64,000 bases of DNA from Octopus sinensis (Eukaryota): the NCBI RefSeq assembly GCF_006345805.1, contig NC_043001.1, positions 23,002,001 to 23,066,000 on the forward strand, given 5' to 3'. Positions 1 to 64,000 of this stretch are shown piece after piece; the stretch's first letter is position 1; each line of letters begins with the position of its first letter. Under the pieces are notes generated by a model, which made no database searches, had not been told where the DNA came from, and saw nothing but the letters and a program-made list of their open reading frames with translations. The position numbers were made by a program, and so were the translations under genes.

Positions 1-2990
1 ATTCATCCTAAACAGGAACAATATTCAATTAGAACTCTTAAAATGGCCCTCACCATAACGGATAGTCATTTCTTGTGATTTCCTTTAAAATTAATGATTA
101 CTACTAATTAACTCGAAATCTAAGAAAGACTTAACGATTTAGTTGATTGACCCTCTTCTCAAAATTAACCCTATACATAGCTGAAGTGAGACCCACAGCA
201 AAACTCACGATAAGAAATCTGTGGCGAAGTATGTGAAGAGAATATTCCAAAACAATTCATTTCCTGTTGATTGTATAATCGGCTAATTACACATTAAAAG
301 TCACTCAGTCTCTGACACTCTTCATTTTCATTCTATTAATTAAATCTCCATCCATGACTACTCACATGTCTTAAGGGTTTTTTCTTTCTTTTCAATTACT
401 GGATCTTCCAGCTACACCAAATTTTATGCATTCCACATTTTCCACTCACTCCATGTCAACATTGATATATTTCCTGCCATGTAACTATTTCTTCTGTATT
501 TCCAATATCCTCTAGAATATAGTTACATTTAAAGAATACTAATTTAAAAACAAATTACTTTTGAACAACTCCCAAATACTATACCTAACTCTCTTTTCTT
601 ATAACCGGAACCGACTGTCAACCTGATCCCACTAGCGTAATTGTCCTCATATCTAAAATAATGTATCTTGCTGACTCAAAATTCCGTTTTCGAGTTTCAC
701 TGATCGTCAAACTGTATCCTATCAGCATCCTACTTACATTTTGTTACTTCCTCTCAATACTTTAAACTTACAAACATTTTTGCCAATAGTATTCTATCTA
801 TATTCCATTATTGGCTGTGGTATCGAAACACCTACATCGATACATTAAAACAGCTACAACAGGAACATCATGCAGTTGATTGATTGAACCATTGGTATGT
901 CAGACAAATATATGTAGTATTTAGTCACGGTCCTTTAGGTTCTGATTTCAACGCCCGCCGAGGTCAACTTTGCCTTTCGTCCTTCCTGAATTGATTGAAA
1001 TTAAGTACAAGTCAAGTACTGAGATTGAACGCGTCCTAGATGTGAAAGGAATTATAATACAATGTATTTCGTTTGAAGAATGTTGAGTAAATTAGGATCA
1101 TTTTCAACAGCACTCATCATAAATGTCATCGATGTGGATAACAAATGACTATCGACTACAACCTTGCGAGGTCGATAAGATAAAGTCGTTGTCACGTTGG
1201 AGGCTGATTTAACTCTCTCAGACCTGGGCCCCTGTATCTAACTTTACCTTCTACCTGGGCTCCTGAGCAAAAAATAAATAAATAGTTGCATATACAGCTC
1301 AAGGGTGACGATTGCAGGCAAAAAAAATCACCTGTATCTTCTTTTCCTACGTTTGTTGTTCATTACCACTTTACTGGGAATCCAGGAGAGATGACGTTTA
1401 ACCTATTCCCGTTATTGCGGAAATATGGCGTGGCAGGGTTTATATTTTTGTAAAGCACCATAAATGTGAATAGGTTTATAAAAGAAGAAGGGCATTTCTT
1501 TTTATGGATGTCTAATCTTCATCTTCAAATTTAATATTAACTATTTTAATGCCATACATAGTTTCCCAGCCTGACACTCCAAACAGGCCTAAACTGTCTA
1601 TGAGTAAAATACTTTCTCTTCTGATCACTAAAGAACTTCTGACAATAAGCAGAGTACCGAGAGAATAAAAATGTACTCATGACAAAAAATATGATAGAAA
1701 GAATATGAAAAAAAAAGGGCAAAAAAACGCACCTTACAGTAAATTGTTACGCCCAGTAAAAGTATGTTTATTTACATTGATAAAATATACTAGAACAATT
1801 TTGACGTTGGCATCTCTAGAATGTTATAAAGAAAAGAAACGGTGGAAAGAAAAGAAGAAAAAATTGCAAGAAAAATATAACAGAGAAGATAAATAGAGAT
1901 GTATATCAGGATTTTGGAAGTAAATCATTGTAATTAACTAAGGAAACACAGACTGCATATTGAATGTATGTGTTTATAACTATATCTTGTGTATACATTC
2001 TCCAGAAATTTTGCAATAATATATAGACGGAAGAAATATTTTCGTTATTGTCTCGTAAGCGCTTGTGGTATGTGAGGGGGTTAACGAAGCGAATAAAAGC
2101 AAACAAGATAAATTACTCGTTTGAAGTGTCTCAGCCATAGCTGTCAACATGCAAAATTAATGCGAGATTAATCATACGTAAAGCTTAGTAGGAGGATATG
2201 AAGACTTTAAGGGGAGAAAAAGTGGAAGAAAGAAATAACGATTCTATCTCGTCTTGAACTATTTTTGTTACGATTCCTGAAGATAACGTGCCAAAGCTAA
2301 AAATATATCATTCTTACAAGAGTTGTGTTAAGTAACCCAATTCTTGAGCTTAACAAAACTTCACAATTTTTTATCAGACGGCTTGATTCCATTATATTTC
2401 TTTCTGAAATATTATATAAGTCTACGAAAATCAAAATGTCAAAAAAGAAAAAAAAAAAGTTCCTGGTTTGAGGACAAAGCTATAGATTTGGAAGGAGATG
2501 TATGGTTATCGATCCCGAAGGCTGAGCTGACCTCTGTGATATTTGAATTCAGAACTTAAAATAACATAACTAAATATCAGCTTCTGACATCCACCTCCCA
2601 CAGAAACTCCCTTGAAATACGACAAACTATCGACGAGACTTCTACGTGATTGCCAGTCATTCTAGAAATAGCAGCTAAATTTTCCTGAACCTACTGTCTT
2701 TAAAAAGGGAGGATACGTCGTATAAATAATCTGAGATACACTTAGTCAGATAAGTCGAAATGGTCAAAATATAACATCTTGTGATCATAGGTCTACTCGA
2801 TCTGAGTTGACATGGGGGCTACAACTACATTGTAAATATAATCCTGCCTAGAACAATATAAATATAATAAAAGAGTGCATAGTGGCAAAAATTTGGACAC
2901 AAAGATGGAAAAAGATATACTAAATAGAAATATTAAAATTTCTAAGTCTCTCTAAAGGAGAGTACGGCAGCGGTACTGGATATTAATAGT

Positions 2991-3165
2991 TATCGCCAAG
3001 CTAATATGGCAGTCCAGAAATATAGGACAAATGCTGCCGTTGATTAGCTTCAAGAGGTCATCGCCTCTAGCTAGCTATGTGACACAGGAACCTGTGTCCA
3101 TTATAACTTTCGAACAGGGCAGCATTTGTCCTATCTTTCTGGACTGCCATATTAGCTTGGCGATA
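2991..3165. mobile_element. MITE-like element with 48-bp inverted repeats
   Basis: 2991-3038 is the reverse complement of 3118-3165 at 47/48 positions; non-coding spacer of about 80 bp. Confidence 0.6.
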
Positions 3166-6128
3166 TACTAAATGTCATACAAAATAGATTTTTAAGTGAA
3201 ATCATGTTCATATCGTGAAAAAAAATAAACAAACATTTGGCAGTTATTGCACCCGACTCCAAATAATAAGGTGAGATATTCTCAAGGCATCAGCAACCAA
3301 TCTTTGAATTAATATGTCATTAAGGGTAAAAACGATCTTTTGTTTTTGTATGAAAAGGCTAGTGCAGTGTTGTCCTACTTTGACTTCAGCTAGACATAGG
3401 ACTTAAGCATTGTGTGTGTGTATGGGGTACACCTACTTTGGAAATGTGGCGGACTATAGTTCAATGAGTACATAGTACGCGTCTTGGGTAGGGTGGAAAT
3501 ATTTACTAGTCAGTAAACGGCCATAAAGAGGCCATACAGATTCAGTGATGATGAACGGATTCACATAATCAGGGGCAAATAACTTCTTCAATGAGTACTG
3601 GGTATGCATACATATATGTTCAAGATGCACCCAATAACCTGGTGTAACCGCTGTTAATCTTTCCCCGTGGGGACTATGTCCGCAGCGGAAAGTTTTTGTC
3701 ACGTCTGAGTGCACTCAAACGAGTTGAATATGACATTACATAAATATATTTTATTCAACGCTGCTTCGTGCAACATTATTTCATTCTAACATGTCCAAAT
3801 TTAGTGCACATCAGCTAAAGTACCGCATACTGTTGTAGTAAGGATAATTATCTGGATGTGGACGATAGGTCTTTGTGTTCGTAGCTAACGAAGTGAAACG
3901 ACACAGAAACGCGCGCGTCTTACTATCCAATGACGTCATTCACAGCTTGTCGTGTGTTTTTACACATATCTAGGGGGATAATTCTATCCCGGGATTATCT
4001 CTGCAGAGGAAGGTCTTCTCGTCTCCGTGTGAACTCAAACCTGTTGAATATGTCTTTAAGCGAATGTATTATATTCAATGTTGTTAAGGAAAGTAAAATC
4101 TCTCCTTTTTGAGGGAAGATTTACTGAGTTAGCTTTTGGCACTCTTTCGATTAATTTCTCAACAGAAAAACATAAGTATGATCGATTTATTAATTATTGG
4201 ATGTAACTGGTGCATATCGATTCCGAAGCAAAGAGAGACAAATTCGTTTATTAATGTAATTTAAATTACCTCTATAAGACTTATATAATTAAGTCTTATT
4301 CCACAGTTAGACATTTTCACTGATTATATTTCAGAGTTGATCACAATTTAGGCGGCTCAGTGGGGTATTCTTAGGTTTAGCTCACTAAGCTACTATTATA
4401 CTGAAAGCATCTTTTATAAGGCGCCGAGAGTTCTGTTGCCAAACATTCCAACCAGCTTTCCGATCTGAGGCTAACTCTCTCCCTTTCACCACCTATATTG
4501 GAAGCCTTGAGAAAAGAAATAGGCTTCATCCCTTCTCATCTATGCCAGTAATAAATAAATAAATAAATAAAGACTAGTGATACACTTCATGTAATCATTC
4601 GATGCACGTAGCTAAGATTTTAAGCAAGTAAGATCTCGGTTACTAAAATGGGTCCTCCATTATCCGTCTAGTTTGTATGTTTATGTAAATGTATATTATA
4701 TATACATAGGTAGCCCGAACAGAAAGCGTTCGTCCGAAACCGTGGACCCTTCTCCACAAACCGCTGCCAGCGTGTATAAATAGCGACTGTGCGTATGTTG
4801 CGTATATTAGCCCCTAACATAGAAGGTATATTTCAATAAATGTCACTATAAATATTAGACATAAAGTGAATACATTCCAAAATGGCACCCCTTGTTTAAG
4901 TGGCTTTACTTCCTGAGGAAACAAGTCATTTATTAAGAAACAATTTTGTAACGTATGAATAGAATTACTATCTTTGACTATCCGTTTATTTTTATTTTTT
5001 ATTTCTCTTTAGTGAATCCCGAATTCCTATCAGTAATTGGCAATCTAAAGAGAAAATGTTGCTTTATTCACTCAGTGTGAAATATAGAAACTCTGCTGTA
5101 GGAATGAGTGCAGAAGGAGAATAGAAACCTTATCTCTTAATTTATAACTTACGTTTGGCAATATACCATAAGCTTAGCCTTTGATGTAACCATATCAGTA
5201 CAGCTATCAAAAATAGGTGCATGTTGTTGTTGTTTAGCCCCAGGTCAGCTCTGATCGAGCAGACCTATGTCAATGCCGTCTGCTTTTTATGCACAGTGCG
5301 TCTAGGAGTATATTATACAATACATCCTTCGTTTCTAAAACAGCTGGGTGTGATAAGAGGGATATTTGGGTTTATTTCTAGCAGTCTCAGTGGTTGCGTA
5401 GAGTTTTCTCTGTTGATTCGACAGGTGTTTTTTAAAAAATATATTTGAGATGTCAGGCAAGATTTATAATAAAATCCCTTCCTACTCCTCGCCATTCTTT
5501 GGTAGCGACGCACTCACGTATTCTAAGCCCCGTAATCCATTTCCCTTTCCTAGTATAAGAAATTATACTCATTTCAAGACGATTTTCGAAACGACTTTAA
5601 TATTTGGTAACCAAATGGCAAAGCATATCCTTAGCATAACTAAAGTCTGCATCCCAAAACTGGTACTTCTTCTTCAGGACCAAAAATATTTCAACTCATA
5701 ACAGCTGCCGACGTATTACAGGGTTCAATGGAGTGTGGATCTCACATCTAGGACGGTGCTGCTGTTACAAACACACAGACTTCCTGGATTGTAGCTAGAG
5801 ATAGGTCACTCGACTAATTGGTATTCAATCAGTATTGGATACGTCCCAACCTCTGGCCCACGAACATGCTGTCTCTTCTCCCTCCCTCTCTTTTCTCTTG
5901 TTACAATAATGGCCACTGTTTCTCGGGGATGGCTGCTCTCGTACCTCCACAACTCAAGCATCCTCGACCCATTCTTTTCTACCACTTCTTGTGACTCTAG
6001 GTGCATTCAAACCCCTTAGCTCTTCACTAACTACATACCAAGACCGTCTTGCTGAGAAAATAGGTCCTCTGGAATCTTTTCCTCAGAGCATGTCATTTCT
6101 GCAGATGTTCACATGCAACAGTTTAAAC

Positions 6129-6278
6129 CAGGCATGGGTAATCTTTTTCGATAAGCAGGCTGCATGAGACATGGCTCATCATCAGGCAAGCAGCACAACC
6201 AAAAAAGAAAATTCAAGGTAATTTTCCCTTACGCGTGACATTCAGAAAGTTCTGCGAACCGCAGTTTGCCCATGATAG
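6129..6278. mobile_element. hAT-type MITE (150 bp)
   Basis: Degenerate TIRs CAGGCATGGGTAAT / GTTTGCCCATGATAG; 8-bp flanking duplication GTTTAAAC (6121-6128) / ATTTAAAC (6279-6286). An 8-bp TSD is typical of hAT. Confidence 0.6.
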
Positions 6279-9200
6279 ATTTAAACAGAGCATTAATGAC
6301 ATGAAACTAACTACCCTCAAACCAGCTGCAATCATCATAGTCAGTGACCCCTCCGCCAGACTCAGTAATTAAGTAAAAAAGAAAAAGATTAGTCGAGCAC
6401 TTTTTAAAGAACAAAATCTTGATTAAAACGAAATAGTTAAAAAAAAAAGAAAAAATCTTAAGTTGAAAATGAAATAAAATAGTACTCAATTATATTTTAG
6501 TCTGTAATCTTGTGTTAAGAAATCTAATGTGGAAAGCAGAGAAAACAGAGAAAAGTAAAGCCTAAGTTTAAAACAATTTTTTCTAAATTCCTTTTTGTTG
6601 TTGAGTGGATAGAAATTCATCCAAACCTTCCGCACAGAAGCTTCCACGGACTATATCCAGTTACCTACATTGTATTCTCTTCCTGACAAATATACGTTTT
6701 GTCTGACTCAACATAGTTATAAATAGAGATAGCGGAAGGTAATGTTCATCGTTATAGAGATACTAATGACGTGTTTTGCGTTTACTTGCGCTTCAGAGCT
6801 CAAAACCTCCCACAAATATAGCATGGCGATATTTATAGAATGTAATCAAATTGAAAACAAGGGGAGAAATTAATGTAATCCATTTGGTATGAATATTGCT
6901 TGACAACTGATTGAAGACTATTCAAGCAATCACAACTAGTAACACACACACACACAGTAAATTGATTTGCGTAAAATGGTCAACAAGAAGAGCACTCCAT
7001 CTAATGAGAGTCCAATATTAATGGATGTGCTTCACTCCACATGCATTACACGCGCTACTTATAGTTTCACGCTGATGAACACACTTGTCATGTACGTGAA
7101 ACTATTGGTAGCGCAGGTAATATATGTGGAGTAAAACGCATACATTAATATATATATGTGTGTGTGTGTGTGTACGTATATATACATACATACATATTTT
7201 TATCAACTGCACACCAAACACTAACCTTTTTTTTTATAAACATTGAAGTCTTATTTCATGAAGACTGAGACTGCCGTTTTCTCTTCTCCATTTCTTATTA
7301 CAATTGCCACATTAAACAAAATCTGATCACTTAACAACGTTAGATAATATGATAACCAATGCGTGGAAACTAAGCAACAATTTTTAAATCTCTCTTAGAA
7401 CGCAGAAATTCACTGTATTCTAATGTATTAAGCATATGAATGCATTGCTGAATATATCGATGAAAATCACAAAATTGCGAAGCTAAAATCCAGTATATTG
7501 CTCCAGAGCAAAGGAGTTTACATATACTGTAGTTAATAATTCGTATGAGTCATGGTAGCTTCTATTTTCGTTGAAGCCTTTTTAAGAAGACTGCAACAGT
7601 ATCGACTTCAAAGCTAGATTTCTATGAAGTTACGATTCGGTTTTCACGCAAAGAATACTACAACTCACAAGTGTTCATCGACACGGCAAAAACTAAAGAT
7701 CAGAGTCACGATACTGCGATTGTTAATTCCATGATTTCTTTATGCTAAACTTTTAGCATGAGAATTCCTATTCATATATATTCAATTCATCCTTTATAAC
7801 GTACCCAGCATTTTTCAAAGGCATAAATCTCGAAAATTACATGAAGATGAAACGGAAACAGCCAAGCAATTAAGCTAAATTAGGTTGCAGCGTTTGTATG
7901 GATCATCCTCGGATGTTTTGTTACTGGATGTGTGCATAGTACCAAACTGGATTATGGGATTTATTTTTGATACACTAAGCCTCTGATCCATGTACAACTT
8001 ATGCTGTGAATTTTAGGTTTTTCAGTAACGGGAGCCGTATTCAGCTCATCCCAGTGAGCTCAAGATAGTTGATCAAGAATAGATAAGACATAAAAATTGC
8101 ATCTATAACAACTCTTTTATATGTGTAAGATTTCATAAGGGATAAATTGGGAATCCTCAAAAGAAACATCGAAAAGATTTAATGAGAGGGCCAACATCTA
8201 ACTCGGGAATGGATGGACTTATGTGGTACATAGAGGGAACATGTATACCACTACAGAATGAAATTTCTATGACTGGTATAGAACTAACTACAGTGGGAAA
8301 ACAAAACAGCTTTAGATAAAGTATTTGATAACAAACCAGTCAGTGAAATAAGCGCTGATCTCAGTTGAATATGGCTTCCACTACTGAAAGGTAAATATAA
8401 AAATAAACCTCAAATTGCAACGGTGATTCATGTACACACGAATCAATGGCTTAATGAATACCATCCCTGCTACTTCAGAAATAAAGATTCCTAATTCAAC
8501 AACAGCCTGATACTATGTAGCACCGCAAAAATGAAAACACGTAAAGGATATTGGAAATCGGAGATTAGAATTTATTGTCGATAACCGCCCTCTTATTTTG
8601 ATTATTGTCTATTTATTTTTGACGAAGTGCAAGGCTCCCTATTGTTAGGGGTGGAAAAGGGAAAGATCATATCTTTCCTAAAGATATTAGCAGCGTGAAT
8701 GAAATATAATGGCATCAACAGAAAATTGAAACTGCCTCGTAGTTTATGCAAGCGATGAACTTACCTATTAGTCTGTACCTCTTGCCAACGCATCCCAATA
8801 TTTATCGTCAAATTATGGTGAGGAAGTGTTTTCTTAAGTTTAGCTCAACTAGTTATCAAAACAACTATTTAGCTTCATATTACACGGATTGTTTGAGATG
8901 CGAGAAAAAAATGTCTTCATAACTTCTCTTAATTATTTTTGTATTCTCCACACATGCTTTATATATATATACATATATATATAACACTGTTTCCTTTTGT
9001 TTCGTGTTGTGCATCTTCTCAATATATGGTTTACCAGAATGTTATTACTTTGCAAAATTTAGTAAAAAGGTAAATAATAATTTTTCAAGCTTGGAAGTCT
9101 TGTAGCTCTGAAACATCAGTTTGTGTCAGGTAAAAACAAAAAATGAACGAATCAATTATACCTCAATATTTATCTTGGAATAATAAGTCTAGATAATAAT

Positions 9201-9670
9201 AAAATAAAAAGTAGTAGTGCATAAACTCTAGCTATTCACATCTGCTTCGTTTAACCAATGTGGTTAAAAATATTTTTGAAACATCGAGTGAAAGCATTTC
9301 TCCGTCCATTTTTTTTAGAAGTCAATGACGTAAACAACACCATGTTCTTCCTTTTTACCTTAATTTTCCAAATCTATCTTTCCGCTTCACAAATATAACT
9401 AATAACCAAATTGAAAATCTGGTTAATTTTCTCTATATTTTATAGCGTTGCTCTTTCTTCATTCTAACAATAAAAAGTAAAGCAGAAGTAAAAGAATGCT
9501 GCAAATGTATTTTGAATGAGTGTCAGAGAGAAAAATAAGATAAGATGGTTCAAATTGCCTGAAGACATCAACACGATTTGATAAATGTTTTGCTTCGATG
9601 TCATAAGTTTACATCTGAATTATAGGAAAGTTCGAATTACTAAATTCATTAGTGCGTTAGTCCGTTAGTG

Positions 9671-9857
9671 GGTTCAGTCCACTGCGTGGCACCTTGGGCA
9701 AGTGTCTTCTACTATAGTCTCGGGCCGACCAAAGCCTTGTGAGTGGATTTGGTAGACGAAACTGAAAAAAGCTCGTCGTATGTATGTATGTAATTATGTT
9801 TGTATGTATGTATGTATTATGTTTGTATGTATGTATGTAATTATGTTTGTATGTATG

Positions 9858-9893
<36 letters not shown>

Positions 9894-10145
9894 TGTGTGT
9901 GTGTGCGTGTGTGTGTGTATGTGTGTATGTTTGTATGTCTGTGTCTGTCTCCCCCACCATCACTTGACAACCGATGCTGGTGTGTTTACGTCCCCCGTAA
10001 CTTAGCGGTTCGGCAAAAGATACCGATAGAATAAGTACTAGGCTTACAATAAGTACTGGGGTCGATTTGCTCGACTAAAGGCGGTGCTCCAGCATGGCCA
10101 CAGTCAAATGATTGAAACAAGTGAAAGAGTAAAAGAATAAAAGAA
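9671..10145 (+). mobile_element. tRNA-derived SINE family A, 5'-truncated
   Basis: Shares the body CACCTTGGGCAAGTGTCTTCTACTATAG...GGTGCTCCAGCATGGCC and the AAAAGAG tail with copies at 11176, 12752, 15061, 40225, 51811 and about 59600; internal TA/TG microsatellite. Confidence 0.85.
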
Positions 10146-10380
10146 TAGTGCGTCGAACAAAATTCCACGTGTTATTTAGTTACGGACCTTTACGTTCCGA
10201 ATCCAAATCCTGCCGTGATTCAACTTTGCATTTCATCCTTCTATCGTTGATAAAATAAAATAACAGTCTAGTACACGAATCACGTTATGTTCTTACAACG
10301 CAGCCTACATATGAACAGGAATATAACAGAAGAGCTTATTCCCTCTGAAGAATTGTCGTCGTTGTCGTTGTCGTCGTCGT

Positions 10381-10470
10381 CACCGCCGCCGTCGTCACCG
10401 CCGCCGTCGTCACCGCCGCCGTCGTCACCGCCGCCGTCGTCACCGCCGCCGTCGTCACCGCCGCCGTCGT
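10381..10470. repeat. CpG-rich 15-bp minisatellite (CACCGCCGCCGTCGT)x6
   Basis: Six perfect copies flanked by (GTC)n tracts. Confidence 0.95.
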
Positions 10471-10584
10471 CGTCGTCGTCGTCATGTTTCGCATTTTTTT
10501 TTGCAGGGCGGCGATGACTACAATGAAAGTTTTCCCGATTAGGGACGAGTTCTCCCAAGCCTTATTTCTATGCAGAAACTGTAT

Positions 10585-10910
10585 TTAATTTATCGACCCC
10601 GAAAGGATGAAAGACAAAGTCGACCTCGGCGAATTTGAACTCAGAACGTAACGGCAGACGAAATACCTATTTCTTTATTACCCACAAGGGGCTAAAGACA
10701 GAGGGGACAAAAAAGGACAGACAAAGGGATTAAGTCGATTATATCGACCTCAGTGCGTAACCGGTACTTATTTAATCGAACCCGAAAGGATGAAAGGCAA
10801 AGTCGACCTCGGCGGAATTTGAACTCAGAACGTAACGGCAGACGAAATACCGCTAAGCATTTCACCCGGCGTGCTAACGTTTCTGCCAGCTCACCGCCTT
10901 CCATCATCTG
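10585..10910 (-). mobile_element. SINE family B (MetaSINE-like core), two tandem partial copies
   Basis: The block CCCGAAAGGATGAAAG[G/A]CAAAGTCGACCTCGGC(G)GAATTTGAACTCAGAACGTAACGGCAGACGAAATAC occurs twice. Other copies near 12590-12715, 13900-14105, 14865-15055, 48527-48775, 53812-54025, 56370-56592 and 62443-62655. The Meta-domain assignment is from recall. Confidence 0.8.
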
Positions 10911-11175
10911 AGCCCTGAATGTTTAAGGTTTAGCAAAACACTTCGCGGAAGTATTCAACGCTAACGAGTCAATGAGGAAGCCCATGTGGGATGGCTCTGT
11001 TAGAAACAGCAACCAAATCTCCCTCAACTCACATCCTACTGTCTTTAGAAAAGAAGGATGTATTGGATAATTGTTTGATGGATTTCCATCGTTCGGCGAT
11101 AAGGATTCAGGTGTTCGATTATCTGAATTAAGTCTTCATTGAATTAACGTATCGGTGGCTGAATATTCCACAGAC

Positions 11176-11525
11176 AGGCGCAGGAGTGGCTGTAGGCGCA
11201 GGAGTGGTTGTGTGGCAAGTAGCTTGCTTAACAACCACATGGTTCCGGGTTCGGTCCCACTACGTGGCACCTTGAGCAAGTGTCTTCTACTATAGCCTCG
11301 GGCTTGTGAGTGGATTTGGTAGACGGAAACTGAAAGAAGCCCGTCGATGCTGGTGTGTTTACATCCCCGTAACTTAGCGGTTCGGCAAAAGAGAACGATA
11401 GAATAAGTACTAGGCTTACAAAGAATAAGTGCTAGGGTCGATTTGCTCGACTAAAGGTGGTGCTCCAGCATGGCCGCAGTCAAATGACTGAAACAAGTAA
11501 AAGAATAAAAGAGAGTAAAAGAGAG
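11176..11525 (+). mobile_element. SINE family A with duplicated head and internal deletion
   Basis: GGCGCAGGAGTGG occurs twice at the 5' end; GCCCGTCG is joined directly to ATGCTGGTG, so the microsatellite linker is missing. Confidence 0.85.
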
Positions 11526-12751
11526 ACATGTGTAACATAATTCTCAAGGAGAATCAGCATGATGCAGTGTAAGTAAGGTGTTGAGAAGGTTGTATCTTTC
11601 AATTATAAATATAAGCCATCTGATAGGCTTTTGAACAGTTTTTGTCTCCCCAATTTCACCCACGAAGTGTGAGACTATCTGAGGCTAAAGAAAATTGTCC
11701 AAGGTGTCACATAGTGGGATCGAAACTGGGATCTCATGGTTGTGAAGAGAATTTCTTAACCATTCGGCAATACTGCGCGTATGCTGGCTAATACGTATCC
11801 CCCAAAAGATAAGATGGTCTTTAATTCGTTTTTAACGTTGTAACTGGAAGTAGATAAAGCTACAAATAATATCTTGTAGAATATTTGGTTAAAAAAAAAA
11901 CCCCTGGATGGAAAAAAAAATTGAAGGCTTCCAAAGGAACACGAACTCACATCTTCTGTAAACATGAAAGACTTTGATCACAGATCTGCTTTAACAGGTC
12001 TGGCTTAGGGTTAAAAAGCAATATTAATGAATTAATTGTTAATAGAAAACTGATGCAAATTTTTCAGTAAAGTATTTTCTTATATGCTACATGAACGATA
12101 ACGTTAATTTATGCTTATATATCTAAATAGTCCTTGACTAATTCTCGGTAGATATTAAAGTTTATCTAAATAAACAGCGCTAAGTTAGTAAAACCAGAAT
12201 CATGTTTTCTTTTCTGTTTTTACAAATGTGGTACAATACCGATGTAGATTAGTCTTGTATAAAGAAGCTGATAAGCTTCTGCATGCATATCTTATCTTCT
12301 CTGTGGGCTGCCTCACAGAAATAGGCAATGTGCACGAGAATTTGCAGAGAAATTTCCTACTAAGATTATGCGTTGTCGATAACCTTCAAAACCCAAAACG
12401 TGTTGAAAATGAATCACCGGAACCAACTTCTATGAGTAGTATTTTACAAACTCGAATGACTGCTAAAGTCACACGATCATGAATGAAGTTAACTATTTAT
12501 TCGTGTGGGAGCCGGTAATGTCCAGAAATCACTATTAACTAATTCTTTCTGCTAAAAGCACAATGCTTGAAATTATGGGGGAGAGGGTAATTTGATTACA
12601 CCGACCCCCCACCCCCGTACTCAACTTGTACTTATTTTATCAACTCTGAAAGGATGAAAGGCAAAGTCGACCTCAGCGGAATTTGAACTCAGAACGTAAT
12701 GACGGACAAAACGCCAGCTCGATTTGAATTGGTCTAAAGTTTATCATATAT

Positions 12752-13092
12752 TTTACTTGTTTTAATCATTGGATGACGGCCATGCTGGGGCATCATTTAG
12801 ATGGGTTTAGTCAACAAATCGTTCTAGAACTTTTTTTAAAGTCTGGTACTTATTTTATGGGGACGTAAACAAACCATTACCGGTTGTAAAGCGGTGATGA
12901 CGGACAAACACGCGCGCGCACACACACAGTCACACATACAACGGGCTTCTTTCAGTTTCCATCTGCAAGATCCACTCAGAAGGCTTTGGTCGGCTCGGGT
13001 CTATAGTAGGAGACACCCAAGGTGCCAAGCAACGGGACTGAACCAGGAACCATGTGGTTGGGAGGCTAGCTTCTTATCAAACAGCCACGCCC
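12752..13092 (-). mobile_element. SINE family A
   Basis: Reverse complement of the family A head and body. Confidence 0.75.
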
Positions 13093-13099
13093 GTTTATA

Positions 13100-13412
13100 G
13101 TCTGTTACTTCGCTGGCCTATCCACACAGACGACTGTGGTGACACCTTCCACTATCAAGCACTTTTCTAAGTATTCTAGCATTTCCAAGAAGTGTTGTTT
13201 TCTTTAAGTTCCTCACCACGATGTTGTCGCTGAGTTTTTTAAAATAATTTTCAATTTACACAGTACCAAGTGCCCCCACAGCAACTGGGACCACTTCAAC
13301 CATTTCCATTGCACACGAATGTTTTACCTCCCATGCTAGTCGTTCATATCTCTCAATCTTCAGTAATTCTTCGTCACAAACGTTGTCGTCATCTGGCAAA
13401 GTCACATCTAGA
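13100..13412 (-). mobile_element. R4/Dong-type (RLE) non-LTR retrotransposon, 3' fragment
   Basis: Minus-strand translation ILDVTLPDD...KIERYERLAWEV...VVPVAVGALG...TLLGNARILRKVL matches the RLE C-terminus seen in other copies here. Confidence 0.8.
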
Positions 13413-13420
13413 ATTAAACG

Positions 13421-13867
13421 GCGAAGGAGGTTGTGTGGTGGAAGAGGTTGAAAGGATTGAAGACAGATACTTTCGTCTATGGCCCAGCCGTCATCGACTT
13501 TTCAAGTAAGGAAAGTGAGGGTGGAGAGGGAAGTACTAGCCCCCAGTGTTTTTGTTGAAAGGTGGGTGAACATAGCGAGGATGGCATGTGTGAGTAGGCC
13601 TACTGTGAGCATTCGCTTATAAACCGGTGAAGTTGAGAAGGAGAGAGGCACCTGCTGAGGTGCACCTGGTGGTTGGGGTAACCAGGATGTGTGGGGTCCC
13701 GTGGTCTTCCCTTTGAGGAATTCCTCACTTTGAGGGAATTTTTATTGTTTAATTTTATTGTTATTATTGTTATTTATTCTATACACGACAATGAACCAAA
13801 CTTCACTTGTCCCTTGCGTTGTATTGTCCTTTTTGTTTTGTTTTCGGCCATTGTGGCCATTAAAAAA
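13421..13867 (+). mobile_element. L1/Tx1-like LINE 3' end
   Basis: AKEVVWWKRLKGLKTDTFVYGPAVIDF, a frameshift, then RKVRVEREVLAPSVFVERWVNIARMACVSRPTVSIRL* (stop 13620-13622), a 3' UTR and a short A tail. Clade assignment is from recall. Confidence 0.55.
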
Positions 13868-13898
<31 letters not shown>

Positions 13899-14119
13899 AA
13901 GGTAGCGAGCTGGTAGAATCATTAGCACGCCAGGAAAAATGTTTAGCGGCATTTCGTCCGTCTTTACATCCTGATTTCAAATTCCGTCGAGGTCGGCTTT
14001 ACATTTTATTTTTCGATAAATTAAGTACCCGCGAAATGCTGCGGTCGACGTAACCGACTAGTCCCTTCCCCCAAAATTTCAGGCCTTGTGCCTTTAGTAG
14101 AAACGATTATTATTATTAT

Positions 14120-14850
14120 CGTTTTACTTCTCAGAAGTTTGGTCTTGTTTGTTCTGGTAGATTCTTCGAGAGCGGACAGCAGCCTGCCGGCAGAAGTCTC
14201 ACAGGGTCTCTTTCCGCACATTATAACCTTTGATACTTGGTTGTTAATTATCGGGGGAGACATTCAACATCCAAGTAGCAATCTCAAAATTCTAGCTGTC
14301 CCCAACAGAGCAGTTTTGGGGGCTTGCTCTGCTCTCATGTCAATTCCGATTTCTCTGACATATTTCTCGAACTTGGTTGTTAGTGTTCCAAGTGCCCCTG
14401 AAACTACTGGAATGACAGACACTCTCCTCGTAGTCCACATTCTTGCAATTTTTTCTTTTAGTAGTCTGTACTTTTCAATATTTTCTAGTTCTTTGTCACT
14501 TATGTGTGCATCTCCAGGTATTTCAATATCTATGATCTTGGTTTCCTTTTTTCCTTTATCTACCACACAAATATATGGTCTCCGAGCCTCGATTAGGGAG
14601 TCAGATTGGATTGTAAAATCTTATATTCCTTGTTCCCGATGACTCCTTCTGGTTCATGTTCATACAATTTCCGAGCTCTCTTCAGGCAGTATTTTTCACA
14701 TAGCCTCAAGTGGACGAACTTAGCCGCCTTATCGTGCCTCATTTTGTAGAGCTTTTGGGCCAGCTTGCTACACTCACTCACAATATATGAGATTGATTCG
14801 TTTCTGATGCCACACATCATACAAAGAGTACTCTTATCTATTTGAAACAA
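14120..14850 (-). mobile_element. R4/Dong-type LINE 3' fragment (CCHC knuckle + RLE)
   Basis: CMMCG...ESISYIVSECSKLAQ...RHDKAAKFVHLRLC; IIDIEIPGD...KELENIEKYRLLKEKIARMW...VIPVVSGALG...TALLGTARILR. The 3' end abuts (ATT)n. Confidence 0.9.
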
Positions 14851-15060
14851 GATGCCTTGTTTGTCATCTCTGTGTTTAGCTCCTTGTGGGTAGTAAAGAA
14901 ATAGGTATTTCATCCGTCTTTACGTTCTGAGTTCCAATTCCGCTGAAGTCGACCCTGCCTTTCATCCTTTCGGATTCGATAAAATAAGTACCAGTTGAAC
15001 ATTAGGACTCATCCCCATCTCCTCCGAGCTGCCCTTGCGGCAAAAATTCGAAATAATAAC

Positions 15061-15456
<396 letters not shown>

Positions 15457-15481
15457 CTATGATTATGATGATGATAATAAC

Positions 15482-15514
<33 letters not shown>

Positions 15515-15530
15515 TATTATTATTATTATT

Positions 15531-16105
15531 GAGTGAGAGAGCAGTTCATGCCATCAAAGTGGCACTGGGGTAAAATATACGAAGCCCAATATACCCATCA
15601 TGACTACCCGTCTGATAAAGGTACACCAGGCACATGCATCACAACCATATGTGCGCGACATGGTGATCTCATATCAAGATAAACAGCACATGACCTTGCA
15701 GGTGGGGCCCAGTTAGAATTTTCTTCAGGTTGAGTAGCCCATCCTGCTCAAACGGTCCCTGAATAAGGGTGTTAGGATGTTGAACGAAACACCTATGTTT
15801 CCAGAGGTGAACCATTCAACTCTAAAGAATCCCTCTCAACACATGGCCATGATGCTCCCCCACTACTTCTGCTCGTGATCAGAGATGCAATATCGTCAGA
15901 TAAGGGACATGCTCAACTGGTTAGGTCAAACAATGACAAGCAAATCTGTGGTATTGAGCAGAATATTTGCTGTAGCCCATCTTTTATACCAAGACAAAAC
16001 AATGTACATGATACACTTCAATCAGTTAAGATCAGAAGCCATGAGAGCCACTGCCTGGTACTGCATCAGGGCATATAATAATAATAATTATTATTATTAT
16101 TATTA

Positions 16106-16149
<44 letters not shown>

Positions 16150-17380
16150 ATGAAAACTCACAGCTTATTTTGCTGGCTATGGTGGATAGTGTCAGCTGTC
16201 CATAGCCAGCAGACTAAGGTGACACTTCTTTACTGGTCATGCTTCAAGAACCCTGCGAAGAATTTTTGCAGTTCCAAGCAATGCTGATTTTTGTATGTGT
16301 TCTACCTTCAGACTCGCACCGATCTTTTTCAGCCATGTTGGTAGTTGAGTGCTGATACTTCCAAGTACACCAATTACTATTGGTATCACGTTTAGTCTCT
16401 TCATTGACCACAACTTTTATATTTCCCACTTTAAACCATCGTAGTTGTTTATTTATTCTTCTTCTTTCACATTGATCCTGTTGTTACCGGGTCATGCTAT
16501 GTCGATAATCATACACGTTTCTTTTTTATTCACCACAAGAATATCCGGTTTCCTATGTATGGTCAGGTGATCGCACAGGATCATTACGTCCCACAAGATT
16601 TTACATTTCTCATTTTCGGTGACTCCTTCTGGGGTTTGTTCATATCACGCCTTTGCTCTTTGTAGGCAGTGATTTCCACAGAGCTCCCAATGGATCATTC
16701 TTACCACATCGTCAAGGTGTCGTTTGCATTCGTGTTGTGCCAATTTTGGGCATTCGCTAACGATATGCCATACCGTTTTACCTCTCTCACCACACATTCT
16801 GCATTTGTCGCTATCGGTAGTGTTGTCAATTCTGCACTTCATATAATTGGTCCTTAACGCTTGTTCCTGAGCTGCGCATATGAGTGCTTCTGTCTCTATC
16901 TTCAGGTCGCTCCTCCTCATCTATAGCCATCGATCCTCTGTATCTCTCTTGGCATTCACATCTCTTTCAAACTGACCGTATATTTTTTCCCTTCCATGCT
17001 TTTTTTTTGTTCACTCTGTTTAAATTTTTCTATAGTTACACAAATTTCAGTTTTAATGATACTGGCCTTTTTCGGGTGTTTCAACAATGACTCCACGACA
17101 TTTTTATATACCACCCTAGGCTGTTTTCCTCTGCTTCGATACAGTCCCGGCAACTGATCAAACCTCTCCCACTCTTTTTTCTGGACAAGTACAGCATATC
17201 GGTGTCAGTCTTAGGGTAGAAGGCTCCGTGTACTGTCAACATTTTTCTGGTCTTGGTATCCATTTTCTTCATTTCTCTCTTTTGTCATTTTATAATTCCT
17301 ACTCCATCATCATGATCATCATGATCATCATGATCATCATGATCATCATCATCATCATCATGATCATCATCATCATCATC

Positions 17381-17425
<45 letters not shown>

Positions 17426-17442
17426 TTATTATTATTATTATT
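15531..17442. repeat. 1.9-kb tandem duplication, copy 1
   Basis: Nearly identical to 17443-19339 (period about 1912 bp); the ORF track shows identical peptides offset by about 1904 nt. Confidence 0.95.
16146..17290 (-). mobile_element. R4/Dong-type LINE, 5'-truncated and decayed (second copy at 18050-19196)
   Basis: LYLSRKKSGRGL; LKIETEALICAAQEQALRTNY; CRMCGERGKTVWHIVSECPKLAQ; RKPDILVV...IIDIA (PD..D RLE motif). Contains stops and frameshifts; the 3' end abuts (TAA)n. Confidence 0.9.
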
Positions 17443-18006
17443 GAGTGAGAGAGCAGTTCATGCCATCAAAGTGGCACTGGGGTAAAATATACGAAGCCCA
17501 ATATACCCATCATGACTACCCGTCTGATAAAGGTACACCAGGCACATGCATCACAACCATATGTGCGCGACATGGTGATCTCATATCAAGATAAACAGCA
17601 CATGACTTGCAGGTGGGGCCCAGTTAGAATTTTCTTCAGGTTGAGTAGCCCATCCTGCTCAAACGGTCCCTGAATAAGGGTTGCTTTAGGATGTTGAACG
17701 AAACACCTATGTTTCCAGAGGTGAACCATTCAAACTCTAAAGAATCCCTCTCAACACATGGCCATGATGCTCCCCCACTACTTCTGCTCGTGATCAGAGA
17801 TGCACATATCGTCAGCCACTAAGGGACATGCTCAACTGGTTAAGGTCAAACAATGACAAGCAAATCTGTGGTATTGAGCAGAATATTTGCTGTAGCCCAT
17901 CTTTTATACCAAGACAAAACAATGTACATGATACACTTCAATCAGTTAAGATCAGAAGCCATGAGAGCCACTGCCTGGTACTGCATCAGGGCATATAATA
18001 ATAATA

Positions 18007-18053
<47 letters not shown>

Positions 18054-19283
18054 ATGAAAACTCACAGCTTATTTTGCTGGCTATGGTGGATAGTGTCAGC
18101 TGTCCATAGCCAGCAGACTAAGGTGACACTTCTTTACTGGTCATGCTTCAAGAACCCTGCGAAGAATTTTTGCAGTTCCAAGCAATGCTGATTTTTGTAT
18201 GTGTTCTACCTTCAGACTCGCACCGATCTTTTTCAGCCATGTTGGTAGTTGAGTGCTGATACTTCCAAGTACACCAATTACTATTGGTATCACGTTTAGT
18301 CTCTTCATTGACCACAACTTTTATATTTCCCACTTTAAACCATCGTAGTTGTTTATTTATTCTTCTTCTTTCACATTGATCCTGTTGTTACCGGGTCATG
18401 CTATGTCGATAATCATACACGTTTCTTTTTTATTCACCACAAGAATATCCGGTTTCCTATGTATGGTCAGGTGATCGCACAGGATCATTACGTCCCACAA
18501 GATTTTACATTTCTCATTTTCGGTGACTCCTTCTGGGGTTTGTTCATATCACGCCTTTGCTCTTTGTAGGCAGTGATTTCCACAGAGCTCCCAATGGATC
18601 ATTCTTACCACATCGTCAAGGTGTCGTTTGCATTCGTGTTGTGCCAATTTTGGGCATTCGCTAACGATATGCCATACCGTTTTACCTCTCTCACCACACA
18701 TTCTGCATTTGTCGCTATCGGTAGTGTTGTCAATTCTGCACTTCATATAATTGGTCCTTAACGCTTGTTCCTGAGCTGCGCATATGAGTGCTTCTGTCTC
18801 TATCTTCAGGTCGCTCCTCCTCATCTATAGCCATCGATCCTCTGTATCTCTCTTGGCATTCACATCTCTTTCAAACTGACCGTATATTTTTTCCCTTCCA
18901 TGCTTTTTTTTTGTTCACTTCTTGTTTAAATTTTTCTATAGTTACACAAATTTCAGTTTTAATGATACTGGCCTTTTTCGGGTGTTTCAACAATGACTCC
19001 ACGACATTTTTATATACCACCCTAGGCTGTTTTCCTCTGCTTCGATACAGTCCCGGCAACTGATCAAACCTCTCCCACTCTTTTTTCTGGACAAGTACAG
19101 CATATCGGTGTCAGTCTTAGGGTAGAAGGCTCCGTGTACTGTCAACATTTTTCTGGTCTTGGTATCCATTTTCTTCATTTCTCTCTTTTGTCATTTTATA
19201 ATTCCTACTCCATCATCATGATCATCATGATCATCATCATCATCATCATCATCATCGTCATCATCATCATCATCATCATCATC

Positions 19284-19330
<47 letters not shown>

Positions 19331-19339
19331 TAATAATAA
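17443..19339. repeat. 1.9-kb tandem duplication, copy 2
   Basis: Second copy; both junctions lie in (ATC)n(AAT)n(ATT)n arrays. Confidence 0.95.
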
Positions 19340-20441
19340 TCCCCATGAATATAAGAAAGGTAGAAAGGAGTATGATAAATAAAGTAACACAAAAGATAAA
19401 TATTGTAATTCCATACATCCAGACGGAGGACATAACACAAACAAGGAATCTTCTCCGAACATTTGCTAGCACTACTTGCTGAGGAGAAATTACAACTTAA
19501 GAAAACAAAAAAATGGTGGAGCAAAAAGAACCATGGTGGAAACGACGCATTGAAAGGTACATAATGCGGACAAGGCAAGATCTAGGAAAAACTGAGCAAT
19601 GGTTAAGAGGAAATTGAAAAAATGGGGAAAAGACCGACCGAGAAAAATTAGAGAAGAAATATAAAATACGGAAGGACGGGTTTAATACTGTAATAGAGCA
19701 GTTAAAACAGAGGATCATGACAAAAAAAACAGAAGATCAGAAGATTTGTGAACAGAAATATGCAGTTCGAGAAGAGCAGATAGTTAAAAAATAACCCAAA
19801 GCAATTCTTCCGAACCTTAGAAGGAGACAATGGGGAAAATGTTGCTCCTGATGCAAATCAAGCCAAGGAGCTCTGGAGCGGATTATGAGGAAACAATGTG
19901 GTGCATAAAAGGGATGCAATGTGGATAGGAACTATCAAGACAGAATTACAAGGAGAAAAGAAACAGGAATATTGTCATAAGCAGAGATGTCGTGAAAGAA
20001 CAAGTTGGTAAAGTGCCTAACTGGAAAAAACCCCGGACCAGATGGAATTCATGGTTTTTGGCTGAAGAGACGCCACGCGGTGCATGAAAGACTAGCAGCC
20101 CAATTGAATGAGTGTGTCCAGAAAGGTACAGTCCCTGCATGGATGGTGACTGGGAGGACAACACTTATAATGAAAGATAGAAGAAAGGGGAATATTGTGG
20201 GAAACTACCGTCCCATAGCATGCCTAAACATAATCTGGAAGATACTCACTGGAATATGTGCGGCAAAGGCATATACTTTCCTCGCACAGGAAGAAATACT
20301 ACCAAGGGAACAAAAAGCAGCCCTATTGGGCACAGCGCGCATCTTAAGGAAAGTATTATCTGCCTGAGGAACTTGTGGTGACATGACAAACGACTACAGA
20401 CCCCGGTGCACTTTTACCTACACTGTGTTACGAAGGAAAAA
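19340..20441 (+). mobile_element. R4/Dong-type LINE with a large internal deletion
   Basis: EPWWKRRIE, PGPDGIHGFWLK and GNYRPIACLNIIWKILTG (RT N-terminal part) are joined in frame to the C-terminal AALLGTARILRKVL*; flanked by (AAT)n. Confidence 0.9.
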
Positions 20442-20494
20442 TAATAATAATAATAATAATATTAATAATAATGATAATAATAATAATAATAATA

Positions 20495-20528
<34 letters not shown>

Positions 20529-20546
20529 TATTATTATTATTATTAT

Positions 20547-21243
20547 TATATTATGTTTGGCTTTTGCTTTGTATTTGTACAAGTTGACGCCAAGTCTCAT
20601 CCAGAGACCTCAAGATGCAACAAGTTAGAAGTTCAAGTTGGTGTTATGACTAGGGGGACTTATTTTGGGTTTTGCACAGAGTATAGTTCCAGAGAATGTT
20701 TGTCAAAACATAAGTAAATTAGAAATATGTTTTAAAAGTAATTTGATTATACGGTGATAGTTTGATGTTAAGAAGGCAGTAAAATGTGCCAGCTATTATA
20801 CATTTAAAAGTATTTTGACACTATTTACAGATTAAAATGTTTGGAGGATTGCATAGAAAATATTTTACGTAGGGTATGAGGCAGTCCCCATGAGCACTAC
20901 TTTTTAAATTTCATCCATTTTTGGATTTCCTGGTATTGAGATAATTAGCAATCAGCCCCTTTTGCTATCATTCCTAGGGCTCCTATGACAACAGGTATTG
21001 GTTTGGCCCTGAGGTCCCACATTTTGCCAATTTCTGTTTCAATATCTTTATACTCGCTCAGTTTTTGGTAGGTCTTTACAAATACATTTATGTCGATTGG
21101 GATGGTCATATCGATGAGGAGGCATGATTTTTGTCAGAAATCCTTCAATATAATGTCTGGCCTATTTGCATCTATCTTTCTGTCAGCTTGAACAGTAAAG
21201 TTCCAAAGGAGTGAGATGTGGCCATTTTCAAGAACTGGCGGTG
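20547..21243 (-). mobile_element. R4/Dong-type LINE 3' fragment
   Basis: RLE C-terminus; the 3' UTR closely matches the copy at 48785; (ATT)n arrays on both sides. Confidence 0.85.
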
Positions 21244-21244
21244 G

Positions 21245-21312
<68 letters not shown>

Positions 21313-21389
21313 CTTCTTTTTTAAGAAAGCAACCAATAAATGTACTGTAATGTACTTACATTTTCCTTTTCCGTGTCATTTGTAGAAGA

Positions 21390-21456
21390 ATGGAATCTTT
21401 GATTGATAAAGTGGACGCAAGCAAGTGGGAGGAGATAGACGCCAGCAAAGTTGACG
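21390..21456 (+). CDS. Uncharacterised 96-aa protein, coding exon 1 (MESLIDKVDASKWEEIDASKVD-G)
   Basis: Polypyrimidine tract and TTTGTAG acceptor ending at 21385, ATG at 21390, phase-1 donor G|GTAATT at 21456/21457. Confidence 0.7.
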
Positions 21457-23459
21457 GTAATTCTTGTTATACTTGTTTTCAATATACAATTTAGGGTTAT
21501 GGAAGAATATAGGATTTTGATTGATAACTGATGCAACATTTTAGAGAAAAGTACCAACCAGTGATTAAGCATAGTTGTTTTTTATGAAAAAATTAACGTA
21601 TTTGATGGCATAAATGATGTATGGGCATATTAGACGCACTCCATTTTCAGCAGTGCATATTCAGGAAAAAAGTTTTTAGTGAATTAAAAGCATGCAAAAT
21701 ATTTAAAGCTATCAAGCAATACATCACAAAACATTACAAAAGTACTTTAACCATAACAGTATAAGAAGTGAGGCTAAGTGGAAGAAACTCTCTTAGATAG
21801 TATTAACCTGTAGTAGTGAACAACAGGGGTAAAATTAGCTTTTGAGAAGCACAATTTCGCATACAAGACTTGGGATGATTTTTTATAAGATACGCCTTAT
21901 ATGCCAGAAAATACGATAACTTTAATTGCGGTATGGTCAGTAGATATAGAGGTCGAAAAAACAGACAAATTTGATGTCAGGAGAGACAGAGTGTTTTCGG
22001 CGTTGACGCGTAAATAAGAGAGCCTGATTGCATCTTACTGGTGGCTATAAGAATCTAACCTCTCTACTTGTTTTAAGTTACAGTAAGTTAAGACTAGTTG
22101 TTTATTTTTTTCATCATCGTGAGCACGCTTGTACACCTGGAGTAGAACAACAATAACTGAGGCAAGAGTGCGTTGTTTTGTTATCTGCATGGTGAACCAG
22201 CAGCAATTTCTGCAAATAAAGGATGTAATATACCGAGGGAAGAATAGGATTTGAAGTGAAATGACATGGATGATTGAAAGAATTGAAATTATTACCAAAA
22301 CTACGTGGAGTGCGAGACGTTATAAATATTATACCAACGTATCCCGAGGTTGGTACGTTGACATTATATTTAGAAATGAGTGACGATGACCAGTTAGATA
22401 TAGGGAAAATAGAAACCAGACTAAAAGAAGCTTCACCACGTTAAGAAGGGTTAAGTGGATCGGGTACCGGGTACCGGGTAACTGCTGGGTGTGAAATGCT
22501 TATATGATAAGGTTGTTTGGTTTGAGAGGATTTACTTACGGAAGGTTGGATAGATTGGCTAATCTGAAATTCGTGATTAGCTTCCTTGATCAACTTCCCT
22601 GATATTGAAACCTGGGAGGTTTAGCAATCTCTTTGATTTGAAATCTACCTTTCAAATCTACAGCTTTGTGTAGCTGAGATGTCTGCTGACAATATTATAA
22701 AGATACGACGTTCTGTTACACTAAAATTCATTTTGACTGAACTCCATACCAAAGATCATTAATAGAGACCGTCTTCATGGCAATATGAAAGGAATGAACA
22801 TAATGAAAGGGACCACTAATTCCTACATATATAATATTTAGATGAAGGAAATAGTGGTGATAACGACAACTGCCAAAGGTCATCAGAAAAGTTTGGGGTT
22901 TGACTGCAAAACTATCGGAATCGATGGCAGGTGGAACAGTATTAGGCGATTTGGACGGGGACTGTGATTGAAGATATAACAATGCTGAATAACACATTTT
23001 TGGAAAGAAGCAGGTGGATGAGGTGCTATAGTACCGCATTTCGTTTAGAATCACTGAAAGAGAATCTAGAGAAGTAGAATATCAAATGCTTCTTTCGAGT
23101 TGCATACGAGTATGGCTTCATAGAGAGACGCTATCGCACAATGAAGTACACGGCAGAAAGGAACCATATCTCTCTGGTTGATGCAGTGTCTTAGTATAAC
23201 AAGTCACCAAGGTCAACGGAGGAGGAGCTTCAGAAAGCAATGTTCGTGTATGAATGGATACATCTGAGTGTAGAATTGATGTGGACTTAGAAAGACAAAG
23301 ATCCCGCATCTGTTTTGATTGGGGATAAGGTTTAGCAATAACTAAAATATTTACATCACTTTTTTTTCCCAACTTCAAACTTATGTAGTTACAAAAATAT
23401 TGTCATTGTTTACGGCTTCTGAATTCACTTTAATGTTATTTTGTTTTTATTCCTTGTAG

Positions 23460-23683
23460 GTTTGGTCGACTACCATATCATGCGAAATTTTAAAAACCTT
23501 GATGACCATACAATAGAATTCCTCATTCAAGCCAATGACGATTCAGATACAGTGAAGGCAACCTGCACACATCTTCTGAAGGGCAAAAACCCTATGCAGG
23601 GTATCGGTTCGTGCGAAATGAAAGTTGTTAATGATGCAATCCTCGCTATCAACCTTAACGGAGATTGTATTGTGCTAAAATAA
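23460..23683 (+). CDS. Uncharacterised 96-aa protein, terminal coding exon (GLVDYHIMRNFKNLDDHTIEFLIQANDDSDTVKATCTHLLKGKNPMQGIGSCEMKVVNDAILAINLNGDCIVLK*)
   Basis: Strong acceptor TTGTTTTTATTCCTTGTAG|G; phase 1 matches the upstream exon; non-repetitive protein-like composition; AATAAA at the stop codon. Confidence 0.72.
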
Positions 23684-26600
23684 TAAAATCACAATTCAGC
23701 TAACAACAACGCTATTCGCTGCTTTCGTAGAGGATGCATTATTTTCTACTTATTTATAATGCTATTTCTTCCATGTTCATTTTAAAACTTTTGAAATAAT
23801 CCATTATCCTTTAACTTCGACATTATTTTGAAATTAAACCAACTTTAAGAGAACAAAACCTGTTTTTGCTTCACTAACTACCACTAACAAGCAGGGTAAA
23901 CAACAATACTGTAACATGAAAAAGTCCACTAACATGAACTTTCAGATATTTTGGTTTATTGCACATTGTGACAATCAACTAAATTAATAAAACATTTTTT
24001 AAATGATACTAGTTGTTTAACTGATCTGTAATTTATTATTGGTGTATAAATAGAAAGGAACTGAAGCAGAAGTCGACTTGGTTTTTCCAACAGTACGTAT
24101 TTTGTACGTCATGCAGTCATCAACCACGCTATGATAGTGTTTGTGTTTTTTAAACAAGCTTTCATCGTGAGTTGAAGTATATATTCCCTTCAGCTTTATT
24201 TAAAGCTTTATAAACTTGAAAACATTTTAAGTAGTGAACGACAATGTTGGTTACAGATAAGAGTATAGCTTTCTGGTGGAAGCATAAAATATGTGTACAC
24301 TGCAACGTTTCGAAATTAAAACTGGTGATAATAATACATTAGGGTAGCTAATAAAGAAAATGACGATAGAAGGCTCAGCGAAGGAAATTTCTTCTAAAAG
24401 CACAAGAATCCAGTTTAGCTTTATCATGGATATTAAACAATTCAAGACAAGCAAAATAACGAGGAACGAAAATCCGAAACTAAGTATTTCAACCAGTAAT
24501 TTATATTAAAAAAATAAAAGGTAGTTCTAAACTAAATTAAGTCGAATTTAGATTGACTGAGAGAAACTGTACATAATATAGTGGTCATTTAAAAATATCT
24601 TACAATAAATACAACAAAAAGAACTTATTAGACGCTGATTTAAAAAGTGAGAAAAATATGTCCAGTGGGAAAAAATCGTGTACAAACTTTACCAAATGAA
24701 TAATGGTTTACACAAACAAAAAGTGATAACATCAAGTTTGGCGAAAAATACAAACATCCTTTCTCTCAACTAAAAATAGCAGCCAATAGATATCTGAACT
24801 CTAATTACAATGACAAGAGTATTAAAGTAAATGAATGACCAGCAAAAATATACTTACTAGAAACAAGAATCAATAACATTTATTTTTAGCTAAAATAAAG
24901 AAGATAACAATCTTTGAAAAATCACAGAAAAATCTCCTGCTAACCAACTCATAGCTTGTTTTCTTATTGTTAAAACGAACCTTTGGCCAAGTAATCTGCA
25001 GGTGAACTTCTTGTTTGGACATCAGTTACGAAAGAAAATTCTCAATAGATATATGAAGAAAGAATCGGTATTGCCATCTTTAAGAATTATAGTGTAATGT
25101 TTGTCGTTTTGTTTCTAAAGTGTGAGTTAGAAATTTTTACTTGAAACAACAACCCAAATTGTTCTGCCACTTATGAGAGAATTTAATGAATGCAAGGATT
25201 AAAGAAAACAAAGTAAGCTGAAGGAACATTTTTATAAGGATACACAGGTGATTGTTTGGTTAAGGAGGCTTTTCTTTCAGTGATCTCTAGGCTCTTTTGG
25301 TAGCGACATATATGACTGCGTTCGCGTCATGTTCACACATACCAGCTACTTGTCTATCGCTGTCTGCATCTCGACCACAAGCGATCTTTCGGAAGGGGAC
25401 TATTTTTATAGCCGATAGCAAGCTCAAACGAGAAAAAAAAATGTTTTGGTGGCAAAGAGAAAATTACTCATTTGGCTGCTTTTAGCTGACATCGTAACAA
25501 AACGTGGTGGTTCCTGTTATGATCATGTATGAAGAAATAATTATGACCCGCGGTTAGACTGGCCATGTGACACTGTAAAGTAGGGGGACCATTGTTTGAC
25601 TACAAACTTAAGAAATTATGGAACAGAATGCAAAACCCGATACAGAGGGACTTACACGTTACGATCTGGTAAAATGTTTTCGATTATTTTGAAGGTAAAT
25701 GACAAGACGTGTAGACGATGAGTATCTATAATATTTGTTTCTTTACGAACCACAAAAGATTAGTAACTAATAAATACCAAGCATTTGGCATCCGCCCGAT
25801 TATAATTTCACACTTCCAGGTACAATATTATTTGTATAATACAATTCCTGTCACATATGATACTTAATCCTACGTTTATGATTTAATGCAATTTAAAAAC
25901 GAAATAACAAATGTTCACTAAAACTAAGAATAAATATCCTACGAAAGTAATATCCTTATGGGTAGGCGCGTGACCTAGTGGTTGGGTTGTTACACATGTT
26001 ATCGTAAGATAGTGATTTCGATATCCGGGTCGAGCAGTGCGTTGTGCTCTGCTGGGAGGTTAAACTTGCAATAGACTAACGTCTAGTTCAGGAAGTGTTG
26101 TAATCTCAGCCACTTTGACATCATGGAAACCGGATTAAACTCCATTTTATGAGTCCTGGGGATCATGATAGACCTAAGTTTGAAGTAATATTCTTAACAA
26201 TTAGCAGAAATTGTTACACTCTAAACTGTTCGGTTCGCATGAATTAGAAGAACTTGTTAATTACTTCCATATTAAGATATCGTGTCATCATTTAATGACA
26301 CTTTTTTTTTTGCGATGCAGCAATTGTCAAATAATCATTGCACCATGGTTCACAGTAAAAATATCCAGTGGAGAGTGGGGGTAGGTGATAGAGACTGTAA
26401 CATTCTTTCTATTACCACAATTCGTTACATTAGAAATTAAACAAGATGTCCGTTTGTGTTTGTGCGATTTTGTGTATTTACAGCACACAGCATAAAGTTG
26501 GCATTCATATTCTCTTGATGTAGAAGAATCGACTAAATGAGGACCATCGTGTAGGGAACAAATACAATACCCCACAACAGTACAACAACATACTAAAATC

Positions 26601-27384
26601 GTTGTCTTTCTCACTCAACACTGAAATAAAAGTAACATCAATAGTCTCAGTAACCCTAAACACTGTGCGGGGATATACACCATCAAGTGTATAAGTGCAG
26701 AGAAACTATTATACATTGACCAAGTACATCACGACTACATCCATCGTGATCACCACCTGAACCTATGGTTGTACACCAATAGACTGGACAATAGCGAAAG
26801 TGTTACATGCCCAGGCTATCACATTTCTCTTCCATGTAATTCATCACAGCATGTTGGATTGTGCAATATGGTCCTCAGCTCGGCGGAGGCATGGTGTATA
26901 GTTGGGAAGAAGGATCTTTGGGTCGCGTCAGTTCGTTCGGATAACTACAGGCACATTATAGGACTGCGATATCAAGAATTGCATAACAGCAGCAGGTGTT
27001 GCAATCGTTAACAGTTTGTAATTCAGTTTCTACCGTGAATAGAAACAAATTCCAGCGTATTTCGAAACAGTTTTCCCCCTTTACCCAAAGGTTAATGTTT
27101 TCTTTTCTAGAATACTCTTTTCCTTTGAATCCAATTGACGATCAATTGCTGTCAGGTTTGTAAATTAATGAAGCCACTGTCAGTGAGCAAGAATTGGTAA
27201 ACGGAAACAGTGCAGAAAACCAGAACTTTTGGTGGCAGTGACGATGAAAAGTTACCTGTTTATAGTTTATTATTTTTCCATACACATTGCCTAAAGATAT
27301 ATATATATATATATATATATATATCTTTAGGCGATGTGTGTGGCAGAATATTAACAATATGCATATGTGTGTGTGTATGTGTGT

Positions 27385-27421
<37 letters not shown>

Positions 27422-27479
27422 GTGGTGTGTGTGTGTGTGGTGTGTGTGTGTGTGTGTGTGTGTTGTGTGTGTGTGTGTG

Positions 27480-28210
27480 AAGTCAGATGTATCTGTAGTA
27501 GAATTAGCAAAGAAATTCCAGATATGGAAACAAAACCTGGAATCAAAAAGTCTCGAAGACTAAAGCATTAATACATAGGAAAGAAGACGGCTCTGCTACC
27601 ACCAGAGAAATATCCATATTTGCTATGGAAAAGGAATTCTGTATGATGTACCAAGTGTCAACTCTGGACACACAAGAGGTGTAGTGGGATCATAAGAAGT
27701 TAACAGAGAAGATAAACGTCACATGCAACAGGGGCTTCGTTGCACATACTAAAAATACTCTCTTCAATGTTCAAGCATCTCCTTAGAAGTAACTGAAAGC
27801 ATCTGTTGCCTGGTGGACATGAGTAGCTGTGGGGTAGCTGTTCTAAGAGTAAAGTTGCCAGACTAAGAACGAGCTGGAAAACTTTAAAAGCCGTTACTTC
27901 TTACCCTATGTAAGAGCAGATTATATGACAAATGCGTGGGAAGCACCGCGATGCCGTACAGTAGTGAGACATGAGCATTGAATGCAGATGATCTGCGAAG
28001 GCCGGGAAAAACAAAGTACGTTTCGATGGATGTGTAATACTGGAATACATAAACAAGAGCATACTAATGAGCTAAGAGAAAAAAAAATGAGCATGAAAGA
28101 AACCAGGTGTAGTGAGCCAGAGAGAAGACTGCATTGGTACGGGCATCCGCATAAAGATGTGTTGTGCTCTCAAACTAAATGGAACCTGACGAAATTTCGC
28201 CTGCCGATAT
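27480..28210 (+). mobile_element. Decayed RTE-type LINE fragment
   Basis: Fragmented peptides such as KFQIWKQNLESK and RRLHWYGH; many stops and frameshifts. Confidence 0.55.
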
Positions 28211-28472
28211 AATAATCTGTGCTTTTTAGTACTCAACGTCGATACGAGATGATTTCTTAGGATGACTACTGCAGCTTAAGGCGTTCAAACACATCCAAGT
28301 TAAGATATCTTCTTTTTCTTTGATTTTCAAAGAGATAGTTATATCTGCAGGGCAGCTGACCTCTATGATGGTACATACCTTTGCCCATCTGTCCCAAAAA
28401 ACAATATCCGGCCTGTTATGTTTACATTTGACGGAAGTTTTTGATGGAAATATTCCACCAGTATTCCTTGAG

Positions 28473-28808
28473 TGTGAAGGCGCATGGCTCAGTGGTTAGA
28501 GCGTCGAGCTTACGATCATGAGGTTGTGAGTTCGATTCCCGGACCGGGCTGCGTGTTGTGTTCTTGAGCAAGACACATTATTTTACGTTACTCCTGGTAA
28601 CTCAGCTGTAGAAATGAGTTGCGACATCACTGATGAAAGCTGTACCGGCCTTTGCTTTCCCTTGGATAACATCAGTGGTGTGGAGAGGGGAGGTTGGTAT
28701 GCAAGGGCAACTGCTGGCCTTCCACAAACAACCTTGCCCGGACTTGTGCCTTGGAAGGTAACTTTCTACGTGCAATCCCATGGTCATTCATAACCGAAGG
28801 GCTTCTCC
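28473..28808 (+). mobile_element. tRNA-derived SINE family C
   Basis: A-box TGGCTCAGTGGTTAGAG, B-box GAGTTCGATTCC, then TTCTTGAGCAAGACAC. Related fragments near 25960, 50905, 54590 and 58350. Confidence 0.7.
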
Positions 28809-28849
28809 TCAATTCTTTGAGTTGGTGTTTATGAATGTATTCCATAACA

Positions 28850-29070
28850 GAGGGATTTTCTAAGTTTATTTCAAGACAGTCTTTTTTGCGGATGGCATTG
28901 TAAATTGTTTTAGCAACAACATTGTGCCACATAGAAAGGTAGTACCGTGACGACATTTTAGGACAGCTGCTAATCACATGTGTAATGGCTTCCATAGAAA
29001 CATGACATAGCCAAAAATGCGGTTGCACCTTGGGATTACAAGAGCGTCACTATCCCTCTTGTTCACCAGG
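28850..29070 (-). mobile_element. RLE-LINE zinc-knuckle fragment
   Basis: EAITHVISSCPKMSSRYYLSMWHNVVAKTIYNAI resembles the H..S.C...RHN.V motif in the other copies. Confidence 0.55.
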
Positions 29071-30299
29071 CAATCCCCTGTTCCTAGATTGCAAGCGCAT
29101 AGCCCTCAAAGTGTGATGTGATGTAGCAGTCACGTGTCCAAGAGAGGTTGCGCTTCGTGTCACTTCTACTGTCTTCTTCAAGATGTATGTATGTAAGTAT
29201 ATATGTATGTATATATGTATACGTACACACTTAAACACACAATAGTAGCGAACAATTAGAATTAACGCTAAATATTGCATTTGGCGGATGAGTATTCTTT
29301 ATATGTGGATTAACAGTACTACCAATGGTTTCATGTTGAAAACATTCACAATTTTTTAAATGTTCCACTATAAGATGTTGGTAATCGCGTCCAACGCCTT
29401 GTGCCGAGTCTACATCACTGACTTTGATAGCATCTCACTCCTTTAATACCTGCCCTTTGCATTCGTATCGCACCTCTGTCGCTTGTCTTTCGCATCACAC
29501 AATGTTGCAATAGGCCCATGGGTCCGTAAGTTTAAGAAGAAGAAAATCGTTGAGATCTATATGAACTTACACCTAAGTTTCAAAAAGCTACACAGAGACG
29601 AAAACGCAATGGCGCAACGAAAAATCTAACACCCCATACAATAACTGAAAACTTAATGATACGAGAAAAAGATCCCCTAATATTTAAATGGTTCCTGGGC
29701 CACTATCTCCGGCGAATTCCAGATAATCCACCTGTCCCCAGATATCTCTGCAAACAATAACTCTCAACTCGAATGGGCTACGGTGTATGAAGCAGTTTTA
29801 ACTGACTTTTCCAGGTGGAGCTATTAAGTTAGACCTGGCCTGGACCAATGCTGGCCGAAACTTATATAAGTTCCAAGTCCTGCACTTAATATCTTCACAC
29901 TGCTTTGATCCCCTAGGAAAACAGTTGCAGCGGCTGTACACGGACAGAATGTTTTCTATGCTTTTCCCTTTGTATGCCAAGAGCATAGCTATCTAAAAAT
30001 GAGATAAATCCCTGCAATATACTTATCTAATTTAAGACAAGTCTGCCAAAGTTAATGTCTTTCTCGTTTAGATACACTGCCTATAGTATTATATGATTCC
30101 CAAAAGAATCTTAAAATATCTTTCTTCCAAAACTGTCAGGAAATCTTTCAGAGCTGTCAAGGAAAATTTCAAAATAACTAAACTTAGTTTTTTTTCAATT
30201 TACGCTCATCCCCTCTTTCTCCCTCTCCTACTATATATGCATATGTTTGTATGTGTGTGTATGTGTGTGTGTGTGTTTGTGTGCGTGCGTGTGTGTATG

Positions 30300-30374
<75 letters not shown>

Positions 30375-30715
30375 GGCCTGTTTGTAGGGTTACCCTGGGC
30401 TTCTTGCCATAAAAATATCTTTATTGCATATCATTCGACCCTAAGACTTGTTGGCCTATGACTTCTATAAATTATGGAGGGGGAAACGAACCAGATATAA
30501 ACAATGGGGATTATCTCCCTTTTCTGGTGGTCATCGGCTTCCGGATATGTCGTCCTCCTTCAGCTTCGCGGTCAGTTGGAACAACAGAGTAGGAGACAAA
30601 TTGCGCCAATACCAACCAATCAGAGTAGTGGACACAAAAGGATACAAACAACGGCCGTGGGCTTATTGTTCCCTGTTACGTTCGAATGCACGTATATTTA
30701 GAGTCTATTCTACAC

Positions 30716-31425
30716 ACATATACCTTCATACATACATACATACATACATACATACATACATACATACATACATACATACATACATACATACATACGTATG
30801 TATATAATGTAGATACATGTATTGAGTTAGTGGCGGGGCGTGCCATACATTTGCCCTATTATTGGCACAATGCCATACAAAGCATTAAAATATCCAAATA
30901 CAACATAAATGGAGACAAAAAATAACAACATAGAGAGAGCACTTTAAAAACTGGGGTGATAGCATGTATGTTTGCGTGTGTATGTATATATGTAGATGTG
31001 TGTGTGTGTATGCGCATGCGTGCGTGTGTATGTGTATAAACATATATACACATGTTTACATACATGCATACATACATACATACATACATACATACATACA
31101 TACATACATACATACATACATACATTCAAACATACATACATACATACATACATACATACATCCATACATACATGCATACATACATACATTCAAACATACA
31201 TACATACATACATACATACATACATTCAAACATACATACATACATACATACATACATACATACATACATTAAAACATACATACATTAAAACATACATACA
31301 TACATACACAATACATACATACATACATAATACATACATACATACATACATATATACATACATACATACATACATACATACATACATACATACATACATA
31401 CATACATACATACATACATACATAC
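30716..31425. repeat. Interrupted (TACA)n microsatellite arrays
   Basis: Direct reading; includes TACATTCAAA variant units. Similar TA/CA/TACA/ATT arrays occur throughout the window. Confidence 0.95.
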
Positions 31426-31728
31426 AAGAAAAAAGATCCTAAAATGAACGGGGGAAATTTAGACTGTTGTTTGGGTATAATGGCTAGAGCAGTTGTTTTG
31501 TTTACAGAACATACGGGTTTGAGCCTTCCTTTCCTTTCCTTCCAAGGCATTTTTTAAACCCAATATACTACACGCTGTTATTTACAGCTTTATCTACTTT
31601 CAGTTCCACCGCTACATCTTATTTATTTCATGTATGTATGTATGTATGTATGTATGTATGTATGTATGTATGTATGTATGTATGTGTGTGTGTGTGTGTA
31701 TGTGTGTGTGGGTGTGCGTGTGTATGTA

Positions 31729-32245
31729 CAGAGTGCGATGGGTAAATTGCCATCCTTTTATAATTTTAATTTAGCGTATGCGCATTGTTTTTGGTTTTGC
31801 CGACTACGTAGGGTCAGTTGGGCACTGTCTGTGAGAAAAACAGCACCATAACGCAATTCACTCTGCCAGAAATTTGGAAACGACATGGCGTAGTACTTGA
31901 CATTTGCTCCGGAAGCTCCAATACAAACATTTCATAGTGTTTGGGTGTCAATCTGAGGGCATGTACCGAGAGTGATAAAAATCAAGCATCCAGTCAACAT
32001 CATGGTGTTTGGAGTGATCACGAGTGATGGCGACGTTATGCCTCCATTCATCTTCCCACACGGCCTCAGACTCAACTCGTAGACCTACATCAAGTGCTTG
32101 GAGGAGGTAGTCCTGCCCTGGGTCAAGAGTGTGGTTGCAGGAACAGGACTCTGTACCATGCCACACAAGCAGGAGAACCCAGTCATGGGTTTCAGATAAT
32201 TTCTACGAACACATCACCCCTAACATCTGGTCACCTAACTCCCCC
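31729..32245 (+). mobile_element. Tc1/mariner (DD37D/maT-like) element, internally deleted and 3'-truncated
   Basis: TA|CAGAGTGCGATGGGTAAATTG left end; KHPVNIMVFGVITSDGDVMPPFIF...QDSVPCHTSRRTQSW...IWSPNSP. The third D is lost where a Penelope-like fragment begins, so DD37D is inferred from family resemblance. Confidence 0.75.
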
Positions 32246-32473
32246 ACACTGCATGCGCGCCATAACCACCACTGCTCCACCTTGGTCTACCGGTTTGATG
32301 ACAATGTCGTCGCGGCGATGGATGTCGCGAAGGGCGATCGATTCAGCACAGGTGAGGTTGGCTCGGAGGGATCTTTTTTTTAAATTGAATCGGTCGATCA
32401 ACGCATTGCAGTCGTGTACGAACAAGTCTAGGCTACTGAATTGGCCTGGAGGCGGCGTCTTCGGGATGGCCAT
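32231..32473 (-). mobile_element. Penelope-like element, ORF N-terminal fragment
   Basis: NLTCAESIALRDIHRRDDIVIKPVDQGGAVVVM matches the PLE motif IKPADKG..VV. Confidence 0.8.
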
Positions 32474-32578
32474 TTTATTTATTATTATTTAAATTTTTTT
32501 TTTGCCAACTAAACACACTCACTATTTTTTTGTTCACTCGTTTATTACTGTTATTTTATTATTTTAACGCCTGTTCAT

Positions 32579-32623
32579 TGTCCGGAAATCTTTTGTCACA
32601 CATCTGTGACCTCTTCAGCGACA
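32579..32623 (-). ncRNA. Degenerate minimal type I hammerhead ribozyme
   Basis: TGTCG-CTGAAGA-GGTCACA GATG TGTGAC-AAAA-GATTTC-CGGACA on the minus strand. GAAA is mutated; the motif lies just upstream of the PLE ORF on the same strand. Confidence 0.5.
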
Positions 32624-33439
32624 CTTTTCATTTCCGTGTGTGTTCTTGCTCCACTTACTCCATTGTGTTCTTCTAGGATTTGTATCCTTATGTGCGCATG
32701 CACTTGTGTCCTTGCTTGTGCGTGCGTGTGAATGTGTGTGTGTGTGTGTGTGGTGTGTGTGTGTGTGTTGTGTGTGTGTGTGTGTGTGTGTCATAGATTT
32801 TAGCAGCAGTGTGGCCTTCCCCTCAAGCCCAGCCTCTCACCCTGATTTGCTGCTGCTGTCCTAAGACAAGAGAAGAAAAAAGCGGTGCAGTTCCTGTATT
32901 CTTCTGTGTATGTGTGCTCATCCATGGTGTTGCCGTCCTGGTAGTTGTTGTTGTTGTTGTTATTGCTCTCGTCAGACTGCCGCTGCTGCTGACCGTGTTA
33001 GTTGTGTTGTTGACACCATATGGCCAGCAATGAGGTTTCATGTGTGTCTGTATGGGTTCGCTTCGTATGTATCCATACCCCTTATATAGTTTTATTTATT
33101 CATATTATCTATCTCTGCCATACATTTATCACAGGTATGTGGCAGATATATTTATATATTCGTTTATTTATCTATTTATCTATTTACTTATTTATATATT
33201 TTTTCTTTTTTTATATACATCTATCTCTATTTCACATAAGTATCACAGGTAAGGGCATATATGTCCATTGTGTGCGTATTACTCTATATGCATCTATGTA
33301 TTATTTATGGTTATTTTAATTTAATTTTATTTAATTTTCCCTCTCTCTTCACGTCCCTACTATATTTAGTCATGTGGTGTGGTGGTGGATGTTACTGTTC
33401 CATTCATGTTTTCTATTGAGGCTCGGTCTGTCTACTGTT

Positions 33440-33830
33440 ATGCGTGTAGCTTCTGTAATCTGCCCAAGTGTCGTGTCAGTTCTATGTGTCGATAATGCTT
33501 TAAACTCTCTGGTATTAATCGAACCCCCATGTTATACCTGAGTATGTTGATAGAGATTTTTGACGAGCTTTTCCCTTCTTTGCGCTCTCACCAATGTTCA
33601 CATATACGCTCTCCTATGTTGTGCGCAGTCTCTCCTATGTAGGTAGTTGTCATGTTTCTGCACCGTCCCTCAGTACATCGTAAGCTATACACTACATTCC
33701 TAACTTTAAAGTTAACCCTTGGGTTCATCCTACATACAACACAATAGTACTCCGTACAGGGGGACTTATCAAAGGGATAGGTATTACAGACCAGGGATTT
33801 TAAAGGGGTACCAGAACTCTCCACTACTTT
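33440..33830 (-). mobile_element. Penelope-like element, GIY-YIG endonuclease fragment
   Basis: PCTEYYCVVC linker followed by NVVYSLRCTEGRC...TYIGETAHNIGERICEH (GIY-YIG signature); in-frame stop follows. Confidence 0.8.
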
Positions 33831-33871
33831 AATTCATTGTTTGAATTGCATAATAGTGGTTTTATCTCTAA

Positions 33872-33905
<34 letters not shown>

Positions 33906-33907
<2 letters not shown>

Positions 33908-35082
33908 GGGTGTCCCAAAAAATGTATACACACTTATTAAAATACATGTCATTTTCAAAATTTAATAGAATCTACAGGAAAATGCGAAGCAATGGAATCG
34001 CAAACATCACAAAACAATTCGCTTGATATTTGTGTGCATTTTTGTTCAGTGGCTGCTCTCAACTCAGCTACTGTTGCAGGTTTCATAGCGTAGACTTTGT
34101 CTTTTAGGTATCTCCATATCCCCATAAAAAAAGTCTAGTGGTGTGAGGTCTTGCGAACGCAGAAGGTATTCAACGAAACCCCTTCGTCTAATCCACCTGT
34201 TTAGCAAGATCTCATCAAGGAAGGATCTAACATCGCGATGGCAGTGTGGAGGTGCCCCATCTTGCTGAAAACAAAACTCCTCATCTTCAAAGACTTCTCT
34301 AATGCTTCGCATGACAGACTGTTGCAGCAAGTAAACGAGACCAGCCACAGTAGCGTCGAAAAAGAATGGTCCAATTGAACCTCTTGATGATAAGCCACAC
34401 CCCACTGTAACTCCTGTTAAATTAGCATGATTTTCCACCATAACATGCGGACTCTCATGTCCCCAGTTGGTGCAAATGTGCCGGTTAATCAAATCATTTA
34501 ATTTGAATGAGACCTCATCACTCCACACAGTATTTGTTGGAAAGTGTGCATCTTCTACACATCGTGCCAAGTACCACTCGAAATAATGCACTCTTCGGTC
34601 TGGATAATCGTCATTAATAGCATGGACTAATCTTTGAACGTAACTTTTCAATTGACAACACTTGAAAATGCGTTGGACAAATGATTTTGAAATACTTACC
34701 TCATGATTCACTTGCCGCACAGATTTTATTGAACTTTGATGATACATTTCCAGCACTCCTTCTTGCTTTGTTTGGGTTGTCGATGTTCGTGGTCCTCCGG
34801 AACGCTTCTCGTAGACATTCTGAACACTTCCATCGGCTTCAAACTCATCTCTAATTCAAGCGATGGCAAGTCGCGTTGGTGGATGTTTGAAATTCCCTCC
34901 TAACCGTCTTTGCACTTCAACTGCGTTTTCACACTTCCAGTTGCATTTTAGAATGAATTTCCTTTGTTCAAAGCTTAATCTTACTGCAATCATTAATTCC
35001 AATGGGTTTAATCTGGAAAGAAAAAAACATCAGTTGAATTATCAGCTACTAAAGTGTGTATACGTTTTGGGGGGACATGCTG
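33906..35082 (-). mobile_element. Full-length DD41D (rosa/Visitor-type) Tc1/mariner element, inactivated
   Basis: TIRs of about 30 bp (CAGGGTGTCCCAAAAAATGTATACACACTT and its imperfect reverse complement) in TA context; WSDE...QQDGAPPH...DLTPLDF with 41 residues between D2 and D3; one N-terminal stop and a C-terminal frameshift. Confidence 0.9.
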
Positions 35083-35098
35083 TATATATATATGTATG

Positions 35099-35205
<107 letters not shown>

Positions 35206-35225
35206 TATATATATAATATATATAT

Positions 35226-35534
35226 AAATTTAATAAGGGTAGAAATTGATATTAATCAATTAAAACCAGTGGCCCAGCATATTAAAAAAATCCGAAGATT
35301 AAAATATTTTTACATACAAAATTTAAAGGACTGACCACTAAAAGTAGACGGTATTTCTATATGACAGACCATGCTGACGAGATTGCAGTTTATCCTTGCG
35401 GATATTAACAATCGAAACTGATCGGTACATGGGTAATCATTTTTATTTCGTATACTTTCATTTGTCTTGCTTATTTTTAATGCTTTGGTTTGTGCTGAGT
35501 TTTTATTTGAGAACATATTCTTTGTGGAAAATAG

Positions 35535-35536
<2 letters not shown>
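35226..35536 (+). mobile_element. Non-coding element of about 310 bp embedded in (TA)n and carrying a hammerhead (PLE pLTR/retrozyme-like)
   Basis: Sharp boundaries with (TA)n on both sides; contains the hammerhead at 35369-35432. Confidence 0.6.
35369..35432 (+). ncRNA. Type I hammerhead ribozyme, core intact
   Basis: Stem I CCATG/CATGG, core CTGACGA (35374-35380), stem II GATTG/CAATC, GAAA (35414-35417), stem III AC-T-GATC-G-GT with a palindromic loop, cleavage triplet GTA (35425-35427). Confidence 0.85.
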
Positions 35537-35595
<59 letters not shown>

Positions 35596-35821
35596 GGAGT
35601 ATAACTCCAAACTTACAGGGAAAAATTCAATTCCGTATTAAATCAAATTTCACAATATAAATATATAATATATATATAAATTAGAGAAAAACCACTATTA
35701 TGCAATTCAAAAAATGATAGACATAAACCAAGTCATAAAGAAAAAATAAAATATATTATAAAGAATATAACAAGATCACAAAAAGTACAAAAGTTAATAA
35801 ACAATATATAATAAGTAAAAA

Positions 35822-35922
35822 GACTACGTACGTTTCATGGCTGTAATTTAAATTCGAATTACAATTAAATTTAAATTTAATCGAAAACAATTCAATTTAA
35901 AAGTATAGTCACTCCTCAGGTC
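35822..35922 (-). ncRNA. Type I hammerhead ribozyme, core intact but stems weakened
   Basis: GAC-CTGAGGA-GTGACTATA...TACAGCCAT-GAAAC-GTAC-GTA-GTC; palindromic stem III ACGTACGT; stem I only 3 bp; stem II 7/9 paired. Confidence 0.65.
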
Positions 35923-36623
35923 AACAATAATAACAATAGTAGTTAAATAAATAATCAAATAGAATTATACAATATTTCTTAAAGAAATATATTCATGATT
36001 GTTCTTATAGAAGAAATTCCATTAACTAAATTTGAAACTTAAACGGTAGGACCAGGTGCCTATAATACATTTATCAAGTTAAAAACCTAAGGTAAAAAAA
36101 TAGAGTAAATAGATAGAAAAATGTATTTATTGGTGAAGATATAATTTAACTTTAAGAATAACATTAACAAACTATAGAATATCTATTCACTAGCTATACT
36201 CTAATATTTTACGTTACAAACTATTTTACAAAATAATCACACTTAATACTGAAATTATTTTGTGTTTAACTAAAAAAAAGCATAACTTTGAAGAAATTGA
36301 AAAAAATTGCTTGAACTGAAATCTCTTACGAGTTTAATTTTAAAATACATAGATTTCAAGAAATTGTTACTCTTACTACAATATTATACCTTAGAATTAA
36401 TTATTGCGAATATCAGTGCCCAAAAATAATGAATTACTACTGAAAAAGAGAACTGAAGCAATCATTGCTGAATTTCCAATCTGATTCATCTAATAATGCT
36501 AAACAGAAGAGAATTGCAAACGAAGTTTCGCAGCTCAAGGGAGGTCTTGCAAAGTCTTTGACACCCTCATTGGATGATCTAGGACAGTGCAGCCAGTTCT
36601 AGCAAAGTTTGATCCAAATATTT

Positions 36624-38626
36624 TATGGAAATCAAAGACGTGACTTCTCGTCAAGTTGGTATACTGGTCAGCCATAGTTAGAGTATTCTCTTTCAAAGAA
36701 AGCCTTGTTTTGTTTTGCTTGTCAGCACTTTAATACTTTTGCTCAAGCTGATACTTTTTTTTATTTAAAAATCGATATTCTAATAGGCATTATGCAAAAG
36801 AAAACAAAACAAAGGTTTAAATAAGCACGCCAACTCTGCAATCCACCAACAGCGTTTATCTAATAACAACATCCGTATCTTCAATCTTGCAAAATGATCA
36901 GTTGAGCAAAAACCGTTATTATATCAGTTCCATTGTTGATATTGTTAATTTTCTTTGTGCAAACGAATTGCCTTTTCGAGGAAATGAAAATGAAGCTTTT
37001 TAGGATCTTTATTCAGAAAATGACACGCAGCCTTGTGGTCTTTTTATGAAATTATTCCAGAACACATCAGAGAAAGACTCAAAGCTAATGGCATGTTACA
37101 GCACGATTCCAAAAAATGCGACCTACACCTCAGCAGCAATGCAAAACGAAATCATGGAATTGTTGAGAAGACACACTGTCAGCCTCGTGGTCGATGAAAT
37201 AAAATGTTTCAATGTTCATTACTTTATCCTGAAATGTGACGGAACGCGTGATTTGAGTAATACTGAAAATCTTGCAATTGTTATTAGGTACTTGCAAAAC
37301 AGCAGGGTTCTGGAAAATTTAGTTGCGATGCCAACTACTCAACAATATGATACTGAAACATTGGCCGACTTGATAATTAAGGAATTAACCAACCTTTACA
37401 TTGATCCAAAGCGTATGTTGTCACAATGCTTTGATGATGCTTTTGTGATGCCTGGCAAAATAGGTGGCATTCAAAGAAAGATTCAGAATCGACTTGAGAA
37501 ACATATACCTTATGTTCATTGTCTTAATCACCAGTTGCATCTTGTCGTGGTTAACACAATAAAGCGGATTCCGGAGTTAGCTACGTTCTTTGACACCGTT
37601 AATATTCTTCATAATTTTATTAAACGGCCAAAGAGAGCTAGTCTCTGGAAAGGATTGAAGTTGCCACGTCTTATGGAGCATAGGTGGTCGGGTCATTTCA
37701 CTGCCATTGCTTCTGTAATAGAAAATCACTCCAAAATTGTTGGTTTGCTAACCGAATGCACAGATTCGTCAGATTCAAAAACGTGTATAGAGGCAACTGG
37801 AATTTTACATCAAGTTCGTTCCCCAAGGTTTGTTTTTCTAGCCTTTGTTCTTAGCAAATTTCTGCATATAAATGGACCAGTAGACAAACAGCTTCAGAGT
37901 CACAAATGTGATATATACCATGACCTTGGGCTTCTTAAGATTGCAAAGAGTAAAATAACCAAACTGAGAAACTCTTTAATATTTGATGAGATTCTGAAAC
38001 AAATGAGTCGATTTAATGTTATTGAGGAACGAATGTGTCGAAAAGCTTGCGGGTCCCGACGTTTTTCAGATTATGTTGTTGAATCCCTGGTACCATCACA
38101 AGATGACTGGATAACCTCTCATCGCAAAATTTATTTCGTGATCATCGATGAAAGCTTGGGAGTGCTAGATAATAGATTTTCTGAGCAAAACGATAGCATA
38201 TATTCTTCCTTGGCAAGTCCGAGACATTTTTGGATTTTGATGCTTTTAAAACCTTTGAGCAATTTAGTTAATTCTGATAAATCGGCCTTACTTTCTGAAT
38301 TTAGTGTGGCAAAAGCATACATTTCCAAACAAAATATGATGACACTGCTTGATATTTTTGGATCTTTACGTATTGTACAGGATGCCTTTCCAAATGTTTA
38401 TCCTTTGTATGGCGCAGCATTAACATTTGGATCTAGTACAGCTACATGTGAATCATCGTTTTCGACGCTAACTCGAATTATGACACCCTTTCGACGAAAT
38501 ATGAAACACCAGCGAAAACCAAACCTCGTGATACTTGCTTCTCTTAATAAATACAAATCAAGTATAGAGAAGGACGATATTCTTAAATCTTTTGCCTTGC
38601 GTTGCCGTAGATTGCAGTTGTATTAA
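36624..38626 (+). pseudogene. hAT transposase (ZMYM1/FAM200-like: TTF zinc finger, DUF4371 region, dimerisation domain); 526-aa ORF at 37046-38626 with a broken N-terminus
   Basis: YGNQRRDFSSSWYTGQP*LEYS...FCFAC (stop 36675-36677, out of frame with the main ORF); catalytic motifs CDGTRD, QCFDDA, HCLNHQLHL, HRWS, TCESSFS. Confidence 0.85.
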
Positions 38627-38949
38627 ATAAATGTAACCTGATTTTATTTCATGTCCTGAATTTTTTTGAGAGACTTGTGTCGTACAGTTCTCGTACGACA
38701 TAATAAAATAATACATTAAGTCCGTTTAAGAGATAGTACTAGATGCTTCTCGGCTCACTGGTACTACTCGAACTCCCAAGTCGACACATTGCTCATGAGC
38801 TGTCGGGTCCGTCAACCCATTGGCATTACTCTACCATATTTATCCAGGTGGACTAATCCATCCGTTCTACCTTGGAGGTGTTCTATTTCCACACAACAGA
38901 GACATAATCAAATTTCATAAACAGTACGGGTTTTGGAGTTCTGTTCAGC

Positions 38950-39411
38950 GGATGTAATACAAAAGACCCTTAGGAAAAGCCCCCTAAGACAAAAGTCCCT
39001 CAAACAACCCCCCCCCCCATAGTTAAAGTATGAAAGTGTTTTGGTTTTTTTACAACCACTGTTTCCGTTTTTGTTTATTTGAAATTATATAAAAATAATG
39101 TTTAAAGATTAGGCTGTTATCTCTAGCATGTGGAAATACCTTTTAGGCTTAACTATGTGCTTGCTGAAAATCATTAAAAAAAATATTGGAGTCGATACAT
39201 TCGACTAAAAATTTTTCGAGGTGATGCCCCAGCATGGCCTCAGTTTAATGATTGCAACAAGTAAAATGAAAATAAAAACGACATATTTCAGAAGTATTGA
39301 CCAGGCTAGGCGCCAACAAATGTGAAAAAAAAACAAAAAAAAAAACGAAAAATATAAGCATGGGGCTTTTGTCCAATTTCACACTTTAAGTAAGGGCTTT
39401 TGTCCGTACCC
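38950..39411. mobile_element. Mutator-like MITE with a nested SINE fragment
   Basis: Repeated GGACAAAAGCCC-type motifs in inverted orientation at both ends; 9-bp flanks CTGTTCAGC (38941-38949) / TTGTTCAGC (39412-39420). Confidence 0.55.
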
Positions 39412-39530
39412 TTGTTCAGCACTCCCAGCTATCAAGATAGCACCCCCAGTTGCAATCGGCTGGCTACATGGCTTGTTGGTAGGGGTATACATATATAATT
39501 ATACCAACGTTATATATATTACTTGAATTG

Positions 39531-39605
<75 letters not shown>

Positions 39606-40224
39606 CGCGTGTGTGTGTGTATGTGTGTATTATCTGATTTTTATTGATAAGGCAGTGATAAAATTCAGGATAAAATTCTTGCTTTAGGAAGGTACCAATA
39701 AGTTAGGAGGAGTTGCCTCCCTTGTTTCAAGTGCTCATATTCTGTTTGTTAACATGCATAATAATTAAATTTGATTACAATTTATACTCGTTGAGATTGT
39801 TTAAAAAATCAAGCATAATTATAAACTCTGGTCAAGAAAGGCAGGGAAGACAATATCAAAATTTAAATCAATTAAAAATAAAATGCTATGAGATAATGAG
39901 TCTGATTTTTGTGGGGCGTGAGTTTGGATAAGTTTGTATCCCGTGTGGGAAAAGATGATTATGGGGTCTCGCGAATGTCCTTCAACTCAGGAAAAAAAAA
40001 TGAATCCTTAAAACAGAAAAAATGTTTCTCTTTCACAAATGAAAGAACCCAAAACATTTTGATTCCTCTTCTTCAGCCACGTAAACTTTGAACTTCACTG
40101 AATAATTTTTCATGATAAAAACAATCCCCAGTTTTTCACATACAGATTACAGCTAGATAAGATGCATAAGATAGAATTTTAATGCATAGAAAACAATTCT
40201 ACAGATAAGATTTGAAAATTATTA

Positions 40225-40626
40225 TGTGGCTGTGTGGTAAGTAGCTTGCTAACCAACCACATGGTTCCGGGTTCAGTCCCACTGCGTGGCATCTTGGGCA
40301 AGTGTCTTCTGCTATAGCCCCGGGCCGACCAATGCCTTGTGAGTGGATTTGGTAGACGGAAACTGAAAGAAGCCCGTCGTATATATGTATATGTATATAT
40401 ATGTATATGTATGTGTGTGTGTGTCTGTGTTTGTTCCCCTAGCATTGCTTGACAACCGATGCTGGTGTGTTTACGTCCCCGTCACTTAGCGGTTCGACAA
40501 AAGCGACCGATAGAATAAGTACTGGGCTTACAAAGAATAAGTCCCGGGGTCGATTTGCTCGACTAAAGGCGGTGCTCCAGCATGGCCGCAGTCAAACGAC
40601 TGAAACAAGTAAAAGAGTAAAAGAGT
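40225..40626 (+). mobile_element. SINE family A, near full length
   Basis: Head with GGTTCAGTCCC B-box-like motif, full body and AAAAGAGT tail. Confidence 0.85.
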
Positions 40627-41464
40627 ATATATATATATATATATATTATGTATATATATTTAAATTCAAGGGAGATAATAAAAAGATATCACGATGTCAT
40701 CTGTGGTAAGGAATTAAAGCAAGAAAATTAAATTTTAAAATAATCTACAAACAGGAAAAGCAAATTAATTTTCACGTAAAAGTTCGAATGACATATTCAA
40801 AGAATATGACACACCTGACGATGTGTTATGATACAATTTTTGAATTGTTTAAATAATTCAAATTTGCTATAAAGTAGTTTTAATATTCTTTGGCAATCTG
40901 AAAGTTATTTTGCATTCACAAAATTATTTTTTCCCTTTTATACTTTGTAACATACACAATACAAAGAAAATTAGGCAGAATATTTATATAGAAAGACAAT
41001 AGATTTTCTTATTATCTAGAATATGTAGTTCATCATTACTTTTATCATTCAGCATTACAAGTCTCAACATTTACTCAAGAATGTTAAAAAAAAACAAAGG
41101 CAATTTAGCAACTATCACTCAGAGAGGTAGAATAAAATAGCAAAGTTACAATAATATACAACAAAAGACCTAAACAACTCAGCAAATTCGATAATAGAAA
41201 GGTAGTTATCATTATTTTCTTTCTTTCATCACAGTAACACTAAAGCTCCCAATTATGATTACATAGCTGAAACATCAAAGTGAGTGTTAACCTTTCCCTT
41301 TCAAAAATGAAGTATGTTTATCCTACTGAAAGCCATTGAGTGACATTTCTATTTAATGTTTGACTGTTTTTATACAGAACTAAACACACAAAACAAACAT
41401 TAATACATACATACATACATACATACATACATACATACATACATACATACATACATACATACAT

Positions 41465-41584
<120 letters not shown>

Positions 41585-41609
41585 ATATATATGTATATGT
41601 ATATGTTAA

Positions 41610-41654
41610 GTACAACACATGTTTTGACCCATTGTTCTGAGTCTCTTCGGGTAC
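41610..41654 (-). ncRNA. Degenerate minimal type I hammerhead
   Basis: GTAC-CCGAAGA-GACTCA GAACAA TGGGTC-AAAAC-ATGT-GTT-GTAC; all three stems remain; core changes U4C and G12A, and probably C17U. Confidence 0.55.
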
Positions 41655-41698
41655 ACCTATAAAAAAGTCCATTATTATATGTATGTGTGTGTGGATAT

Positions 41699-41741
<43 letters not shown>

Positions 41742-42024
41742 GTAACAAATTGAGGAAAAGAAATCCTTCAAAGGGGTGTGTTAAACATCCATTTCAATGG
41801 TACGTCAGTTGAAAACCATATAAATATGGATCTAATGCAATTAGAAAGATAAATTTAATAGAGAGATACTATTGACAATCCAATAATTTATTTATATTAT
41901 AATATTACATGATATATTAAGAATATAATATAACATAATATTATATAACATAAACAATTATTAAAGAAACCATAAAAGGCTAACAAATTGTTTCGATACA
42001 TATATATATATATATATATATATA

Positions 42025-42381
42025 GGAGATGTACTCGCATAGCAAGGGATTTGATCTGAGATCGTGTGCTGGAACGAAAACAATTGCAGCGTGGAAGGTG
42101 TTTGTAAGCCATTTAAGAAACACACAAAAGCCGTTCGATTCACTTCAACATTTAAGTTTAATTTGTCAAAATATTTTCGTCGCTAAAATCCGTGACCTGT
42201 TCACTGACAAAAATCCGTGCTGCATCTCAGAGATGCAGCACGGATTTTTGTCAGTGAACAGGTCACGGATTTTAGCGACGAAAATATTTTGACAAATTAA
42301 ACTTAAATGTTGAAGTGAATCGAACGGCTTTTGCGTGTTTCTTAAATGGCTTACTGGCTTAAAAACACCTTCCACGCTGCA

Positions 42382-42385
<4 letters not shown>
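42025..42385. repeat. Inverted pair of a ~200-bp MITE-like unit forming a 305-bp palindrome
   Basis: Arms 42081-42228 and 42230-42385, one-nucleotide centre at 42229, embedded in (TA)n. Confidence 0.9.
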
Positions 42386-42428
<43 letters not shown>

Positions 42429-42431
42429 TAG

Positions 42432-43134
42432 TATACTAATAGCTAAACCTGGTTTCACATAGTCAGTTTGGATGATGTGGTTGTAAAACCTACTCTGTGT
42501 AAGCATTCAACTTTCTTGGGCATGATTACATTAAAAAAACAATTTTAGAATGACTTTTTTCTGTCAAAACGCTGAAAATAACTGACCACCAAAAAAAAAA
42601 AAAATAGCAATCAAGATTCAACCAAATCAAAAAATAAACGCAAATACTAAGCGAACAAAGATACAAAACAACAGAAACAAACATGAAAAATAAAACAAAA
42701 ATTAAAAGAAATAAAAAATTGGTAAAAAATCTTTTAAATTTTCAAAGGTCAAAAAACAATTAAAAGAATAATGACTGGAAAACATTGAATACTTCAACCT
42801 CAGTGCGAAATATTACACAAAATTTAAAAACCAAAAGAAAAAACACCCATCTGAAACTGAAAAGCAAATAACTGAAACACTACAAAGAAAGACTTCACAA
42901 AAAATCCCACTTCCATTGTGCGCACATATGCACACACACACACATTCACATACTCCCCCCTTTTACATACACAGACATATATTCACACAGAGTTAAAATG
43001 CTGCTTGATTTATTTTTTTCAGCATACTATTTTCATCATCTCACTACCAAGTATGACATCACCCCTTCCTTCCTTATTCATCTACCTCCCCTTCCTTTCT
43101 CATTCATAAACACAAGAGTATTATTATAGTAGAT
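42432..43134 (+). mobile_element. Possible Helitron/Helentron-associated non-autonomous element
   Basis: Starts TATACTAATAGCTAAACCTGG, has an A-rich interior and ends TTATAGTAGAT; resemblance to DINE-1/HINE-type termini only. Confidence 0.35.
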
Positions 43135-44933
43135 TATCTTGGTAACCATAAGTACTATGGAAAAATATAAAGCCCAACAACACCACAGGATCATTCTACA
43201 CATCTGTATAATTTTTCGAGCAATTTCACCCAGCCATTTGACCGTGAATCCCAGGACAAGAAAGAATCGTCTATATCAAATTTATATGTATAGATATATA
43301 CATATATATATTTTTTGATATACATACATAATAACAGTTCCCTTATATATAAAGTCACTTCAGTGTTGTGGTTTAAAGATAGAAGAAATTCTGTGTGAAA
43401 AGACAGGTATATGTACATATAGACATATATACATACATATATAGTTATTTTGCATGCTTTCAATGAATATGACATCGAAATCATGTGTAAACAGCTCCTT
43501 TCCTCAGAAAAGGAAAGATTTGGCTGCTATTTCTTGCATGCCCTGCTACCATGTAACAGGTATTTCAGGTCCTTTATTGCAAATAGCTGTTACGTGGTAG
43601 CAGGGCGTGCTAGAAATAGCAGCCAAATCTTTGGTGGTAAGATACGTTGAAAGCACTTGATAAAACCTATGGAAAATAATCATTTCACACTGAGGTTATA
43701 GACAGGTCTTTTACGAAATATTTACCATACTTTTAAATTCATTTTCACTTTAGAATATCTTTTAAGTATACCAAAAAAAATTTTTATAATGGTATGCACT
43801 TGAAAAAAATTTTTAAAAACATCAAAATATTGTCTGTTTAAAGAAAGCCAAAATATAAATACTTACTGTACAAACAATTTACATTTTTGAAATAACATTC
43901 ACTTAAAAATATTTGTAAATGTTTAAAATATTGTTTTTAATAGAAACATTTTCTGTAAAAACAACTCTTATTTTTTTGTTGTCAAGTCACTGTGTCTAAT
44001 CGAAAGGTTAGAATTTCTTCCCTTTCAAGATGAAGCTATATTCGGAATATTTCCCCATTATGCACCGTTTTGGGTATTTATACCTCAAACCTCAAATATC
44101 TCAATAACTACTGGTCTGACTTATGCAAAACTTGTTTTATTCCATTCCTATTAACATTTCAGGGGAAACTTAATTCATAGTTTCATTCAAAATAAGAATT
44201 ATTCTTGAGAAATTCACAGTATTCTCAAACAATTTAAAAAGGATCTATTTTTTTACTAAGTTGTATGCCTTTCATATTTCAATCAATGATGTCCTCATCT
44301 ACAAGTCAAACATTAAAAGTAGGATTAATAAAATTTCTTACCGTTTATCTCTCATCTGGCATGACATTGGAAGCTAAAACTGGAAAACAGTTTTCGATAA
44401 ATTTCAGCACATTGCAAGGGCAGCAAAAAAGGCAAAGAAAGAAAATGAAAGAAAGAAAGAAAAAGTATGAAACATGCATAAGGCATTTATTGGCTGGTGA
44501 ACTTATGCCATCACCTGGTTTAACACCCCCACCTGGTCCTTGGATGCCTTTAACAGAATCATTTCTATTGCAAGCTTTGAGACCAGATCTCTAATCTGAG
44601 GATAATATCCTCACTTCCTCCCACCAATCTTAGAGGCCCTGAAAAAGGTCATGGGCACTGCTCTTTGTCTTTTGATTAAGCCATTTAAAAAAGGAGATAT
44701 CTTACATATTTACAGAATAAAACACATTAACATAGAGCAAAAGATTGATTTCTGCGATATTAAAGGAAAAACTAAAAGTGCCAAAATCCCATCACAAAGA
44801 GTCATTCATAAAATATATATTTTTTTAAAATTATAAATTCCATATTTTCCTGGAAAGTAGTACAACAAATGGAATTTGGTTTGGAATTCTATGAATCTTT
44901 TGAATTGTCTCAATGTTTTCAGTAAACTTGTAT

Positions 44934-45186
44934 CTACTGGGGAACTCTGATGACAACAGAATTGGCAGCTGTATTTGTGTAATGATGGGTTGGAGAATCA
45001 ATATGGTCATTAGAAACACCTTCTGTTGCTTCCAGAATGTCTTCTTCGGGTTGGTCAGCAGTAAATAATAGTTTTTCTTTCATAGTTCTTGAATTAGAAT
45101 GATATTGGTCCGTAAGGGTAATCATTGACTGTTGAGAATGTAATGAAATTGGCTCTGGATTGAAGCGTGTTCTCAATAATCGGATC
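44934..45186 (-). CDS. GDPD5: GDPD5/GDE2-family glycerophosphodiester phosphodiesterase, last coding exon
   Basis: Acceptor TTTGCAG|G; (W)IRLLRTRFNPEPISL...TMKEKLLF...RVPQ*, resembling the human GDPD5 tail YNPEQIML...IMKEKLIF (recalled). Confidence 0.85.
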
Positions 45187-45492
45187 CTGCAAATATTGAA
45201 GTTTTTAAGTAAGTGACCAATAAAAGGAAAAAAATCACTCGATAAACATTGCAATAATTTTCCATTACATGTGAAACTTTACATGCAAAAAGACCAGGCA
45301 ACACAAACTTAACAGATACAAACTGTAAGTAAAATAGTAAAAATATACAAGACTTCCTTAAAGTTCAATATGTAACAATTATCATTGTTGTTATCCAACT
45401 CTAAGCAGGGAGTTTTTGTTTTTTTTGCTACAAACCAGCTCCTTCATTCTAGAAAGAATATTAATGAATAAAAAGGAAAAGTAACATAAATC

Positions 45493-45675
45493 ATCATCAT
45501 CATCATTGTTTAATGTTCGTTTTCCATGCTGGCATGGGTTGAACGATTTGAGTGAGGTCTGGAGAGCCAGTGGCTGCACCAGGCTCCAATCTGATCTGGC
45601 AATGTTTCTACAGCTGGATGCCCTTCCTAATACCAACCACTCTCAAAGTGTAGTGGGTGCTTTTTACGTGCCAAC
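45493..45675 (+). mobile_element. Dispersed repeat (CATCATC-TTTAA..CATGCTGGCATGGGTTG...CTGGATGCCCTTCCTAA family)
   Basis: Related copies near 47660-47760, 52960-53215, 57870-57990 and 63170-63500; class uncertain. Confidence 0.65.
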
Positions 45676-46082
45676 CAGGGGGTGCTGAAAAGGTCCAGGC
45701 TTTGGGTAAAAGAAAATACAGGAGGATAAGTTAATTATGATTTTATTTATCATATTCCTCTCTCAGATTCATACACTTATTGCAGTGTTCTTCCAGTTTT
45801 TCTAAGCCCTGTAAAAGGAATTTGGAATTTGGGCCTCCATCCAGGCCTTTTGCAATACCCTTAAAGCCAGGGACTTTTTAGCATCCACTTGTATATACAT
45901 ACACACACACATCTTGATAATACTAAAACACTAAGGATGTTTGTGTGTAAGTGAAATCACTCAGAAATAGTATATTTTTATCTTAATTTTTTTACATATT
46001 TATTTTCATACTTACCTTTGGCAGAGCAGTACAAATTTTTGTGACATTTGGACCTCTATTTAAATGATTAAACACAATTTTT

Positions 46083-46660
46083 GACTTGACTTGACTTGAC
46101 TTGACAGTATTCACCTGGGGTGGGTTGACCAGGCCTGGCAATTTGAGGCTAATGACCGCGTGATCTCCAACCACTCCTTATTCCAGCAGCAAACACCGTA
46201 GATATGGAGGCCTAGGTTGGGTTCCAGATAAGCCTTGACTGTCATCAGCCAGGCTTTTCGTTGTCCACCACATTGCTTTCGCCAACCCTGAAGGGGAGCT
46301 GGGGCAATTGCTTCGTAGATGAATTCTCCTGGTTGACGATGGAGGGCATGACCCAGCCAACGAAGACGTCTCATTAGGATGACTTGTCGGAGGGGTGGGG
46401 GGGGGGATTCTGCACTGGTGTCGCACCGAATTGTTGGAGACGAAGTGATGCCATCGGACACGAAGGATGCGGTGTAGACAGAGGTGATTGAAGGATTCTA
46501 GTCACTTAATATCTTCCAGACAAAGCAATGGTGATATTCTTGAAGAGGTTGAGAGTTTCAAATACCTTGGCACCATCATTAAAGCTACAGGTCAAGGTGA
46601 GGCTGACATTAAAACATAAATCAACCTCGCTCACCAAGCCTTCAACCGACTCAGTGCACG
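46083..46660 (-). mobile_element. RTE-type LINE insertion with an inverted 5' segment
   Basis: Minus-strand 3' part (RRLRWLGH...) with (TCAAG)n tail; plus-strand segment VESFKYLG...AFNRL at about 46515-46660; candidate 13-bp TSD. Confidence 0.75.
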
Positions 46661-47181
46661 AAGCATAATTTTTGTTATTTCTTGTAAAAATACATGGCTT
46701 CTGTAATGTCAGCACACATACACACATATAATGTCATGGTGTGTCAATCAACACAAACATACATCTACTATCTGTCTTCACGCTCTCTAAGAAAAAAAAA
46801 TGTCGACTTTTTGACATACACAATATTTTCATCATTTAGAAATAATTTTAACAATGTTATTTCATTATCCGGAGTGTGTTAATTTCCATAAAAAACTTTT
46901 ATTTATTTACTTTTGTTTTAAAATGAAAGACAGGAGAAAGTGAAAGATGTATGCGCGTGTATATGAAATGGAAGTGTGTGTGAAAGAAAGAGAGAGAGAG
47001 AGAGGAAGAGAGAAAAGAAGAAAGAGAGAGCGCGAGTGAGGGGTGTGTTGTCATATGTATGAACATACATCAATACATATGCATACATCTTTTTTGTATG
47101 TGCATGTGTGTGTGTGAGAGAGAGAGGGAGAGAGAGTCTGAGTGAGTGAATGTGTGTGTTCTCATGTATGTGTGACACTCA

Positions 47182-47256
<75 letters not shown>

Positions 47257-47527
47257 TCAATTTCACATACACATTCATACATCTTTCACTTTCTCCTCTC
47301 TGTCACTTTAAAACAAAAGTAGCAGGTGATTTTCAGGATAAAAATTGTTAAGAAAAAGCTTCTACCCATGTAAATTAATTACTATTGCTTGGATAGCTCC
47401 AATTGAATAAGGCCAGAAGTTAGGTTAAATATACGTACATGCATAAGTACCGTGAATTCCCATTCTACAAAATGGCAAACAATTCCATGAATACTTTACT
47501 GGGCAACACCAGGTAGTAAGTCAGGTG

Positions 47528-47580
<53 letters not shown>

Positions 47581-47997
47581 CTGTTTGTATGTATGTATGT
47601 ATACACACACATACACATTCATACATACATACCTCCAACTGTAGAAACCTAGCTAAATTAGACTGATACCTGGTGCAGATCTCCCATTTGCCAGCTCTGG
47701 TCTAACCGTCCAACTCATGCCAGCATGGAAAACAGCCGTTAAAGGATGATGATGATGATGGTACACACACATATATGCACACACACATACATGCAAATAT
47801 ATATACACACATACATATGTATATACACACATATACACACAAGACAGGTTTAATAATGTGAGGTGAAAATAAAATTTACCAGTGAAACTACATACATGAT
47901 AAATGGGCCCAAATTTAGGTATTTAGATAATCAGGAACATTGATATTTCAAAGACACTTCAACTGGTCACACCAAAGTATTTAATACGCTGACTTAC

Positions 47998-48080
47998 CAT
48001 TGTACTATAAGTATGGTGATGATGATGATAGCAGATATTATATCAACTAAAACCCATGTCATAAGATATGTTCCTGGAGT
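47998..48080 (-). CDS. GDPD5: GDPD5-family exon (TPGTYLMTWVLVDIISAIIIITILIVQ-W), C-terminal transmembrane helix
   Basis: CCAG|ACT acceptor, TG|GTAAGT donor, 83 nt, phases 0 and 2 fit both neighbours. Confidence 0.9.
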
Positions 48081-48784
48081 CTGGAAGATAACATAAAAGA
48101 AAATTAAATATTTGGACTGTTATTATTATTAGTATTACTAATGCAATGAGCAAGCAAATATGATAGCATGTCAAACAAAATGTCTAGCAGCGCTCTAAGT
48201 TCCAAGTTCAAATTCTAATGAGGTTACCTTTGCTTTTCAACCTTTTTGGGGGTCAATAAAATAAATGCCAGTGAAGCACAGGTTGATGTAATCAACTAGC
48301 CCTTACCCCTAAAATTGCTGGCTTTATGCTACAACATGAAAGGATTATTTTATTATTATTATCATTATTATTGATATTATTATTATAGACGTCGCACAGT
48401 ATACAACAAGGACCTCAGACAGACAGTACTTTACGCAATATACTTGCAGTTCCAAGTAATGCTGACTTTTGCAATACACCTAAATTGTAGGGCATTTCTA
48501 AAGTTTGAAGGTGTTTTTCAGATTAAGGAGCTGAGCTGGTAGAATCGTTAGCATGCCAGGCGATATACTTAACAGTATTTCGTTTGTTGCTATGTTCCAA
48601 GTTCAAATTCCACCAGGGTCGATTTTGCCTTTCATCTTTTCAGGGTAATTAATTTACATGGGTAGAAGCTTTTCAGGGTCGATTAAATAAGTACCAGTTA
48701 TGCACTGGGGTCCATGTAACCCACCTTAGTACCTTCCTCCATATTTGAGGCCTTATGCTTCCAATAAAAAGGATTATTATTACT

Positions 48785-50530
48785 ATATGTTTGACTTTTG
48801 CTTTGTATTTGAGCAAGTTGACTCCAAGTCTCACCCAGAGACCTCAAGAGACAACAAATTAGAAGTTCATGTTGGTGTTATGACCAGTATTTAGCCCATA
48901 GTATTGTTCTAGGGAATAATTAAGAAAACATAAGAAAATTATAAGTTTGTTTTAAAATTTGAGATTACATAGTATTTTACATAGAATATGGGCAGTTGCC
49001 ATGAGTACTATCTTTTTGAATTTATGCCATTTGGAGTTTCCTGGTATCTGAGCTAAGTAGGAATCAGCCCCTTTTGCTATCATTCCTAGGGAACCTATGA
49101 CAACAGGTATTGTTTTAGTCTTGAGGCACCATATTTTGCCAATTTCTATTTCGAGATCTTTATACTTGCTCAGTTTTTGGTAGGACTTGACAGATACATT
49201 TATGTTGATTGGGACAGTTATATCAATGAGGAGGCATGATTTTTGTCTGAAGTCCTTCAAAATAATGTCTGGACTATTCGCATCTATCATTCTGTCAGTT
49301 TGAACAGTAAAGTTCCAGAGGAGTGAGATGTGATCATTTTCAAGCACTGGAGGTGGCTTGTGCTCCCACCACTTTTTATCATGGGGCAGGTCCAGGTTTT
49401 TTCAAATTCCCCAGTGAATATACTGTACTACTCTATCATGCCTGTTGAGATACTTTGTAGGTACAGGAAGACTGCACATGGAGACAACATGATCAATGGT
49501 TTCATTCTGTTGTTTATATACATGACATGTTGGGCTACTGCCGTTCTTTAATACATTGGCCTGGTAGCTCCTTGTAGTAGGCATTGATCTTTGACTGCTA
49601 TGATAAACCCTTCTGTTTCTGTTTTTAAGCCAGAAGACACTAACCATTATTGGATAAGGGCTTTGTCAACATCGGCATTATTAGCTCTCTTTGGGTATTT
49701 GCCACTGAGAGGATTTTCTTACCATTTACCAGTAAGAATATCTAAGGCAGCAGTTTTAGCATGGGTTTTCATATGCTTAGCTTTATCTGTGCTTGTTTCC
49801 AGTACATCTAATTCTGGGATTTGTTGTATTTGGAATTCACCTAGATATTCCTTTGCCTGTTCTGTTATGATGCTTTCTTGTTTTCGTGCTTTAAGACAAG
49901 TTTTAACATCCAATCATCAGAGTTTTTCAGGTAGGTGTTTAGGCTAATTGTGGCAATCTCCATTGTTAATTTCAGTCGTAAAAGTCCACAGCCTCCCTCT
50001 TTTCTTGGCAGATAAAGTCGTTCTATATTCTATGCATTGTCAACAATTTTAGTATTTTTCTGTCAAGATTACATATTTCAGTAATTAACCAATTAATGAA
50101 ATTGAAACTGTAAGTCACAACAGGTATGGCTAATGTATTGATTGCTTCAATTCTGATTCTTGTATTCAGCTCTGACTCAAGTATTGCCCTTACTCTGCAA
50201 TAATATTCTCTTCCGACTATTTCCTCATCAGTGAATTTTTGACTCCATCACCTTCAAATACCCTTAGGTATTTGTAGCTCTCCACTGGTTCTAACTCCTT
50301 ATGACAGTCTGCTGGTCAAGAATAACATTGGATGTTTCTGTCATTTTTTCTTTGATAAAGGTAGCTTTTGCTCATTTACCAAAGCCAAATTGCATCCTGA
50401 TGTCATCACTGAATTGTTTAACAATTGCTAGTAAGCCCTTTAGTTGTTGGTCATTTTTTGCAAAGAGCTCTAAATCATCCATGTAAAGGAGATGATTTAT
50501 ATTTTTATCAAACATTTTATAGCCATATCA
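48785..50530 (-). mobile_element. R4/Dong-type LINE, 5'-truncated (RT YMDD to RLE), in a GDPD intron
   Basis: HLLYMDDL; LWNFTVQTDRMIDANSPDIILKD...LIDITVP...KLSKYKDLEIEI...IPVVIGSLG; several stops. Confidence 0.9.
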
Positions 50531-50660
50531 TACATCATCAAGCAATTTTAAGAGAGGTATTAAGGCTAGACAAAGGAGGAATGGTGACAGAGAGTCACCC
50601 TGGAAAATGCCACATGAAAGTCTTACATTATCATTATTATCATTATAATTATCATTATTA

Positions 50661-50727
<67 letters not shown>

Positions 50728-51168
50728 CATTATTATTATTATTATTATTGCCATTGCACAGAATCTAATGCTGGAGAGGTACTACAGTTTCAGCTGTTCA
50801 CTACTAGTGAACTAAAGTAACACCTCTTATTTTTCGAGAACCTCCCAGAGTATTTGAGCAGTTCCAAGCAGTGCTGTTTTCTGCAAGTGCTCCACCGTTA
50901 TTGCAGCCCCAATTTGTTCCACATACTTAATTGCTTGACCGAGTAATGCATTGTGATCTTGAGCAAAACACTTCATCTCATATAGCTCTGTGATCACTTC
51001 GACACACCATGCACCTTTTCAGGCAATGTCAGTTTGATGGAAGGAGGGAATTAATGCACAATACATACATTTGGTCACTATAAACAAATCAGTTGTGTAG
51101 GTCATTCAGCAAAAGCTGAGCATTCATATATTATGGGAGAGACCATCATCATCACCATTATTATTATT

Positions 51169-51257
<89 letters not shown>

Positions 51258-51504
51258 TTTATTATTATTATTATTATTATTATTATCAGTTGTTGATATT
51301 ATCAGTTATTATCATGCAGTAGTGGCATGATCATCAACATCATGAAATATGCTTATTTTTCTTCATTGAAAGAAAATTAAATTACTGAAAATTTTAATGC
51401 ATATTAGAATGAGAAACAGATTCCTAAGAGATTTCAAACTAAATGCAAAACATAAAGTTAGACACAAAATTTCAGAAACTTAAAAGGAATTGGTTTAAAC
51501 TTAC

Positions 51505-51652
51505 CAAATGCCATAATGGTTTTTCAATTTTATTGAGGATGTGACATCTATCTGTTGCTACAGATTGTACACCCAGACACCAATACAGGGAATACAGCCA
51601 GTGTGCATTAACTATGTAGACATTAATAGTGATGTTGGATTCAAGATATTCT
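51505..51652 (-). CDS. GDPD5: GDPD5-family exon (EYLESNITINVYIVNAHWLYSLYWCLGVQSVATDRCHILNKIEKPLWHL)
   Basis: 148 nt, TTTTCAG acceptor, GTAAGT donor; matches the N.Y.VN..WL.SL.WC.GV.SV.TD motif of the family. Confidence 0.93.
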
Positions 51653-51810
51653 CTGAAAACAATAAAAATGAACGTAAATAGTCACCAGTTAGAGAAGTCT
51701 AAACATGATTTAACTCTATAGATTTATGCCATAGTATATAACACATTAGTGGGTCCTACAATCAACATTAACTGGCTAACAAAGGTAAATGGCCAAACTT
51801 AACTCTTCCA

Positions 51811-52215
51811 GGTGTAGGCATGGTAAGAAGTTTGCTTCCCTACCACATGGTTCCAGGTTCAGTCCCACTGTGTAGCACCTTGGATGCTTGGACAAGTGTC
51901 TTCTACTGTAGCCTTGCACTGACCAAAGCTTTGTGAATGGATTTTCTAAACAGAATCTGAAAGAAGCTTGTCATATATATAAGTGTGTGTGTGTGTCTGT
52001 CTGTCAGTCTTTGTACCTTACCGACACTTGACAACTGGTATCGGTGTGTTTATGTTCATGTGACTTAGTTGTTTGACAAAGGGTCTAATGGGAAAAGTTC
52101 CAGGTTTAAAAAAAAAAACTAAGGACTGGGGTTGATTTGCTTGACTAAAATTCTTCAAGGTGGTGCCCCAGCATGACCACAGTCTAATGACTGAAACAAA
52201 TAAAAGATAAAAGAT
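51811..52215 (+). mobile_element. SINE family A, diverged
   Basis: Same head, body and tail as the other copies. Confidence 0.75.
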
Positions 52216-53599
52216 GAATCCCTGAATTGAGAGAACTGGCATTAACCCCTTTGGCAACAACTCACCAGAGACTATCTCCAGTTCTATCATACATACTCCA
52301 TGTTTAACTCATTAGCATTCAGATTCAAATGTATTCAGATTTCAAATGTAATGCTCATTTATTCAGATTGTTTTCAGTTAGTTATGCATTATCTCATACC
52401 TTTGAAATTTTGATGATGTGATTGTTTATTTTTTGAATGGCATTACAGGGTAGATGTGAGAGACTAGTTTTGGCCAGTTTGAACATAAAACAAGTAGAAT
52501 ATTTCTGTCAAATATGGTTGGTTGAAATGTTAAAGAGTTAATGTGATCTAAATCTATACATTCCTTCAAACTGTTCCGTTAATTTATGTTCCAAACACCA
52601 GCTTAATAATGATAAAATTATTTTACTAAATTCTTCATTATTTCAAAATTAATTGAAAAAATGGCAGTGTATTTTGACAGAAATACGGTAACAATTGAGT
52701 TAACCATTCCGTTGGTGTATCAGTTTAGATGATTAAATATCTTTACTAGAAATCTGTAGATAGGATAGACCCAAAAAGATGTGGGACGAAGTGGCAAGAA
52801 AGGATCTTCAGATGCTGGGCCTCAATGAGGAGATGACAAAGGACCAAGACTTGTGGTGAGTTGTTGTACCTCAGAAAACACATCAAGCTACATAAAATCT
52901 CAGCCATCTATACATATAGGGATGTCCTTTATAGCCATGTCCACACTCCCTCTCTCAGCTAAAAGGTGCTTGACTTGCAGGTGCCAGTACCATGTAAAAT
53001 GCACTCATGCAGCTGCCACATAAAATGTGCTCATGCTGGTTCCATGTAGGAAGCACCCAGCACACTCTGTAAAGTGGTTGGTGTTAGGAAGGGCATCCAG
53101 CCATAGATACCATTCCAAAACAGACAATTGGAGCCTGGACAACTCCCCGACTGGCCAGCTCCTGTCAAGCCATCCAACCCATGCCAGCATAGAAAACAGA
53201 TGTTAAACGATGATGATAATTACTATAAACTACTGACAACCAGTAACATATCAAGCTATCAATAACATGTCGAGCTTATTCACTTGGTCAGCTGTGATTC
53301 TCAACAGTGTAAATAACAGGTAAATACCAGAATCAAATTGGTAAAGAATTCAAAGTATGTACAATGTAGACATTAACTGCAGCAGCATTTTTAATGTTTG
53401 TTTGAATGTTCAGGGTAAATTAACTTAAATTGTAAATTCAAAGAGTATGAACAAGAAAATGAAATTTGAGAAGACAAAAAAAACAAGAAAAAAAAACAAA
53501 ACAAGAATAACTGAGTAATGAAGCATGGGATAAATATGTCTAGAGAAAAAGAATAATGATAAATTGACAAAGCTATGAAATAATAACATTAAAACTTAC

Positions 53600-53748
53600 A
53601 GGATTTCAACTTCACTAAGTGTATCATACCTAGCATTGAAATTAGAGATATGCAATTTTATGAGATCTTCAACTGGTAGATAACTTGTCCCGGTTTGTGT
53701 AAAATTGGTGGTATTTATTGAATGATAGATTTTGGGGAACCACCAAAT
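53600..53748 (-). CDS. GDPD5: GDPD5-family exon (IWWFPKIYHS...NARYDTLSEVEI-L)
   Basis: 149 nt, TTTTTATAG acceptor, GTAAGT donor, phases 0 and 2 fit both neighbours. Confidence 0.88.
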
Positions 53749-55223
53749 CTATAAAAAGTGGAACAGAGGACAAAAGGTTGTTCATAAAATTAGTTGAGAT
53801 TATATTGGTTTCAAATTTTGGCACAAAGCCAGCAATTTCAGGGAAGGTGGGTAAGTTGATTACATTGACCCCCAGCAACTCAACTGGTACTTATTTTATT
53901 GTTCTTGCAAGGATGAAAGGCAAAGTTGACCTCGGCAGAATTTGAACTCAGAATGTAGAGGCGGACAAAATAGTGCTATGCATTTTGCCCGGCGTGCAAA
54001 CGATTCTGCCAACTCACCACCTTAAATTGGGATTATATTAACTACACATTGGACAAACCAATTATAGACACTTTATAAAATACTTTTTATTTTTTTGTAT
54101 GTAGTAGTTGTGTTTAAAAGATCTGAATAGAATAGAAGGCTGGAAAACAAACAAGTTAGGAAACACAAGATGCAAATCTTGCCTCAAGGAAAGATACTTT
54201 GTCAAAGGGAAAGGATTTGGGGCAAAAATAGAAGAGTTGAAACAGCGTATCGTAGCACAAGCAGTTGTGTTTAAAAAGTGTTAGAAGAAAAGTTTGGTTT
54301 GATGTTTCCAAATGTGTCAGAGCTAATATTAAAAAACTACTGCCAACCAAACATCATTAAACATTATGAATACAACATTAGACAACAGACAATACCACCT
54401 CTCTACTACAAACTATTATATTAGCAAAATCACAAGCTAGGGAGAGTATATTACTAACAGTAGTTGCTAAAAATTTTACATGAAGATAAATAATTTGAAG
54501 ATTATGGCATAAAAGGAAAACACTCTAGATTCATGTTATAAGTTTTAGCAATATTAACTACTGTATTTTCCAGCCTAAGAGCACATACACTACTGGTTAG
54601 GGTGTTACATTCAGGATTGTGAGATTGAGGTTTCAATTCTTAGACCATGTTGTGCATTGTTGTCTTGAGCAAAACACGTCATCTCACGTTGTTCTGCGAT
54701 CACTTCAACACCTGACATGAGCCTTGATTTGTTGAAAGGAGTGAGCTAATGTACAACACATACATTAGATCACTATAAACAAATCAGCTGTGCAGTTTGT
54801 TTAGCAAAAAAGCTGAACATTCATACATCATCTTTGGCAGGAGAGCCTATCATTTTCCAGTACAAAAGTTAATGTTGTATATTGTGTAAACACATAGTGT
54901 AAACATTTCATCCTGCTACATTTTGCATAGAACTTTTGGTCCTCAAAACTTGTCCAGTATAAGTTGACCTTTTTTTTTGGCTGTAACTTTTGGGTTGAAA
55001 ATTCAACTTGTATACTAGAAAATATAATATGCTAATATTGCTAGAACTTTCAATTTTATGTGCAAACTTTTATCCAGGATATCAATAATGTTCGTAAAGC
55101 ACTCCGTACAAAGAAGGAAACTGTGTCATCTATCAACATATAAATAACAGAAACTAATTGACATGTCAAAACTAGCATATTTCATACAGATGCAAGTAAT
55201 AAGAAAGCAAAAAAAAAATCTAC

Positions 55224-55445
55224 CTGTTTAGGAAGAATTCCAGTGTTCAGTATCACATCAACAGCTTTTTTATAAGCTGTATGGTAATAAGGATTTTCCT
55301 TGACTGGGATTTGTACGTCTATAAAAATATTCTTCCCTGTCAAGTTTGCTAAGTCAATCAATTCTTCCAAAGACATAATGGTTTGGTTATTGTAGATTTC
55401 CTTTGTTTTGTCAGTAAGAGATCCAACAACATCCATTGGATCTTC
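55224..55445 (-). CDS. GDPD5: GDPD5-family exon (EDPMDVVGSL...IMSLEELIDLA...TGILPKQ)
   Basis: 222 nt, ATTAG acceptor, CAG|GTAGAT donor, phase 0/0. Confidence 0.9.
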
Positions 55446-56186
55446 CTAATATGCAGACAAATATATATAAGAAAGCAAGATCAGCAGAGAAAACTTGAGA
55501 AAGAAAATTATCATATAAAATATGAATCTGTTTAGTAAAATTCTTGGCTTTGGGAAGGATTAACTGGTAGAAATTTAAGATTGAGAATGTAATGAATATC
55601 ATGAAGTAAGCATTATCATTAAGCATTATTCATTTGTTTAGTTGTTTATTTTATATTTGGTTTTCTAAACTGGCTTAGGTTAGACATGTACTTATTTGAG
55701 ACAGTATTTTATATTCGAATGCCTTTCTTGTCACCAACCTTTAATTATATTACAAGTACAGGTGTTATTTTTATATTTCACTACTTCCAAAATTCAAAGT
55801 TATGAGACTTAATGTAAGCACAACACCATATCATTATTCATTTTAATGTTGTTGTTATTATTATAATTAATCAGTTTAGATAATCTCATGCAAAGAAGTG
55901 GAAATAACAACTACCCACACATACAAATATGTACAAATACTCACACACACACACACACACACACGCGGGTGCGCACTCACACACATACACACATGCTCTC
56001 ACACACACATACACACACGCTCTCACACACACACACACATGCTCACACACACACACGCTCACACACACACACTCTCTCTATATATATATATATATACTTT
56101 TGCTGCTTAAAATAAAGCATATTACTCTACCACTGGTATTTGAGTACTCTTTTTTCCACCTTGTTTCACATTTATGTGTTTACTCC

Positions 56187-56235
<49 letters not shown>

Positions 56236-58109
56236 CTCTCTCTCTCACACACACACACACACATGCACACAGGTTTAGAAATAGTTTCTGTTTATAAAAT
56301 AAATGGATAATACTTAATCCTGTTAGCATTCAGATTACACTGTCAAATATAGTCCTTCCTACTAAAGGTACAAGGCCTGAAATCTTGTTGGGGCAGGACT
56401 AGATTAAATTAACCCCAATGCTAAACTGATTGAGTATTTCATCAACCCCAAAAGGATGAATGACACAGTTGACTCATTTTACTAAACAAACTCAGATTCT
56501 AAATGATAGTTTGAACTCAGAATGTAAAGCCAGAAGAAATGCTGCTAAGCCTTTTGTCCAGTATGCTGATGATTCTGTCAGCTCACCACCTTATTCTGTC
56601 AAATATAATGCTTATTTGCATTGATTTGAATTAATCGTGCATTATTTTGCAACTTTTAAAAATATAACTTATCTATGGAATGACATTGTAAGGTAGATGT
56701 GAGAGGCAGGATCTGGCCTGTTTGAGCATAAAAGATGTAGAATATTTGGGCCAGATATGGCCTGTTTAAATATTAAGGATATCATACCATAAAGAGTGTA
56801 GAACATATGAAATAAATTTAGAACAGACAGCAAAAATGCTGGAAAAAAATCTAGCAGTAAGATTAAAATAAAGCTAAATAACACACTCAAAATTCAACAT
56901 AACAGAGACATGAGATACCATCCACACTTTTTCCAAACTCTATTATTAGCTGCTAAGCTGGGAAAGTATTGATTTTTAATCATGCTTTGACTGTGGTATA
57001 ACAAATTGCTGGTATCAAAACTAAAAGTGAGCCATATCTATTATTATTTATAAATTTCAGTAAGTTTAGCATGATTAAAGAAAACGTAACAGGCAATATT
57101 TAATCATATAACTGGTTTAAACGAATAAAAAGTACCAACAAGTAGATGTTGTAAGGTGTCTAGTAAATATACAATAGTCACAGAGTCTCTTTCTCACTCC
57201 CCTATATGCTTTTCTCTTTCTTTTCTTCTGATGAAGGACTATTGTCCAAAACATTAAGACATTCTCTCTTTTCATTGAAGCATTAGGCTAACACTGCATT
57301 TGTTAAAATTTGTTCCTCTTGCATTTTCATTTTTATTGTTCACTGTGTGTATGTATATGATTTTTCTTTGAGCCTTATTCATTTTCTTCTTAAGAGAGTT
57401 CAAGCTCGTTACTAACAAAGCAACAAGACTTTTTAGTCAAAAGAGTTTCCAGTGTTTGAAAATATGAGGTTGAGGTGTGCATCTGTTCTCCTAAAGAATC
57501 TCAAATGTCTTACATTCCAATCTGAGAATGTCTTACAAATCTTCACTGTGCCATTAACAGATTGGATTTGGAGAATCTGCACCAGTTTATTTAATCATTT
57601 ACAAGTGTGTGACTGAGGGTATGTGTGTGTGTGTGTATACATACATGCATACATACATACATACATACATACACACACACACATATATACACACATACAT
57701 ACAGTAGTGCTCTCAACTGGGGTCAATGTAAGACTTTATTGTTAAAATTTATGAGCAAAAAAATGCTTATACTTCTACAATAAACAAAATATTTTAGCAA
57801 TTTTTTTAATACAATTCCTAATAATATCTAATTATAGAAATATAATAGGATTTTAAGAACATCAAATGACTAGGAAACAGGTCAGGATTGGTGACAGGAA
57901 AGGCATCCAGCTGTAAAAATCTGCCTCAATAAACTCTTCCTAATCCATGCAAGCATGGAAAAGGGGATGTTTAAACCAAGATGATGATAATCATAAGAAA
58001 TTTGTATTTCTATATTTATGAATATTTTCAGAAAATTTTAGAACTAAATAAAACTTATTACAAAAATAATGTCCATACAAGAAACTTTAAATACTCTTAG
58101 ATAACTTAC

Positions 58110-58260
58110 CTTCAAAAACCAGCTTCCAGCATTGAGTTTCCGCAATTCATCAAATGTAAATGTAGAAGCATCATCATCCACTCGGTCGGGATATACTTCT
58201 TCAATATTGGTTGTTCGTCGTAATGTTTTGTCATGTAAAATAAACGGAATTCCATCTAAA
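58110..58260 (-). CDS. GDPD5: GDPD5-family catalytic exon ([20 protein letters not shown]...[12 protein letters not shown])
   Basis: 151 nt, CTTACAG acceptor, GTAAGT donor; classic GDPD DG.P...HD..L.RTT motif. Confidence 0.95.
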
Positions 58261-58859
58261 CTGTAAGAAAATATTTCAAATGACAATTGTATGATTATCT
58301 GTGGTCAAACTTCCTTACTATCACTTCTAACCACACACATACTATATTACAAGGGCCCCAGTTGATCTGATCAACAGAGCAGCCAGCTCATAGAATTAAC
58401 ATGCTAAGTGGCTGAGCACTACAGACATACGTTCCCTTAATGTACCTCTCAGGGAGATTAAGAGTAACACAGAATGAGGCAAAACTGGCCCTTTGAAATA
58501 CAAGTACAACTCATTTTTGCTAACCGAGTGGACTGGAGCAATGTGAAATAGAGTGTCTTGCTCAAGGACACAATGTGGCACCAGAAACCAAACTCACAGC
58601 CTTACAATCATGAGCCAAATATCCTAACCACTAAGCCATCTGCCTTCACTAAACCACACACACACACACAGAGTTATGGATAATAGATATTTTGATTGTT
58701 TATGGGTGGAGGTCTGGTTCTTCCACCACCATGTCATCATGGTTGTAAAATGAACTTCTAAGCCAATAATTACATGCTGGCATTTATACTCTTATGTAGT
58801 GCTTCAAGATGTTCTAAAAACAGAATATATATATATTATATATTGTCCCTTTCCCTCTA

Positions 58860-58904
<45 letters not shown>

Positions 58905-59296
58905 ATTCCATTGAATTAGGTACTTAAACATAGGCACCTTGCTATGACAGTATAATCCACACACAATATTAATTGGATATTGAATATCAAGACTCCATGC
59001 AGGGGTGCTTGTACCTGATATTCCTGCCATATGTGCATACAATGCAACCCAGCTAAGTGAAGATATCTGCTCCTGATATTCTGCCACAGATATGTCAAAA
59101 GAAACAATGTAAATATTTTTAGTTCCATTATTGATGTGAAATGCTTGTATCCATTATGTTTGAAATCTATGCAGTTATCTGACGGGAATGGTTTCTTTCA
59201 AATGATGTAATGTTTTCATTAATCAATTAAAGGAGTTACTTGAAATGGCTGTAATGAAGTGATACCAGGTGATACCTGTACATCTTTGTCACTCAC

Positions 59297-59336
<40 letters not shown>

Positions 59337-59337
59337 A

Positions 59338-59376
<39 letters not shown>

Positions 59377-60852
59377 TTAAGCTTATCTGTACAGATTATT
59401 TATAGAGTTCAGAGCTTCAGAGCCAGTACTAAAAGTTATGTTTTGTATATGAATATGTGTATGTAAACAATATGATTGAAGATAGAAAAACAGGTAATGA
59501 GTGTAGATGCATATTTCAAGAGTTATTGACCTTTCATCATCCATAAATAAACTGCTTAAATACCCACTAAGTTTAGGATATTTTTCTTTTATTTCATTTA
59601 TTTGTTTCAGGCATTTGACTGCGGCCATGCTGGAGTACCAACTTTAGGACTTATTCTTTGTAAGCCTAGTACTTATTCTATTAGTCTCTTTTGCTGAACC
59701 CTTAAGTTACGGGGATGTAAACACACCAACATTGGTTGTCAAGCAATATTACGGAGCCAAACACAGACACACAAACATACACACACACACACTTATATAT
59801 ACGACAGGCTTCTTTCAGCTTCTGTCTATCAAATCTACTCACAAGACTTTGCTTGGCCCAAGGCTATAGTAGAAGACACTGTGTAACACTACTGGATAGA
59901 CCAATTTACATATTAAACACATTCCTGGTAAATGGTGTGTAAATATTAATTGCTAGCAAGGTCACTGTATTTTGTTTTGCAGCCATAATATACTACCAAG
60001 TATATTAAAGGTTCCCAAGTCAATAATATCTTGCTTTTTGTTTTAACAGTGTGATGTTCTCATTTTTAATCTTATCTCTACAGATTTTCTATAGAGTTCA
60101 GAGCCACCACTGAAAGTTACAATGCTTTGTATACAAATACATTTACAAAAACAATGCAACCAAAGACAGAAAAATAGATAATGGTTGTATATGCATGTTT
60201 CAATGCATTTGTAGACAGTTGATGGTTTGGATGTGGTGGTAGTGGAAGAGCAATAACTCTTGAAATAGGATCACCAAGCTCTATCAAGAGAGTAACTGTA
60301 ATGTGTCCACGGGGATGGTATCTATGGTTCTGTAATCAACTATGATGCAAGCTCCCAATTCAAATTGATAATAATGGAACTGGATGGTGACAGAGAGTCA
60401 TTTTCTGTCACTAATTCTCACCTGTTTTTAAAGGGAGTTTTCATTGCACTTGTCTCTGAAAGCATAACTGTCAAATGATTTGTTTACAGGGAATTGGCAA
60501 CAGACAACAATGACTCTGGCTCAGCATATTTTCATTCAAGTGCAGAATGTAAACACACACACACACACAAACTTTGTACAGATTCCATGTATCAATTTAA
60601 CTAAGAAATCATTGGTTAATCCAGGACTATAATAAAAAACACTTGCACAAATTGCTGTACAGATGGACTGAACCCAAAACCATATGGTTGAGAAGTGAAC
60701 TTCTTGACCACATAGCTATTACTGCATCTTATTTAACCACAAATATTTCTAGTAGGGAAAACTGAATCACCAGTTATCAGCAATGGGTCATAACTGAGAA
60801 ATAACTTACAGAATTTATATTTCAAAATGTAGAAAGAAACAATGTAATTTAC

Positions 60853-60935
60853 CTTATTCGTACATCTGACTCAAATCCATAGACACTTTGGTTCGCAGCT
60901 AATTGGAATGCAACTAAAGTATTCTCAGGTGCAAC
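60853..60935 (-). CDS. GDPD5: GDPD5-family catalytic exon (VAPENTLVAFQLAANQSVYGFESDVRI-S)
   Basis: 83 nt, TTGCAAG acceptor, AG|GTAAAT donor; APENT and ExD metal-binding motifs. Upstream exons were not found in the window. Confidence 0.93.
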
Positions 60936-63900
60936 CTTGCAAGAAAATTTTTAAAATACAAAAGAACTGAATTTAAATTTGGTTAAATATAATCCAACAG
61001 TAACATATTGAGAGATTTCTAGCTAAAAAAATACTGTGTCTAATTTTAAAATATTGGTGAACTTTATTTATTACAATTTAATTACAAGGAAACAAGAAAC
61101 AGAAAAAGAAATATAAGATGGTGGGAGAGGAAGTAATGGGCCACACCCCCCAGAATAAATGGCATGTTCAGCTACATCCCACAGATATGACCACAATGGT
61201 ATTGCTGCAGAGAATGGCTAGTGACACTTGCTACAGCAGCCACTTCACCTTGTAGGGTTCATTCTCATACAGGCTACCATTATCTCAATTTTGCAGACAA
61301 AAACAGTAGTGCAGGATCTGAGAACAGCTGAGGTCTCAGCAGTGACCAACACAAACTGATAGCAGCCCATCAGACCCCTGTATTTATTGATTCGTCTTTC
61401 CTTTGCATTACAGACAATCTGTTGCTCCCCCACTCCATTTTCTGCTACTTTATTCCCATCCTACTTTTTCTTCTCCTGTTTTAAATTCAAGTGTTTTCTC
61501 TCATCTTCACTGATGAATATGGCCAAGAAATGCAGTACATTAAAATGGAATGTCAATCTTTTAAAAATATTATTATTATTACTATTATTATTTATTGTTA
61601 AGGCAGTGAGCTGGCAGAATTGTTGGCATTCCAAGGCTATAGTAGAAGGCACTTGCTCAAGGTGCCACACAGAGTGACTGATGTATACTTCTATCACATT
61701 TCAATCATTTTCCCATTTCTTCCTTCCTTTCCTTTATGTATTCTGTCCTTGTGATGTCCCCACTCATCTTATGTCCCTCTTGCTAATAAAAGAAATTAGT
61801 ATTATTATTATTATTATCATTGTTATTATTTACATAGGCTCAAAACTGGAAGTTTTGGAGAAGTACTCTATTCTATGAACCCTCAAAAAGATGGAAGGCA
61901 AAGTTCACTTCAGCTTTGAACTCAGGAGAAAATACCACAAAGCATTTATTCCAATATTTTGACGATTCTACCAAAACCACAACAACAATAATAATTATAT
62001 TCATTCCAACTCATTGCTTTGTTTCTCAGTTATATTTGTATTTGATAGAATAAAAGATGCACAGACATATTAGATGCATCCCAATTTCAGCAGTGCATGT
62101 TCAGGAAAAAGCAAGTATCAGGGACAAAATTAGCATATGGAAGGTTCAACTCCACATATAGGAGCAGGGGTGATTTTTTGAGACATCTTTTTGGAACACA
62201 ATGCATCTTATATTCCATCAAATATGGTACTTCTATTGACATGTATGATTTCAGACACATTCAAAGTTATCTCCCTTACTCACTCAACTAATAATATTTT
62301 ACTTTAGTCATGTGATCTGTAACGGAAAAAATCATGAAAATAATAGATTTATTACATATATTCAGTCAACACCTCTTTATAATTACATTATAATTACTTT
62401 ATAATTACATTTGGGTTAAACTATATATTATTATCATTATAAAGGCGGCAATCTGGCAGAATTGTTACCATGCCAAACAAAATACTTAGCAGCATTCCTT
62501 CTGGCTGTACATTCAGAGTTCAAATTCAGTTAAGGTCAACTGTATCTTTCATCCTTTTTGGGTCAATGAAAGAAGTACCAGTTGAGCATTGAGGTTGATG
62601 TAATGGACTGTCCCCACTCGCACAAAATTACAGGTCCGGTGCCTAGTAAAAAGGATTATTATTGTGGATGTTGCTCTTATTACTTCACTGTTTTCAATTT
62701 CCTGTTTACTCATAAAGTCTAGAAAGAAGGACAATACCCATGACCTTTGCAGCACCTTCAAGACCAGTGAGTTTCATGAAGCTAATTTTCTGTTTCTATT
62801 GTCTTCAAGGACAATGTCTGATTGTTTGTATCTCTATTTCTATGAGTATTGATGGAACATGTTACAGAGAATTGTGTAGTGATATTAATTGGTCACTGGT
62901 TCTCAGACATGCTTAATTAATAAAATATCAATGATTTTGATTTTCATTTCGTTGAGGAATTATACTGAGAAACCTAATTATCTAAGTTTACACATTTAGA
63001 TTTGGCCAATAATAAACATCAACTTTTACTGTATTGTAACCACAAGGCTTACATTTAAAGTTTCCACAGGTTTTAAAGACTGTATGCCTTGTGACCCTGG
63101 CTCAGTTTTGAGTTGTTAACATGTAACTTAGTTTCCTTGATAAGCACTTTTCACCACCACCACCACTACCATCATCACCATCATCATTTAATGTCAGTTT
63201 CCCATGCTGGCATGTGTTGGATGGCCTGACAGAATTGGCAAGGTTAGGGGCAACACCAGGTCCTATACCTTGCTTTTGGCTTTGTTTCTACAACTGGATG
63301 CCCTTCCTAATGCCAAACACTTTACAGAGTGCACTGGATACTTTTTATGTGGCACCAGCACCAGTGTTTTTTACATGATACCATTACTACTGTTTTTTCA
63401 CATGGAAGCATCACCACAGTTTTTTACATGGCACCATCACCTGTGCTTTTTATGTAGCACCAGTAAATTTTTACATGGCACTGTGGTTTTAGGATATCAA
63501 TTCTGTTATGGAGAATGGGTCTTCTAACCTACATGTGAGTTTCTTGTTCTAATGTTCTGAAAAATTGCCCATATATGGGCTTGTCAATCAGTACTTTCTT
63601 CATAAAAATTTGAATTGCTTTCTTCACTTGCAGTTTAATGAGGTTAATAGTAGTGTCACTACAGTAGGTGAGATGTCTCCTTTACAAAAGTTGAATTTGT
63701 AATGTCCTGGCTAATGTGGAAAAGGAACTGTTATTTCATTTCTAGATAACCACACTTCTTAGTGGATCTTTAACAACTAAAAAATATTTGCCTAGCTAGG
63801 ATTGGCACAGGCTACTGACTGGTTTCTTCATATTGTTATGACATGCTCGTGTTAATCAGAAAAAAACGTTTACTGCTCTTTGTAAACTAAATAGCTTGAG

Positions 63901-64000
63901 TTGTATTGTGTCAGATGTTGTTTGTAAGGCTGTAAAGTAATTATCATCAGTGTTGTGGTCATCACCATCATTGTTTTAATGTCCACATTTCAAAGCTAGC

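What the first reader, a model, noticed from the sequence alone, without database searches (positions are those of the whole stretch)
21386..23690. Small two-exon gene encoding an unrecognised 96-aa protein, not recovered by the ORF track
Two exons 2 kb apart have strong canonical splice sites and matching phase 1. Joined, they give MESLIDKVDASKWEEIDASKVDGLVDYHIMRNFKNLDDHTIEFLIQANDDSDTVKATCTHLLKGKNPMQGIGSCEMKVVNDAILAINLNGDCIVLK. The protein has an internal VDASK/IDASK repeat, three cysteines, beta-strand-like alternation and no obvious signal peptide. The ATG lies 4 nt after an acceptor (tandem TAG/AAG), so an upstream exon must exist; it could be non-coding or add N-terminal residues. I cannot assign a family, so this may be a lineage-specific gene.
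Basis: partly seen in the sequence, partly recalled or inferred. Interest (0 to 1): 0.7.

Follow-up and report, generated by a model that had tools for sequence, protein, structure and literature searches.

The report
Known small conserved mollusc gene, function unknown
The two exons are a real, expressed-type octopus gene already in RefSeq as an uncharacterised 96-residue protein; it is not octopus-specific but belongs to a small, unnamed protein family found throughout molluscs, whose only named member is a pearl-oyster "antimicrobial" protein and whose fold matches no solved structure.

Summary
The ATG is at 21390 and exon 1 runs to 21456. A GT-AG intron spans 21457-23459, and exon 2 spans 23460-23683. 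Joined, they give exactly the 96 aa quoted.

It is a real gene but not an unrecognised one. The product is identical to RefSeq XP_036359113.1 (LOC118763595, Octopus sinensis).

Orthologues:
- Argonauta hians: same phase-1 intron, 77% identity, dN/dS 0.16.
- A second octopod: exon 2 only.
- Sepia pharaonis: 51% identity, seen as a spliced mRNA.

HMM searches reveal a family of 95-102 aa acidic proteins with no signal peptide. It occurs in bivalves, gastropods and cephalopods, plus an environmental clade of unknown origin. Nothing turned up in a one-motif scan of prokaryote genomes, in Pfam or in PDB sequences. The only named member is pearl-oyster 'AMP-1' (probably PmAMP-1).

AlphaFold2 with the family alignment gives a confident all-beta model (pLDDT 95). 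It has no significant Foldseek match, only weak resemblance to OB-like barrels.

So the gene is neither lineage-specific nor new. Its function is unproven, and the AMP label fits poorly with pI 4.7 and no leader. An upstream non-coding exon is supported but was not found in the window.

The parts
21360..21385 (+). 3' splice site (polypyrimidine tract + TAG) immediately upstream of the start codon. It implies at least one upstream 5' exon, which was not located in the window.
   Evidence: One search shows the sequence. It is conserved in Argonauta (TTTTTCAG|GAAAATG). A similar acceptor lies 10 nt 5' of the ATG in the unrelated member L003. The O. vulgaris model CAI9722824.1 departs from the genome exactly here.
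21386..21456 (+). First coding exon: 4 nt of 5' UTR (AAGA), then CDS 21390-21456 (Met1 to the first base of the Gly23 codon). The donor is G|GTAATT.
   Evidence: The exon is 100% identical to residues 1-23 of XP_036359113.1.
21457..23459 (+). Phase-1 GT-AG intron, 2003 nt. It is not conserved with Argonauta, where the intron is about 3.0 kb.
   Evidence: The same intron position occurs in Argonauta and in loci L003-L005.
23460..23683 (+). Second and last coding exon: residues 23-96 plus the TAA stop (23681-23683).
   Evidence: Homology of the Sepia pharaonis mRNA to the window begins at 23461, one base from this exon's first base.
23684..23800 (+). Proximal 3' UTR with blocks conserved in Argonauta and a second octopod. 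Candidate poly(A) signals are AATAAA at 23682 (overlapping the stop) and ATTAAA at 23833.

Best explanation
Window 21386-23683 (+) holds the two coding exons of Octopus sinensis LOC118763595. This is a genuine gene under purifying selection, with at least one non-coding 5' exon further upstream.

It encodes a complete 96-aa protein. The protein is acidic (pI 4.7, net charge -7), has no signal peptide and forms a single domain. The predicted domain is compact: a short N-terminal helix followed by seven beta-strands.

It is the octopus orthologue of a family of about 97-aa proteins with no Pfam entry. The family is present across Mollusca, and its only named member is 'AMP-1' of the pearl oyster.

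Shown here: gene structure, completeness of the ORF, selective constraint, family membership, taxonomic spread, and the confident model with no solved structural relative.

Inferred: it has no leader, no conserved disulphide array, no catalytic-looking invariant residues and a weakly OB-like small beta-barrel. From this it most likely acts inside the cell as a non-enzymatic binding module for a protein, nucleic acid or small ligand. I put that at about 55%. The alternative is a classical secreted antimicrobial peptide. If the antibacterial activity reported for the oyster homologue is real, it would come from protein released by lysed or degranulating cells.
For: - Exact identity to XP_036359113.1.
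- Argonauta orthologue: 77% identical, with the same exon-intron structure and splice sites. dN/dS is 0.16 with dS 0.90.
- Sepia pharaonis orthologue: 51% identical. It is present as an uninterrupted ORF on 14 short Logan contigs that read as spliced mRNAs. One of these comes from run SRR3011300, which is whole-animal RNA-seq according to PMC5541922.
- In-frame stops lie upstream of the conserved Met in transcripts of relatives.
- An exhaustive HMM search found 30 cluster representatives at E<=1e-3, nearly all 92-112 aa and aligned end to end.
- Every named member is a mollusc: Haliotis x4, Mya x3, Crassostrea, Mercenaria, Dreissena, Solemya, Littorina, Babylonia, Elysia and Pinctada.
- Pairwise comparison with Pinctada AMP-1 gives E=3e-13 over the full length.
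- All members examined are acidic, pI 4.5-5.8.
- AF2 with 58 sequences gives pLDDT 95.2 and pTM 0.85.
- The best Foldseek hits are OB-type barrels. None is significant.
Against: - No RNA-seq from O. sinensis itself was available, so the junction and the 5' exon are supported only by the RefSeq model, conservation and transcripts of relatives.
- The intracellular binding-module mechanism is inference from missing features. No partner, ligand or expression pattern is known.
- The Foldseek resemblance to OB folds is weak: best TM 0.47, E 0.2-0.3.
- The oyster homologue was named an antimicrobial peptide, which points to a different role. I could not read that paper.
- Proteins without a leader can still be exported.
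Confidence: 0.75

Rival explanations
1. It is a bona fide humoral immune effector. On this view it is the octopus orthologue of PmAMP-1, an anionic antimicrobial protein with no leader, released from haemocytes or epithelia and acting directly on bacteria.
For: - Family member QDK55492.1 is named AMP-1 [Pinctada imbricata] and is homologous over its full length.
- PmAMP-1 is cited as an AMP identified after bacterial challenge (PMC7551771).
- Mya has three copies on one contig, and Haliotis has alternative second exons. Diversification of this kind is common in immune genes.
Against: - Net charge is -7 and pI 4.7.
- There is no signal peptide or propeptide.
- The predicted fold is globular and beta-rich, not an amphipathic or Cys-stabilised peptide.
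- Strong purifying selection (dN/dS 0.16) is unlike the diversifying selection typical of AMPs.
- The primary paper could not be read. That the GenBank entry is the protein of that paper is my inference.
Confidence: 0.2
2. The two exons are part of a larger gene, as in the 206-aa O. vulgaris model CAI9722824.1 ('Alanine--tRNA ligase'). That model adds 16 N-terminal residues. It also splices from a donor inside exon 2 to a sequence about 14.6 kb downstream.
For: The O. vulgaris model exists and clusters with the 96-aa protein. Its C-terminal 124 residues map to window 38252-38623 on the same strand at 87% identity.
Against: - The downstream part is the C-terminus of a hAT transposase ORF at 37046-38626, with Pfam Dimer_Tnp_hAT.
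- The model contains no tRNA-ligase domain.
- The chimera removes the last three predicted strands of the domain.
- More than 50 family members end at the same …GDCVVxK terminus.
- The N-terminal extension has no counterpart in any relative. Transcripts of relatives carry upstream in-frame stops.
Confidence: 0.04
3. It is a cephalopod-specific orphan gene.
For: No Pfam, NCBIfam or PDB sequence match.
Against: Full-length homologues occur in bivalves and gastropods at HMM E-values down to 1e-32. Genomic loci of unknown organism (L003-L005), whose closest relatives in the searches are mollusc members, share the intron position.
Confidence: 0.01
4. It is not a gene but a chance ORF pair or a fragment of a transposable element.
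For: The surrounding window is rich in LINE and hAT debris and microsatellites.
Against: - It is single-copy in the window.
- It has no TE domain.
- It is conserved in position with the same intron in Argonauta.
- dN/dS is 0.16.
- The AF2 model is confident.
Confidence: 0.005

Closest known systems
RefSeq XP_036359113.1, uncharacterized protein LOC118763595 [Octopus sinensis]
   Same: Identical 96-aa sequence. The window is therefore from the O. sinensis assembly (contig 135.9 Mb).
   Different: Nothing differs at the protein level. The public record carries no family, fold or function.
AMP-1 [Pinctada imbricata] QDK55492.1. Probably the PmAMP-1 of He et al. 2019, Fish Shellfish Immunol 92:728, PMID 31279079.
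   Same: Full-length homology: 30% identity, E=3e-13. Same length (97 aa), same acidic charge (-7) and no leader.
   Different: Antibacterial activity has been claimed only for the oyster protein and is untested for the octopus one. The equation of the GenBank entry with the published PmAMP-1 is my inference from name, species and date. The paper is not held.
Classical molluscan antimicrobial peptides (defensins, big defensins, mytilins, myticins)
   Same: Small size, and a mollusc homologue with an immune-related name.
   Different: Those are secreted with a signal peptide, are cationic and are stabilised by conserved disulphide arrays (established knowledge). This protein is anionic, has no leader and has no conserved Cys array.
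OB-fold and other small beta-barrels (e.g. RecO N-terminal domain 3q8d, Teb1 OB-B 3u4z, SSB/Rim1)
   Same: All-beta protein of about 90-100 residues with one long bent strand. These are the top Foldseek hits.
   Different: The hits are not significant: E 0.2-0.5, TM 0.3-0.47. No helix is predicted between strands 3 and 4. There is no sequence-profile similarity.

Membership tests
Molluscan ~97-aa acidic beta-protein family (PmAMP-1-like; no Pfam entry) | End-to-end sequence homology to other members | tested here: met
   hmmsearch found 30 representatives at E<=1e-3, most aligned over positions 1-96. Profile searches gave E down to 1e-32. Pairwise comparison with Pinctada AMP-1 gives E=3e-13.
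Molluscan ~97-aa acidic beta-protein family (PmAMP-1-like; no Pfam entry) | Length 95-102 aa with conserved landmarks: W13, G23, Y27, the (K/N)(D/N)P(L/M) loop, and the C-terminal (I/L)(D/N)L(D/N)GD(C/I/V)VVxK | tested here: met
   Alignments A4 and A5. The octopus sequence has W13, G23, Y27, KNPM and INLNGDCIVLK.
Molluscan ~97-aa acidic beta-protein family (PmAMP-1-like; no Pfam entry) | Two coding exons split by a phase-1 intron in the Gly23 codon, with a further acceptor just 5' of the ATG | tested here: met
   Octopus, Argonauta, and loci L003-L005 of unknown organism.
Molluscan ~97-aa acidic beta-protein family (PmAMP-1-like; no Pfam entry) | Acidic protein with no N-terminal signal peptide | tested here: met
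   pI 4.5-5.8 for 14 members. The N-terminus MESLIDKVDASKWEEIDASK has 9 charged residues in 20 and no hydrophobic core (read directly). No dedicated signal-peptide predictor was available.
Molluscan ~97-aa acidic beta-protein family (PmAMP-1-like; no Pfam entry) | Antibacterial activity, as implied by the name AMP-1 | not testable with these tools
   Needs purified protein. The primary paper is not held.
Classical secreted cationic antimicrobial peptides | Signal peptide, net positive charge and a conserved disulphide array or amphipathic helix | tested here: not met
   Net charge is -7. There is no leader. Only one of the three Cys positions is widely shared. The model is a globular beta-domain.
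OB-fold | Significant structural superposition on a five-stranded OB barrel | tested here: inconclusive
   The best Foldseek hits are OB domains, but with E 0.2-0.5 and TM <=0.47. The profile search against PDB sequences shows nothing below E 0.3. Model coordinates could not be inspected.
Transposable-element protein (hAT / LINE) | TE Pfam domain, multiple copies | tested here: not met
   No Pfam hit for the 96-aa protein. It is single-copy in the window. The hAT domain lies in a separate ORF at 37046-38626.
Alanine--tRNA ligase (name attached to the O. vulgaris model CAI9722824.1) | tRNA-synthetase class II(c) or tRNA_SAD domains | tested here: not met
   Pfam on the 206-aa model finds only Dimer_Tnp_hAT.
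Cu/Zn superoxide dismutase (weak PDB sequence hit) | Significant sequence match | tested here: not met
   E=0.35 over 30 residues. The hit is absent from the family-profile search and from the listed top 50 Foldseek hits.

The most novel reading that the evidence does not exclude
The family is a previously undescribed protein fold. Within the mollusc lineage it would define a new class of anionic host-defence or stress proteins with no leader. Relatives of unknown organismal origin appear on short environmental contigs. The octopus gene would then be an entry point to a conserved, structurally novel module that no database has named.
Probability: 0.12. Interest if true: 0.55.

Novelty: already known. 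Interest (0 to 1): 0.22.

Why it matters
For the genome scan, this finding should be closed as a correctly spotted gene that is already annotated.

The value added here is modest:
- It links an 'uncharacterized' RefSeq entry to a coherent family that runs through bivalves, gastropods and cephalopods and has a conserved intron.
- It shows that the only functional label in that family (AMP-1) sits uneasily with the protein's chemistry.
- It flags three misleading public annotations.
- It provides a confident structural model that has no solved relative.

If the fold proved truly new, or the antibacterial claim held up, the family would deserve a Pfam entry and a structure.

Tried and rejected
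- AF2 with only three octopod sequences gave pLDDT 42 and was discarded.
- PDB sequence searches gave only chance-level hits, with the single protein (Cu/Zn SOD E 0.35, FBP32 E 1.6) and with the family profile (HRD1 and others, E>0.3).
- Foldseek against viral BFVD found nothing below E 0.29.
- I looked for the 16-residue N-terminal extension of the O. vulgaris model in the window by tblastn, and it is not present. If that exon is real and collinear, it lies more than 21 kb upstream, outside the window.
- A block at 4826-4922 is collinear with one 5.4 kb upstream of the Argonauta gene, so I considered it as the missing 5' exon. Its only GT (TTTAA|GTGG) would not leave the AG or CG needed to complete the Arg codon of the O. 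vulgaris model. This is left unresolved.
- A weak tblastn hit at 26748-26870 was considered as a decayed second copy of exon 2. At 29% over 41 aa and E 0.6, I rejected it as chance.
- The Rfam gathering scan of the whole window gave 0 hits.
- A prokaryote genome scan for the environmental 95-aa clade found no relative. The scan used a single conserved-motif pattern. NCBIfam gave nothing.
- Literature searches for LOC and XP identifiers and GenBank accessions gave 0 papers.
- The Pinctada PFAP-1 paper describes an unrelated 83-aa cationic helical protein.
Full report
**1. What is in the sequence.**
- A polypyrimidine tract ends in TAG at 21383-21385.
- Four bases (AAGA) follow, then ATG at 21390, with A at -3 and G at +4.
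- The frame stays open to 21456, where G|GTAATT is a donor that leaves one base of a Gly codon (phase 1).
- The next in-frame stop, if the intron is read through, comes after 12 codons.
- At 23459 a long pyrimidine tract ends in AG.
- Exon 2 (23460-23683) completes the Gly codon and runs to TAA.

The joined 291 nt translate to the 96 aa quoted. Exon 2 does show up as an 80-aa TTG ORF at 23441-23683 in a plain ORF list. So 'not recovered by the ORF track' is true only of exon 1 and of the join.

**2. It is a real gene, and an annotated one.**
A search of 5.8 billion proteins returned the identical 96-aa sequence as 'uncharacterized protein LOC118763595 [Octopus sinensis]', XP_036359113.1, on a 135.9-Mb contig. 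It also returned two relatives:
- A 97-aa Argonauta hians protein at 77% identity.
- An ORF call covering exon 2 of another octopod, at 88% identity.

The Argonauta locus (L001) has the same architecture: exon 1, a 3.0-kb intron and exon 2. The donor, both acceptors and the AG just upstream of the ATG are all conserved.

In a sensitive blastn of the two loci, only two matches in the gene region are unique and collinear. These are exon 1 (21360-21461) and exon 2 plus about 120 nt of 3' UTR (23433-23800). The intron does not align.

Nei-Gojobori dN/dS between Octopus and Argonauta is 0.16 (dN 0.149, dS 0.90). The protein, not merely the DNA, is therefore under constraint.

**3. The gene is cephalopod-wide and transcribed in a relative.**
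The closest non-octopod relative is P0075 (99 aa, 51% identity, E 6e-35). It sits as an uninterrupted ORF on 14 short contigs of 0.9-1.3 kb assembled from sequencing runs. One run, SRR3011300, is listed as Sepia pharaonis whole-animal RNA-seq in Table 1 of PMC5541922. These contigs are therefore spliced mRNAs.

Their DNA similarity to the window begins at 23461, one base from the start of exon 2. In these transcripts and in those of other members, in-frame stop codons precede the homologous Met with no intervening ATG.

This makes the 96-aa ORF complete. It also makes the exon implied by the acceptor at 21383-21385 a non-coding 5' exon.

**4. The upstream exon.**
- The acceptor is conserved in Argonauta.
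- A similar acceptor lies 10 nt upstream of the ATG in an unrelated member (L003).
- An O. vulgaris model (CAI9722824.1, 206 aa) carries 16 extra N-terminal residues. It diverges from the genomic reading exactly at this acceptor.

I could not find that exon in the 21.4 kb of window upstream. A conserved block at 4826-4922 is a candidate regulatory element or exon, but it does not fit the O. vulgaris junction.

**5. The O. vulgaris model is a chimera.**
After residue 71 of our protein, the model leaves exon 2 at an internal G|GTTCG (23606|23607). It continues with 124 residues that map at 87% identity to window 38252-38623 (+). That region is the C-terminus of a 526-aa hAT-transposase ORF at 37046-38626, with Pfam Dimer_Tnp_hAT and DUF4371.

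Pfam finds only the hAT dimerisation domain in the 206-aa model, and no tRNA-ligase domain. So the name 'Alanine--tRNA ligase' is unfounded. The fusion would delete the last three predicted strands of the domain. It is either a prediction artefact or a minor TE-exonised isoform.

**6. The family.**
An exhaustive hmmsearch of 1.84 billion cluster representatives used the three octopod sequences. It found 30 proteins at E<=1e-3, almost all 92-112 aa and aligned end to end. One was a repetitive 1002-aa false positive, which I excluded. Two further profile searches added more members.

Every member that carries a name is a mollusc:
- Haliotis rubra, H. rufescens, H. asinina and H. cracherodii
- Littorina saxatilis
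- Babylonia areolata
- Elysia marginata
- Mya arenaria (three genes on one contig)
- Mercenaria mercenaria
- Dreissena polymorpha
- Crassostrea virginica
- Solemya velum
- Pinctada imbricata

A distinct clade of about 25 clusters of 95-aa proteins (consensus MDLLSNLN…AINLDGDCVVRK) comes only from short JGI and Logan environmental contigs of unknown organism. It has no counterpart in 185,579 prokaryote species genomes, in a scan that used a single conserved-motif pattern.

None of 27 members hits any Pfam model credibly, nor NCBIfam. Genomic loci of three unnamed members (L003-L005) have exon 1 lying 1.8-2.6 kb upstream of exon 2, with the intron in the same Gly codon and phase.

The gene is therefore old, at least as old as the split between bivalves, gastropods and cephalopods. 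It is not lineage-specific.

**7. The one named member.**
P0018 is GenBank QDK55492.1, 'AMP-1 [Pinctada imbricata]'. It is 30% identical to the octopus protein over the full length (E 3e-13).

[quoted passage not shown] 2019, PMID 31279079) is cited in PMC7551771 among AMPs 'identified following bacterial challenge'. The paper itself is not held. That the GenBank entry is this PmAMP-1 is my inference from name, species complex and date.

**8. What the protein looks like.**
All 14 members examined are acidic: pI 4.5-5.8, and the octopus protein has net charge -7. The N-terminus is highly charged and cannot be a signal peptide.

The three cysteines are conserved in Octopus, Argonauta and Sepia. 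They are not conserved across the family, where only the last position is frequently Cys. The VDASK/IDASK repeat is peculiar to O. sinensis.

AF2 with three sequences failed (pLDDT 42). With the 58-sequence family alignment it gave pLDDT 95.2 and pTM 0.85, and all five models scored >=93.9. The elements are:
- a short helix (residues 4-7)
- strands at 13-15, 25-37, 40-46, 54-59, 73-79, 82-88 and 91-95
- the conserved KDPL motif, in the long 60-72 loop
- the conserved (D/N)G, at the last hairpin turn

Foldseek found no match with E<0.2 in PDB or BFVD. The best hits are OB-type barrels (RecO N-domain TM 0.47, Teb1, SSB/Rim1, the LysRS anticodon-binding domain) and a designed small barrel. AFDB was not available and I could not inspect coordinates. 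So 'new fold' is not established, only 'no solved relative detectable'.

**9. How it most likely works.**
Shown: a complete, constrained, single-domain, acidic beta-protein with no leader.

Inferred: it has no leader, no conserved disulphides, no invariant polar cluster suggestive of catalysis and a barrel-like all-beta model. From this I favour an intracellular, non-enzymatic binding module, at about 55%.

The alternative is that it is a genuine anionic antimicrobial effector as the oyster name implies, at about 20%.
- For: that name, the tandem triplication in Mya, and the two Haliotis isoforms. Those isoforms share exon 1 and use different second exons (73% identical overall).
- Against: the charge, the lack of a secretion signal and the low dN/dS.

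The remainder of the probability is 'some other role'.

**10. Verdict.**
The item is already in public annotation. Residual interest lies in an unnamed, structurally unplaced molluscan family.

Noticed in passing
window 37046-38626 (+): An intact 526-aa ORF of a hAT-family transposase (Pfam Dimer_Tnp_hAT, weak DUF4371). Its last 124 residues are the C-terminal half of the O. vulgaris protein model CAI9722824.1, which is mislabelled 'Alanine--tRNA ligase'.
   Followed up: yes
window 16092-19205: A tandem duplication with a period of about 1.9 kb and 97% identity. It carries LINE-type debris, including two identical 91-aa ORFs (16645-16920 and 18549-18824, minus strand) with a weak zf-RVT match, plus flanking microsatellites.
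   Followed up: partly
window 21246-21312: A perfect (TTA)22 microsatellite lies 75 nt upstream of the start codon, inside the presumed last 5' intron. It is absent at the homologous place in Argonauta.
   Followed up: partly
window 4826-4922: A block of about 100 nt, 76% identical and collinear with a block 5.4 kb upstream of the Argonauta orthologue. It is single-copy in both stretches. It could be a regulatory element or the missing 5' exon, but this is unresolved.
   Followed up: partly
window 20005-20367 (+): A 120-aa ORF that looks by eye like a fragment of a LINE reverse transcriptase (…NYRPIACLNIIWKILTGI…). It has no Pfam hit at E<=0.01.
   Followed up: partly
relatives: Haliotis rubra LOC124264254 (P0033, P0037): Isoforms X1 and X2 share an identical exon-1 peptide (24 aa) but differ throughout the exon-2 part (73% identity overall). 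This suggests tandemly duplicated, mutually exclusive second exons.
   Followed up: partly
relatives: Mya arenaria (P0034, P0036, P0040): Three paralogues lie on the same 58-Mb contig, which suggests a local tandem expansion of the family in this clam.
   Followed up: no
relatives: Elysia marginata GFR96948.1 (P0005), Solemya velum ScPMuIL_017946 (P0084): These look like further annotation errors. The 101-aa Elysia member is named 'monocarboxylate transporter 12'. The Solemya model carries a 92-residue N-terminal extension with no Pfam hit and no counterpart in the family.
   Followed up: partly
loci L006-L010 and proteins P0013, P0017, P0026-28, P0038, P0041-54: A coherent clade of 95-aa family members is known only from short environmental or SRA contigs. 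They are intronless ORFs near the 5' end of contigs of 1-1.9 kb. The organism is unknown, and a single-motif scan found nothing in prokaryote reference genomes.
   Followed up: partly
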